DNA of 53,901 nt from Promethearchaeota archaeon. Lineage in GTDB: Archaea; Asgardarchaeota; Lokiarchaeia; Sigyniarchaeales; SOKP01. A program made the translations under genes and the position numbers. A model generated the notes under the pieces. That model was not told the DNA's origin and did no database searches. It was given only the letters and a program-made list of their open reading frames with translations. Below are positions 1 to 53,901 of this stretch, piece by piece (the first letter of the stretch is position 1; the number at the start of each line of letters is the position of its first letter). The DNA lies in contig JAUVXW010000032.1 of the NCBI GenBank assembly GCA_030603385.1, forward strand, positions 1 through 53,901, read 5' to 3'.

Positions 1-105
1 CACGCCCAATATGCGACCGTGAAGCGAACGTGGAGAATCAGGGAGGTAAATACGGGAAACCTCGCACGATTTGAAGATAACCTGAAACAAGTAGGAGGAG
101 CCTAA
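1..105 (+). CDS. 3' end of a truncated ORF (HAQYATVKRTWRIREVNTGNLARFEDNLKQVGGA*), possibly a transposase
   Basis: Frame 1 is open from base 1 to TAA at 103-105. Bases 1-135 are ~48% GC against an AT-rich background. Confidence 0.35.
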   Translation, partial: HAQYATVKRTWRIREVNTGNLARFEDNLKQVGGA

Positions 106-135
106 ATGATTTTGTCGAGTGAGTGGGGATCAACA
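1..135 (+). mobile_element. Possible right end of an insertion sequence
   Basis: The GC-rich segment stops abruptly at ...GGGGATCAACA (135), followed by A/T tracts. The other end and catalytic motifs are outside the window. Confidence 0.25.
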
Positions 136-173
136 ATTAAGAAAAAAAAAAGAAATGAATATTTTTTTTGTTC

Positions 174-758
174 TTATTTTTTTCTCCATTTAGTCAGATA
201 GACTATTAAAAGAATTATTCCTATCGGAATACCAAATATAATCAGTATCCACATAAACGTTAAGAACCATGATGCTACCCAATAGGTATACGATCGACTA
301 CCAAATTGCGCATTGTAATTCCCATCCACTGCGATATAAATACAATATGCGATGAACATAAAGAAGCCAAATCCCCCTCCGCCACCCCAAGTTTCTGCTT
401 TTTGTTTTTTGCTCTTCTTTTCTCTGTCTTTAAACTCTTGTTTTTCTTCTTCTGGCAATCTTCGCCACCATAAATAGCCACCTAGTCCAAAGAATAATCC
501 TGATGGAACTCCAACAAATAGAAGCTCCCATAGAATTATAAGTATATAGAATCCAACTACATAATTCAAAGTCCACTCATTAAATGTCCATTTACCTTGT
601 CCACCAAGAGGAGATGTTTCTATAAACCAAATTAATACTAACAGTGCTCCAACAAATACACATATTCCCGCTATAATCATAACAAGCAGTGCTTTCTTAT
701 GCTTTCGAAGCTTCCCTTTCCAAAATGCTTCATCACTTATTTCTTCATTCTCACTCAT
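174..758 (-). CDS. Hypothetical membrane protein (about 4 TM helices)
   Basis: 194 aa ORF; hydrophobic helices separated by a charged loop and a GGGGGFG motif. Confidence 0.8.
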   Translation of the reverse strand: MSENEEISDEAFWKGKLRKHKKALLVMIIAGICVFVGALLVLIWFIETSPLGGQGKWTFNEWTLNYVVGFYILIILWELLFVGVPSGLFFGLGGYLWWRRLPEEEKQEFKDREKKSKKQKAETWGGGGGFGFFMFIAYCIYIAVDGNYNAQFGSRSYTYWVASWFLTFMWILIIFGIPIGIILLIVYLTKWRKK

Positions 759-953
759 TTTAAATACCTTTTATTAGAAATTTTACCATTTAATTAAGGT
801 CTTAAATATTCGATATTTTTTTTAGATTTTAAAAAATAGGAGCCCTTTATTTATAAATGATTTTAGTTTAAATTATAAATTCTAAAGAGAAAAATTAAGA
901 AATATAAAATATTTTTACTTTAAAACTATATTCGAAAATTTGTTTATAAGGAA

Positions 954-2633
954 GTGATTAATATCGCTGTTACTTTTATGAGGAAGTTAGAACTAGAACC
1001 AGATACTTATGATGAGAAATTTACAGTCTTAACAAAGGGGGTTAATGTTGAAGTCAAAGATTGGGTTTTGGAACGGATTGGAACATCCAAATCTATATTG
1101 GAAGTAGGATGTGGGACAGGTGCCCTTGCTGTTAAGATGGCACAAAAAGGAAATGACGTTCTAGCAATAGACAAAAATTTTCAAATGATTAATACTGCCA
1201 TGAAGAACTATCCTTCTGAGAAAGATGTAAAATTAATATATCAAATAGGAACTATCAGAGAATTACCCGCTGTTGAGAAATCTAAAGATATTATTGTTAG
1301 TACATTCATGCTTTCTGAGCTTAGACCTTTTGAACAGCAAATCTTTCTTAGAAGTGCATGGAAAGTATTGAAACCAGGAGGTAAATTAATAGTTGCTGCT
1401 GAATTTATCCCCTCAGGATTTTGGAAAATAATATTTAAAATAAAACGATGGTGGTATAAGAAAAAATTGAGAAGACTTCGATTACCAAGCACTTCACTAG
1501 TGAAATGGTTTTTTAATTATATAGAACCTATAGGATTTAAAATTAGTACTGAAACAAAATGGAAACGGGGATCAATTAGAGCTCTGGAATTAGAAAAAGT
1601 TGGGAATTCAAATGGAGATGAACTAGGATATTATCGCCCACCACAAAGAAAATTTAAGGGGATTCAAGGACAAGTGCAAATATATAAATGTATTTTTACA
1701 GGACAAGCTGATCATATTCCTATTGAACCAGGAATTTATCAATCAGGAAAACCAGATGAAAAATCACCAATTATCGTAACAGCGAATTACATTTATACCT
1801 ATATTAAAGTCATGAGATCTCTTAAAGGAATAGATGCCTGGGTATTATGTGTAGATTCAAGAGGAATAAATGTTTGGTGTGCTGCACGAGGGGATGATTT
1901 TGGCAACAAACAACTCATTGAGGCAGTTGAAGCAACCGGAATCGACAAAATAACAAACAGAAAAACATTGATCCTCCCACAACTTTCAGCTGGGGGTGTC
2001 GCAGCTCCACTGATCTCCAGTGAATCACCTGATTTCCCATTCAATATACTCTATGGTCCCGTGTGGGCTAAATATTTACCCAAATACTTAAAAGAACGTC
2101 CTGCGAAAAAACCGGATAAATGGAAGCTGGCAAGATTTACCAGTTCTCATCGATTAAGAGCATTTATAACACATACGACATTTTTACTACGTAAAATTTT
2201 CCTCTGGCCAACAGTCATTTTGCTTCTGCTCCTTTTAGGCCTAAGTTTTATTAATACCTTTTGGATTGGTAAATTTTGGAGAGTAGGGGAGATTTGGCTT
2301 TGGATTGCCCTTGCTAATTTTTTAATAGCATCCCTATTCCCCCTTACGAATTTTACACGGAAGTTTCTTTTTAAAGGAATTTTCTTTGGGATTTTAAATT
2401 TGTTATTTCTTGGTGGAATAACTTGGGTACTCCATCATTCACTACTATTAATTATATGGAACTCGTGTTTCTATTTTTGGCTTGCATTCTTCTCAACCAT
2501 GAGTTTTAGCGGTTATTCAATGACTACTAGCCCCGCCGAGATCCAACAGGAATATCCAATTTTCAGGAAAATTCATCTTCCATTGTTATTCATTGGCTTA
2601 ATTACAGTTACTTTCGGATTTATCTTCTTCTAA
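954..2633 (+). CDS. hgcA: Fusion: class I SAM-dependent methyltransferase + HgcA-like corrinoid membrane protein
   Basis: The N-terminal part has ILEVGCGTG (SAM motif I) and LKPGGKL. The centre has EPGIY..G.P...SPIIVTANY, GINVWCAARG (cap helix), LILPQL and YGPV. C-terminal TM helices carry MSFSGYSMTTSPAEIQQE, resembling the HgcA NFTG.T.YTS.SGV..E motif. An HgcB-like gene lies downstream. Confidence 0.85.
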   Translation: MINIAVTFMRKLELEPDTYDEKFTVLTKGVNVEVKDWVLERIGTSKSILEVGCGTGALAVKMAQKGNDVLAIDKNFQMINTAMKNYPSEKDVKLIYQIGTIRELPAVEKSKDIIVSTFMLSELRPFEQQIFLRSAWKVLKPGGKLIVAAEFIPSGFWKIIFKIKRWWYKKKLRRLRLPSTSLVKWFFNYIEPIGFKISTETKWKRGSIRALELEKVGNSNGDELGYYRPPQRKFKGIQGQVQIYKCIFTGQADHIPIEPGIYQSGKPDEKSPIIVTANYIYTYIKVMRSLKGIDAWVLCVDSRGINVWCAARGDDFGNKQLIEAVEATGIDKITNRKTLILPQLSAGGVAAPLISSESPDFPFNILYGPVWAKYLPKYLKERPAKKPDKWKLARFTSSHRLRAFITHTTFLLRKIFLWPTVILLLLLLGLSFINTFWIGKFWRVGEIWLWIALANFLIASLFPLTNFTRKFLFKGIFFGILNLLFLGGITWVLHHSLLLIIWNSCFYFWLAFFSTMSFSGYSMTTSPAEIQQEYPIFRKIHLPLLFIGLITVTFGFIFF

Positions 2634-2697
2634 ATTATAAAATAGTAACATAAATATGATAAAATATATTATTTAATCAAAGCGTTAAAAAAAGGAT

Positions 2698-3003
2698 GTG
2701 TTTAAAATAGCCCTAAAACCATCTTCAATTAAAATATCAATAACTCTTCCAAAAATATCAATTGATCCAGATCTATGCACTGGTTGTGGAATCTGTGCAG
2801 AAATTTGCCCTTTTGGGATCCCTCAACAAAATAATAATGGGAAATTTGTAATTTATGAACCCGAAAGATGCACTGAGTGTAGTGCATGTAAAAGAAATTG
2901 CCCTGCAATGGCGATTCTCCTACAAGAGCGTAAAGGGTGCGGTTGTTTATGGGATGCTCGAGCTCGATCTAAAAATCCTCAGAGTAATAGTTGTTGTGGA
3001 TAA
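2698..3003 (+). CDS. hgcB: HgcB-like 2[4Fe-4S] ferredoxin
   Basis: CTGCGICAEICP and CTECSACKRNCP (cf. HgcB CMECGAC..NCP), then GCGC and C-terminal SCCG (vicinal Cys pair). Starts 64 bp after the hgcA-like gene. Confidence 0.85.
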   Translation: MFKIALKPSSIKISITLPKISIDPDLCTGCGICAEICPFGIPQQNNNGKFVIYEPERCTECSACKRNCPAMAILLQERKGCGCLWDARARSKNPQSNSCCG

Positions 3004-3014
3004 GAAACCGGTTT

Positions 3015-3860
3015 TTAATAATAGCTTCTTTTCTTTTTTTCTTCAAGATAACTTTTTTTGATTAAATGATCCATTTCTGCGTTTAACCAACATAATTCAT
3101 CATAACTACATGATGAATGAAACACTTCCTCTGCTTTTCTCTTAATATCTTCAATAGATGGCATTTCTAGGCTCATCTTTTGAATTCTCTCGCTTAAAAT
3201 CCAGCAGAGTTCGTCATACGTGTAACCTTTTTGAGATAAGTAGTATGCATCTTCTCTTATTTGAGTTTTAAAGTCTGCTTCTTCTACTTCTTCTATAACT
3301 TCTTCTTTTGGTGTAATTTCTTCGACTGGAGCTGTATCCTTAGGTTCTTCTTCAGTAGGGACTTTTTCAAGTCTAACAAATTTGACAGCTTTGGTGACTT
3401 TTTCCTCCATTTGTTTTGACTTGAATTTTCTATGTTCTTTGATCTGTTGAAGCCATTCTACTATCCTTGTCTCGACTTTAATTTCTCGTTCTTCGGGAGT
3501 TCCATCAAGTCTAATAGATTTGATGCTTTCAGGACGTACCTCAAATACAAATTCTGGTCTTCTTTCAATTGTTTCACCAGGAATTAAACCTTTTTCTAGA
3601 TTATGCATCATCGCTAAAAATGAACCATATTCTCTTTTTTCTTTCATGATGAGTATTTTTGTAGATCCACCACGTTCTTTATCTAATTTTCGTGCAATAT
3701 CAGCAGTGATATCTTTTTTTTCTTGGTGAACTTTCAGTCCAACCCAAATATATATTGTATTTTTCTCTTCATCATCCACAAGATTAACATCAATTTCCTC
3801 GAAGGATAACTTATCTAATTTGATTAATTCTCCCTTTTCACTAATTTTATATAATCGCAT
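3015..3860 (-). CDS. Gelsolin-domain protein with C-terminal duplicated YDELCW motif
   Basis: DVNLVD...IYIWVG...A..L..ERGG...E.RE...F matches a gelsolin repeat. An acidic linker is followed by two ...YDELCW..(S/A)E repeats. Confidence 0.75.
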   Translation of the reverse strand: MRLYKISEKGELIKLDKLSFEEIDVNLVDDEEKNTIYIWVGLKVHQEKKDITADIARKLDKERGGSTKILIMKEKREYGSFLAMMHNLEKGLIPGETIERRPEFVFEVRPESIKSIRLDGTPEEREIKVETRIVEWLQQIKEHRKFKSKQMEEKVTKAVKFVRLEKVPTEEEPKDTAPVEEITPKEEVIEEVEEADFKTQIREDAYYLSQKGYTYDELCWILSERIQKMSLEMPSIEDIKRKAEEVFHSSCSYDELCWLNAEMDHLIKKSYLEEKKKRSYY

Positions 3861-4023
3861 TTAACTCACTCAAAAGAATAATCTAATAATATAGAAATAA
3901 ATACAATTTTAGTTTAAAAATCTTTTTTACCCACATAAGTTTTTGGTTTACTTAAGTTTTTTAATAAGTTCTCTATTATGTTTTTAAGAAATAAATACAA
4001 GAAACAAACAAAATTTTTGAAAG

Positions 4024-4593
4024 TTGAGTAATGAAATGGCTGATACAAAAGACCCTACTCTCATAGAATATGAAAATTTAATTGAACAATTGATGCAAGA
4101 GAATGAGACTTTAAAAAAACGAATTTATGATTTAGAAAAAGAAAATTCATTGATAAAGGGAAAGATATCTAAAATAGAAGAAAAACCTTCTGAATTCAAA
4201 GAAAAAAGTCTTGCAAAAGAAACCATTACACCTACTCCTATTACATCAACTCCAGTTATAGCTGAAAAAGAAGATAAAAAAACTATTAAATTATTCAAAA
4301 AATCAAAAAAGGCAGATGTGTTAGAACCATGGGAAGCACCTGAACCTTTAAAAGAACCAGAATTAGAGATCTTATCTGATTTAGAAACACCTGTTCCAAC
4401 CATAAGTAGCTCAAATAAGCCGATTGTTGAGGGGTATTCACGACGTCAGTGCCCTCACTGTGATAATAACCGACATATGTTCATTTATGAAGAAATTGAT
4501 AAATCAAATATAATTATGGCTTATCCCCGCATGTATGGAAAGAAATATAAGTGTGGTATTTGCGGAACTCAATGGAAAGTAGCAAGTGAGTAA
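4024..4593 (+). CDS. Coiled-coil protein with C-terminal zinc ribbon
   Basis: N-terminal heptad pattern; RRQCPHC...YPRMYGKKYKCGICGTQW. Confidence 0.75.
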   Translation: MSNEMADTKDPTLIEYENLIEQLMQENETLKKRIYDLEKENSLIKGKISKIEEKPSEFKEKSLAKETITPTPITSTPVIAEKEDKKTIKLFKKSKKADVLEPWEAPEPLKEPELEILSDLETPVPTISSSNKPIVEGYSRRQCPHCDNNRHMFIYEEIDKSNIIMAYPRMYGKKYKCGICGTQWKVASE

Positions 4594-4598
4594 CCATC

Positions 4599-4669
4599 TC
4601 AAACCTTTTATTAATTTAATGCAAATGAGTGAGTTTTTCAAATCTTTTATTAATTTAATGGAAAAACTC
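4599..4669. repeat. 27-bp direct repeat (period 39) plus inverted repeat
   Basis: TCAAA(C/T)CTTTTATTAATTTAATG(C/G)AAA at 4599-4625 and 4638-4664; GAGTTTTTC (4631-4639) / GAAAAACTC (4661-4669). Confidence 0.6.
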
Positions 4670-4794
4670 TTTATTCCAAAGCTTGAATAATTTTATATAC
4701 AGATATTTCTGTAAACATGTTCGAGTTTAGTTTTAAATAGAAATTTTCCTTTTAAAAGTTAGTAAGCATTTTATTTCAATAAGATGAGAAAATT

Positions 4795-5121
4795 ATGAGT
4801 GAAAAAGTAGATTTAGCACATGTGTTTGATTTAGCAAAAATGTTAGATTATCAAGAAGGCTCAGTTGTTAGTAGAACTATAATTAATAAGGAAGTAGGTA
4901 CGGTTACATTATTTTCCTTTGATAAAGATGAAGGATTAAGTGAACATACTACACCTTTTGATGCCCTTGTATATGTTTTTGATGGAGAAGTTGAAATTTC
5001 AATTTCAAAAAAACCACATATAGTTAAAAAAGGACAGATGATAATCATGCCTGCGCATGAGCCGCATGCATTAAAAGCATTGAATCAGTTTAAAATGATG
5101 TTGGTAATGATAAAAGCCTAA
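4795..5121 (+). CDS. Cupin domain protein
   Basis: LSEHTTPFDA.VYVFDGEVEI and MPAHEPHALKA cupin motifs. Confidence 0.9.
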   Translation: MSEKVDLAHVFDLAKMLDYQEGSVVSRTIINKEVGTVTLFSFDKDEGLSEHTTPFDALVYVFDGEVEISISKKPHIVKKGQMIIMPAHEPHALKALNQFKMMLVMIKA

Positions 5122-5224
5122 ATAATTATGATATATAATATATCAAAAATTAAACCATAAAATTACCGACAGTTATTATTTTTTTTAGTTTTATTCCGCT
5201 ATTTTAATGTAAAGAGGATTTTCC

Positions 5225-6448
5225 TTACTGAATTGTACGTTTTGCTAATATATACAATAAAGACAATATAAAAACAAATAGCAAAGATATTCCGAGTATA
5301 GAAAGATATATTCCCGTTATCCCAAACATCTCTGATATTGGAGCTAATGTAGTAGGGACTAAAGCAATCCCTATAAAATATCCCGCGGTGAGCAAACCTG
5401 CTAAGGCACCCCGTCTTTCTGGTGAGAGTACTTGACTATAATAAGTTATAGCAGGAAAAAGAATCCCTCCTGCGAGACCTGCAATTATCCACCCTATAGC
5501 TAAGACAATAAATACTTCTTTTTGAGTAATATCTCCAACTAGCAGTAAAATCGCTAATGAAACGAATAATAAAACAGAACCAAAAACTAGTGGAATCCCG
5601 ATACCTTTTTTCTTAATCATGGTACCTGTTAAAGCACCAGTTATAGCCGCACCTATTCCCGCTATTCCAAGTACTAATCCAACTAAAGTTTCATCTATTA
5701 CATCTGAAAGTTTACTCGAAGTCCAAATATTTATTGCTAAATATGTATGTGAAAGTAATAATGCTGAGAATACCATTAAAATTATAACTGAACGTCTTAA
5801 TTCGATTGAAAGCTGCGATAGCAAAATCTTTATCCCTGATTCCTTCTGAACTTTCTGAGGAGGTCTAGTAGATAAAATAAAATAAATCAATCCAAATGCA
5901 CTGATTACTACAAATAATATGTAAATCGACCGCCATCTAATTAATATCATTTGAGATGCAATCAAAGGGCCTAATCCAACTCCTAGATTAGCACTGGCAC
6001 CAAGAAATCCCATCTTTTTTGGGATATTTTGTGGAGAACTTATGTCTGTCATTAAAGCAATCAGCACGGGATTAATAAAGCCAAACCCTATTCCCCCTAG
6101 AATATTTGCAATCACATATATTTCTAAAGAGAAAGAAAAGGCAGCTATTAACATCGCAACACCAAATAAGATTAAACCAATAATTAATACTGGAAATCTT
6201 CCTTTTATATCTGAAATTACCCCAGAAAAGAGCTGAGTAATTGCAAAAGGAAACATAAAAGCGGGAATTGTAACTAGTATGGCACCAGGGGATACACTAA
6301 ATTCTGTAGAAAGTGTATGAAATAAGACCATAATAACATTTCCAGTTAAAGGACCAAAAAAGAAAAGCATATAAATTATGAATTCTAAAAATTTTGAATA
6401 GGGTTGGTGATCAGTCCTAGTGTTCTCATTATCAGAAAATGAAGACAT
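5225..6448 (-). CDS. MFS transporter
   Basis: About 12 TM helices; motif A-like SGVISDIKGRFP. Confidence 0.9.
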   Translation of the reverse strand: MSSFSDNENTRTDHQPYSKFLEFIIYMLFFFGPLTGNVIMVLFHTLSTEFSVSPGAILVTIPAFMFPFAITQLFSGVISDIKGRFPVLIIGLILFGVAMLIAAFSFSLEIYVIANILGGIGFGFINPVLIALMTDISSPQNIPKKMGFLGASANLGVGLGPLIASQMILIRWRSIYILFVVISAFGLIYFILSTRPPQKVQKESGIKILLSQLSIELRRSVIILMVFSALLLSHTYLAINIWTSSKLSDVIDETLVGLVLGIAGIGAAITGALTGTMIKKKGIGIPLVFGSVLLFVSLAILLLVGDITQKEVFIVLAIGWIIAGLAGGILFPAITYYSQVLSPERRGALAGLLTAGYFIGIALVPTTLAPISEMFGITGIYLSILGISLLFVFILSLLYILAKRTIQ

Positions 6449-6680
6449 GTTTTTACTATTACTTTCTACTATTTAAAGTATAGTCTTATATTTTTATATG
6501 AAGAAAATTTACGCAGTGCTATTAGAAGATGGTCAAATTCATAAAATATAATTCGGGAGAGCCTCTTTTACTTCTAACTCATAAAAGAATACAACTAATC
6601 TAATTATTTTAACTATATAATGTGAATGTTAAAATAGAATAATTGAATAATTTATTCAAAAATATTATTTATGATTTAAA

Positions 6681-7265
6681 ATGACGAAAAATAAAATTCG
6701 ACCCGGAGTATATTTATATCCCATGCCTGTTTCACTTATCGGAACAAATGTGAAAGGAAAACCAACGTTCATGGCTTTAGCGTGGATAAATGTTGTTGAA
6801 TATAAACCACCGTTAATTGCTATTTCTTCATATGAAACTCATTACACGAACATTGGTATAAAAGAGAATCAAACTTTTAGTGTAAATATCCCTTCTGAAG
6901 GGATGGTAGAAGTTGCGGATTATGTTGGTATAGTGTCAGGTAAGGAAGTAGATAAATCAGAAGTTTTTGAAGTTTTTTATGGAGATTTGAAAACTGCCCC
7001 TATGATAACTCACGCTCCAGTAAATCTTGAGTGTAAGGTTGTAAAAACTATCGACACCAAGGAATTTTCTGAAGCAGAAAAAGGTCATGAAATTTTTATA
7101 GGGAAGGTAATTAGTGCTTACGCCGATGAGTATTATCTTACAAATAAAATACCAGATATAACTAAATTGAAACCTTTCGTATTTTCAATTGATAATAAAT
7201 ATTGGAAAATAGGAGAATTTCTTGGAGACGCTTTTAGCATAGGAAAAACATATAAAAAAGAATAA
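6681..7265 (+). CDS. Flavin reductase-like (flavoredoxin family) protein
   Basis: YPMPVSLIG, FSVNIP, ADYVGIVSG, APMI..APVNLEC, HEIFIGKV. Confidence 0.9.
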   Translation: MTKNKIRPGVYLYPMPVSLIGTNVKGKPTFMALAWINVVEYKPPLIAISSYETHYTNIGIKENQTFSVNIPSEGMVEVADYVGIVSGKEVDKSEVFEVFYGDLKTAPMITHAPVNLECKVVKTIDTKEFSEAEKGHEIFIGKVISAYADEYYLTNKIPDITKLKPFVFSIDNKYWKIGEFLGDAFSIGKTYKKE

Positions 7266-7600
7266 ATATATCCATTTTTTATCTTTTTATTGAAAAAATA
7301 TATCCATTTTTCCTGATTAATCTTTAATAATTATTTTTCATAATATACTCTATGACAGAAGTAGATTTTTATGATGCTGCGATAAATAGATATTTTTTTC
7401 TTCCTCGTACCTTCAATTAAAAATATCATTTTTTCTAGTTTTACAACACAAAATAAAATAAAATAAAAAAAAAGAGAATATGTAAGATTTAAAATAATCG
7501 AGAGAAGAAGTTCAGAACATCCTTACTATATATTTTTTATCTTGCAAAATTCCTTATTCTTAAAACTTTTACTAACCTTTTTTACTAATAAATTAATTTA

Positions 7601-7855
7601 TTAATAAAATGATTTTCGGCCGTGTGAGCTCAATCGTGGTCCTTTTTGAGTTATCTTTACATCACTGGCTTGGGGACCCTTCTTTCCCTCTGTGATTTCA
7701 TATTCGACAATGTCTCCTTCATAAATAATCTTAAATTCCTCACTCTCTCCTTGAATTTCGGAATAATGAACGAATACATCTGGAGATCCATCATCGGGGG
7801 TAATGAACCCATAGCCTTTCTTACTATTAAACCATTTTACAGTTCCTTTTCCCAT
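7601..7855 (-). CDS. Cold shock domain protein
   Basis: [14 protein letters not shown] (RNP1), DVFVHYS (RNP2), GKKGPQA. Confidence 0.95.
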
Positions 7856-7882
7856 TGATAAAACCTTGACGCTTTCATAGAA

Positions 7883-7910
7883 ATTAGTACACTTTTAAAA
7901 ATGTACCAAT
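7883..7910 (-). promoter_or_regulatory. Hairpin/palindrome upstream of the cold shock gene
   Basis: Minus strand AUUGGUACAUUUUUAAAAGUGUACUAAU folds with two G.U pairs, ~28 nt before the start codon. Confidence 0.4.
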
Positions 7911-8031
7911 CAAGATTTTTAAGTATTCCATCGTAATATAGTTTTCTAAAAATGAATTGTAAAAAGTAATAAACTAATGCAATCAAAGCAAACGTCTTAA
8001 TTGCTTATTCCAAAATCAGATATAAGGTTTA

Positions 8032-8421
8032 CTATTGAGAATAGAGCATAAACCATTCGAACACTAATGGAAGATTTTCAATTATTCGGTATTTAATATC
8101 TTTATGTAAAACCACGATGAAAATTTCCTTAAGTACTCTTACTTTTTGATAAATTGATTCGTCTGTTATTTCCTTTAGATTGTTTTTTTCATCTAAATCG
8201 ATATAGAAGATTAAATAATCATTTATATTAGCATATTCTGCGCCCCAATAATATTCGATCTCTTCTTGTAGTAGTGAAATGAATTTAGGTAGAGTTTCTT
8301 CAAGGGAAATCCATCCATCTATTGCTACATCCTCATCTTTGAATAAAACAAAAAAATTTGCGGTAGCTTCTGAGGGTTGAATATTTTGCATTAATTTCTT
8401 AAAATCTGGTATTTCTAACAA
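8032..8421 (-). CDS. Hypothetical protein
   Basis: 129 aa ORF, no recognised motif. Confidence 0.65.
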   Translation of the reverse strand: MLEIPDFKKLMQNIQPSEATANFFVLFKDEDVAIDGWISLEETLPKFISLLQEEIEYYWGAEYANINDYLIFYIDLDEKNNLKEITDESIYQKVRVLKEIFIVVLHKDIKYRIIENLPLVFEWFMLYSQ

Positions 8422-8598
8422 AAATCTAGTTTAAATTTTTAGTTATATCTATTTTAGCACACACTTAATAGAAATAAGTTGGTATTATTTGTATATAAAT
8501 AAATAAATAAAAAGTTATAATTACAATCTATAAGATACTTAAGCATCTATAAGTATTATTTCAATATTGACTCAAGACAAATCTACTAATTTAAAAAG

Positions 8599-9135
8599 AT
8601 GGGTATAAAATCTGCATTTTATAAGATCTGTATAGTGGGTGATTTTGGAGTAGGAAAAAGCACTCTGTTACATCAGTATTTAGAAAGAAGGTTTATATCT
8701 AATGTACAATCTACTATAGGATCAAACTTCTTTGTAAAACATTTAAAAATCCCTAACGTTAAAAGTATGGTAACATTGCAAATATGGGATCTAGCGGGTC
8801 AAGATCATTTCAAATGGGTTCGACAAGCTTTTTATAAAGGAGCTAAAGGGATTGCGTTTGTTTTTGATTTATCTCGGAAAGAAACGTTTGAACATCTAGC
8901 TTCTTGGATAGAAGAAGTAGAAAATACTATTGGTATTGTCCCTAGAATTTTAGTAGGGAATAAATTGGATTTAATTAACCCTGATGAAAGAACTATTCCT
9001 GAACAAGATTGTCTAACCTACAAACAAAAAATAAAAGCCTGTTCATATGAAGAAACCAGCGCTAAATCAGGTACTGGCGTAGAAAAGATCTTCTATAACC
9101 TAACACGTGAAATGAATAAAAAATTTAGAAATTAA
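8599..9135 (+). CDS. Rab-like small GTPase (Ras superfamily)
   Basis: G1 GDFGVGKS, G2 STIG, G3 WDLAGQ, G4 NKLD, G5 SAK; no C-terminal prenylation Cys. Confidence 0.95.
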   Translation: MGIKSAFYKICIVGDFGVGKSTLLHQYLERRFISNVQSTIGSNFFVKHLKIPNVKSMVTLQIWDLAGQDHFKWVRQAFYKGAKGIAFVFDLSRKETFEHLASWIEEVENTIGIVPRILVGNKLDLINPDERTIPEQDCLTYKQKIKACSYEETSAKSGTGVEKIFYNLTREMNKKFRN

Positions 9136-9179
9136 AAGTACTTCATTATGATAATCTTGATAGTGCGATGTGTGCATAA

Positions 9180-11504
9180 ATGATTAATGAAATTCATGAG
9201 AAGTTTAAATCCGATTTATTAAAAATATTCCAGTCTGAAATTCAAGATTATGATTTCGGTATTTATAAAATTTTAAACTTTAAAAGAAAACAGATCCAGA
9301 ATTTAATTAGTAATTTTAACCCTTTAGTTCTTTCTGAAGAACTATCAGAAGATATTCATAATTTCTTACTAAAATTTTTTTCTCAGTATTATGAAAAAGG
9401 GGATTTATGTTATAAAAAAAGACATAATGAAAATTATATAACTTATTCTAATGAAAATGAAGTTCTTTTACATTGGGTAAATAAAGACCGACATTATGTG
9501 AAATCTATAGACTTATATAATAAATCTGGAAAAAATATTTCTAAAGACTATTTTATCCATAAAGATTTAAAAGGATTTCTTAAGTCTGAATTAAATGTCT
9601 TTATTAGTAATGAAATCTTAGGATTTGAAGTTCTTAAAAAGCTTGAATATGAAGATTTACAAAAATATTTAGAAACGGCTAAAGTTGTAGAAGAGATCGC
9701 TATAAAAATAATTGATTTCTTAGCTCAAATTGAAAATTTTCAAGTACAACTGTGGAACAAGAGAAATTTTGTATTAGAAACTAATTATGTTATTACCCTT
9801 GATAAAGTAAAAGAATACGCAGGAGAGAGTTTTTTAGAAAAAATTCTACATGAAATTTTGAATAATCAAGAACAAATGAAGGAATGGTTCAATTTATTTG
9901 AAATCAAGATTAATAACAAGTCTGAATTAACTAAAAGCAAAACAAATAATAATTCCAAATGGGAGCATCTCACTATTGATACAAAATATTTCGATGAGGA
10001 ATTCAAATGGGAATTAATTACTGCCCTAACACACAGTCATAATCTAGATAATATCTTAGATGGAATCTTAATAAAAAGCGAAAATTTTCAAGCATTAAAT
10101 TTGATTATGAAAAAATGGAGTGAAAAAGTAAATCTAGTTTATATAGATCCTCCATTTAATACGGGTAGAAAAGAATTTCTTTATAAAAATGATTACTTAG
10201 ACTCTTCCTGGTTAGTGATGATGCTCAACCGTTTAAACCAAGCTAGAGATATATTAAATAAAAATGGGAATATCTTTGTTAGAATCGATAATAGGGGTAA
10301 TCATTATATAAGATTTTTATTAGATATGGCATTTGGTAAGCCAAATTTCAGAAATGAAATTATCATCAATAAGACTAGAGCGAAAAAACAAATAAAAAAG
10401 CCCTTTATTCAACAAACTGAAAGTCTCTTTTTTTATTCTATCAATGATGATTATTACTTCAATCAAATAGAACATAAGAGAAAGGAGCCAAAATGGTATG
10501 AACTTTTAGATTTACCTAGATCAAATAAAAACCCCAGAAATGTTTTAGGTAATAAATATTATCCTCCTAAAAATAGAAGATGGGGGCTGTCTCAACAAAG
10601 AATTGACGTTTTTGAACAAAAGGGAAAAGTAAGAATAAACAAAAAAAAAAAGTATGTTGATTGTTTTGGAAATGTTATAAATGAAAAACCTGAATTATAT
10701 TATGATTTAGAACCCGTAAGAAATGATTGGTTAGATATCCCTGGTTATTCTCAAGTTCATAAATTTTCAACAGAAAACTCTGAAGAATTACTACAAAGAG
10801 TAATTGAATGTGGTTCTAGAGAAAGGGATGTAATCTTAGATTTTTTCTTAGGCTCTGGTACAACTTCTGCTACGGCTCATAAAATAAATAGAAGATGGAT
10901 TGGAATAGAGATGGGTGATCACTTTGAAAGTTTTGTTTTACCACGGATGAAATCCGTTTTAAAAGGTGAGAGATCTGGAATTTCAAAAACTATGAATACC
11001 AAGAAGGGTGGCTTTTTTAAATATCACTATTTAGAACAATATGAAGATTCTATTGAAAATGTCAAATTTGAACTTTCTGAAAAAGCACTCTTCGAATTTG
11101 ATGATAAAGGAAATCAACTAATTTTTAATATCGATAATGCGGAAGATCCCTTTCAATTTAAACTGATTATCTCTGAGAATCATAAATCAAAAGTCGTCAA
11201 TGTGGATTTAATCGAAACTTTCAATTATTTGCTTGGATTACACATTGACAAGGTTCAGAAAATTAAAAATAATGATAAAAATTATATTATCATTACAGGG
11301 AAAGCCAATAGTGATCAAATAGTCATAGTTTGGCGTGATATTATTGATCTCAATTACGAACAAGATAAAAGATTTATTAAAGAGAATTTAAAAGACAGCA
11401 ATTATGATATTTTATACGTAAACGGAAGCTGTTCAGTCAAAGGTTATAATTCAATAGAGTTGGAATTGAAAAAGTTAATATACGGATGTTATAGATTAAG
11501 TTAA
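9180..11504 (+). CDS. Type III restriction-modification Mod-like DNA amino-methyltransferase
   Basis: YIDPPFNTG (motif IV) precedes ILDFFLGSGTT (motif I), the beta-class order. Also DFGIYKI, DYFIHKDL and VDLIETFNYLLGL family blocks. Confidence 0.85.
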   Translation: MINEIHEKFKSDLLKIFQSEIQDYDFGIYKILNFKRKQIQNLISNFNPLVLSEELSEDIHNFLLKFFSQYYEKGDLCYKKRHNENYITYSNENEVLLHWVNKDRHYVKSIDLYNKSGKNISKDYFIHKDLKGFLKSELNVFISNEILGFEVLKKLEYEDLQKYLETAKVVEEIAIKIIDFLAQIENFQVQLWNKRNFVLETNYVITLDKVKEYAGESFLEKILHEILNNQEQMKEWFNLFEIKINNKSELTKSKTNNNSKWEHLTIDTKYFDEEFKWELITALTHSHNLDNILDGILIKSENFQALNLIMKKWSEKVNLVYIDPPFNTGRKEFLYKNDYLDSSWLVMMLNRLNQARDILNKNGNIFVRIDNRGNHYIRFLLDMAFGKPNFRNEIIINKTRAKKQIKKPFIQQTESLFFYSINDDYYFNQIEHKRKEPKWYELLDLPRSNKNPRNVLGNKYYPPKNRRWGLSQQRIDVFEQKGKVRINKKKKYVDCFGNVINEKPELYYDLEPVRNDWLDIPGYSQVHKFSTENSEELLQRVIECGSRERDVILDFFLGSGTTSATAHKINRRWIGIEMGDHFESFVLPRMKSVLKGERSGISKTMNTKKGGFFKYHYLEQYEDSIENVKFELSEKALFEFDDKGNQLIFNIDNAEDPFQFKLIISENHKSKVVNVDLIETFNYLLGLHIDKVQKIKNNDKNYIIITGKANSDQIVIVWRDIIDLNYEQDKRFIKENLKDSNYDILYVNGSCSVKGYNSIELELKKLIYGCYRLS

Positions 11505-11574
11505 AAAGAAATCAGAAACTATTTGAGCCAAAAAATATTCTATAATTAAACTATATATTGATTGGTTTGATATT

Positions 11575-12825
11575 TTGGCAATAAATAATTTTTCGTCCCA
11601 CGATTATCGAACTTGGCCCATATTTTTGCTCTCTTTTATAAGATTGTTTTACATCTCAATTTTTGAAAGAGCTCTGTCAAATTATCTGTATTTAATTGTA
11701 GGTATTCGAGCGAGTACTTTAGGCTTTATAAGTGCTGCAGGGGCCCTGGCTTATATCATAGCCCCGATTGCAGGGCAGTTTATTACTACAAAATATTTAG
11801 GAATTCGTAACGCTTTAATATTAAACTCAGTTCTCACACCTATTCTAACTGGTGTCCAAATATTATATCCTGAAGCGTGGTTTTTAATAATGATTCGGAT
11901 TATAGCAGGATTAAACATGGGATTATTTTGGCCCAATTGCCTTAACTTATTAAGTAGATGGCAAAAAGTAAGTAGCATTGAAAAATCTAAAAAGAATTTT
12001 GCGTTTTTTAATTTCTCGTGGAATTTTGGCTTCATATTCGGGCTCCTTGTAGGTTTTTTATTTGCTTTATCTATTGGTGATTATCTGGCTATGATTATTG
12101 CTTGTAGCTTATCATTCTTGTTAATTCCAGCGAGTTTTTTCTTAAAGAAGGATGACAAATTGGATATTTCGGAAGAAAAGGTAATATATCAAACAGAAGA
12201 CCCTCTTTCTCTTTTAGATATTAAAGAAGATTTAGTCATAAATTCACATACACCTATGATAATTTATCCCGTACTATTTTCCTGGTTAAGTATAATGTTT
12301 TTAGCTACTTCAAAATCAATTTTTATGTTTGGATATCCTGTGCTATTGAAGGCTTTTTTTCCTATTGATACGCCTACTTATCCAACCTATCTTGTACAAT
12401 GTGGTATCCAATTTACCCAGCTGATAGGATTAACTTGGATAAATTATATGAACATCTATAAAAGAAAAATTGCTTCTTTATTTGGGATTGTAATGGTCAT
12501 TTTTGTTGCGCTTACAATCATTCTAACTGGGAATATTTGGTATATTTCAATTATAATCGCAACGGTTGGACTTTTTTTAGGATTCATCCATGGCGTTGGG
12601 ATGAAAATTATGCTTGAATATGGTACAGCAAAAAATTCTTCAAAATATTCAACGATGAATGAGATTCTAGTAGGTATTGGATTTGGATTGACACCAATTA
12701 TCTCTGGATTTGTCGTTGAAATTAAAATTTATGCAATACACGGATTTATAATTATCTTTGGGATTTTAGCTTTAATTGGGTTAATATATCTTTCACGAAA
12801 TATTAAAAGATCACACTCTTTATAG
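11575..12825 (+). CDS. MFS transporter
   Basis: About 12 TM helices in two 6-helix halves. Confidence 0.8.
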   Translation: MAINNFSSHDYRTWPIFLLSFIRLFYISIFERALSNYLYLIVGIRASTLGFISAAGALAYIIAPIAGQFITTKYLGIRNALILNSVLTPILTGVQILYPEAWFLIMIRIIAGLNMGLFWPNCLNLLSRWQKVSSIEKSKKNFAFFNFSWNFGFIFGLLVGFLFALSIGDYLAMIIACSLSFLLIPASFFLKKDDKLDISEEKVIYQTEDPLSLLDIKEDLVINSHTPMIIYPVLFSWLSIMFLATSKSIFMFGYPVLLKAFFPIDTPTYPTYLVQCGIQFTQLIGLTWINYMNIYKRKIASLFGIVMVIFVALTIILTGNIWYISIIIATVGLFLGFIHGVGMKIMLEYGTAKNSSKYSTMNEILVGIGFGLTPIISGFVVEIKIYAIHGFIIIFGILALIGLIYLSRNIKRSHSL

Positions 12826-13000
12826 GTTTAATATCTATACTTTTAACCTGGATCTACTAGAAAACATAAATCATTATCATTGTAAACCCGTGAACTTAAT
12901 AAACTCGTAAAATTAGTTCCTTTAAAAGTTAAGCGAACGTCATAAAGGTTAGGTGCTGCGTTTACGATACTCATTATAATAAAATAAAAAGTTATTGAAA

Positions 13001-13996
13001 TTAAAATTTGATATCTTGACCAATATTTTCTTTTAGTGCGCGATCGTAGACTAATTTTGCGACTGCTACATCTTGAGCACTAATTCCTACAGATTTAAAC
13101 ACAGTTATATCTCTTTCTGAGGTACGTCCCTTTTTCTTTCCTGTAATAATATCTCCAATTGGTACAATATCATCTTCTTTTATAATGCCCTCATCAATAG
13201 GAATTATATAGTCCCCTGCTTCAGCTAAACAAGCTTCTTTCAATCCTGCTGCTAACAATGAAGCCCTTTTTATTATTGTAGAATCAAGTTCTCGAGCTGC
13301 AGGTGCGTGTGCTCCGATAGAAGATAAATGAGTTCCTTCGGTTATTTTATCTCCTGAAAAGAGAGGTGTTGTGCTTGTTGTTGCAGCAACTATAATATCT
13401 GTATTATCTAATAAATCATCTCCTTGTTCTGCAATCTCTACTTCAATTCCTAATTCATTTTCTATTTCTTTCTTAAATTCCCTAGCAATATCTTTATTCA
13501 AATCATAAACAACACATTTTTCGAGTTTTTGGTCCAAACCCCAATACACACCTCCTACCTGTTTTTTTGCTTGAACTCCTGCACTGTAAATTCCCAATAC
13601 AGTGCTATCTTTTCGAGCTAAATATTTGACTGAAACTCCTGTTGCAGCACCAGTCCTCATTGCTGTTATTAAACTCCCATCCATAATTCCGACAATATCT
13701 CCAGTATTAATATCTTGTACCATAATTTTTGCCAACACAGTAGGCATATTATACTTTTCTGGATTCTGTTTATATACAGATACAATTTTCGTTGCAAGAG
13801 CATTCATCTCTCCTCCTATTATCCCGGGCATTATTAAAGTTAATCCTGGAGCCGGATCAGTAATAGCTATACGTTGCGGAACAATGGCATTTCCAAGTGT
13901 AAGTTGCTTATATGCTTCTTCAACATAATTCAACGCATCTTGCATAGTTAGTAGTTTTTTCACATTCTCTAATGTTAAAATTTTTACCATTATCAT
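13001..13996 (-). CDS. Ornithine cyclodeaminase/mu-crystallin (alanine dehydrogenase-like) family protein
   Basis: ITAMRTGAA, AGVQA, FKSVGISAQDVAVA. Confidence 0.9.
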   Translation of the reverse strand: MIMVKILTLENVKKLLTMQDALNYVEEAYKQLTLGNAIVPQRIAITDPAPGLTLIMPGIIGGEMNALATKIVSVYKQNPEKYNMPTVLAKIMVQDINTGDIVGIMDGSLITAMRTGAATGVSVKYLARKDSTVLGIYSAGVQAKKQVGGVYWGLDQKLEKCVVYDLNKDIAREFKKEIENELGIEVEIAEQGDDLLDNTDIIVAATTSTTPLFSGDKITEGTHLSSIGAHAPAARELDSTIIKRASLLAAGLKEACLAEAGDYIIPIDEGIIKEDDIVPIGDIITGKKKGRTSERDITVFKSVGISAQDVAVAKLVYDRALKENIGQDIKF

Positions 13997-14071
13997 TTAC
14001 AACTCCATAAAATCTATTTTAGTTTTAATTTACCTAAATTACTAACATTTAAATATGCAAGTGCATATATG

Positions 14072-14104
14072 TTTTTACAGTAAAAAAAGTTTTTACAATA
14101 AAAA
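14072..14104. promoter_or_regulatory. Tandem palindromic operator candidate
   Basis: TTTTTACAGTAAAAA (14072-14086) and TTTTTACAATAAAAA (14090-14104), ~28 bp before the wHTH gene. Confidence 0.45.
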
Positions 14105-14132
14105 GTATTATTAATTATTTATGTGAAAAAAT

Positions 14133-14546
14133 ATGGCTAAAAAAGAAGAAAAAAAGAAACCCATTTTTGAAAAAGTTGGTATTGTATTTAGGAGCCCTGT
14201 AAGAGCTGACATTATGAAACAGCTTTCGGAAAGCCCTCAAAGACCTAAAAAACTCGCTGATGAAATTGGAATCCAAAGACAGAATATAAATTACCACTTA
14301 AATGCTCTAAAAAGAGGGGGATTAATAAAAACCCATACTGAAGAATTAGCAGAAGAAGAAATTCCAAAAGAAAAAGGTACTCGTCTTAATGGAATTGGTG
14401 GAGGTGGGAAGTTTAAAGTCAGCTATGGGGTTGAACTTACCAAAAATGGTAAAAATATTGTAAATCAATTTATTGATCCACTCTATGAGGAAGAGAGTGG
14501 AACTATGAAAGAAAAAATAAAAAATAATAAAAACGAGGATGAGTAA
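14133..14546 (+). CDS. ArsR-like winged-helix transcriptional regulator
   Basis: SPVRADIMKQL...LADEIGIQRQNINYHLNALKRGGLI...ELTKNG. Confidence 0.85.
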   Translation: MAKKEEKKKPIFEKVGIVFRSPVRADIMKQLSESPQRPKKLADEIGIQRQNINYHLNALKRGGLIKTHTEELAEEEIPKEKGTRLNGIGGGGKFKVSYGVELTKNGKNIVNQFIDPLYEEESGTMKEKIKNNKNEDE

Positions 14547-14548
14547 TT

Positions 14549-15586
14549 TTGAAAAGTGAAAGTAAAGAAGTTGTAAGGTCGATTTTTAAAGATCCTTTAA
14601 GTGTTCTTAAATTAGGAAACCCTCAAATTTATGAGAATATGACTATTATCCCTCTTATTATTCAAGATGATAAATTTATTGAGTACATTAGTATTAAGGA
14701 AGCCGAAGAATTAGAATTAATTGAAATTGTGGAAACTGATACTGTTAATCAATTAGAAGTTGTAAATAAAAGTAATAAACAGATATTAATTCCATTTGGA
14801 ATGACTGTAAAGGGTGGCAAACAAGACAGAACAATTTGGGAACCAATATTATTGCCAGTAGGAGGGAAACAAAATGTTTTCAAAGATAAATATGAAACAA
14901 TAAATCAAAAATATAGTATCCCTGCTAAATGTATAGAGCAATCAAGATGGGATTACACAGGGAAACGTGGATTTAAAACTACAAACATGAGGCTACATCC
15001 TAATGTCGCATATGAGTCAATATCTGCGGCAGGTCAAGGTGCGGTGTGGGGAGAAATACAAGCCCATAGATCAGAAATGAATTACGCAGCGGGTGTTGCT
15101 CCGACTCAAAGTTATCTTGAAATGACTAAAAACACTGAAAAACTCACGGATAAAATAATTAAAAACTTCGAAAATGTAAATAATCAGTGCGGAGTAGCAG
15201 TGTTCATCAATGGTGAACTTATTGGTATTGAATTTTATGCAAATCCAAATGCATGGAAGACTATGAGCAAGGATATTCTCAAAGCATTTTCAATCGAAGC
15301 CCTTAGATTTAAAGATAAACATAGTAAAAATGAAATCTCCGATTTCCATGATGAATTTCTAAAACTATTTCAAAAATTATCATTAAGATACTCTTCAAGG
15401 GAAGGAGTTGGTCTTGGAAATGTTGTTGAATTTACATGTAAAGATAATAAGTGGAGGGGAATTACCTTAGTTCATGAAGAAAATTTAGTTCAATTCTATT
15501 TGGTTTCAAAAAGAGGAGGATATCAAGCGCAATCACATCCAGAGATACAATTTCAAACCAATATAAGTCAAAGATATACGATCTAA
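14549..15586 (+). CDS. ARPP-1 (DUF6569)-family protein
   Basis: V..LEV.N, GGKQDR, CIEQSRW, QGAVW and G.AVFING....IE.Y motifs recalled for this family. Confidence 0.7.
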   Translation: MKSESKEVVRSIFKDPLSVLKLGNPQIYENMTIIPLIIQDDKFIEYISIKEAEELELIEIVETDTVNQLEVVNKSNKQILIPFGMTVKGGKQDRTIWEPILLPVGGKQNVFKDKYETINQKYSIPAKCIEQSRWDYTGKRGFKTTNMRLHPNVAYESISAAGQGAVWGEIQAHRSEMNYAAGVAPTQSYLEMTKNTEKLTDKIIKNFENVNNQCGVAVFINGELIGIEFYANPNAWKTMSKDILKAFSIEALRFKDKHSKNEISDFHDEFLKLFQKLSLRYSSREGVGLGNVVEFTCKDNKWRGITLVHEENLVQFYLVSKRGGYQAQSHPEIQFQTNISQRYTI

Positions 15587-15670
15587 GCTAATTTTTATAA
15601 TTTAAGAAAACTTCTTTTTTTTTTAAACTTATCATTTTAAATGAGAGCATAAACTAAATTAAATATAGTT

Positions 15671-16402
15671 ATGAAAGAAATCAAATTAACCATTATTGTA
15701 GATGACTTGAACGGAGCAGAACCAGGCTTTATCAAGTCTTTTGGATTTGCATTATTAATTGAAATAAATAATCAAAAAGTACTATTTGATACAGGCACCA
15801 AAGAAGATGTTTTAATTAAAAATTTGATTAATTATGGAATAAAACCCTCATCAATCGATAGTGTTATCCTGAGCCATAATCACTATGATCATACTAATGG
15901 GTTATCTGGTATATTAAAATATAACGAGGATGTATCAGTTTATGTTCACAAATATTGGAAAAAGCCAGTACGACAAATAGGAGATTCAATTCCTTCTAAA
16001 AATATGATTTTCGTTGAAAAAGGAGGAATCTTTAAAGAGCTTGGAGAAAAAATCTACATTACCAATGCTTATATGTCTTCCGATTACGGTGGGATTTATG
16101 AGCAAGGGTGTTATATTAGAACTAAAGATTCCTTTATTTTAATATGTGGGTGTTGCCACCCCGGATTAAACAATTTTTTAAAAGATCGAAAATTTTTAAG
16201 AATTCCTGATAAATCACCATTACATATCATAGGAGGATTCCACGGATTTAAGTTTGAAGATGAAACCGCTGATCTCTTATATTCCCAAATCTATTCTGTA
16301 ATCTTTTGTCATTGTACCAAAAATAGCAATGTCTTTAAACGTCAGTTTGGGGATAAGTGCTTTACTGGCACTGTGGGCAGAACATTGACATTTGAAAAGT
16401 AA
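15671..16402 (+). CDS. MBL-fold metallo-hydrolase
   Basis: LFDTG, LSHNHYDHTNG, GCCHPG, IGGFH, HCT. Confidence 0.9.
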   Translation: MKEIKLTIIVDDLNGAEPGFIKSFGFALLIEINNQKVLFDTGTKEDVLIKNLINYGIKPSSIDSVILSHNHYDHTNGLSGILKYNEDVSVYVHKYWKKPVRQIGDSIPSKNMIFVEKGGIFKELGEKIYITNAYMSSDYGGIYEQGCYIRTKDSFILICGCCHPGLNNFLKDRKFLRIPDKSPLHIIGGFHGFKFEDETADLLYSQIYSVIFCHCTKNSNVFKRQFGDKCFTGTVGRTLTFEK

Positions 16403-16624
16403 ATAAAATCTCTTTTTATTCTTAGAATCAATTTCAAATTTCCACCCAAATACATTTTCGTAAAACGTAATTGTTTAATTGTTGAATTCTTTTTTTTGAA
16501 AGCTAATTATTCTGCTCAAATTCATTCATTTTTAAGTTTAATACCTAATCTCAAGAAAAGTAGAATTAATATTACCCAATTAATTAAGAATATTAAAAAA
16601 TATGTAATTGTGCTGTGAAAAGAA

Positions 16625-17962
16625 ATGGCTAGACCTAAAGTAGTTATACCTGAAAATGGTATTCAAGAAGAAAAACTCATGAACGAAATGGAAGAACTTC
16701 GTCAAGATGATACAAATTGGAGGGAAGGAAAGGTATGGAGCTTAGTTTATCATGCTACAGATAAACATACCGAAATGCTGAAAAAAGCTTACACTATGTT
16801 TTTCTCAAAAAATGCGTTAAGTCCAATGGCCTTTCCAAGTCTAAGGAAGTTTGAAACAGAAGTTATTTCTATGGCTGTGGACTTATTTAATGGAGATAAA
16901 AGATGTTGCGGAAGTATGACTTCGGGAGGAACTGAAAGTATCTTAATGGCAATAAAAACATATAGAGATTGGGCACGAGATAAATTTCCTCACATTAAAG
17001 AACCAGAGATGATTCTACCTAGTTCAGTTCATCCTGCTTTTGATAAGGGCGCCGATTATTTTGGTGTGAAATGCATTCGAGTACCTGTGGATGAAAAAAC
17101 GCATCGAGCAGATGTAAAAACAATGGAAAAAGCACTTAATGATAATACTATCCTCATGGTTGCTTCTGCGTGCGATTTTCCGAGAGGTGTTGTGGATCCA
17201 ATCTCAGCCCTTGCTCCAATCGCTCAATCTCGTGGGATTGGAATGCATGTTGATGCATGTCTCGGTGGTTTTATGCTACCTTTTGTAAAGAAGCTTGGTT
17301 ATGAAGTTCCTGAGTTTGATTTCTCGATTCCGGGTGTTACATCTATTTCAGCTGATGTCCACAAATATGGTTATGGTGCAAAAGGGGCATCAACTGTATT
17401 ATACCGTAAAGAAAGAGTCTGGAAATATCAATTCTCTGTATATACAGACTGGTCAGGTGGCATTTATATCTCACCAGGTATGAGAGGAACTCGTCCTGGT
17501 GGTGCTATTGCTGCGGCATGGGCTGCATTGAGATCACTAGGGATTGATGGTTATTTGAACTTGGCAAAAATCGTCATGGACGCTTCAAAAAAATTAATAA
17601 AAGGTATTGATGAGATACCTGAGTTATATATTATTGGTAAGCCTGTGATGAGCGTTTTTTCTTTTACTTCTGATAAGATTGATATATATAATTTAGGAGA
17701 TGTAATGGATAAAAAAGGATGGCATTTAGATCGAATTCAATTCCCAAATGCTTTGCATATGATGGTTAATCCTCATCATGCTGAAATCATTGATACCTTC
17801 CTAAAAGATCTTAGAGATTCTGTTAAAGAAATTATTGAAAATCCTGGAAGTTCTTCTGACGGGGATGCGGCTATTTATGGAATGGTAGCTAGCTTACCTG
17901 ATCGGAGTAAAGTCAAAGACTACATCATTAATTTCCTTAAGAGTCAATATAAAATTAGATAG
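16625..17962 (+). CDS. PLP-dependent group II decarboxylase, sphingosine-1-phosphate lyase-like
   Basis: TSGGTESILMA, HPAFDKG, HVDACLGGF, SADVHKYGYGAKG, C-terminal AAIYGM. Confidence 0.85.
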   Translation: MARPKVVIPENGIQEEKLMNEMEELRQDDTNWREGKVWSLVYHATDKHTEMLKKAYTMFFSKNALSPMAFPSLRKFETEVISMAVDLFNGDKRCCGSMTSGGTESILMAIKTYRDWARDKFPHIKEPEMILPSSVHPAFDKGADYFGVKCIRVPVDEKTHRADVKTMEKALNDNTILMVASACDFPRGVVDPISALAPIAQSRGIGMHVDACLGGFMLPFVKKLGYEVPEFDFSIPGVTSISADVHKYGYGAKGASTVLYRKERVWKYQFSVYTDWSGGIYISPGMRGTRPGGAIAAAWAALRSLGIDGYLNLAKIVMDASKKLIKGIDEIPELYIIGKPVMSVFSFTSDKIDIYNLGDVMDKKGWHLDRIQFPNALHMMVNPHHAEIIDTFLKDLRDSVKEIIENPGSSSDGDAAIYGMVASLPDRSKVKDYIINFLKSQYKIR

Positions 17963-17994
17963 AATAAAAAAGATCAAAAAAAGAGAAATTTAAT

Positions 17995-18594
17995 TTAATC
18001 ATTTTCTTTTTTATATTTGAGCCCAACATTCCAAGCTCTACCTATTTCCTCACCAATTTTATAATAATTCATTTTATTCATTGAGGTTGATAATACAAAA
18101 GGATTCAGTTTAGCTACGTCAGGTGCACCATTCGTTAAATATTTTTCTTCTGCGTAAGCTTGAACTACTTCTCCAATAAAGATATCATGGCCATTTTTAG
18201 CCTTCGCAATTTCTGCTGTATCAACGGTATGAATAACCTTACATTCAAGATTTAAGGGTGCTTCTTTAATCATTGGTGCTGTTTTTAATTCACCATAAAA
18301 GACATCAAATAGTTCTGATTTGTCAACTTTCTTACCTGATTTTATACCACAATAATCAGAAATTTCTACCATATCAACTGAAGGAGTGTTAACACTAAAA
18401 GTTTGATTTTCTTTTATACCAATATTGTTATAATGTTGTTGATTTGAAGAAATAGATATTAAAGGAGGGCCGAACTCAAGACCACATACCCATCCAATTG
18501 CAGTAAAATTGGGCTTACCATTTACATTTGCTCCGATAAGTACGACAGGAGTAGGAAATACATAACATCCGGGAGGAATTTTATTTTTAGTCAT
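17995..18594 (-). CDS. Flavin reductase-like protein (paralog of 6681..7265)
   Basis: FPTPVVLIG, FSVNTP, DYCGIKSG, APLNLECKV, HDIFIGEV. Confidence 0.9.
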   Translation of the reverse strand: MTKNKIPPGCYVFPTPVVLIGANVNGKPNFTAIGWVCGLEFGPPLISISSNQQHYNNIGIKENQTFSVNTPSVDMVEISDYCGIKSGKKVDKSELFDVFYGELKTAPMIKEAPLNLECKVIHTVDTAEIAKAKNGHDIFIGEVVQAYAEEKYLTNGAPDVAKLNPFVLSTSMNKMNYYKIGEEIGRAWNVGLKYKKEND

Positions 18595-18710
18595 TTTCCA
18601 TCTCTAATTTTTAAATTGTATATATTCAATTAAGCTTTTCTAATATTTATAACTGAAACATTTACATAATTTCAACAAATTTAACTGTTAAAGAATAAGG
18701 TGATAAAGAA

Positions 18711-19529
18711 TTGAGTATGAAAAATGAAACGGCAATTATAACAGGTTCTACAAGTGGGATCGGGAAAAAAACTGCTGAACTATTTCTTCAAGAAGGATGT
18801 AAGGTAACTATTTGCTCCAGAAAAGAAAATAACGTCAAGCAAACTCTTGCGGAATTTAAAGAAAAATTTGGGGATTCCGTCATTGGAATACCTTGCGATG
18901 TCTCGGATCCCGTTGCTGTTAAATCTCTTGTAGATGAGACGATTAATACGTTCGGCTCGGTTCGTATTTTAGTTGCAAATGCGGGTGTAAACCTAACATA
19001 TGGTCCATTCGAATATATCCCATTAGAGAAAGCAAATAGGGATGCAGTTAAAGTAATTAACATTAATCTTATAGGGGTTATAAATTCTGTTTCTGCGGTA
19101 CTTCCTCAAATGATAAAGCAAGGATATGGGCGGATTATTACTCTAGGTGGGGGTGGTGCTGACAGACCAATTGAACATATGACGATTTATTCTGCTTCAA
19201 AGGGAGGCGTCCTTGCCTTTTCCAAGTGTTTGGCAGAAGAATTGAATAAGAGGGAATCTGACATTAAGATAAATATATTCTTTCCTGGGATGATAAATAC
19301 AAATTTAACCACTTCAGCACAAGTAATTGAAACCTGGAAAGACCAAGAAACCTTTCAACGCGAGCTGGATCTAATTTCAAAATATGTTATGACGGATATA
19401 GAAGATAGTTGTAGTAAAATCATTCCCTATGCTTTACCTAACTGTAAAAATAACGGTAAGGTATTCAGGGGATTTTCAGTAATGAAACTCATAAAAGGAT
19501 TTAAAAAGATCCGAAAAGAAATGAAATAA
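18711..19529 (+). CDS. Short-chain dehydrogenase/reductase
   Basis: TGSTSGIG, ANAG, YSASK, PGMINT. Confidence 0.95.
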   Translation: MSMKNETAIITGSTSGIGKKTAELFLQEGCKVTICSRKENNVKQTLAEFKEKFGDSVIGIPCDVSDPVAVKSLVDETINTFGSVRILVANAGVNLTYGPFEYIPLEKANRDAVKVININLIGVINSVSAVLPQMIKQGYGRIITLGGGGADRPIEHMTIYSASKGGVLAFSKCLAEELNKRESDIKINIFFPGMINTNLTTSAQVIETWKDQETFQRELDLISKYVMTDIEDSCSKIIPYALPNCKNNGKVFRGFSVMKLIKGFKKIRKEMK

Positions 19530-19635
19530 ATTACTTAAATGATATTAACAGCGTTTTTCTTAATTTTACAAATTAGAGTATAAATTCTGTATCTGGTTTA
19601 CAAAGATATTTTATATCTCTTTAATTACCATAAAC

Positions 19636-20283
19636 GTGGATGTTACTGTTTTATTAATTACTTATGGAATATTATTTATTGGTGAATTAGGGGATAAAAC
19701 TCAACTAATAGTTTTCAATCTTGCTTTAGAATATAAGAAATTTTATAAGGTAGGCTTAGGAGTAACATTGGGATTTGTAGTATTAGTTACAATAGGCGTC
19801 TTTTTTGGCACAGTTATTACAAAATTTATTCCTCTCTTTATAATTTCAATCGTTTCTGGAATTGTATTTATCATAATAGGAATTATAGAAGCATTTAATC
19901 TCAAGAGAGTTTATTTAGAGAGAAAAAAAACCAAAAAAGGCATGAAAGAACGCAACATTCTCAATAATCTGACAGAAAATCCAGAAGATTCACCTTTAAA
20001 AGTTTCTAAATTAAAAAATAATCCTTATCTAGCAGGATTTATTTATATATTTCTAATGGAATTAGGAGATAAAACCCAAATTTTAACTATTACTCTTGCC
20101 TCAATCTATAATGCTCCAATTGAAGTCTGGATAGGTTCATTTTTAGCTTTAATTTCAGTAGCATGGATAGGAATTCTTTTAGGAGTGTTAATTGCACGAA
20201 AAGTATCCAAATTCTATTTAAAATTAATTTCTACGACTATTTTTATTATTGTAGGAATATTAATTTTAATTACATCTTTCTAG
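19636..20283 (+). CDS. TMEM165/GDT1 (UPF0016) cation transporter
   Basis: Two ELGDKTQ motifs and TM helices. Confidence 0.95.
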   Translation: MDVTVLLITYGILFIGELGDKTQLIVFNLALEYKKFYKVGLGVTLGFVVLVTIGVFFGTVITKFIPLFIISIVSGIVFIIIGIIEAFNLKRVYLERKKTKKGMKERNILNNLTENPEDSPLKVSKLKNNPYLAGFIYIFLMELGDKTQILTITLASIYNAPIEVWIGSFLALISVAWIGILLGVLIARKVSKFYLKLISTTIFIIVGILILITSF

Positions 20284-20429
20284 ATAATGAAGGATTTAAG
20301 TAAAAAATAAAGAGTTTTACTTGCATATTCATTTTTCATTTCTATTTTGAATATTTTAACTGGTGAATAAATTTATATCCAATTATTTTTCATTAAGTGG
20401 ATTGTCTTTTACTCCTAATTAATCAATAT

Positions 20430-21002
20430 TTACTTTTTATGTTTCAAACGCTTTTTATATAAGTAGCCATTTAGATGCCTGCTTTCTATAACCTCTACTT
20501 CAAGATCTAGATTTTTTGAATAATCTCGTGGATCTACAGCATCTGGATGGCCCCTATATCTTTCTCTTACTAACTCAACACCATTATCTGTCAATTCTAT
20601 AATTGTTAAAATTCCTTTATATTTTAAAACGCGCATTAATTCATTGAACGCATACTCCTTATTATCAATATGATGGAATGTTGTATAGAGAAAAATCGCA
20701 TCAAAAGAATCTTCATTAAAAGGGAGTTTTTCAGCGTTAAACGGCTTGAAGGTAATCATTTCCTCAACACCCACTTTTTTAGCAGACACCCTCCAATCCG
20801 CCCAATACACGTCGCCAGGCTGACCAGTCATAACTTTATAACCATTTAGAGCAAGAATCATTGCCATATGAGCTCGGCCTGTACCAACATCTAGCACCTT
20901 TGAATTTATAGGTAATCCAAGTTTCTGTACTATCGAACTCAAAAAATCAGCATCTCTACTAAATTCTTCTCCTAAAATCTTTTTTGCTTGTTCTAAATTC
21001 AT
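20430..21002 (-). CDS. Class I SAM-dependent methyltransferase
   Basis: VLDVGTGRA, LPF...SFD, FHHI, RVLK..G. Confidence 0.9.
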   Translation of the reverse strand: MNLEQAKKILGEEFSRDADFLSSIVQKLGLPINSKVLDVGTGRAHMAMILALNGYKVMTGQPGDVYWADWRVSAKKVGVEEMITFKPFNAEKLPFNEDSFDAIFLYTTFHHIDNKEYAFNELMRVLKYKGILTIIELTDNGVELVRERYRGHPDAVDPRDYSKNLDLEVEVIESRHLNGYLYKKRLKHKK

Positions 21003-21267
21003 TTATTCATCCTTATCGATCAATTTGATTAAATTTAAATAAACCACTTAAAAAAACTAGAGTCGTTGGTATAATAAATAGTAACGCTACTATGAGAAAT
21101 ATTGCTACCATTATAATGATAATTGGAACCAAAGAAAATAAAAAAGGTTGGATCACTACAATGGGTATGAAGAAAGTATAAAAAAGTATGAAAAATTGGA
21201 CTATATAAAAATTAAATAAAATGGATAAAATAAAAAATATAAAACTCTATGAAATAGTTGATTAAAA

Positions 21268-21765
21268 ATGAAGGCAAAGAGACATGAGGGTCATGAAAGA
21301 GAACTTCCTAACGCCCATATATTTCATGCTATATTACCAGTAGCATTTGTTTTAATATGGATTTTAGATTCAAGTATATATCACATTTCAACTTTTTTAA
21401 ACGATTTTGTGCTTGTTGAGATTCGTTTAATAATTTTTATCGTAGTTTTTATCATTGCTCTAACTTTTATATTATTATCTCATCGGGCTTTATTTAAATC
21501 GCATCAACCATCAAATTCTTTGATTACTAATGGAATTCTTGGATATGTAAGGAACCCAATGTATTTGGGGATAATATTGATTTATATAGCATTTATCTTT
21601 TTGTCTATATCATTAATTTGTATCGGCGCCTTTATTGTAATATTTTTAGTTTATAACTGGATGGTTAATTTCGAAGAAAAAATTCTCGAAAATCTGTTTG
21701 GCAATGAATACTTAGAATATAAAGCAAAAGTGCCAAAATGGTTTCCTAGTCCATTTAAAACGTAA
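21268..21765 (+). CDS. ICMT/PEMT-family membrane methyltransferase
   Basis: LITNGI...VRNPMYLG, EE..L...FG.EY.EY...VP.W. Confidence 0.9.
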   Translation: MKAKRHEGHERELPNAHIFHAILPVAFVLIWILDSSIYHISTFLNDFVLVEIRLIIFIVVFIIALTFILLSHRALFKSHQPSNSLITNGILGYVRNPMYLGIILIYIAFIFLSISLICIGAFIVIFLVYNWMVNFEEKILENLFGNEYLEYKAKVPKWFPSPFKT

Positions 21766-21908
21766 AAAACATGATTCGAAAGAATAAACATAAGGATATA
21801 AAAATAAACTTTACTAAGTGCTATTGAAAGCATATCAAAACGATTTTATTAATAATTTTTTTAAATAAAACCTTAAAATAATTTCATATTAACTTAATTG
21901 AGGATTAT

Positions 21909-22400
21909 ATGCCAATTTGTAATAAATGTAAGAAAGAAAAAGACTTAACTCATCTTGAAAAAATTGATAGTGAGTTCGTGTGCCATTCATGTTTATACAA
22001 TAATCATAAACCGTATAAAATTTATCCAATAGGATTTGTTAAGAATCAGCTAGCACGAGGACATAAATTTGGACTTACAGAAAGCCGTAATGAAATTTCA
22101 AAAATCGAACTTCTTAAGTCTCAAGAACCATTTCTTTATAGATTAAAAGATGAAAAATGGATTACTGTTGTATATTTTTTTCATAAACAACATCAAATAT
22201 GTTCTACTTTTTCTCGAGGGCTTGATGGTAAAAAAGTAGGCATATTTGCTTCAAGAACACCAGAACATTTGTCTCGTATTGGGATTACAAATGTAAAACT
22301 CATTAAGATTGAAGATACTACTCTATTCGTTAAAAATTTAGATGCTATAGATGGAACCCCTATCTTAGATATTAAATTGGGAAGAAAAACGATATGGTAA
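21909..22400 (+). CDS. TrmO/TsaA-like methyltransferase domain with N-terminal zinc finger
   Basis: PIGFV, GIFASRTP, IGIT.V, LDAIDGTPILDIK; N-terminal CNKC...CHSC. Confidence 0.8.
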   Translation: MPICNKCKKEKDLTHLEKIDSEFVCHSCLYNNHKPYKIYPIGFVKNQLARGHKFGLTESRNEISKIELLKSQEPFLYRLKDEKWITVVYFFHKQHQICSTFSRGLDGKKVGIFASRTPEHLSRIGITNVKLIKIEDTTLFVKNLDAIDGTPILDIKLGRKTIW

Positions 22401-22434
22401 TAAAAAATCATCAAATGATATTGAAGATTACCTT

Positions 22435-23028
22435 TCATGATGTACTAACAAAAATACCAAGAAACTTCTTTCCTAATTTTCGTAAACCGATTTTTACAAA
22501 CTCACCACGGGATATATCTCCTTGTTTAAACTCCTGCCATTTTTGCTTGAGTTGACTCCAATCTGAACCTAAATTAGTTTTCATATAAGTTTCAACATCT
22601 TCAATCCTCGCCATTTGTCGTTCTAATAATATAACTACCCACTCAACTTCCAAAACTATTTTAGATGTATCTTCCTTGATTTGACCCGTGAGTTCAGTAG
22701 TTTTTTCTAATGAAACTTCGAGTTCTTTCATTTTTTTTTCCAGTCTTTTATGTTGTTTATAAATCTTCTTTGACATTATATAATGTTGCTCTTCTGTGTC
22801 CTTTCTTGAAAATATTTTCTTAAATTTAAATTTAAAATAATCCGCAAAATTCTTCAGCGACTTAACTATTTTTTGAAAGAATTCCTCAGACTTTACAAAA
22901 AAGGTTTGTTTTCCCTCTTTAGTTTCCTCTATTTCTATGGAAAACTCATTTTTATTGAACTCTTGAATCTTCAATTTATCTGAATCTTCAAGAGAAGGAT
23001 CAAGTTTTTTTGGATTCTCCATATTCAA
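22435..23028 (-). CDS. Hypothetical coiled-coil protein
   Basis: 197 aa charged helical ORF. Confidence 0.75.
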   Translation of the reverse strand: MNMENPKKLDPSLEDSDKLKIQEFNKNEFSIEIEETKEGKQTFFVKSEEFFQKIVKSLKNFADYFKFKFKKIFSRKDTEEQHYIMSKKIYKQHKRLEKKMKELEVSLEKTTELTGQIKEDTSKIVLEVEWVVILLERQMARIEDVETYMKTNLGSDWSQLKQKWQEFKQGDISRGEFVKIGLRKLGKKFLGIFVSTS

Positions 23029-23104
23029 TACTTCTGTTTACATTTATAAAAATTTTATCAATTTTAGATAAAGATTTAGTAGCATCTTTGATCAGATAAT
23101 TAAA

Positions 23105-24490
23105 TTATTTCTTTTTAATTACTCTTAGAATCGTATCAGCTAGATCAAGATCTTCTTCATGAATATTAACAATTATTTCAGTATCTTGACTTGAATATTC
23201 CAATTCTTTCTTGTCTGGTTCAAGTAGTATTTTCACTATAGATCCCCAGTGTTGAGAAGTAAAACTCAATTTTATTTCTTTTTTAGTTCCATTAAAGTTA
23301 ATTAAATGAATTAAATGGTCATTTTCATGAAAAGCCCCAATAACACCGAATTTATCATCGTTAATTTCGATTCCTGGAATTTTCTTACCAATATAATCCA
23401 TAGGAACTGCTTCTGTAAATAGCGTTTTTCGTAGTATGTACCATTCACCAAATTTTTCCAAATTTTTAGCTGGTTCCGGATAGATTTCTCCATCCATTTG
23501 AGAAGGAAGCCCGAAGCAAAACTTACCTCCGCTAGCCATAATTATTGCAGCAATTCGAAATATTTCAATAGGATCAGATCTAACTAATGGAACATCCCAA
23601 CCATAAGCCGCAGGGCCACAGAGCTCCCATGGTTTCTCCTTTGATCTGTGCTTATTCCCAGCCTTCCAAGCTGTTTTGACATCATGAGCTTCACCTGATA
23701 AAAAATGAATGTATCTTGGGTTCCTTTCGATACTCACATTGTATGTAAGAATAACACCAGGATAGTTCTTTTCTAGAAAATCCATAACTATAAATGTGGA
23801 GGCTTCTTGTTCTCCAGAATACCAGTCCATCCACATCCCATTGGGATTATAATTATCAATCAATTCTTTTATTTGATTTATTAAATAAACTTCATATTTC
23901 TTAGGGTTATAAATGAAATCATGAAACCTTACATCGTCAAAAAATTCGATATTATATTCACCCCTTTCACTTCGATTTGTTTTTACCATATTCTCAATAG
24001 TTTTAGCAATACTCATAGAAAATTTTGTGATTTTTTCTTTATTATCGCTATGCATCGCGATATAAGAGGGTGTGATACATCTTAACGGTTGAATATCGTC
24101 AAAATGGGGATTATGATCAAAAATACTTGAGTAATAGAACATAAAAGGAATCCCTACCTTTTTGCTCTCTTCTGCATATATTTTACAATAATCTTCTGGA
24201 GTCTTCCAGTCCGTAAATTTTGTATCCCAATAACATATACCATCGTGCCATTTCGCTTCAAAAACATGATAATCCACACTTATTTTTTTTGAAAACTCAA
24301 CCCATTTCTTCATTTTACAAAAAGGGCCATTAAACCTGAAATTGCCGTTCTCATCCCTCATAGAAGCATTAAATTTATCATAATTTCTATTCCATATCCA
24401 TCCTGGCCTTGCTTCTATCTGATACATAATCCCTAGTCCTGGTCTCTCCCACCATTTCTTTATATTCTCAGATTTATTGCCAGTTTGCAA
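23105..24490 (-). CDS. GH29 alpha-L-fucosidase-like glycoside hydrolase
   Basis: AKWHDGICYWDTK (cf. KHHDGF.LW), FYYS, GMWMDW (nucleophile region), PWE. Confidence 0.75.
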   Translation of the reverse strand: MQTGNKSENIKKWWERPGLGIMYQIEARPGWIWNRNYDKFNASMRDENGNFRFNGPFCKMKKWVEFSKKISVDYHVFEAKWHDGICYWDTKFTDWKTPEDYCKIYAEESKKVGIPFMFYYSSIFDHNPHFDDIQPLRCITPSYIAMHSDNKEKITKFSMSIAKTIENMVKTNRSERGEYNIEFFDDVRFHDFIYNPKKYEVYLINQIKELIDNYNPNGMWMDWYSGEQEASTFIVMDFLEKNYPGVILTYNVSIERNPRYIHFLSGEAHDVKTAWKAGNKHRSKEKPWELCGPAAYGWDVPLVRSDPIEIFRIAAIIMASGGKFCFGLPSQMDGEIYPEPAKNLEKFGEWYILRKTLFTEAVPMDYIGKKIPGIEINDDKFGVIGAFHENDHLIHLINFNGTKKEIKLSFTSQHWGSIVKILLEPDKKELEYSSQDTEIIVNIHEEDLDLADTILRVIKKK

Positions 24491-24551
24491 ATTTATGACC
24501 TTCTTATTTATTATTTTTAAAAATATTTTAATTTAAAAAAAAAATTGGAGT

Positions 24552-26621
24552 TTAAAATTGAATTTCTGTCCAAAGTGCTGGATGATCTGATTGTGGATCG
24601 GTAATATACCACGCTTCTGAAACATTAAAACTTAGTGATACAAATATATAATCAATTCGATCCGACAAATTAAAACTAGGTCCATCTACTCCTCCGGATA
24701 ATTTTGTTAACCAAACGTCTTGTAAAACTGAAACAGACTCATTATAATATATCGAGTTTTCTCGGCTATTGAAATCGCCCATAGAAATTACATTAGTTTT
24801 ACCACTGATACGATCCATTAAAGCCTGAATATGTGCCAATTTAGCATCATCGCTTCCAGCAGGATGACTTACATAGACATTTAATATTGTAGCTCCTACT
24901 TTAACTTGGACTTCAGTCGTACCAATCTCATCTGTATCACTATAGGTAAAAAATGTTTTTGCATTGATGATTGGATATCGTGACAATATAGCGACTCCAA
25001 AAGTTCCAGTAACTGTTCTTGGGCCATAAAAAGAATAATAATTTAACCGATTCGCAAAATAACGTACCACATCTGAATTCCCCCCTGAAATCCTTGCTGT
25101 ATCACACTCTTGTAAACCAATAATATCAGGATTTATTGCCTTTATAAGAGCTAACTGTTTATCATAATTTATGTCACCAGTGACATTTACCCCTTGTTGA
25201 ATATTATATGTAATTACTGTTAGTGAGGTTACCCCGCTTCCACCTTTAGCTTTAGGACGTAATTCCCATACTAATGCTGAAACACTAGTTCCAATTAATA
25301 GGATTACTAAAAATGAAGCTATTATTCTTTTTTGTTGTAAATTATTAATTATTGATTTGAATTCTAAGGAACGTTTTTTGAAGATTGCTTTTCCCATGAT
25401 TGGGATTGTTATTCCCACTAATAAGAAAGGAAGCCAGAATAAATTACGAAAAATTTGGCTTACTGGATCTACATAACCCCAAACATTAGTGAAGATCAGT
25501 ATAAATGACACTAAGATGAAAAATAAACTACCCGCCCCAAAACCACCACCCAACTTAGATGGGCTTGGTCGTTTCCTTATAAGTTCTCGAGATAAGAGTG
25601 TAAAGTCGATAAAAACTATGGGTAATAGTATTATCATTATTGCTAATGGGAGATAATAATACCAATCAAGCGGATGGTTGATAATAACAGGATCTGAAGT
25701 AGGATTTGCAGGAAATGGAAAAGTGTGAACGACGATTGTTAAGACAAGTGAAAACACAAATAGACCATTCCACGCCCAAAGGATTCGTGAATTCAATTTT
25801 CCAAGAATTTCTGGCTTTATTGTTAATATGAATATAGTTAGTGCTATCATCACTGCTATTGTAATTGTAATTGCAATATAATCAGCCTCAGTCCATCTTG
25901 ATATAACAGTTGGACTACTAAATACAAAATAATTAAGAGTTAAAATACTGACAAGACCAAGCGATAACAATTTTACTCCTTTAAGAGGTGTCCATCTTTT
26001 AGCGCCTTCTTCACTTTGAGTCTGAGGATTTCCCTCGTTCTGTGTTCCCATAGAACCTTCAATTCGATTTACCATTAACCGACCAATTAATGTGAGTATT
26101 CCGATTACTCCAACAACCCAACCTATTACCTGGAAAATTCTATAAGTTGAAATATCAACTGTCGAATTTAATGTTCTAAAGGTAATTGAAAGTAAAATAG
26201 CTGAAGCAAGCCCAGCTCCGATTTTTAAGCTAATTTTTCCCCCATCATCCCTGCTCTGATTTTTTATATGGTCAGAAAAATATACTGGAAGGAATAGCAT
26301 GAAACAACCAACACCTAAGCCTGAAATTATGATTCTGCTTTCAGTGTCTAAAAATGGGGAAATTAAACGTGAAACTATAGTAATTGTAGCAACTACTTCA
26401 AGGAAGTAGCTAGGAATCTTATGTCTAAATGCCATTAATATAGCAGGTGTTATTAAAAATAAAACTCCTAACGCCTTTTCATCCAGCTCTAAATTTAAAA
26501 GATCGAGTATATAAATAGATTCAATTAAATCACCGACTAATTGGAAAAAGAATAAAAACATCACTGTTAAAAGTGCGAGCTCAGAGTTGATTTTTTTGTA
26601 AAAATTAATAAATGATTTCAT
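24552..26621 (-). CDS. Multi-TM protein with C-terminal EEP domain (Cwh43/PGAP2IP-like)
   Basis: About 13 TM helices, then TYNIQQG, DIIGLQECD.AR, LSRYPI, MGDFN, IDYIF, SDH. Confidence 0.8.
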   Translation of the reverse strand: MKSFINFYKKINSELALLTVMFLFFFQLVGDLIESIYILDLLNLELDEKALGVLFLITPAILMAFRHKIPSYFLEVVATITIVSRLISPFLDTESRIIISGLGVGCFMLFLPVYFSDHIKNQSRDDGGKISLKIGAGLASAILLSITFRTLNSTVDISTYRIFQVIGWVVGVIGILTLIGRLMVNRIEGSMGTQNEGNPQTQSEEGAKRWTPLKGVKLLSLGLVSILTLNYFVFSSPTVISRWTEADYIAITITIAVMIALTIFILTIKPEILGKLNSRILWAWNGLFVFSLVLTIVVHTFPFPANPTSDPVIINHPLDWYYYLPLAIMIILLPIVFIDFTLLSRELIRKRPSPSKLGGGFGAGSLFFILVSFILIFTNVWGYVDPVSQIFRNLFWLPFLLVGITIPIMGKAIFKKRSLEFKSIINNLQQKRIIASFLVILLIGTSVSALVWELRPKAKGGSGVTSLTVITYNIQQGVNVTGDINYDKQLALIKAINPDIIGLQECDTARISGGNSDVVRYFANRLNYYSFYGPRTVTGTFGVAILSRYPIINAKTFFTYSDTDEIGTTEVQVKVGATILNVYVSHPAGSDDAKLAHIQALMDRISGKTNVISMGDFNSRENSIYYNESVSVLQDVWLTKLSGGVDGPSFNLSDRIDYIFVSLSFNVSEAWYITDPQSDHPALWTEIQF

Positions 26622-26717
26622 GATTTATGATTTCAATTTATAACTTTATAAATATTCTCACATAGATGTAAATTTAATCAATAAAATCATTAAATATACT
26701 AAATTAAAGATATACAT

Positions 26718-27872
26718 ATGAATAGTTTTGAAAGAATATGGGCCGCTCTGAATCTGGAGGAACCTGATAGAATTCCAACCCATACAATTAATATCGATGG
26801 AAACGTCGCTGATAAGATTTTAGGAAGACCAAAGAAAACTGCTTTTGATGTCTTCGACGATCTCGAGAAACAATATCCGGATGAATGGATCGATAAAATT
26901 AATCCCATCCTTCTCGATATTGAAATTTCTACTTTTGCAAAAGCTGTTAGAGCAGGATATGAATTAGGATTCGATGGAGTTGGAATCCAATATATTCCAT
27001 TTATTCTCGAAAGCAGAACAGAGATGACAGATATTTTTGGGAAGAGACATAAAGTAAGAAATATTGATGGAAATCCATATCCAGATTATTATGGAGGATA
27101 TATTAAAAATCGTGAAGATTGGGAAGCGTATCCAAAACCTGATTTAAAAGATGAATATAAAAAAGCAAAGAAATTTTATAAAGGAGTCTTAAGGAAATGC
27201 CGTGATATTAAGGATGAGATTTGTATTATAGCTCAAAATGCATTAACTTCGGTTTTTCCACCTGTATGGCAAGGAATGGGAATGAATTATTTTGCTCGTG
27301 CATTAAAAAATGACCCAAAATTAGTTGAAGAACGATTTCGATTTTGTACTGACTTTGTACTAACTGTTTTTAAAGCGTACTCAGACTGTGGCGCTAAGAT
27401 TTTTCTTGAAGGTGGAGATATCGCACATAAGGGAGGTCCGATGCTTAATCCGAAATATTTCGATAAATATTTATTGCCACGCTACCAAGAAGTATCAAAC
27501 GCCATACATGATTGGGGTGGTAAATTTATTTTGCATACTGATGGGGATATCACATCTCTTTTAGACTTTATCGTAGAATCGGGCTTTGACGGGCTTCAAT
27601 GCTTAGAACCACCCTTTGTAGATCCCGTTTTAGTTAAAAAGAAAGTTGGAGATAAGCTTTGCTTGTCGGGAAATATTGATACAAGGCATATTTTAGTAGA
27701 TGCTACTAAAGATGAAGTAATACAAGCTGTTAAGAGTGCTATAAAAGCTTTAGGTCTTGGTGGAGGATTTATGTTATCTCCTGCTAATTTTCACCCTGCT
27801 ATGTCAGTGGAACGATTGAAATGGATGATTGAAGCAACAAAAGCTTATGGGGTTTACCCTTTAAACATTTAA
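26718..27872 (+). CDS. Uroporphyrinogen decarboxylase / MtaA-CmuA superfamily protein
   Basis: ER...AL..EEPDRIP, GDIA.K.GPM, ILHTDGDI, LSGNID, GGGFMLS. Confidence 0.85.
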   Translation: MNSFERIWAALNLEEPDRIPTHTINIDGNVADKILGRPKKTAFDVFDDLEKQYPDEWIDKINPILLDIEISTFAKAVRAGYELGFDGVGIQYIPFILESRTEMTDIFGKRHKVRNIDGNPYPDYYGGYIKNREDWEAYPKPDLKDEYKKAKKFYKGVLRKCRDIKDEICIIAQNALTSVFPPVWQGMGMNYFARALKNDPKLVEERFRFCTDFVLTVFKAYSDCGAKIFLEGGDIAHKGGPMLNPKYFDKYLLPRYQEVSNAIHDWGGKFILHTDGDITSLLDFIVESGFDGLQCLEPPFVDPVLVKKKVGDKLCLSGNIDTRHILVDATKDEVIQAVKSAIKALGLGGGFMLSPANFHPAMSVERLKWMIEATKAYGVYPLNI

Positions 27873-27893
27873 AAAATGAATGGGAGATTAAAG

Positions 27894-28088
27894 TTATTTT
27901 TTCATTCTATCAATAATTAAATTTCCACCGACACCCACATTCTCAGGAAAATTCGCCTTTATTAATACCGTATAAACATCTCTTGGTAATTTATAAGCCT
28001 TTTCGAGAGCATCAGTAATTTCTTTAACTAATATTCTCTTAACTTCTACATCTTCAATTGGAGGTCCTTCTAATGTTGCCGTTGGCAT
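27894..28088 (-). CDS. dmpI: 4-oxalocrotonate tautomerase family (DmpI-like)
   Basis: Catalytic Pro after Met, EGP, KR.LVKEITDA, ENVGVGG. Confidence 0.85.
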   Translation of the reverse strand: MPTATLEGPPIEDVEVKRILVKEITDALEKAYKLPRDVYTVLIKANFPENVGVGGNLIIDRMKK

Positions 28089-28283
28089 ATTTTTAACCTT
28101 TTTTCTCTTATTTATTCTTGATTTAATTTTAAATTATAATAATTTAATGACAATTATAAGCATTATTCATATCTAATTAAAACTAAAAGATAAATTTCAA
28201 TATCAGTGTTTTTGAGATAATGTAATACCATTTTTTAAAAAAATTAGACGGAAAATAATAGTTTAGAATTAAAAATTTAGTTT

Positions 28284-29492
28284 TTAATATTCTTCTTCTC
28301 TGTTTTCTACTTCATCGTTTTCTTCCTCAAGTTCCCCTTGTGTTTCTGGTTTTGATTCTAATTCAGGCTCTGTCTCAGTTTTTGTTTCATGCAAAGGTTC
28401 TGGTTTAGGCTCTGGTAACGTCTCGTAAATGGTCTTTGACTCTTTTTCTAGCTCAGGTTCAGGTTCAGGAGTAGGTTCATATACTGGTTCGGGCTCTGGT
28501 TCAGGCTCTGGAGAGGGTTCATATACTGGTTCAGGCTCAGGCTCTGGAGAGGGTTCATATACTGGTTCAGGTTCAGGTTCAGGAGGGGGTTCATATACCG
28601 GTTCAGGCTCTGGTTCAGGTTCAGGCTCTGGTTCTGGAGAGGGTTCATATACTGGTTCAGGTTCTGGAATGGGTTCATATACTGGTTCAGGCTCTGGTTC
28701 AGGTTCAGGCTCAGGTTCTGGAGAGGGTTCATATACTGGTTCAGGCTCTGGAATGGGTTCATATACTGGTTCAGGCTCTGGAATGGGTTCATATACTGGT
28801 TCAGGCTCTGGAATGGGTTCATATACTGGTTCAGGCTCTGGTTCCGGAGTAGATTCATATACTGGTTCTGGTTCTGGCCCTGGTTCAGGAGTAGGTTCAT
28901 ATACAGGTTCAGGTTCTGGCCCTGGTTCAGGAGTAGGTTCATATACAGGTTCAGGTTCTTTTACTGGTTGAAATTTAGGTTGAGTTTTTAAAATGGACTC
29001 ATATATAGGCTCAGGTTCGACCTTTTTTAAAGGTTCTCTACTTTTTTCCTTTAGTTTTCTCATAAAATCTTTTTCTACTACCTTTTCATCAGCAGAAATA
29101 AATTGAATGATTATAAAAGGATTATTCCGGGGTCTTTCAATTAGTTGACCCAAAAATATTCTTTTCGGTTTAATTCTTTTATTGTTTATTCTTAATTCTA
29201 CTGCGAAATTACCAGAGGCAAAAAAATCGAATCCATTTATTCTACCTCTTTCAGTCGCACTCCATTGAATTAAATTTGTCGTAGTTTTATGAATTTTAAC
29301 CTTAGTCTCAGGTCTCGCGATTTTTGTTATTTTTAGTTTGTTTTGATATGATATTTTCCCCTGAAAGGTTTTTTTTTTATCCCCTTTTGTAGTCCATCTC
29401 AAATGGAAGCCATCAGTTTGTTTCCATAACACATAACCCAAGAATTGACCCGAACTGAATTTAGGACGTCCTTTAATGTTATTTACTCTCAT
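28284..29492 (-). CDS. Protein with basic beta-rich N-domain and Glu/Pro-rich PVYE-repeat tail
   Basis: 402 aa; 13 PVYE units in (EP)n spacers; no signal peptide. Confidence 0.85.
28449..28960 (-). repeat. Intragenic tandem repeat, variable 30-54 bp units ([10 protein letters not shown])
   Basis: Repeated GGTTCATATACTGGTTCAGGCTCT-type units on the + strand. Confidence 0.95.
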
Positions 29493-29611
29493 TTTTTTCT
29501 CATTATTTTAACTTAAATTTCTATAAAATTATGAAACAATTTGCTAATAAATATTTTCATATTTTTGTCAATTTTAAAACCAATTTAGGAGGATAGATTA
29601 AACTATAATAA

Positions 29612-29995
29612 CTATAAGTTTGCTAAAATTCTATCTACTTTTTCTTTGATATCCAATTGAGCAGAAGATGGATCTTTTAAAACATGTTTGGTCTCGATAA
29701 ATATATTGGTGCTAATCTGCTTCATTGTTTTAAGATCTACATCTCCTTCTATAACAAAAACAAAATAAATAGATTTTTGATCCCCAAACAATTCTTTAGT
29801 AATAATAGTTATTTCATAATTTTCACCGTAGGTAATAGTGGCAATTTCTTCTTTAAATAACTTTTTTCCTATTGCTCCGATTGCTGAAATTAAACCACTA
29901 AAAATGGCGGGATTTATTTCATCCAAATTGGGATCTATCTTCTTAGAATAAAAGGGATAACCTTGAGAATCACAGACTAAAATTGATTTTATCAT
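29612..29995 (-). CDS. Longin/roadblock-like small protein
   Basis: IKSILVCDSQGYPFYS, FSGLISAI..IG..LF, YFVFV pattern. Confidence 0.65.
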   Translation of the reverse strand: MIKSILVCDSQGYPFYSKKIDPNLDEINPAIFSGLISAIGAIGKKLFKEEIATITYGENYEITIITKELFGDQKSIYFVFVIEGDVDLKTMKQISTNIFIETKHVLKDPSSAQLDIKEKVDRILANL

Positions 29996-30344
29996 GATTT
30001 TTTTATTTCTTATTGTCTCAAATTTTTCAGTTATACGAATAATAGATTTCTTATTTTTAACTTTCAGCTTATACTAAAACTTGAGATGATCGAAATGAAA
30101 AAAAGTAGTCTCGATTAAATTGATTTTAAGTTAATTATTTATACAACAGAATAAATTTCAATATTTTAATACTTAATTTGAATTTTCGTTATAATATCAC
30201 GAAATAAAAGAGGTATTAGAAGTAATATTAAGCTTTACTTCATTATTAATTCACGAGGATAATAGGTAAGAACAAATTGATAATTTTTTTTTTCAAATAC
30301 GTATTATCAGTTTATTGGGAAGTATAGAAAGGTAAAGGATTTTC

Positions 30345-31718
30345 ATGGTATATTTTCAGATAAGTCCAATTGGATTTAATTGTGGAACGGATAAAAATAA
30401 TTGTAATAAGTATCCAGATTATTGTAAAGAATGTGTTAAAACACAACTTGAAAAATTTGGTTTAGATCTTAAGCAGAATATAAAATTTACGATTATTGAC
30501 TCTGAAGAAAAACGAATTCAGATGTTCCGAAACCTAATATGGCAGAAGTTTTTAGATGTCTTAAATTTAAAACATATTTTATTGATGGCTAAAGAGTCGG
30601 GGTTACCTATTATAGACTACCCGATTTCGGGGGCAGGAGTGAATACAGAATTATTAACAGGATTTATCCAAGCAAATATCACATTTTCAGAATCGGGTAA
30701 CACTTCGAATAGCATTGAAAACTATAGTAATAATCATCAATTTTATGAATTTCAATATGAGACATTCAATATTTTACTAAAAAATGGACAATTCATCAGA
30801 ATTTGCTTGGTGTTAGATCATAAAGCTTCAGAAAGTCTGAAAACTCTAGTGTCTGAGTTTTTACAAGATTATGAAGCTAGATATCTAGATAAACTTGAAA
30901 GGCTTATCAATGTGGGATTCCTTAATTTTGAAGATACGATTGACTTTATTATAGACACGTTTAATATCAAATTAGTATTCCCTATGATTCTAACCCATAC
31001 TTTTTTACCGGATATGTTAGAATCAATCAAAAAAAAACCTATACAAAAAGCCATAATTGATTTTGCTAAACAATTTTTAGCTACAAAACAGTTCTTTTTT
31101 GTTATTAATTTACTCGATGAAGTCCAAAAAATTGTAAATATTGATGCGAACATACTTCTTTATGAGATTTCCCTCCTTTTAGAAAGAAATATAATCATTC
31201 CCACTACGATTGAATTTGCAGAAACCAAGATCCTACAGTTCCAAGAAACACAAGCAATAAGAATTGCTAATAATGAGCTAATTTCTTCGATAATCGCTAA
31301 TGATGATGAAATTACCGAATTAAAAGAAAAAGCTAAATATATGAGTGAGGAAGATGTTAAAACCTCAATTAGTACATATATTAGAAAGGCTGAAACTGCT
31401 GAAAGAGCCTTAATATATAAGGAAGCACAAAAGGAGTATGAGAAAGCTCTTTATTTGGCTACAGGTTTTGACATGAAAGAAGATATTGGAAGAATCTCAT
31501 TTTTGGTTTTAGAACTTGACAAAAAAATTAGAGAATTAGATCTTGAGTATACTCTAAATGCTGGAGAAAAAGCAGAGAAACGAAAAGATTACATTAATGC
31601 TATCAATTATTGCAGACAAGGATTAATCCTTCTAAGAGAAGCTGAAGAGGTTAATGGTAATGAATCAAGAATTAAAAAACTAGAGAAAAAGATTAAAAAT
31701 CTTCAAAAACATCTGTAA
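30345..31718 (+). CDS. Cys-cluster + longin-like domain + TPR/MIT-like helical protein
   Basis: N-terminal C..C..C..C; HILLMAKESGLPI, LLTGFIQANITFS, ICLVLD..AS; C-terminal A..EYEKAL and KDY.NAI.Y helices. Confidence 0.65.
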   Translation: MVYFQISPIGFNCGTDKNNCNKYPDYCKECVKTQLEKFGLDLKQNIKFTIIDSEEKRIQMFRNLIWQKFLDVLNLKHILLMAKESGLPIIDYPISGAGVNTELLTGFIQANITFSESGNTSNSIENYSNNHQFYEFQYETFNILLKNGQFIRICLVLDHKASESLKTLVSEFLQDYEARYLDKLERLINVGFLNFEDTIDFIIDTFNIKLVFPMILTHTFLPDMLESIKKKPIQKAIIDFAKQFLATKQFFFVINLLDEVQKIVNIDANILLYEISLLLERNIIIPTTIEFAETKILQFQETQAIRIANNELISSIIANDDEITELKEKAKYMSEEDVKTSISTYIRKAETAERALIYKEAQKEYEKALYLATGFDMKEDIGRISFLVLELDKKIRELDLEYTLNAGEKAEKRKDYINAINYCRQGLILLREAEEVNGNESRIKKLEKKIKNLQKHL

Positions 31719-31786
31719 AATAAAACTAATTTATCGATTTGTTTCAATATATCTTTTCAGGGTATAATTATTAAAAATTCATTTGC

Positions 31787-32425
31787 TTAGTCAGCTCTCA
31801 CGCTTGTCTTTATGTCGTCTTCCAAAACTTTCTCAATAGCGTTTTGAAAAACCTCGTAGGGTTGTGCCCCAATTACCACTCCATTACCAATAAAGAATGT
31901 TGGTATGCCATTTATTCCACATCTTCCTAATTCAAAGCTAGCTTCCTTTAGCTTATTGACTGGCTCATCACTTTTAATATAATTTAATATTTCAGGTTTG
32001 TTTAATCCAATAGATTCTGCAAGATCTAGTAGCAGAGACAGATCCCCGATATCTTTTCCTTCTTTCCAATAGTTATCAAATACAAGTTTGTGAAACTCAT
32101 CGAATTTTCCTTTTTTCTTTGCAAATTCCGAGATAAATAATGCCAGTTGGGAATTTGGTAACTTTTCCGATAACTTAAAGATTATTCCATCTTGATCAGC
32201 GAGTCGCTTCACATTTGCCATGACCATCTCTAAATAACCTCTTGGAAAGGGTAATTTTTCTGTCACTATACCATCTTTAGGTATTTCAGGGTGTAGTTCA
32301 AAAGGTCGCCACTCAACATCAAGGTCATATTGCTCTTTAAGCTTCTCTATACGGTGGAATCCAATATAACAAAAAGGGCAAATATAATCCGAGTATACAA
32401 TTACCTTTAACATTTTTTGTTTCAT
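31787..32425 (-). CDS. DsbA/FrnE-family oxidoreductase
   Basis: SDYICPFCYIG, WRPFELHP, GINGIPTF, GAQP. Confidence 0.9.
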   Translation of the reverse strand: MKQKMLKVIVYSDYICPFCYIGFHRIEKLKEQYDLDVEWRPFELHPEIPKDGIVTEKLPFPRGYLEMVMANVKRLADQDGIIFKLSEKLPNSQLALFISEFAKKKGKFDEFHKLVFDNYWKEGKDIGDLSLLLDLAESIGLNKPEILNYIKSDEPVNKLKEASFELGRCGINGIPTFFIGNGVVIGAQPYEVFQNAIEKVLEDDIKTSVRAD

Positions 32426-32473
32426 CTTTAACGGTTTAGAAGGGATAGATAGCTTTTTTAAATTTGAAATATT

Positions 32474-33274
32474 TTAATCTTTATCTCCACGAATCTCTCC
32501 TTTTAGAACTTGAAGTAGCTCCTTTTTACTCTTTTTAATTTCAACATCCATCTCTTCATCTGGGGGAAACAAACCATTTTCATTCTCAATGTCAAGACTT
32601 GACATCCTCTCAATGAATCCTTCATATAAATCATCAATCATTTTATTTAAGTTAGAAATTGAATTTCTGATATCTGAGTTAGCTTTTGGAGGATCCTTAT
32701 AAGAACTAATCTCTCTACTGATTATTTTCAACTCTCTTGTCATTTTTTCTAGCGATTCAAAGATATATCGGTCATTTAATAGCAGCGTTATTTTCTCTTC
32801 TTCTGATTTTTTTCTTGTCTCCTCCACAGTTTCCCAATATAAATCCTGTACTGATTTTTTGATTAGACTTTCGTTTTCTATTATACGCTCTTTATCAACT
32901 TCATCATGTTTGTTTAATTCATATGTGTAAAACCCAGTATAAATGTCTTCATTCGACTGCATCTGTTCTGAGAATTTTTTGCATAATAATGACATAGTTT
33001 CTTCAATTTCAGGAGAAATTTGCTGATTAATAATTATTGAGATCATCACCATTTCTCTTTTACCACGAGCCCATTCTGAGCGAATTTGAAAGTAAAAATT
33101 TATTATTTTTAAATTTTCGAAAGAATGGGTGAAAAATTCTTCCTCATTCTGCTGAGTCATGATATCATATAATCGATTTGATATTTCTTTACCCAACGGA
33201 GTTTCTGGAAAAGAATAAAATACTGACGTGCCTATTCTTGTATGAAAATATGATAATATAACAATCGTTTTTAT
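32474..33274 (-). CDS. uDENN/longin-like protein; start probably upstream of the tracked TTG (33196)
   Basis: The frame stays open to ATA at 33274 and adds IKTIVILSYFHTRIGTSVFYSFPETP. Body has YFQIRSEWARGKREMVMISII. Confidence 0.6.
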   Translation of the reverse strand: MKTIVILSYFHTRIGTSVFYSFPETPLGKEISNRLYDIMTQQNEEEFFTHSFENLKIINFYFQIRSEWARGKREMVMISIIINQQISPEIEETMSLLCKKFSEQMQSNEDIYTGFYTYELNKHDEVDKERIIENESLIKKSVQDLYWETVEETRKKSEEEKITLLLNDRYIFESLEKMTRELKIISREISSYKDPPKANSDIRNSISNLNKMIDDLYEGFIERMSSLDIENENGLFPPDEEMDVEIKKSKKELLQVLKGEIRGDKD

Positions 33275-33412
33275 CTACACCCCATTGTCTACTCCTTTAA
33301 ATATTTATAAGAAAATCTCAGCATATAAATGATTATATCTTTATTTATCTCTGACAATATATTAATAATTTATTATTATCAAAAATAGATAGAAATGTAA
33401 ATTCAAAAAAAA

Positions 33413-34831
33413 TTAGAGAGATTTAATAGATTCCTTTAGTGTTTTTTCAAAGAGCTCACAGATTTTTTCTGTCTCTTCATCATTAATAATTAATGGTGGT
33501 TTGATTTTTAAGGTGTTTTGAATGAAATAACCTGCTGTGGACATGATTTGCATTTGTTCACCAAAAAAGATTCCATTTTTCCATCCAACATGCACCATTT
33601 TTTCTAGCAACTGATTATGGGGTTCTCGTGTATCAGGATCTTTCACAAATTCTACACCTATAAATAAGCCAGGACCTCTAACATCCCCAATCTGAGGTAT
33701 ACTTTCAGAAAGATCTTTTATATGAGAAGTTATTTTCTTTCCTTGCTTATCAGCATTTTGGGGTATGTTGTTTTTTTGTAATATTTCAATATTTACTAAA
33801 CATGCGGCCATCGCTAATGGAGGCGAAGCAAAGGTAGAATGTTCCTCGAACTCGGTTAACGTACGAAGTTTAGTTGATGCCACCGTAATTCCAATGGGAA
33901 CACCTGCAGCTGCTCCTTTAGTTAGAGTCATAATATCTGGTGAAATATCTTTATTATATGTAGATTCATACCATTCTGTACCAAACATTTTGCCTGTGCG
34001 GCCAAAACCAGTTTGTGCTTCGTCATAAATAAGAAGAATTTTATTATTTTTGCAAATTTCCTTTAATCCAACTAAGAAATCGACAGGTGCAGGAATCTGA
34101 CCTCCAGGACCCTGCATAGGTTCGATGATGCAACCAATTGGTGTACCCGTAGGAAACATTTCTATGTTTTGCCGTACCATCTCCAAACATTCTAAATTGC
34201 ATGATTTATCTCGTTTTCCGCTAAAACCTTCCTTATAATTCCAAGGACAGTGAAAACAGTAAGGAAAAAAATTTCGCATCCAATGGTCTTGCCCAAAACC
34301 AGAAAATCGCATTGGGAGACGTTGAGAAGCACCCATCATTACTAAGCTTGACCCATGATACCCCCTTCGAAATACTATGAATTGATTTCCTTTTTTGTTA
34401 TTAATCAGTGCTAACCTAATTGCACATTCAAGTGCCCACCCTCCTCCAGAGTTGTTCACACTAACTTTACCGCCTTTTAATTGACCCGGTGCGATTTCTG
34501 CGATTTTATTGAAAAGTCTCACTCTTACTGGTGTAAGAAAATATGACCAAGAATGGGTAACTTGTTGAGATTGGATACTGAGAGCATAACTTATATCTGG
34601 ATTATTATGCCCTAAATTGTAAACCCATGCTTGAGATGTGCAATCCAGTATTTCTCGTCCATCTTGAGTTTTAAAATAAATTGAACCTGGCTCACGACTT
34701 CCTGTGATAATATGTTCTCGAACATTAGTTAAAAGATGATTTTTACGGCATATTATTATTTCTTCTTCATTTAATGGATAAGTTAGAAGCCTTTCGATCT
34801 CTTCTTTCTTTAGATATTTTGGTTCATTCAT
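33413..34831 (-). CDS. Class III PLP-dependent aminotransferase
   Basis: LGHNNP, GYHG, IIEPMQGPGG, YDEAQTGFGRTG, PDIMTLTKG, VRGPGL. Confidence 0.95.
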   Translation of the reverse strand: MNEPKYLKKEEIERLLTYPLNEEEIIICRKNHLLTNVREHIITGSREPGSIYFKTQDGREILDCTSQAWVYNLGHNNPDISYALSIQSQQVTHSWSYFLTPVRVRLFNKIAEIAPGQLKGGKVSVNNSGGGWALECAIRLALINNKKGNQFIVFRRGYHGSSLVMMGASQRLPMRFSGFGQDHWMRNFFPYCFHCPWNYKEGFSGKRDKSCNLECLEMVRQNIEMFPTGTPIGCIIEPMQGPGGQIPAPVDFLVGLKEICKNNKILLIYDEAQTGFGRTGKMFGTEWYESTYNKDISPDIMTLTKGAAAGVPIGITVASTKLRTLTEFEEHSTFASPPLAMAACLVNIEILQKNNIPQNADKQGKKITSHIKDLSESIPQIGDVRGPGLFIGVEFVKDPDTREPHNQLLEKMVHVGWKNGIFFGEQMQIMSTAGYFIQNTLKIKPPLIINDEETEKICELFEKTLKESIKSL

Positions 34832-34891
34832 GCTACATCAATATATTTCAATTATTAAAAGAATTTTTAGATATTATATAAAAATCTCTAC

Positions 34892-36322
34892 TCAAGAAAA
34901 GCGCAGAATTGCGGGTTTTATACACTCTAGTGCAGAATTGAAGTGCTCCATTTTAATAATAAGGGTATTTAAAGCATCATCTGGATGGACTTCATTCAAC
35001 TTTATTTGAGGTAAAACACTTCGTATTGAATCCATGGCAGCTTCTTTGCACAATGCCATCAGATCAGCTCCCACAAATCCTTGAGTTTTTTCTGCAATTA
35101 GTTTAAGATCAACATCTTTATGTAAAGGTTTTCCACGAGTATGAATCTTTAATATCTCAAATCTTCCATCAATATCTGGAGGTTTTATTTCAATTTCGTG
35201 ATCAAACCTTCCAGGACGTCTTAATCCTTCATCAATATCCTCTATTCTATTTGTTTCGGCTATAACAATAACATCTCCTCTAGATTGAATACCATCCATT
35301 AATGTTAAAAGTTGAGCGACAACTCTTTGTTCTACTTTTTCAGATAATAATTCTCTTTTTGGAGCAATGGCGTCAATTTTATCTATGAATATTATTGACG
35401 GTGCATTTTCTTCTGCTTCTCTGAAGATCTCACGAAGTCTTCCTTCAGTCCCACCCGAATACCTGCTAAAGATCTCAGGTCCATTTATCGTTATAAAATT
35501 TGCCTTTATTTCATGCGTTAATGCTTTTATCAACAAGGTTTTGCCTACTCCGGGAATTCCATATAAAATTATGCCTTGAGATGGTTTTACTCTTAACCTA
35601 TGAAATAATTCGGGATACTTTAAAGGTAATTCAACTATTTCTCGAATTTTCTGAATTTCATCAGATAACCCTCCAATATGATTATATGTAAAAACATCAC
35701 CCGTATGGTTTAAAGCAGCAACTTTTTTATTTACTTTTATTACTGTATCACGAGTAATTTTAACAACTTTATCTGGGGGTTTTAAATTTTCAACAATTAA
35801 TCTTAAAGTGCCTAAAGTTGCCCTTTTTCTAGACCCTAATTGAAACTTTTTCATAAGATCTGACATAGGATTTTCACCCTCTTCTCTTTGAACAAAAGTT
35901 CCATAAACATCAACTATATCCCCAATTACTACTGGTTTATCAATTAATTTATTCTTAATTGCATCTGCTTGTCTTTTTAAATCTATATCTGGTCTTGTAG
36001 GAGTTAATTGAATTTCAATTGCGGGATACACTTCTGCTTTTAGAATTGAGATATTTTCTCCAATTGTTGCTCCGGCATTAAGTCTCTGAAGGAGATCTAA
36101 CCTTATTATTCCTTTCCCTTTGTCAGCAGCACTTGATACCGCAATTCCCGTAGTTCTTTTCCTTCCTTTAATTTCAATTATATCACCAGTACTAAGCCCT
36201 AGGTCAAACATTACATTTTCATCAATATAACATAAAGAACGTCCACTTCGAGATTTCTCTAACCTTTCTATTCTTAAATTTACGGCAACTTGAGGTTGTT
36301 TTCTTCTTATCATTCTAACCAC
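34892..36322 (-). CDS. Cdc48/VAT-like protein with N-domain and a single AAA+ module
   Basis: GDIIEIKG, QRLNAG, IGGL..EIQKIREIVELPLKYPELF, GIPGVGKT, IIFIDKID, LRRPGRFD, GFVGADL; no D2 module. Confidence 0.85.
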   Translation of the reverse strand: MVRMIRRKQPQVAVNLRIERLEKSRSGRSLCYIDENVMFDLGLSTGDIIEIKGRKRTTGIAVSSAADKGKGIIRLDLLQRLNAGATIGENISILKAEVYPAIEIQLTPTRPDIDLKRQADAIKNKLIDKPVVIGDIVDVYGTFVQREEGENPMSDLMKKFQLGSRKRATLGTLRLIVENLKPPDKVVKITRDTVIKVNKKVAALNHTGDVFTYNHIGGLSDEIQKIREIVELPLKYPELFHRLRVKPSQGIILYGIPGVGKTLLIKALTHEIKANFITINGPEIFSRYSGGTEGRLREIFREAEENAPSIIFIDKIDAIAPKRELLSEKVEQRVVAQLLTLMDGIQSRGDVIVIAETNRIEDIDEGLRRPGRFDHEIEIKPPDIDGRFEILKIHTRGKPLHKDVDLKLIAEKTQGFVGADLMALCKEAAMDSIRSVLPQIKLNEVHPDDALNTLIIKMEHFNSALECIKPAILRFS

Positions 36323-36420
36323 TCGTCTAAATTTCGCCAGTTTTAATTTTTATAACCTTAGGATCATAATTAAGAAGTATATATAAGTTTTAATTAAGGA
36401 TGGAATATATCTAGAAAATT

Positions 36421-38160
36421 ATGACTATTCTCTTAAATCCAAAAAAACATGATCGTTATTATCCCGACGACCGCTCAAGAGAAATTATGCTCAAGACTAT
36501 TGAATTTTTCGAAAATAAAGGGAAAGTGAAGATTAAAGAAGATGACCATAAAAAAGTTTGGTATGATGATTTCCTCGAGTTTCAAAAAAAAAATAGAATT
36601 TTTGCACAACTTCTAACACCTGCTCCATATGGAGAGGATGAGAATTATCGTTGGGACACGTGGCGTATATGTGAATTTAATGAAATTCTTGGTTTTTATG
36701 GACTTGGATATTGGTATACTTGGCAAGTCTCTATTCTAGGACTTGGACCCATTTGGATGAGTAAGAATGAAGTAGCAAAGAAAAAAGCCGCAAAATTACT
36801 TCGAGAAGGGGGGATTTTCGCTTTTGCTCTCTCAGAACAAGCACACGGAGCTGATATCTATGCAACTGAGATGAAACTTACGCTACAAGAAGATGAAACT
36901 TATAAGGCAAATGGAGAGAAATATTATATTGGCAACGGTAACGAAGCAGAGATGGTTTCAAATTTTGGGAAACTTGCTGATATTGATGGAAATATCCCTC
37001 CGTATGATATGAAGAATAAAGATCAGTATGTATTTTTTGTAGCAAATTATAAACACAAAAATTATGAATTGATTAAAAATGTCTGCGATAGTCAAAACTT
37101 TGTATCTCATTTTGCTCTTCACGATTATCCCATAACACATGAAGATATTCTTTCTATGGGAGAAGAAGCATGGAATGCTTCGCTTAATACTGTTAATGTA
37201 GGTAAATATAATTTGGGTTGGGCTTCAATTGGGATGTGTACACATGCATTTTATGAATCTATTCATCATGCTGCTCATCGTAGGCTCTATAATATGTATG
37301 TTACTGATTTTCAACATGTTAAACAAAATTTTGTAGATGCGTATACGCGTTTAGTTGCCATGAAATTATTTGGATTAAGAACAGCTGACTACATGCGTAT
37401 AGCCTCCAAAAACGATAGGCGTTACCTTCTCTACGCCCCTGTTATGAAAATGAAAACAACAACTCAAGGGGAAGAAGTAATTAATCTCTTATGGGATGTT
37501 ATTGCTGCTAAAGGGTTTGAAAAAGATATGTACTTTGAAAGTGCTGCAAGAGATATTCGAGCATTACCTAAACTTGAGGGTACAGTTCACGTTAATATTG
37601 CCTTAATTCTGAAATTTATGTTGAGCTTCTTTATGAATCATAGAAATTATGAGGAGGTTCCTAGGCAAGATCAGATTGAAAACGATAGTTTCCTTTTTGA
37701 TCAAGGACCCACTCGAGGCTTAAGTCGTGTTCGCCTTCATGATTGGAAACCCGCATTTGAGAAAAATAACTTACCTAATGTTAAAATTTTCTTGGAACAG
37801 ATTGAATTATTCAATCTTCTTGGAACAAAAGCAACCCCTAGTGCTGAACAACAAAATGATATGGATTTTATGCTATCGGGGATTGGAGAAATCTTCTCTT
37901 TAATTGTATATGCCCATTTGATTACTGAAAATGCACCTATCTACAACATTGATGATGACACTTTAGATCAAATTTTTGATTTCCTAGTCAGAGATTTTTC
38001 TAAATATGCTTTAAATCTCTATCATAAATCTGGTACTACTCCTAAACAAATGGAATTTTGTTTAAAAATGATAAAAAAACCAAATGTGGATGAGGAAAGA
38101 TTTAAACGAGTGTGGAAAACTGTACACTCCTTAAAAGATGCCTACCAAATGAATGATTAA
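36421..38160 (+). CDS. Acyl-CoA dehydrogenase family protein
   Basis: FALSEQAHGAD, NGEKYYIGN, LPKLEGT. Confidence 0.9.
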   Translation: MTILLNPKKHDRYYPDDRSREIMLKTIEFFENKGKVKIKEDDHKKVWYDDFLEFQKKNRIFAQLLTPAPYGEDENYRWDTWRICEFNEILGFYGLGYWYTWQVSILGLGPIWMSKNEVAKKKAAKLLREGGIFAFALSEQAHGADIYATEMKLTLQEDETYKANGEKYYIGNGNEAEMVSNFGKLADIDGNIPPYDMKNKDQYVFFVANYKHKNYELIKNVCDSQNFVSHFALHDYPITHEDILSMGEEAWNASLNTVNVGKYNLGWASIGMCTHAFYESIHHAAHRRLYNMYVTDFQHVKQNFVDAYTRLVAMKLFGLRTADYMRIASKNDRRYLLYAPVMKMKTTTQGEEVINLLWDVIAAKGFEKDMYFESAARDIRALPKLEGTVHVNIALILKFMLSFFMNHRNYEEVPRQDQIENDSFLFDQGPTRGLSRVRLHDWKPAFEKNNLPNVKIFLEQIELFNLLGTKATPSAEQQNDMDFMLSGIGEIFSLIVYAHLITENAPIYNIDDDTLDQIFDFLVRDFSKYALNLYHKSGTTPKQMEFCLKMIKKPNVDEERFKRVWKTVHSLKDAYQMND

Positions 38161-38165
38161 TTACG

Positions 38166-38279
38166 TTTTTACTTCTTTTTTTACTTTTTCTGGTTAGATA
38201 TCTCTTCAATTGCAATTTCTGGATTATGATATCTCTGTGTTTTCAATGTTCCAATCCCAAATTGTATAGCCTTTTCAGG
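38166..38279 (-). pseudogene. Duplicated 3' fragment of the EFR1-type gene (direct repeat of 39288..39401)
   Basis: 114 bp, 5 mismatches; encodes PEKAIQFGIGTLKTQRYHNPEIAIEEISNQKK* with no start. Confidence 0.85.
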
Positions 38280-38285
38280 CTAGAT

Positions 38286-39167
38286 TTAAGCTTTCGCTGC
38301 GTTTTCTGCAATTGCATCAGATATTTGAACCCATGTTTCCGGAGGTAAGCTATGACCCATCCCGTCTATAATTATCAATTCAGATCCGGGTATAGCTTCT
38401 GCTGTATCTTTCCCTGCTTCAAATGGGAAAAGAGGATCCTCTCTTCCATGGATCACAAGAGTTGGCACTTCAATTGCCGATAACTTTTCTTTCCAATTTC
38501 CTTGCGCCATTATAGCAAGAAGATGGCGTTCAACCCCAGCAGGATAAAAACATCTATCAAACACTCTACCTGCAAGAGCACGGTGTTTTTCCTCATTATA
38601 AGGGAAGCCTGATCCATAAATAAACTTTCCTACTCTTATAGAGTTCTCAATAACAGCATCACGTTCAGGAGGCACTGGGGTGTAAAATACTTGTTGTGCT
38701 TCTGGAGTCATTTGAGGGAGATCTGGATTACCTGTGGTACTCATTATAGAAGTGAGACTTAATACACGAGAGGGATGTCTATACGCAATAGTTTGAGCAA
38801 TCATTCCCCCCATTGAACCTCCGCAAATGTGAGCTTTTTCAATGTCTAACGCATCGAGAAGTCCTACAGCGTCATCTGCCATATCATCCAATGAGTAAGG
38901 CGATTCAACTGGTTCCCCCCTCTGAACCGCCATTATTGCTCCCATCAAATCTGGCTCACCAGCTTCTTCACATCTAGTTGAAAGCCCAATATCCCTATTG
39001 TCAAATATAATTACATAGAAACCGCGATCTGTCAAGGTTTTTATGAATTCTTCATCCCAATGGATCAATTGAGAACCTAATCCTACAATTAGAAGCATTG
39101 GCTTATCTAAAGGATCCCCGAAGGTTTCATATTCAATTTCAATATTATTTGCTTTTGCTTTGGTCAT
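38286..39167 (-). CDS. Alpha/beta fold hydrolase
   Basis: FDNRDIGLS, GGSMGG nucleophile elbow, HGREDP, GMGH. Confidence 0.95.
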   Translation of the reverse strand: MTKAKANNIEIEYETFGDPLDKPMLLIVGLGSQLIHWDEEFIKTLTDRGFYVIIFDNRDIGLSTRCEEAGEPDLMGAIMAVQRGEPVESPYSLDDMADDAVGLLDALDIEKAHICGGSMGGMIAQTIAYRHPSRVLSLTSIMSTTGNPDLPQMTPEAQQVFYTPVPPERDAVIENSIRVGKFIYGSGFPYNEEKHRALAGRVFDRCFYPAGVERHLLAIMAQGNWKEKLSAIEVPTLVIHGREDPLFPFEAGKDTAEAIPGSELIIIDGMGHSLPPETWVQISDAIAENAAKA

Positions 39168-39287
39168 TATTCATCTGTCAAAGTTATTTCGTTTTATAAT
39201 TTTAATATTCAACAATTTTTAAACTTTAATTTTAATAACAGTATGAAGACAGAAGAATTGAATATCTTGTGTTTTTTGGATAAAAGA

Positions 39288-39401
39288 TTTTTACTTCTTT
39301 TTTTACTTCTTCTGGTTTGATATCTCTTCAATTGCAATTTCTGGATTATGATATCTCTGTGTTTTCAATGTTCCAGGCCCAAATTGTATAGCTTTTTCAG
39401 G
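39288..39401. repeat. Direct repeat copy 2 (intact 3' end of the EFR1-type gene)
   Basis: Matches 38166..38279 at offset 1122. Confidence 0.9.
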
Positions 39402-40100
39402 ACAAAAATTAATACATGCTAAACATTGTTGACATTTGTGCTGCCACTCGGGAACTCCATCGATCATTATGATGTTATTTACAGGGCAGACATTTTCGCA
39501 TATGCCACAACTATTGCAATTATCCTCAGCGTAGAAATTTTTATCACTTTTATTCACATCTTCTCGAAATTTAGCATTAAATCGCTCAGCTCTCCCTAGA
39601 TTTTTTTCGAAAATATCTTGATTCAGGTTTCTTTTTTTATTTTTTACAATCTCAGAAATTTGTTTGACTTGATTCATCTCTTTTTCAAAAAACTCTTTTT
39701 GACGTTTTTCTGAGTGAATATCATATCCAATAATATAATTATTTGGCATAGTGACTAAAAATCCTGCATTTAGCGCCTTTGCTTTGGGTTTTGCTTTTAA
39801 AAGTGTGTTTACTTGCTGTAGGGGTAACTCGGTGACATCCCCTGCACTTGAAACAATCGTGAAAAAATACTCAGAATTGCTTAAATCAATTTTTTCTATG
39901 AAATCATAGATGATTTTTGGTAATCCAGAATAATATAGGGGAAAAACAAAACCTATTTTTTCGCTTTCTGACTTAAGGTTTTCCTTTTGCCATATCTTTG
40001 CAATGGGTATAAGGTCACAATCACCTAACTTTTCAGCAACATCTTTCGCAATTTTTAAAGAATTGCCTGTTCCGGTAAAAAAATAGATTGTCGATTCCAT
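39303..40100 (-). CDS. EFR1-family flavodoxin-fold + 2[4Fe-4S] ferredoxin protein
   Basis: YFFTGTGNS, FPLY, MPNNY, CNSCGICENVCP, CQQCLACINFCP, RYHNP. Confidence 0.9.
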   Translation of the reverse strand: MESTIYFFTGTGNSLKIAKDVAEKLGDCDLIPIAKIWQKENLKSESEKIGFVFPLYYSGLPKIIYDFIEKIDLSNSEYFFTIVSSAGDVTELPLQQVNTLLKAKPKAKALNAGFLVTMPNNYIIGYDIHSEKRQKEFFEKEMNQVKQISEIVKNKKRNLNQDIFEKNLGRAERFNAKFREDVNKSDKNFYAEDNCNSCGICENVCPVNNIIMIDGVPEWQHKCQQCLACINFCPEKAIQFGPGTLKTQRYHNPEIAIEEISNQKK

Positions 40101-40277
40101 GTATATTTAGAATCTTATTTTCTATTTGAGACTATTGTTAACTTAAGTTTTGGTGTGAGTTTCCAAAAAAAATACAAAACTCTCTCTTTTTATATGACAA
40201 AAATTCGACTTTATGCATTTAATTTATAATATAATATCTTCGAGTTATGCCGTTTGATGCCACATTTGTGCCACATA

Positions 40278-40907
40278 TCAAATAGAATTGACTTTTTTAC
40301 CTATTAATATCCACATTGTATGATATTCTGTATCTTTAGAATAGTCTTTATGAAAATATTCAAATAGGTCAACAATCTTCAAAAATTTGAAATCCTCCCG
40401 AAGCTCATCTTCTGAACAGAAATGAATGAAGACCTCATTTTGAAAGGAATTTGGATCATTTTTTACTGATACGCCTTTTCCATAATATTGCTTATCATTT
40501 GAGGAAAGTGTATTTAAGAAAAAAAAACCATGTGATTTTAAAATTTTCTTGATTTTAAAAATAAATGTGTTTCTATCAGCTATATTAAAGAAATGGTGCA
40601 CACCTGAAATGTAAATTATATCATATTGAGTATCATCTAAATCCTTCCAATCCATACATTCAAATGTGACATTATCTTTGTTTGAATTAAGCTCAATTGC
40701 ATTTTCTATAGCTTTTAATGAAATATCAATTCCTCGTATTATGAGATTATCTAAATTCGAAGATATAAAGTCGATATCGCGTCCATCGCCACATCCAATG
40801 TCTAGAAATGTGAATTGATTAGATTTAATCAATTTTTTTTGAAGAAAACTTAAAGCTACACTAGCAGTTTTACTAACTTTATCATCGCCACTTGGTATAT
40901 GGTTCAT
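40278..40907 (-). CDS. Class I SAM-dependent methyltransferase
   Basis: FLDIGCGDGRD, GIDIS, YDIIY. Confidence 0.9.
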   Translation of the reverse strand: MNHIPSGDDKVSKTASVALSFLQKKLIKSNQFTFLDIGCGDGRDIDFISSNLDNLIIRGIDISLKAIENAIELNSNKDNVTFECMDWKDLDDTQYDIIYISGVHHFFNIADRNTFIFKIKKILKSHGFFFLNTLSSNDKQYYGKGVSVKNDPNSFQNEVFIHFCSEDELREDFKFLKIVDLFEYFHKDYSKDTEYHTMWILIGKKVNSI

Positions 40908-40983
40908 ACATTTACTTAATCAAAGGAGAGTTAAAAAAATATCTTTGGAATTCAATGAAAAACCTGGTATTTATTTTGGAAAT

Positions 40984-41376
40984 TCACATTTTGGGTTCAA
41001 AATCTAAGGAAATTGAATTAATGCAATAACGGCAGCCCGTTGATTTTGGTCCATCATCAAAAACATGTCCTAAATGCCCTCCACATTTACCACAAAGGAC
41101 CTCGGTACGAATCATTCCATGACTCGTATCTGGTTTTTCCTTCACACTAGCATCATCCATCGATCGATCAAAACTAGGCCACCCCGTTCCAGAATCAAAC
41201 TTTTCCTCGGAAGAAAATAAAGGTGTTCCACAACCCGCGCATTTATAAACACCTTTTTCGTGATGGTTCCAAAATTTTCCCGTAAATGCTGGTTCAGTTC
41301 CCTTCTTTCGGAGAACGCGATATTGTTCTTTTGTTAGTTTCTTTTTCCATTTATCTTTAGATAATTCAGATTCCAT
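40984..41376 (-). CDS. msrB: Methionine-R-sulfoxide reductase
   Basis: [41 protein letters not shown]. Confidence 0.97.
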
Positions 41377-41528
41377 ATTGTTGAATAGAAATTTTTGGTA
41401 TTATAATTATTGCCTTATCGATATTAAAGGATTTGGCTCTAACTACTTATAAGAAAAATCCAATAATCACCCCAAGTTTATACAAAATTAGGCTTAGGTT
41501 TAACTGTTAAGATATTTAATTTAAAATT

Positions 41529-42008
41529 ATGGAGATTCAAAAAGCTATTTTTGCTGCGGGGTGCTTCTGGGGAGTAGAAGCCAATTTTCGAAAAGTAGAG
41601 GGTGTTATTTCTACTCGCGTAGGGTATACTGGTGGCTCTTTTTCCGAACCAACCTATAAAGATGTATGTTCTCATAAAACAGGTCATGCAGAAGCAATAG
41701 AGATTGCTTTTGATCCCTCAAAAGTAACGTATGATGAGCTCTTAGATGTGTTTTGGTCGATTCATGACCCCACAACACTGAATCGTCAAGGCCCTGACAT
41801 TGGTACCCAATATCGTTCGGTAATTTTTTATATCAATTCAGAGCAAAAAAAAAAGGCATTAAACTCTAAAACAAGACTTGAAGCATCTAAACGCAATAAA
41901 AGAGCGATTGTAACACAAATTGTCTCTGCATCTGATTTCTGGGAAGCGGAGGAATATCATCAGCATTATGTAGAAAAAAGAAAAAACAAGATTTTTACTT
42001 ATTTATAA
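41529..42008 (+). CDS. msrA: Methionine-S-sulfoxide reductase
   Basis: [33 protein letters not shown]. Confidence 0.97.
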
Positions 42009-42025
42009 CTTTCTGGTTTAGTTTA

Positions 42026-42706
42026 TTACCCAAGAATTATATTTAAGCTTAGAATAATTGCAACACTAGCAACAATCATCCCTAGAATAGCAGTTATCAA
42101 TCGTGTTAGAAAATCTCCAAGTTTACCTGAACTAGAAAGTAAAACATAAACCACTATTACCACTGTTCCTAGTACACCTATTAGAAAACCTGCGCCAATA
42201 ATAATCCAGAATTTTCCAGTAATATAATCTTGAGGTGCAAATCCAAGTCCGAATAAAGTAAAAGAAACAAGAAACGCTAATCCCACCGTACTTACATAAT
42301 AAGCGATATAAATTAGTCTCTTTTTTACTTTTAGTACCTCTTCTTTAAAAAACTCAAGATATATATGAAAAACAGCGGGAATTATGAAAATTAAAGCAAG
42401 GAAAACCATAATATATGTATGAAACATCGTAAAGAATTCAGCTTTTAACGTAAGTATTGTCAGTATTGATGGGATCACCGATAATATAAAACTTATAAAC
42501 AACAATAATCCACGATACTTAAGAGGAAATCCTTTATACAAAAAGAAGAATCCAGGTATGAACATACAAAGCATCAGAGGTAAAAGAATCAATATCATAA
42601 TATTTGTTATCTTCATAATGAAAAAAAAGACTATGAACATTACAAAAAAGATTCCAGCAGCAACAGAAGCTATAATCCCCCAATGAACATTTTTAACATC
42701 ATTCAT
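42026..42706 (-). CDS. Hypothetical membrane protein (about 7 TM)
   Basis: Highly hydrophobic 226 aa ORF. Confidence 0.75.
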   Translation of the reverse strand: MNDVKNVHWGIIASVAAGIFFVMFIVFFFIMKITNIMILILLPLMLCMFIPGFFFLYKGFPLKYRGLLLFISFILSVIPSILTILTLKAEFFTMFHTYIMVFLALIFIIPAVFHIYLEFFKEEVLKVKKRLIYIAYYVSTVGLAFLVSFTLFGLGFAPQDYITGKFWIIIGAGFLIGVLGTVVIVVYVLLSSSGKLGDFLTRLITAILGMIVASVAIILSLNIILG

Positions 42707-42815
42707 AATTAAAACCTTCTTATTTTTTTTTTTTTAGATATCATATTAATTTAGAAATAATTAATTGGTTATTTGCTTTTAAACTCTTCTGTCAAATAGA
42801 GAGAAATTGCGTGGT

Positions 42816-43202
42816 TCAACTCGCCTTTAACTCCTTTTCTAGCAATTTTATCTCCCGGTCAATAGCTTTTGTTTTAACTTGTTTTTCCTTAACAATTGCC
42901 TTTAATTTCTCGTTTAACTCTTTTCCCTTATCCTTTTTTAAATTATTATATTCTTTTTCCAAATTTTTTACAATCGGAATTAATTTTTTCTTTTTTGAAT
43001 TTAAATCATCGATTCTATTATTAAGTTCGCTAAGTGTAGCTTGTTGATTCTGCAGGTTTGATTCGATTTCACTCATTTTAGGCCCAAATTTCTCTTCAAT
43101 TCGACTTTTGATGTATGTTTCTTTTTGCTTTGCTATCACTTCAATTTTCTCTATTTCAACTGCTATTTTATTAATTTGATCCCTAAGTTCTTCATCTGAC
43201 AT
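42816..43202 (-). CDS. Coiled-coil protein
   Basis: 128 aa, K/E-rich heptads. Confidence 0.75.
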   Translation of the reverse strand: MSDEELRDQINKIAVEIEKIEVIAKQKETYIKSRIEEKFGPKMSEIESNLQNQQATLSELNNRIDDLNSKKKKLIPIVKNLEKEYNNLKKDKGKELNEKLKAIVKEKQVKTKAIDREIKLLEKELKAS

Positions 43203-43298
43203 TTTGATTTTCTTTGTTTTAATTTTAATACTATTTGTTATGTTTATAAATGTTTAATACAAATAAATTTAAATCTCTTAATAAAATTGAATTCAAAC

Positions 43299-43412
43299 TT
43301 AAACTTCTTTAAAAATAGTAGTATAGCAATATTCACATCTGATTGATTCTCCTCCGAGAAATTTCTGAATTAACGCTCGGGGTATCTTGGTGTTACAATA
43401 AGGGCAATTCAA
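43299..43412 (-). CDS. Zinc-finger microprotein (37 aa, below ORF-track cutoff)
   Basis: TTG start; MNCPYCNTKIPRALIQKFLGGESIRCEYCYTTIFKEV*, two CxxC motifs. Confidence 0.7.
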   Translation of the reverse strand: MNCPYCNTKIPRALIQKFLGGESIRCEYCYTTIFKEV

Positions 43413-43472
43413 ATGTTTTATATTCGCATGAAAAAACAGAATATCTAATTATGTAAAGGGAAAAACACCTTA

Positions 43473-43566
43473 TTCAGCTAGTCTATGCTAATAGTGTCGC
43501 ACACGGTAATTCTAGCCTTGTTCACTACAATACCGTGGTAGATTAAGCAATTATCAACTGGTTGAA
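43473..43566. ncRNA. Candidate structured RNA (extended stem-loop)
   Basis: Three nested complementary helices: 43473-82/43557-66, 43486-92/43542-49, 43502-15/43525-37. Confidence 0.35.
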
Positions 43567-43574
43567 ATCAAACC

Positions 43575-43721
43575 CTAATTACTGTTAAAAACCCATCTTA
43601 ATTTACACTGACGAGAACAGAAAGATCTCTTTTCTGGTTGTTGACATATATTGATATGATGATGTTCCTTCTTCCATTTAGTAATTCTGATATCTTTTCC
43701 ACAAAACTCGCATTCAGGCAT
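43575..43721 (-). CDS. TRASH/L24e-like zinc-finger microprotein (48 aa)
   Basis: MPECEFCGKDIRITKWKKEHHHINICQQPEKRSFCSRQCKLRWVFNSN*; CxxCG...FCSxxC. Confidence 0.75.
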   Translation of the reverse strand: MPECEFCGKDIRITKWKKEHHHINICQQPEKRSFCSRQCKLRWVFNSN

Positions 43722-43940
43722 TTTCTTTTTTCTCTTTTTAGTTAATCTCTATGATGATGTGTTCAATTACTCTATATACTCATAGAATAATGATTTCAAA
43801 TATTACATAATGTTAATGATAATAGCCTTATATACCTATAGAAAAAAACGAAAACTAATTATACACATTTATCGGTACAATCATTCTAACTTGAAATTAT
43901 ATTTTTTTTAACCCATAAAGAATAGTAATGACTGTTTGTT

Positions 43941-44489
43941 TTATGTAGTGATACTTTGTGCCGTTCTATTTTTGAAAGACATTTTATCTAACATTATTCT
44001 TGTCAATACTTCGAACGCATTTGTTACATTCTCACCAGTTTTGCTAGAACATTCAATAAATTCATTCAGACCCATCGACTTAGCAGCTCTCATTCCATCT
44101 TTAAAACTTATTTCCCTATAATTATCTAAATCTACCTTTCCACCTAATAAAATAATCGGGAATTTTTGGTTCGTTTCATTTATAATTGAAAACCAATTAC
44201 TAATATGAGAAAAAGAAGAGTAATTAGTAATATCATACATTAAAATTCCTCCCATTGCTCCATGAATATATTGAGGAAAGATAAAACGAAATCTTTCATC
44301 TCCTGCAAAGTCCCACATCATCAATTTTACAACCATCCCATTAATTTCAAAGATTTTAGTTTCAAAATCAACTCCTATTGTCATACGCACATCTGTTATG
44401 AAAAAATTTGTCATAAATCGCCTTGTTAATGTTGTTTTACCACAACTTGAATCGCCGAATACGACAATTTTGAAAATTGCGTCATACAT
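43941..44489 (-). CDS. Rab-like small GTPase with variant G motifs
   Basis: GDSSCGKT, TIGVDF, WDFAGDERF, GGKVD, CSSKTG. Confidence 0.9.
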   Translation of the reverse strand: MYDAIFKIVVFGDSSCGKTTLTRRFMTNFFITDVRMTIGVDFETKIFEINGMVVKLMMWDFAGDERFRFIFPQYIHGAMGGILMYDITNYSSFSHISNWFSIINETNQKFPIILLGGKVDLDNYREISFKDGMRAAKSMGLNEFIECSSKTGENVTNAFEVLTRIMLDKMSFKNRTAQSITT

Positions 44490-44879
44490 TTCAATCTTAT
44501 TTAATCCCTTTTAATATTAGACCCTTTAGCTAAGAAATTCCTTAATCCTAGAGTAGTAATTATCCCAATTCTAAATAAAACTACCAACAACCCTTTTACT
44601 AAATGCTCCGTAAATACTCCAATTTTGCATGAAAATATGCAATGCTACACATAATAACATTCATATTTAAATCTTCTGTGAATTATTAGCCATTTTATCA
44701 TTTTTTTCACAGAAATTAATGGAAATCTACAAATCTGCAGATTAACTTAACCTTATTCCCTTTTATCCCATGAATTAAGGGAAAATATCTTTATTTTGTA
44801 ATACAACAAAAAATCTTAGTTATTTTTCACATGATGAAAGAGAATTAACATAGTTTAGTACATTTGTTAAAAATTTAGA

Positions 44880-45131
44880 TTAAGTCACCCATTCCTTATT
44901 CACTTTAGCCCAACTGTCAGCTTTATTAGCATAATTTCTTAATTCAGCCCGTTTCTCGGCCAAATCATCTAATTCAGCAGTAGTTAAAACAGTTAAAGGA
45001 TGTGCTTCATGTTGTTTTCTAAATTCCAGTTCAAGTTCCAGAAATTTATCTCTGGGAATTAGTGGGAGGCCCCAACCGCATTTTAAACATACTAAATGCT
45101 TTATCTCATTTACGTCTGTAATGTAATTCAT
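44880..45131 (-). CDS. Small protein with putative CxxC/HxxH zinc site
   Basis: LVCLKCG...F..QHEAHPL. Confidence 0.7.
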   Translation of the reverse strand: MNYITDVNEIKHLVCLKCGWGLPLIPRDKFLELELEFRKQHEAHPLTVLTTAELDDLAEKRAELRNYANKADSWAKVNKEWVT

Positions 45132-45651
45132 TTTTTTTACCCTCTATTAATTGAAATATGAATTGGAACTAAAAATGTCTACATATCATTATATTGTAGA
45201 AAATTAATTCGCCTAAAAATGCAACCTCTATTCAAGATATTGTATGGATACTCTCACCTTTATACTTTTCTATTCATCCATTATTAAGTCTCTCTATCCT
45301 TTATCATGAAAATCATGTTATTTTTTATCTTAAAAAAATGAAGTAATAGGAGAGAAGTTAAGTTGATAAAAAAATGGTCTGATTACTGTAATATTAATGC
45401 TTACACTTTTATATCTCCATAAATTATAACACATTCCATTTGTCTTATCTCGATAGGACCAAATAGGTTCTACACGATGTAATTAATCAATAGCCTTTTT
45501 TATAACTATATATCTATCAAGAAAAAAATAAGATCTTAATAATTTTTTTTTATATTTCACCAAATTGTTAAATATATATTAAAAGACGTCTTATTCGATA
45601 TTACATTAAATGAAATTTAAACTCAAATGAAATAACTAAGTGATTTTAAAT

Positions 45652-46197
45652 ATGGAAAAAAGATTTATACCTCTCCTAATAATGCTGGGGTTATTAGTAG
45701 TTGTGATTATAACTGCTATTGTTGCGGCTGTACTTGGTGTACCTCTAGTTGCCTTAGACCCGTCAGATACCTCAACAGCATCATTTGATTATTGGTCGGT
45801 AGGACATTTCCTTTGGGGTGTTGCACTCTTCGTTATGGCATTCACATTTGGCTGGATAATCAATAATTTAACGGGTAATCCAAAAGATCCGATTAACGAA
45901 CCAGAAGTTAGAAGTTTCATCCTTTATTGGATAATTATCCTTGTTCTTGCTGGTCTTTGGGAAGTTATTGAAAATACAATTCTTTATCTTGTAGATATTA
46001 AAGTCAAATTCGACAGCGCTGCAAATATAATAACTGATATAGCTATATGGGGGATTGGCGGATGTGTGAGTTGGTACATGACAGATCTAATGTTTTTGAG
46101 CGATAAGTACCTTAGAGCTTATTATATCTATGGATTTATGTCTCTCGCAATGGGTTTAGTCATATTTGTCTTCTTCGGCTTTATTACAACAAATTAA
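45652..46197 (+). CDS. Membrane protein (DUF2585/DUF2238-like H...WE motif)
   Basis: DYWSVGHFLWG, LWEVIEN, DS..N...DI. ATG at 45652 follows the GTGAT element that the track used as a start. Confidence 0.7.
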   Translation: MEKRFIPLLIMLGLLVVVIITAIVAAVLGVPLVALDPSDTSTASFDYWSVGHFLWGVALFVMAFTFGWIINNLTGNPKDPINEPEVRSFILYWIIILVLAGLWEVIENTILYLVDIKVKFDSAANIITDIAIWGIGGCVSWYMTDLMFLSDKYLRAYYIYGFMSLAMGLVIFVFFGFITTN

Positions 46198-46423
46198 TTT
46201 TTTTTCTTTTTTTTATGTTGTACCTATAATATCTGGGTTTATGTAAACTTAATGAATGCATGAGCTTGTAGGCTAATCTAAAGACAGTCTACAAATTTTT
46301 TAAAACAAATATAGATTAAAACTTAAAATGGGAAATAATGAATATTTCATTAAAAGAGTGTATGAAATAATAAGTGAATTAAGTCTACTATTAATTAATC
46401 ACTAATTTTACCTTTTGTTTCAA

Positions 46424-47686
46424 TCATAATAGAGAAATCATATCTTTAATAGCTCTACTAACCAAATCGAGCTGGATATTTCGAGCACCCCCTATGATTT
46501 CCTGAACTTTAGCAACTTCTAATGCTTTATCAATTCGTAGGTTATCCGTAAACGCAATGCCTCCACATAATTGTTGGGTTTCATAAGATATTTTATGAGC
46601 TAGGTGTGATGCTAGATATTTTGTACCTGAACTAAAAGCTGCATTATATTTAACGAATTTTTGCTGATCGAAATGTTTACGCTCAACTGTCTTGTTATAC
46701 TCAGAAGCCGACTTAAAACCAAGTTCCGTAGCTGCCATAAGTTCAGTAAAATTCTGGGCTTGAGGAAGCGAAACTCCTTGAAAATCATATAGCGGACGGC
46801 CAAATTGAACTCTTAAATTTGTATAGATAAGCCCTGAAACTGCAGTTAACCACGCAATACCTAAACTAGACCCAATGATCGAACATCTTTCCGCTACAAG
46901 TCCAGAAAATAAATTTTTATAGCCTTGACCTTTGTTTCCAAGAATATTTTCCCTCGGGATTTTCACTGAATTAAAAAGAGTCTGGCCAATTTGTACTCGT
47001 GGAATAGATTGGATGCCAAGTCTATTAGTTATCAATCCTTCATACTCTCTTTCCGCAATTGCTTGATACATGGTTCCTCGTGGATCTGAGATTTCTGAGA
47101 CTCCATATACTATAAAATAATCTGCTACTGGACCATTAGTCGTATATAATTTTTCTCCAGTGAAAATAAAATGATCTCCTTGATCGGTGACTTTAGTTTC
47201 CATATTAACCGCATCAGAACCATGCTTTCTCTCAGTAATACAAATACAACCAATCTTTTTGCCCGTGATTATTTCATTTAAAATTTCAGAAATTCTATCT
47301 CCTCTACCAAATTGAAACAATGGATTGGCAAATATTACCCCTGTGACCACTCGTGCCAAATCTAATTCTGGATCAATAATCGATGTCGCCATTGCTAAAA
47401 GCATTTCATAACGCATGTTATAGCTCTCAGACTCTCCATAAGGATTTAATCGCTGGATGTAGTTTTTCTTGCCGAGGATGGGAAAAAGTTCGTAAACCTC
47501 CTCATTTAAATTTATTTTAGGTTCAAGTTCCTTGAGTAAAAACTGCTCCAACTCCTCTAAAAACTCCCGTTCCTCTTCTGTTATAAGTGGAATAATAAAA
47601 TTATTAAAAACTTTATAAATATTTTCTGTTTTTAATTTTTCTTTTATTTCTTCATCTAAAATATCTACACCCGTAATCATTTTCAT
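46424..47686 (-). CDS. Acyl-CoA dehydrogenase family protein
   Basis: CITE..HGSD, GEKLYTTNG, RVQFGRPL..FQ, QLCGG. Confidence 0.9.
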   Translation of the reverse strand: MKMITGVDILDEEIKEKLKTENIYKVFNNFIIPLITEEEREFLEELEQFLLKELEPKINLNEEVYELFPILGKKNYIQRLNPYGESESYNMRYEMLLAMATSIIDPELDLARVVTGVIFANPLFQFGRGDRISEILNEIITGKKIGCICITERKHGSDAVNMETKVTDQGDHFIFTGEKLYTTNGPVADYFIVYGVSEISDPRGTMYQAIAEREYEGLITNRLGIQSIPRVQIGQTLFNSVKIPRENILGNKGQGYKNLFSGLVAERCSIIGSSLGIAWLTAVSGLIYTNLRVQFGRPLYDFQGVSLPQAQNFTELMAATELGFKSASEYNKTVERKHFDQQKFVKYNAAFSSGTKYLASHLAHKISYETQQLCGGIAFTDNLRIDKALEVAKVQEIIGGARNIQLDLVSRAIKDMISLL

Positions 47687-47906
47687 TCAATTATCAACTT
47701 CCATTCTAACATGATTAAGATAATATAATAATTAGTGGAAATAACGTACTTCAATTTAAAAAAATATGGAATAATTAATAACATCATCTGTTAAATTTTG
47801 AGTTTCACTACTGTACAAATTCCTATTTTTATCTCAATAACACTGATTTTTAAAGTATATATTATTCTTTAACGTAATTTAAATAAATTTTTTTAGGGGT
47901 ATTTAA

Positions 47907-49268
47907 ATGAAAATTAAGAAAAATGGCATTAAGCAAATTAGCATCTTGTTAATATCAATCTGGTTATTTATAGGATTCTTTTTTATAGTTAAAGTGTCCT
48001 ACGGAGATATCACTGAGCTTTCTACAGTCGATTGGTACGTCACTTATGGTGCGGAGGATTTAGATCAAGGATGGGACTGTGCGGTAGATTCGGATAATAA
48101 CGCATATTTGATTGGTACAACAAGATTGGATGGTGGAACCGCTAATGCGACCTTACTAAAATATGATAGTTCTGGTAGTTTTATATGGGCAAGACATTGG
48201 GGTGGTTCAAATTCGGATTATGGAAGTGGAGGATGTACGGATTCAATGAAAAATGTGTATTTAGTTGGTTCTACTCGTAGTCAAGGAAGCGATTTAATTA
48301 ATGGTAGTTGCTTTATTGCTAAGTATGATGAAAATGGACTTTTAATATGGAATAGAACTTGGGGGACCATTGGTTTTGATAGTGCTTCTGATGTTATAGT
48401 AGATTCGAGTTTTAATGTTCATATTACGGGATATAGTTACAATGGTGGTAATGGGAGAGATACTTTATACTTGAAATATAATAGTAGCGGTGATTTGCAA
48501 TTGGCTTTAAATTGGGGAGGAACAGGTAGTGAGTCTGGTTCTGGTATTGAACTAACAACAACGGGGGATATTGTAATAAGTGGAGGAACTAGCAGCTTTG
48601 GCGCTGGCAATGTCGATGTGTATGTTTTATATTATTCGTCAGCAGGGAGTCTTGTTTGGAACACAACTTGGGGTAGCACAATTATCGATAGAGGATATGA
48701 CATTGCAGTGGATTCAATGAATAATATCTATGTAGCAGGATGGACTTATTATCCTGATGATTTAATGGCGGGTGCAGGAATATACAATATTAATTTCGCG
48801 CTTATAAAGTTTGATAGCAATGGAAATACTATGTGGAGTAGAATTTGGGGGCGTGAAAATATGGATTATGGATCTGGGGTTGATGTAGATTCAGAGGATA
48901 ATATCTATTTTGTTGGAGAAGGTACTATTGATGGATGGGGCTTAAAAAATTTTTATATTGGAAAATTTGATAGTTCTGGTACCTTGCTTGCTGAAACTCT
49001 CTGGGGTGGAGGTAATTTTGAAGCGGGTCATGCTATAACTATTAATAAAGCAACAAACGACATCTATGTTGCTGGCGATTCTGAAAGTTATAATTTAGAA
49101 CATAGTTCAGATCTTGTTATGATAAAAAACCCCACATTCCCCTCTACTAATAGTCAAGATTCAAACGCAATACTAGGCTATAATTTAATACTTACCTTAA
49201 GTGTTATTTCTGCTACTATAATTATAGTAATTTGGATGAAATATCGAAACAAGAAATCTAATATTTAA
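47907..49268 (+). CDS. Secreted SBBP-type beta-propeller with C-terminal membrane anchor (Loki-CTERM-like)
   Basis: Signal peptide; about 7 W....GG...D.G..IAVDS..NIY repeats; ILGYNL + TM + basic tail. Confidence 0.85.
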   Translation: MKIKKNGIKQISILLISIWLFIGFFFIVKVSYGDITELSTVDWYVTYGAEDLDQGWDCAVDSDNNAYLIGTTRLDGGTANATLLKYDSSGSFIWARHWGGSNSDYGSGGCTDSMKNVYLVGSTRSQGSDLINGSCFIAKYDENGLLIWNRTWGTIGFDSASDVIVDSSFNVHITGYSYNGGNGRDTLYLKYNSSGDLQLALNWGGTGSESGSGIELTTTGDIVISGGTSSFGAGNVDVYVLYYSSAGSLVWNTTWGSTIIDRGYDIAVDSMNNIYVAGWTYYPDDLMAGAGIYNINFALIKFDSNGNTMWSRIWGRENMDYGSGVDVDSEDNIYFVGEGTIDGWGLKNFYIGKFDSSGTLLAETLWGGGNFEAGHAITINKATNDIYVAGDSESYNLEHSSDLVMIKNPTFPSTNSQDSNAILGYNLILTLSVISATIIIVIWMKYRNKKSNI

Positions 49269-49321
49269 TTTTTTTTTCTTTCTTATTTATCTTTCATGTG
49301 TTATACATTTCAAGGGCCTTA

Positions 49322-50182
49322 TTAAAAAAGAAACAAAAAATATTTTTTAAAATCTTTTGGTCTTAAGAATAAAGCAGGAACACTTTTTCGATATTCTCGA
49401 TAATCCCTTCCAAATCGCTGTATTAATTCTTTTTCTTCCACAAATTTGAGATGAATTTTAATTCCGATCAAAAATATAAAGAAGTAAATAATCGAATAGA
49501 GCGAAAATCTAAGAAAGAAACACCCTATAAGAATTAGGACTAACCCATGATAAGTTGGATGTCTCAAAACGGAGTATATCTCGTGATTTACGATTTTTGA
49601 TTCTTCAGGATAATACACATATACCAAACCCATATTATCTATTCCGAAGATGAGTAAAGATCTGAAAGCCACCAAGATTCCTAGTGCAATAAGTAGGAAA
49701 GCTAATATCATTCGAGTGAGAAATAAGATATAGTGGGTGTTGAAATAGATTTCATTCAAGGGGATGCTAAAATACCAGCTTAATTCTGAGGAATCATTAT
49801 TTGGAATTAAAAAGTCATGGGGAAAGATAGAATGTATGACAAAGGAGATCACAAGAGTAATGCCCATTAAGGCTATTGGAAGTGCCTTCTGATATGCTTT
49901 AACGTTGTCCTTTTTTAATAGGTTCTCTTTTCGACGCCAAAAGGAATAGACCAATATGAATCCTAAAGTCAAAATAAACCCCGAACCGATAATTGGTATA
50001 TAAGGTGCCATGAGCTGAAAGAATTGGGTGTCTTTGAATAAACGGGGGGAAGAATCCATAGTGAACTGAAAAAGTAGGGAACAAAAAGCGGTAGCTACTG
50101 GAATTATTAAGAGGAAAAATATTCTTTTGCCAGAGTACCATGGTAATTTTTCTCTAAATATGCCTATTCCTTTCAATCTCAT
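49322..50182 (-). CDS. ICMT/PEMT-family membrane methyltransferase
   Basis: IYSVLRHPTYHG, EEKEL..RFG.DY.EYRK.VP. Confidence 0.85.
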   Translation of the reverse strand: MRLKGIGIFREKLPWYSGKRIFFLLIIPVATAFCSLLFQFTMDSSPRLFKDTQFFQLMAPYIPIIGSGFILTLGFILVYSFWRRKENLLKKDNVKAYQKALPIALMGITLVISFVIHSIFPHDFLIPNNDSSELSWYFSIPLNEIYFNTHYILFLTRMILAFLLIALGILVAFRSLLIFGIDNMGLVYVYYPEESKIVNHEIYSVLRHPTYHGLVLILIGCFFLRFSLYSIIYFFIFLIGIKIHLKFVEEKELIQRFGRDYREYRKSVPALFLRPKDFKKYFLFLF

Positions 50183-50290
50183 AAAACTTTTACACCTTTT
50201 AAGTATCTTTTCTTAAATCTAATTATCTGGAGTTATTGTAATTATGATAGTCTATTCAATATTAAAATTTAAATAATGAAATTCCCAATT

Positions 50291-52390
50291 CTAAGATTTG
50301 TTTTTTGAGACTTCTTTCCTTAAATGATGTACCCGAATACTCAATAGCACTATGAATATCAAAGTCAAAGGAAGAATATGAATCCATGAGATAGTCGGCT
50401 TTATCGATTCACTTTCCAAGTAAATTTTGATTTCATGATAGCTATGTTCATATTCAAAATGAATTATAAGATCTGTTTCTCCCTCGCTCAAAATAAAAGG
50501 GATCGGCATTCCATCGATGCATACTGAGTAAGGGTTAAGCAAAACTGCTTTGGGAATTAAAACATCACAATATCCTGTAGTCCCAACTCGACCATAAATC
50601 TCAAAGCTAATTTCATTCCGAGATTCATTAAACCGAAGCCCATAATCAGAGGAATTAGATTTAACAACTATCTTGTAGGGTGTGTCTTCCTTTATTATTT
50701 GATAATTAGTAGTAGTTGAGATTAAAGGTTCAATTTGGAACATTTTCGCATCAACCCAATTTTCGCATGTTCTCTGAAGTCCCCAAATATAGTCTCCATC
50801 CCAGGCAATTGTCCAGGTACCATCAGCAGCGGGATAAATCTGCCCAACAATCTGCCAATCATAAGAATATTTAGTTAGATTTCCTCCACCAGAGACCCCC
50901 CAGAAATGTGAACCCATCCACGCTAATCCTCCGCTAATACCCTCTCCAGGAATTTGAATTTCTTCTATAATTGCCCCAGTTTTGTCTATTTTCCTCACTA
51001 AATTTCCTCCCCTACTAGGAATATAAAGAAAATCTCCATCAGAAGTTAACCCTTGTGTACCACCCTCATCCTTTTTTGGTAGATCAAATGAATCATTTAT
51101 TACTACCGCATTCCCAGAAATCGAAAACTTGAAAATTTTGAGCTGACTATGATCATAGGCAAAAAAATACTCACCATCCCAAGCTAAACCTCGTGCATTT
51201 TCAATAACATTATTTTCCATTTCAATATAATCCCCTGTTGTTGGATCCATTCTTATAAAGTTTAAAGCACTCCCTATCGAGATATTCCAAAAATCAAATC
51301 GCCAAATATAGCCCATTGCATACTCTAATGCCCACCCAAAACTTAATCCTAATCCGACTCTTTTAACAACCCTTCTTGTCTCATCTATTGGATCAAATAC
51401 ATAAGGATATTGATCCTCTGGATCACCTGGAATATAACCCAATGTATAATTCCTCACATCTTGATAATCAAATACCGGAAGCGGTTTTGTGATAGTGGTT
51501 CCATTATCATTATCAATTAGAGTTACATTTGAATTTGGAGTTACAGTAACTCGTGGAAAAGGCAATGATGGATCGAAAATATTCTCCTCTAAAGTTGCAT
51601 TTGTGTGAGCAGCAATCGAAACGATATCACCACTATAATTAGTAAAGTAATTTCCTTTAAGATAAACTTCAGAATTTTCTGAGTGAAAGGCAGCTGTTCC
51701 ATTTTTAAATATGTTCCTCGTAATAGTTGCATTATTAAACTGCTCTAAGGCCATCTCATGATACCCATTTCCATATAATGTGTTATTTACATACTCCACA
51801 GTTGAATATTCTGCGTAAAGTCCTTCTGTATTGACCCATCTAACTATTGAATTAGCAACCACCGATTCAGAATAATACTGGACAATCCCTACAAGCCCAT
51901 ATTCTACGATAGTATAATTAAATATAGAATCTTTTGTTCCATTCATATAGATTCCATCCCAATCCCCATTAATCGGTGGTCCAGCATCAGAAGTAAACCA
52001 AATCTGCTGATCTGGAGCCCCTATCGCTTTTATAGTCCCAACTACAAAAATCCTCAACCGTACTTCAGGATCTTTATATTCTCTATAATATTTAAATTTG
52101 ATAACTGTTCCAGGCAAAATAGTAAGGGTTGCGCCCTTAGATACAGTAATACTTTTAGTTACAAGAATATTTCCACTCCATGTTTCATTGGTATTAATAG
52201 TTCCATTTTTTATCTGTATTGAAGATAATCTCGGTTCATTTTGTGTTTTAGACTCTTTATTCTGCATAGTGTCATTAATCGTGTTGTAATCATTACTAGA
52301 AAAACCAAAAGGAGGATTACAAGCAATTATCAAACCAAAAAGAAATAATAATATAGGGATAAACTGTTTACTTAATTTCAACATTCTCAA
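50291..52390 (-). CDS. Secreted beta-helix + beta-propeller surface protein with C-terminal TM
   Basis: Signal peptide, TLTILPGTVIKF/I.FTS...GDW.GI beta-helix cap, Asn-rich repeats, GLAWDG blades, C-terminal TM. Confidence 0.8.
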   Translation of the reverse strand: MRMLKLSKQFIPILLFLFGLIIACNPPFGFSSNDYNTINDTMQNKESKTQNEPRLSSIQIKNGTINTNETWSGNILVTKSITVSKGATLTILPGTVIKFKYYREYKDPEVRLRIFVVGTIKAIGAPDQQIWFTSDAGPPINGDWDGIYMNGTKDSIFNYTIVEYGLVGIVQYYSESVVANSIVRWVNTEGLYAEYSTVEYVNNTLYGNGYHEMALEQFNNATITRNIFKNGTAAFHSENSEVYLKGNYFTNYSGDIVSIAAHTNATLEENIFDPSLPFPRVTVTPNSNVTLIDNDNGTTITKPLPVFDYQDVRNYTLGYIPGDPEDQYPYVFDPIDETRRVVKRVGLGLSFGWALEYAMGYIWRFDFWNISIGSALNFIRMDPTTGDYIEMENNVIENARGLAWDGEYFFAYDHSQLKIFKFSISGNAVVINDSFDLPKKDEGGTQGLTSDGDFLYIPSRGGNLVRKIDKTGAIIEEIQIPGEGISGGLAWMGSHFWGVSGGGNLTKYSYDWQIVGQIYPAADGTWTIAWDGDYIWGLQRTCENWVDAKMFQIEPLISTTTNYQIIKEDTPYKIVVKSNSSDYGLRFNESRNEISFEIYGRVGTTGYCDVLIPKAVLLNPYSVCIDGMPIPFILSEGETDLIIHFEYEHSYHEIKIYLESESIKPTISWIHILPLTLIFIVLLSIRVHHLRKEVSKNKS

Positions 52391-52509
52391 CCCATTTTTA
52401 AAAAGTGAATAATAATATATATTACCCCCTTATATAAAAATCAATTAGGAAAAGAATAATTTGAATAGATTGTCTTTTTGATCTTATCTATAATCTTTTA
52501 AGAACAAAG

Positions 52510-53001
52510 CTAATACATTTCTATTTTACTCAAGATATCATCAAGGTAATGAATATTTTCCTGCTCCTTTAACGCGTTTGCTAACGAATATCTAAACGCC
52601 CATACTTCAATTTTTTTATCCAATTCTTTAACTTTCTTTACAACGGGTACAAAATCGCCATCTCCAGATACCAACACCGCCGTATCATACGCATTTTCAT
52701 ACGCAAGAGAGATGATATCAATCGCGATTTTGATATCAACTTTCTTTTCAATGATCCCATTTGATGCTATTTTATCAAAACTCGCTTTAATAACATACCC
52801 ACTTCGATTACTTAACTCTTTATACCACTTCTTTTTCTCTGGGCTCATGGGATACACGACGCCTTCATATAAAAATATACCATGTAATTCTCTGTCTCTG
52901 GTTATGACATTCTTCAGCTTTTCATAGTCAGCCTTAATGTCATACTTTCTAAAGCCCTTGAAAATGTTACTATTATCTATAAAAACTATAACTCGCTCCA
53001 A
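52510..53001 (-). CDS. NYN (LabA/DUF88) PIN-like nuclease domain protein
   Basis: VFIDNSN, EKKVDI.IA.D, LVSGDGDF.P, S..L. Confidence 0.9.
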   Translation of the reverse strand: MERVIVFIDNSNIFKGFRKYDIKADYEKLKNVITRDRELHGIFLYEGVVYPMSPEKKKWYKELSNRSGYVIKASFDKIASNGIIEKKVDIKIAIDIISLAYENAYDTAVLVSGDGDFVPVVKKVKELDKKIEVWAFRYSLANALKEQENIHYLDDILSKIEMY

Positions 53002-53132
53002 TTCAAAACTCCTTTTGCTCCTACAAAAGGTAATTAATCATATAATATTAAAAAAAAAGCTATTTGATGTAATAATTTTAACTATTACTACTATACTTTA
53101 TTTAAAAAAAAAGTCAATAAATTTTATTTATT

Positions 53133-53855
53133 TTATTGATCCTTAGAATTAGATTCTCTTATAGAAATAGGATTCTCAAGCATAAGTTCATATATTTGGT
53201 TTGCCCTTCTCCTGATGCTATCCTCTTCATGAGATATGTTTCGTTGGAATTTCATATATCTCTTTATAGCAATCTTTCTCCATTTCTTTTCCCAAGATGG
53301 GAATCCCGTCTTGACGAAGCGTTCACGATTTGGAAAATCTCGGCATACCCAACTAAAAGAGATGAAATACCTTTGCGCACCAGACTCTTCTGTAAGGTTG
53401 CGAGAAGTTATCCCAAGTTTTCTAAGGTGTTGGATGTATCTTCCTTCCACAGCATTTTGAAGAACCCCTTCAATGATTGCAGGCTCATGGTATATATTAT
53501 TCTTATTAAAATACTCTCTAACAAGATCGAAACAATCACCCCTACATAGAAGTATCCTGTCTCCCTTGCTGTGATTAAGTTCTCTAAGAGCTTTCTTTAC
53601 TACCTTTACTATATGTTTCTTTGGGCTATCATCGTCTCTATTACCTTCATTATAGAGCCCTACGGGAACTGCTTGAAATATTATCTTTCTGGTTTCCGTG
53701 TCTCGAAAGCCAATAAAGGCATCTCCGACGAGATCTCCAGTCCCAGCGTCATCAATTTCTATTGTTCTTCCCTTCCACTCGCTGGGATTATTTGTGTTTA
53801 TTATTTGTGTGGATTGGCACGACTCATCGTCGTCTTTTTCTTTTTCTGTCTTCAT
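53133..53855 (-). CDS. Hypothetical protein with RNase HII-like N-terminal motif
   Basis: IEIDDAGTGDLVG resembles RNase HII G.DEAGRG...G. Confidence 0.55.
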   Translation of the reverse strand: MKTEKEKDDDESCQSTQIINTNNPSEWKGRTIEIDDAGTGDLVGDAFIGFRDTETRKIIFQAVPVGLYNEGNRDDDSPKKHIVKVVKKALRELNHSKGDRILLCRGDCFDLVREYFNKNNIYHEPAIIEGVLQNAVEGRYIQHLRKLGITSRNLTEESGAQRYFISFSWVCRDFPNRERFVKTGFPSWEKKWRKIAIKRYMKFQRNISHEEDSIRRRANQIYELMLENPISIRESNSKDQ

Positions 53856-53901
53856 TATTAATTTAAACGGTTAGCATCATAAATACATTGTGATTTACAA
53901 A

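Follow-up and report, generated by a model that had tools for sequence, protein, structure and literature searches.

Two adjacent genes at the beginning of a contig from a Promethearchaeota archaeon appear, at somewhat better than even chances, to encode a three-module, membrane-anchored and corrinoid-dependent methyl-transfer system. Within the HgcA superfamily the system would belong to the CpaM-linked (HgcAB-like) branch; it would be loaded by SAM and would act on a thiophilic acceptor. The proposal builds on the observed domain composition of the two proteins, the conservation of residues that bind SAM or form the cap helix, the repeated fusion and coupling of the modules and the phylogenetic position. 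The features are collected in Table 1, numbered along the window, i.e. the whole stretch of DNA that was analysed (53,901 nucleotides).

Table 1. Features of the fusion gene and of its downstream partner (nucleotide positions in the window).
Feature	Position	Strand	Details
CpaM-like methyltransferase + HgcA-like corrinoid/TM fusion gene	954..2633	+	559 aa; stop codon included
CpaM-like class I SAM methyltransferase domain	954..1598	+	aa 1-215; motif I ILEVGCGTG at nt 1092-1118
Linker	1599..1703	+	aa 216-250; conserved helix, consensus RC..TGQ.D (alignment of diverse fusions)
HgcA-like corrinoid-binding domain	1704..2138	+	aa 251-395; PF03599; cap helix NVWCAARG at nt 1869-1892, Cys309 codon 1878-1880
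HgcA-like membrane domain	2139..2630	+	five predicted TM helices; includes MSFSGYSMTTSP..EI..EY
Intergenic spacer, fusion gene to hgcB-like gene	2634..2697	+	64 nt
HgcB-like 2[4Fe-4S] ferredoxin	2698..3003	+	101 aa; GCGC at nt 2935-2946; C-terminal CC at nt 2992-2997

The initial annotation had described a single unbroken reading frame of 559 residues that joins a methyltransferase to HgcA-like parts, and the frame is read exactly so. All the motifs quoted for it are present, namely ILEVGCGTG (aa 47-55), SPIIVTANY, GINVWCAA with Cys309, LILPQL, YGPV and MSFSGYSMTTSP. The frame begins with a GTG at position 954. The ATG at 978 was favored at first, as many homologues are 551 residues long, and was later dropped. 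The residues ahead of Met9 (A-V-x-F/Y) are kept among the fusion homologues, the bacterial ones included, and the GTG is therefore a plausible start. The full-length protein is confidently predicted to form one compact unit in the AlphaFold2 model (pLDDT 92.4, pTM 0.88), which ends in five long C-terminal helices.

The most trivial explanation of this architecture is that assembly or gene calling merged two separate genes. The source assembly is a draft MAG (58 contigs, 7% contamination), and nothing else speaks for such an artefact. On the other hand, of 400 Asgard genomes well over 100 match residues ~1-559 with no stop codon in between. Several of these are single-contig assemblies (closed chromosomes), and hundreds of metagenome contigs give the same full-length match. 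The linker is conserved among the fusions and the model is confident over the junction, with a helix at model residues 228-240 and a pLDDT that falls to ~73 only near residues 211-220. An artefact has next to no chance of being the explanation and was rejected, given that the full-length frame recurs in independent genomes and metagenome contigs; the junction, for which the initial annotation wanted confirmation, is continuous.

The N-terminal domain is a class I SAM methyltransferase. Pfam places Methyltransf_25 at aa 48-143 (E 2.8e-16), and the structural matches retrieved by Foldseek are class I methyltransferases. The likeness to CpaM, which the initial annotation had proposed, is borne out by CpaM (NF043040) being the best NCBIfam family: aa 7-213 cover model positions 3-214 of 216 with 141.2 bits, under the cut-off of 180, and the next family scores 54. 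The corresponding domain of a related fusion (P0135) clears the same cut-off with 211 bits. CpaM is described by NCBIfam as a 'corrinoid protein-associated methyltransferase' encoded with an HgcA-like corrinoid protein, and in the present case the domain is fused in frame to one. An alignment of 17 diverse fusions shows no variation at G52, G54, G56, D112 and E122 and almost none at D73. Arsenic-binding cysteines were sought in the methyltransferase domain and none was found. Its only Cys is that of GCGTG, which makes an ArsM-like direct mechanism unlikely.

The second part of the fusion carries the Pfam domain PF03599 (CdhD) at aa 242-346 (E 1e-14). Its corrinoid domain shares homology and sequence matches with the C-terminal domain of the large subunit of CFeSP (AcsC/CdhE; PF03599, NF003195); among the solved structures searched by sequence no HgcA-type protein was matched. 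CFeSP is soluble, lacks a Cys ligand in a cap helix and relays the methyl group from methyl-pterin through MeTr to the Ni centre of acetyl-CoA synthase. In the fusions N306, V307, W308, C309, A310 and A311 of the cap helix are invariant (same 17 sequences). The TM helices are predicted at approximately aa 397-433, 435-460, 471-494, 497-521 and 527-558 (AlphaFold2 secondary structure). This C-terminal multi-helix TM region is homologous to that of canonical HgcA and aligned to it across the whole length, the HgcA profile match reaching position 318 of 325, and MSFSGYSMTTSP aligns with the canonical segment nftG..t.tslsgv.kEm. The top Foldseek match is the HgcAB integrative model 9a0b_A.

The HgcB-like ferredoxin with a C-terminal CC, reported 64 nt past the stop codon of the fusion, is found there. 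It contains two CxxCxxCxxxCP motifs, a GCGC motif (Cys81, Cys83) and a terminal CCG (Cys99, Cys100). It scores 55 bits with the HgcB model NF040864 (cut-off 99) and reads CTECSAC and GCGC, whereas the canonical motif is C(M/I)ECGAC and canonical HgcB reads CMECGAC and GVGC. The same-strand pair of fusion and hgcB-like gene is kept at related loci with spacers of 5-65 nt, and the two genes probably form one operon. The thiol-rich end is a stable trait of the partner ferredoxins, GCGC being present in 41/41 and the terminal CC in 39/41. Canonical HgcB has GxGC in 29/29 and the terminal CC in 26/29. The tails of the fused HgcAB-like proteins, unlike the ferredoxin described here, have neither GCGC nor the terminal CC (0/15).

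The initial annotation had described the second part of the fusion as HgcA-like and, in its heading, as HgcA. An HgcA-like corrinoid and TM region stands, with the N-V-W-C cap helix and the five-helix TM domain that the fusion has in common with HgcA (NF040863) of Pseudodesulfovibrio mercurii ND132. Canonical identity does not. Scoring with the HgcA and HgcB models, which had been suggested as a check, left both proteins under the cut-offs; the HgcA model matches aa 254-551 with 168.4 bits against a curated cut-off of 275, and the control proteins P0141 and P0144 reach 367 and 429 bits. The HgcAB-like model (NF043039) gives 174 bits against 285 and is matched only at positions 14-251 of 350, so that with CpaM all four family models are under their cut-offs. 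The cap helix reads NVWCAARGDD in place of the canonical N(V/I)WCA(A/G/S)GK, with AARG replacing AAGK; RG is constant within the clade of this fusion and in the Thor-type clade, and GG is found in the other fusion clades. The single-polypeptide layout of HgcAB-like proteins is not shared either, the ferredoxin being encoded by a separate gene.

The phylogeny was inferred with FastTree and, for smaller sets, with IQ-TREE, and was rooted on a CdhE outgroup. Canonical HgcA is monophyletic without the fusion in three trees (support 99/94, 100/100 and 99/93). A CpaM-linked clade, a group named as such only after the first tree was seen, unites all the fusions with the HgcAB-like proteins at 90/81 under LG+G4 and at 95/87 under LG+C20+F+G4. 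A tree with HgcA, fused HgcAB and CdhD/CdhE had been proposed, and in the trees inferred here the fusion groups with the HgcAB-like proteins and falls outside canonical HgcA. AU tests intended to reject a clade of the fusion family with canonical HgcA gave no significant result (p 0.25 and 0.33), and the sister relationship is consequently not fully settled. By its sequence the fusion is placed beside the true mercury-methylase family and not within it.

These results bear on the reading in which the pair is a functional HgcAB orthologue with built-in methyl loading, and these Asgard archaea produce methylmercury. The complete HgcA layout, with its cap helix and homologous TM domain, agrees with that reading, as do the nearest sequence neighbours beyond the fusion clusters, which are canonical HgcA, and the AU tests do not reject a clade with canonical HgcA. 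The ferredoxin retains, at equivalent positions, the Cys73 and Cys94/95 features of HgcB that the literature calls crucial. Nevertheless, the missed cut-offs, the altered cap helix and the strongly supported separation from canonical HgcA speak against it, and two tested members of the wider HgcAB-like group, both fused HgcAB proteins, are reported not to methylate Hg (PMC5893877, PMC10083202). A true mercury methylase is thus considered unlikely.

The favored reading, a CpaM-linked system, agrees with how the modules are distributed. The host is an Asgard archaeon, as the initial annotation had said, the closest named record being a Promethearchaeia MAG (96% identity). The architecture is not restricted to Asgard archaea and is also found in Chloroflexota, Poribacteria and Desulfobacteraceae. 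Three topologies occur: [CpaM][HgcA-HgcB], [CpaM-HgcA][HgcB] and [CpaM-HgcA-HgcB], the triple fusions being present in Asgard archaea and Desulfobacteraceae. The strongly supported branches cannot be explained with fewer than two independent fusions or splits. CpaM and the HgcAB-like protein thus represent the same three modules with a different join point, since here CpaM and the HgcA-like part are joined and the ferredoxin gene is separate. The source genome itself encodes, on contig C35, a bona fide split pair of CpaM and HgcAB-like genes. A stand-alone CpaM gene lies directly upstream of the HgcAB-like genes at 5/5 loci, and the two overlap at the three for which gene calls are available. 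Canonical HgcA, on the other hand, has no methyltransferase domain, and no CpaM-type gene was found beside canonical hgcA at 41 loci.

The Rosetta-stone argument made for the fusion is therefore stronger than when it was first put forward, as the three modules recur in three topologies. The split pair in the same genome and the triple fusions elsewhere make the coupling of a SAM methyltransferase to a corrinoid protein well supported. Docking of the methyltransferase domain against the corrinoid domain lends it weak support, with a score of 0.37 (best control 0.01; runs sharing at least 73% of contacts; partner pLDDT of at least 75), the mark being reached by 58/80 solved complexes and 2/110 mismatched pairs, and passes at or below 0.60 being more often wrong than right. 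The fusion system and an HgcAB-like protein occur together in the source genome and in 17 of the 18 other genomes of its genus that carry HgcAB-like, so the two systems are probably not redundant. The association of CpaM with a corrinoid protein is already catalogued by NCBIfam. A literature search of partial coverage found no description of CpaM with a corrinoid protein, of fused hgcAB with a methyltransferase or of an N-terminal methyltransferase fusion of HgcA, in line with the earlier impression that the architecture is uncharacterised.

The proposed catalytic cycle, whose chemistry and acceptor we infer throughout, would begin with the HgcB-like ferredoxin handing low-potential electrons to the corrinoid of the HgcA-like domain, which would yield Co(I). 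The fused CpaM-like domain would then bind SAM and methylate Co(I) to CH3-Co(III), whose putative lower ligand is the cap-helix residue Cys309. Subsequently, the methyl group would pass to a thiophilic substrate held on the GCGC and C-terminal CC thiols of the ferredoxin, at the face of the membrane domain. The step would resemble those of the reactivation module of MetH, of TsrM and of class B radical SAM methylases, in which SAM methylates reduced cobalamin and whose folds and families are unrelated to those of the fusion. The electrons for those steps come from flavodoxin or an Fe-S partner, and in MetH SAM serves repair only. SAM as methyl donor of HgcAB, which had been cited as biochemical background, is published for purified ND132 HgcAB, where SAM methylates Co(I) (PMC11588087); for the fusion we infer it. 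As canonical HgcAB uses SAM without a methyltransferase domain, the fused domain would not in principle be needed to load Co(I).

The MetH precedent, well established, suggests another role for the methyltransferase domain, that of a mere repair module that rescues oxidised Co(II), the methyl group for catalysis being supplied by, for instance, methyl-pterin (Wood-Ljungdahl) or a methylated substrate. The source genome encodes CdhD and CdhE elsewhere and therefore has methyl-pterin chemistry, and a dedicated ferredoxin is available for reductive activation. However, no MeTr/MtrH-like methyl-pterin:corrinoid methyltransferase domain or gene is conserved beside the fusion at about 60 loci, the sole HgcA-type enzyme studied takes its catalytic methyl group from SAM (PMC11588087), and a 1:1 fusion kept across phyla suits a step of every turnover. 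A repair-only role is accordingly regarded as quite improbable, and loading by SAM in each cycle is retained as the preferred reading.

In that reading a soft metal(loid) is the likeliest acceptor. Genes for ArsR/SmtB regulators adjoin the fusion in two of its clades that diverged deeply, and several Promethearchaeia loci have a gene for an ACR3-like arsenite pump immediately upstream of the fusion and in the same orientation. These arsenic-type neighbours come from related lineages and do not count as independent observations. ArsR/SmtB regulators also sense signals other than arsenic. At the source locus, where the contig begins 953 nt upstream, no ArsR or ACR3 neighbour is found, and many of the fusion loci are flanked by MarR or lack a metal-type neighbour. 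A flavoprotein upstream at nine loci was considered as ArsH and rejected, NCBIfam describing it as a generic FMN reductase/WrbA-like protein. From the gene context arsenite or antimonite is the best guess for the acceptor, and Hg(II) might be methylated in a side reaction.

A role without any metal(loid), such as methylation of a membrane lipid, a quinone or a natural product, or corrinoid-dependent reductive dehalogenation, has also to be weighed. Lipids, quinones and a tetrapyrrole are the substrates of some of the closest methyltransferase folds (PE N-methyltransferase, Coq5 and ChlM), a membrane substrate could be offered up by the essential TM domain, the loci with MarR or without metal-type neighbours fit such a role, and CCl4 dechlorination by HgcAB is described in a 2026 preprint. 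The strictly conserved GCGC and CC tail of the ferredoxin and the recurring ArsR/ACR3 neighbours nevertheless indicate a thiophilic ion, and a Cys-ligated corrinoid is thought to favor electrophilic metals as acceptors. A non-metal substrate is consequently judged improbable. A more specific and still rather doubtful proposal is that the CpaM-HgcA-like/HgcB-like module is a cobalamin-dependent and ArsM-independent methyltransferase for arsenic or metalloids more widely, which would carry methyl groups from SAM through a Cys-ligated methyl-corrinoid, operate in concert with ACR3 efflux and, in anoxic sediments, be common among Asgard archaea and Anaerolineae.

HgcAB poses two standing questions, its evolutionary purpose and the route by which the methyl group reaches the corrinoid. 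A SAM methyltransferase hard-wired to an HgcA-type protein in several independent fusion topologies is natural genetic evidence for a general SAM-to-cobalt loading in the superfamily. This evidence agrees with the 2024 finding on ND132 HgcAB and prompts one to ask at which site SAM is bound by canonical HgcA, which lacks the domain. Of 400 Asgard genomes only one has a canonical HgcA that clears the curated cut-off, whereas the fusion or an HgcAB-like protein is common in them. Reports of Asgard 'hgcA' methylmercury producers thus call for caution, as the genes in question may be fusion or HgcAB-like paralogues. The ArsR/ACR3 context, together with the HgcB-type thiol tail, provides a concrete substrate hypothesis. 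If the module is indeed a metalloid methyltransferase, methylated arsenicals would be made by a second enzymatic route, and the module would hint at an ancestral role of the HgcA superfamily that did not involve mercury.

The fusion is encoded by a single unbroken ORF, with a class I methyltransferase core (aa 48-143) and a PF03599 corrinoid domain (aa 242-346) identified by Pfam. All the motifs quoted in the initial annotation are found in it, including Cys309 in NVWCAARG, and the HgcB-like ferredoxin lies downstream as described there. Because the residues preceding Met9 are kept in archaeal and bacterial homologues, translation plausibly begins with the GTG at 954. The NCBIfam models for a corrinoid protein-associated methyltransferase (CpaM, NF043040; aa 7-213, 141 bits, cut-off 180), for HgcA (NF040863; aa 254-551, 168 bits, cut-off 275) and for HgcB (NF040864, on the ferredoxin; 55 bits, cut-off 99) all match, but each score falls short of its cut-off, as does that of the HgcAB-like model, an HgcA-like protein joined to a ferredoxin (NF043039; 174 bits, cut-off 285). 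The AlphaFold2 model, built from a 63-sequence alignment (pLDDT 92.4, pTM 0.88), ends in five long helices; in structural comparison it comes closest to 9a0b_A, the published integrative model of HgcAB, with class I methyltransferases next. Among 17 aligned fusions, with pairwise identity down to 27%, the GxGxG SAM motif (G52, G54, G56), the acidic D73, D112 and E122, the cap helix N306-A311 with G313 and F316, and P342-Q343-L344 are invariant or nearly so.

Coordinates of the features discussed (positions in the window unless a locus is named)
Feature	Location	Strand	Length	Context
Glycine-rich membrane protein, no assigned family	174-758	-		upstream of the fusion
CpaM-HgcA fusion	954-2633	+	559 aa
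HgcB-like ferredoxin	2698-3003		101 aa	64 nt downstream of the fusion
Gelsolin-like gene	3015-3860	-		downstream of the ferredoxin
CpaM and HgcAB-like gene pair	L001:800-2541		213 and 363 aa	contig C35, same genome as the window
ORF without family assignment	L001:337-621		94 aa	just upstream of the pair
Triple fusion (CpaM, HgcA-like, ferredoxin)	L062:4965-6770			Asgard family f19
Triple fusions (CpaM, HgcA-like, ferredoxin)	L114, L120			Desulfobacteraceae
FMN-reductase/WrbA-like flavoprotein	L049:872-1498			directly 5' of the fusion, same strand
Small proteins 3' of the ferredoxin	L015:5049-5477, L093:6148-6585, L094:2165-2605, L071:7450-7803 and relatives			ACR3-linked loci
Canonical HgcA	L167 (G397:C110:1082-2017)			3.5-kb contig

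A search of a clustered protein database with the fusion returned 397 matches. The best 120 derive from MAGs labelled Promethearchaeota, Thor-, Hod-, Hermod- and Heimdallarchaeota, are, apart from a few partial sequences, nearly all 550-560 aa long and made up of the two types of domain, and where named carry only 'methyltransferase domain-containing protein'; the nearest named record belongs to a Promethearchaeia MAG (96% identity). Matches at E <= 1e-30 occur in 165 of 400 genomes of the phylum, and in 103 of the 134 of the window's own family. In well over 100 of those 165, single-contig assemblies included, the frame runs without stops over residues ~1-559, which confirms the continuity of the junction and rules out an assembly artefact. 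Nor is the architecture Asgard-specific: it recurs in Anaerolineae/Chloroflexota, one Poribacteria MAG and unclassified bacteria, and as a triple fusion, ferredoxin included, in Desulfobacteraceae.

The corrinoid region had been read as a complete HgcA-like region; the trees, rooted on eight Asgard CdhE sequences, place it firmly outside the canonical HgcA clade (support 99/94). The window's fusion clade (99/95) is sister to a Thorarchaeota-type fusion clade (92/91), and a tree of the corrinoid and TM regions (299 columns) supports canonical HgcA and the fusion clade at 100/100 each. Fusions and HgcAB-like proteins form one clade (90/81 under LG+G4, 95/87 under LG+C20+F+G4), a grouping named only once the first tree had been seen, and AU tests gave no rejection of a topology that unites the fusion clade with canonical HgcA (p 0.25 and 0.33). 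Membership of the CpaM-linked clade is likely, though short of proof. Gene order, as an independent character, agrees with the trees: in 5/5 HgcAB-like loci examined a CpaM gene immediately precedes the HgcAB-like gene, and in the three loci where genes had been called the two overlap by 4-8 nt. The 41 canonical hgcA loci, 303 kb in all, contain no CpaM-type gene. Among representatives clustered at 50% identity, fusion clusters rank first, every one with NVWCAARG, followed by canonical HgcA with NVWCAAGKGT, by a small number of HgcAB-like proteins and by remoter fusions with NVWCAAGGGH. The window's genome encodes CdhE and CdhD, and the profile search found no match reaching the canonical HgcA or HgcB cut-off in it. 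Across the 400 Asgard genomes HgcAB-like proteins pass their cut-off in 80, many as triple fusions of 597-672 aa, and canonical HgcA in one (436 bits); the MAG that holds the latter is 9% contaminated, and the gene may have been binned into it in error. Lin et al. (2023), who cut away the first 327 columns of their alignment because these aligned poorly, placed Asgard sequences in the 'fused HgcAB' subtree and mention no methyltransferase domain.

A ferredoxin follows on the same strand in 41 of 47 fusion loci. These partners have GxGC after cluster 2, in the form GCGC (41/41 each), a terminal CC (39/41) and mostly CTECSAC at cluster 2. Canonical HgcB from 29 named loci has GxGC always as GVGC (29/29; GCGC 0/29), a terminal CC in 26/29 and CMECGAC, and the fused HgcAB-like tails have none of GxGC, GCGC and terminal CC (0/15 each). 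Cys73 and Cys94/95 of HgcB are published as crucial for Hg methylation. That the present system is a genuine Hg methylase is improbable. It is a mosaic: CpaM links it to the HgcAB-like group, and its thiol-tailed ferredoxin to canonical HgcAB. The putative association of a SAM methyltransferase with HgcA-like corrinoid proteins is already catalogued in two NCBIfam families, CpaM and HgcAB-like. The window's architecture differs from these in where the fusion point lies, in having a separate thiol-tailed ferredoxin and a cap-helix signature of its own, and in scoring below all the cut-offs. No description of it was found in the literature searched, which was partially covered, and it is an architecture without a name.

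The Rosetta-stone argument of the initial annotation gains from the several arrangements of the modules, which occur as [CpaM][HgcA-HgcB], [CpaM-HgcA][HgcB] and [CpaM-HgcA-HgcB], and in some bacterial loci as [CpaM-HgcA] with no ferredoxin seen nearby; by strongly supported branches of the corrinoid-domain tree, the fusion state must have changed independently at least twice. Triple fusions are known in several Asgard families, and Thorarchaeota-type carriers also have the two-gene form. The window's genome itself holds a textbook pair, a bona fide cpaM (240-249 bits) with an HgcAB-like gene 8 nt after it (376 bits). The fusion and the HgcAB-like system also occur together in 17 of the 18 other genomes of the genus having the latter, which argues for distinct roles. 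Docking weakly supports contact between the methyltransferase and corrinoid domains: the score was 0.37 (best control 0.01), in a range, up to 0.60, where passes are wrong oftener than right; the runs share at least 73% of contacts, with partner pLDDT of at least 75. Among solved complexes 58 of 80 attained this mark, as did 2 of 110 mismatched pairs. That the methyltransferase domain serves for repair only, in the manner of MetH, is unlikely.

The contig starts 953 nt ahead of the fusion gene. The flanking gelsolin-like and membrane-protein genes are syntenic with it across the genus, which looks like inherited gene order with no functional link. In the first set of loci, 15, mostly of the same genus, have a MarR regulator beside the fusion; some related loci have an ArsR/SmtB regulator and an FMN-reductase-type flavoprotein there. 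The flavoprotein listed in the table has counterparts in eight other loci of the genus, often paired with a divergent ArsR, and could feed in the electrons for reductive activation. In some related loci a divergent ArsR, sometimes DUF166, and then a full-length ACR3-like arsenite efflux permease (TIGR00832, 265 bits, cut-off 283) precede the fusion, the permease directly upstream on the same strand. Two small conserved proteins, without match in a family search, follow the ferredoxin there; one ends in a conserved DVGC, and the N-terminal CC repeats (SCCG, PCCG) and conserved AC(A/E)C motif of the other suggest a thiol-rich metal(loid) chaperone. In 5 of 8 distinct loci of Thorarchaeota-type fusions (about 30% identity to the window's), ArsR immediately precedes the fusion on its own strand. 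As the lineages are related, such counts overstate independence; the ArsR link is present in two deep fusion clades and parallels the ArsR and arsenic-gene neighbourhood reported for canonical hgcAB. Use of a non-metal substrate, or dehalogenation, is unlikely.

The best-supported reading of the two-gene system is a self-loading corrinoid methyltransferase, with a chemistry modelled on HgcAB of Pseudodesulfovibrio mercurii ND132 and on the conserved residues. The ferredoxin would bring cobalt to Co(I), the CpaM-like domain would transfer the SAM methyl to it, and the Cys309-ligated methyl-corrinoid would pass the methyl to a thiophilic substrate bound by the ferredoxin thiols. As this acceptor, a soft metalloid such as arsenite is the best guess, while Hg(II) may be methylated as a side reaction.
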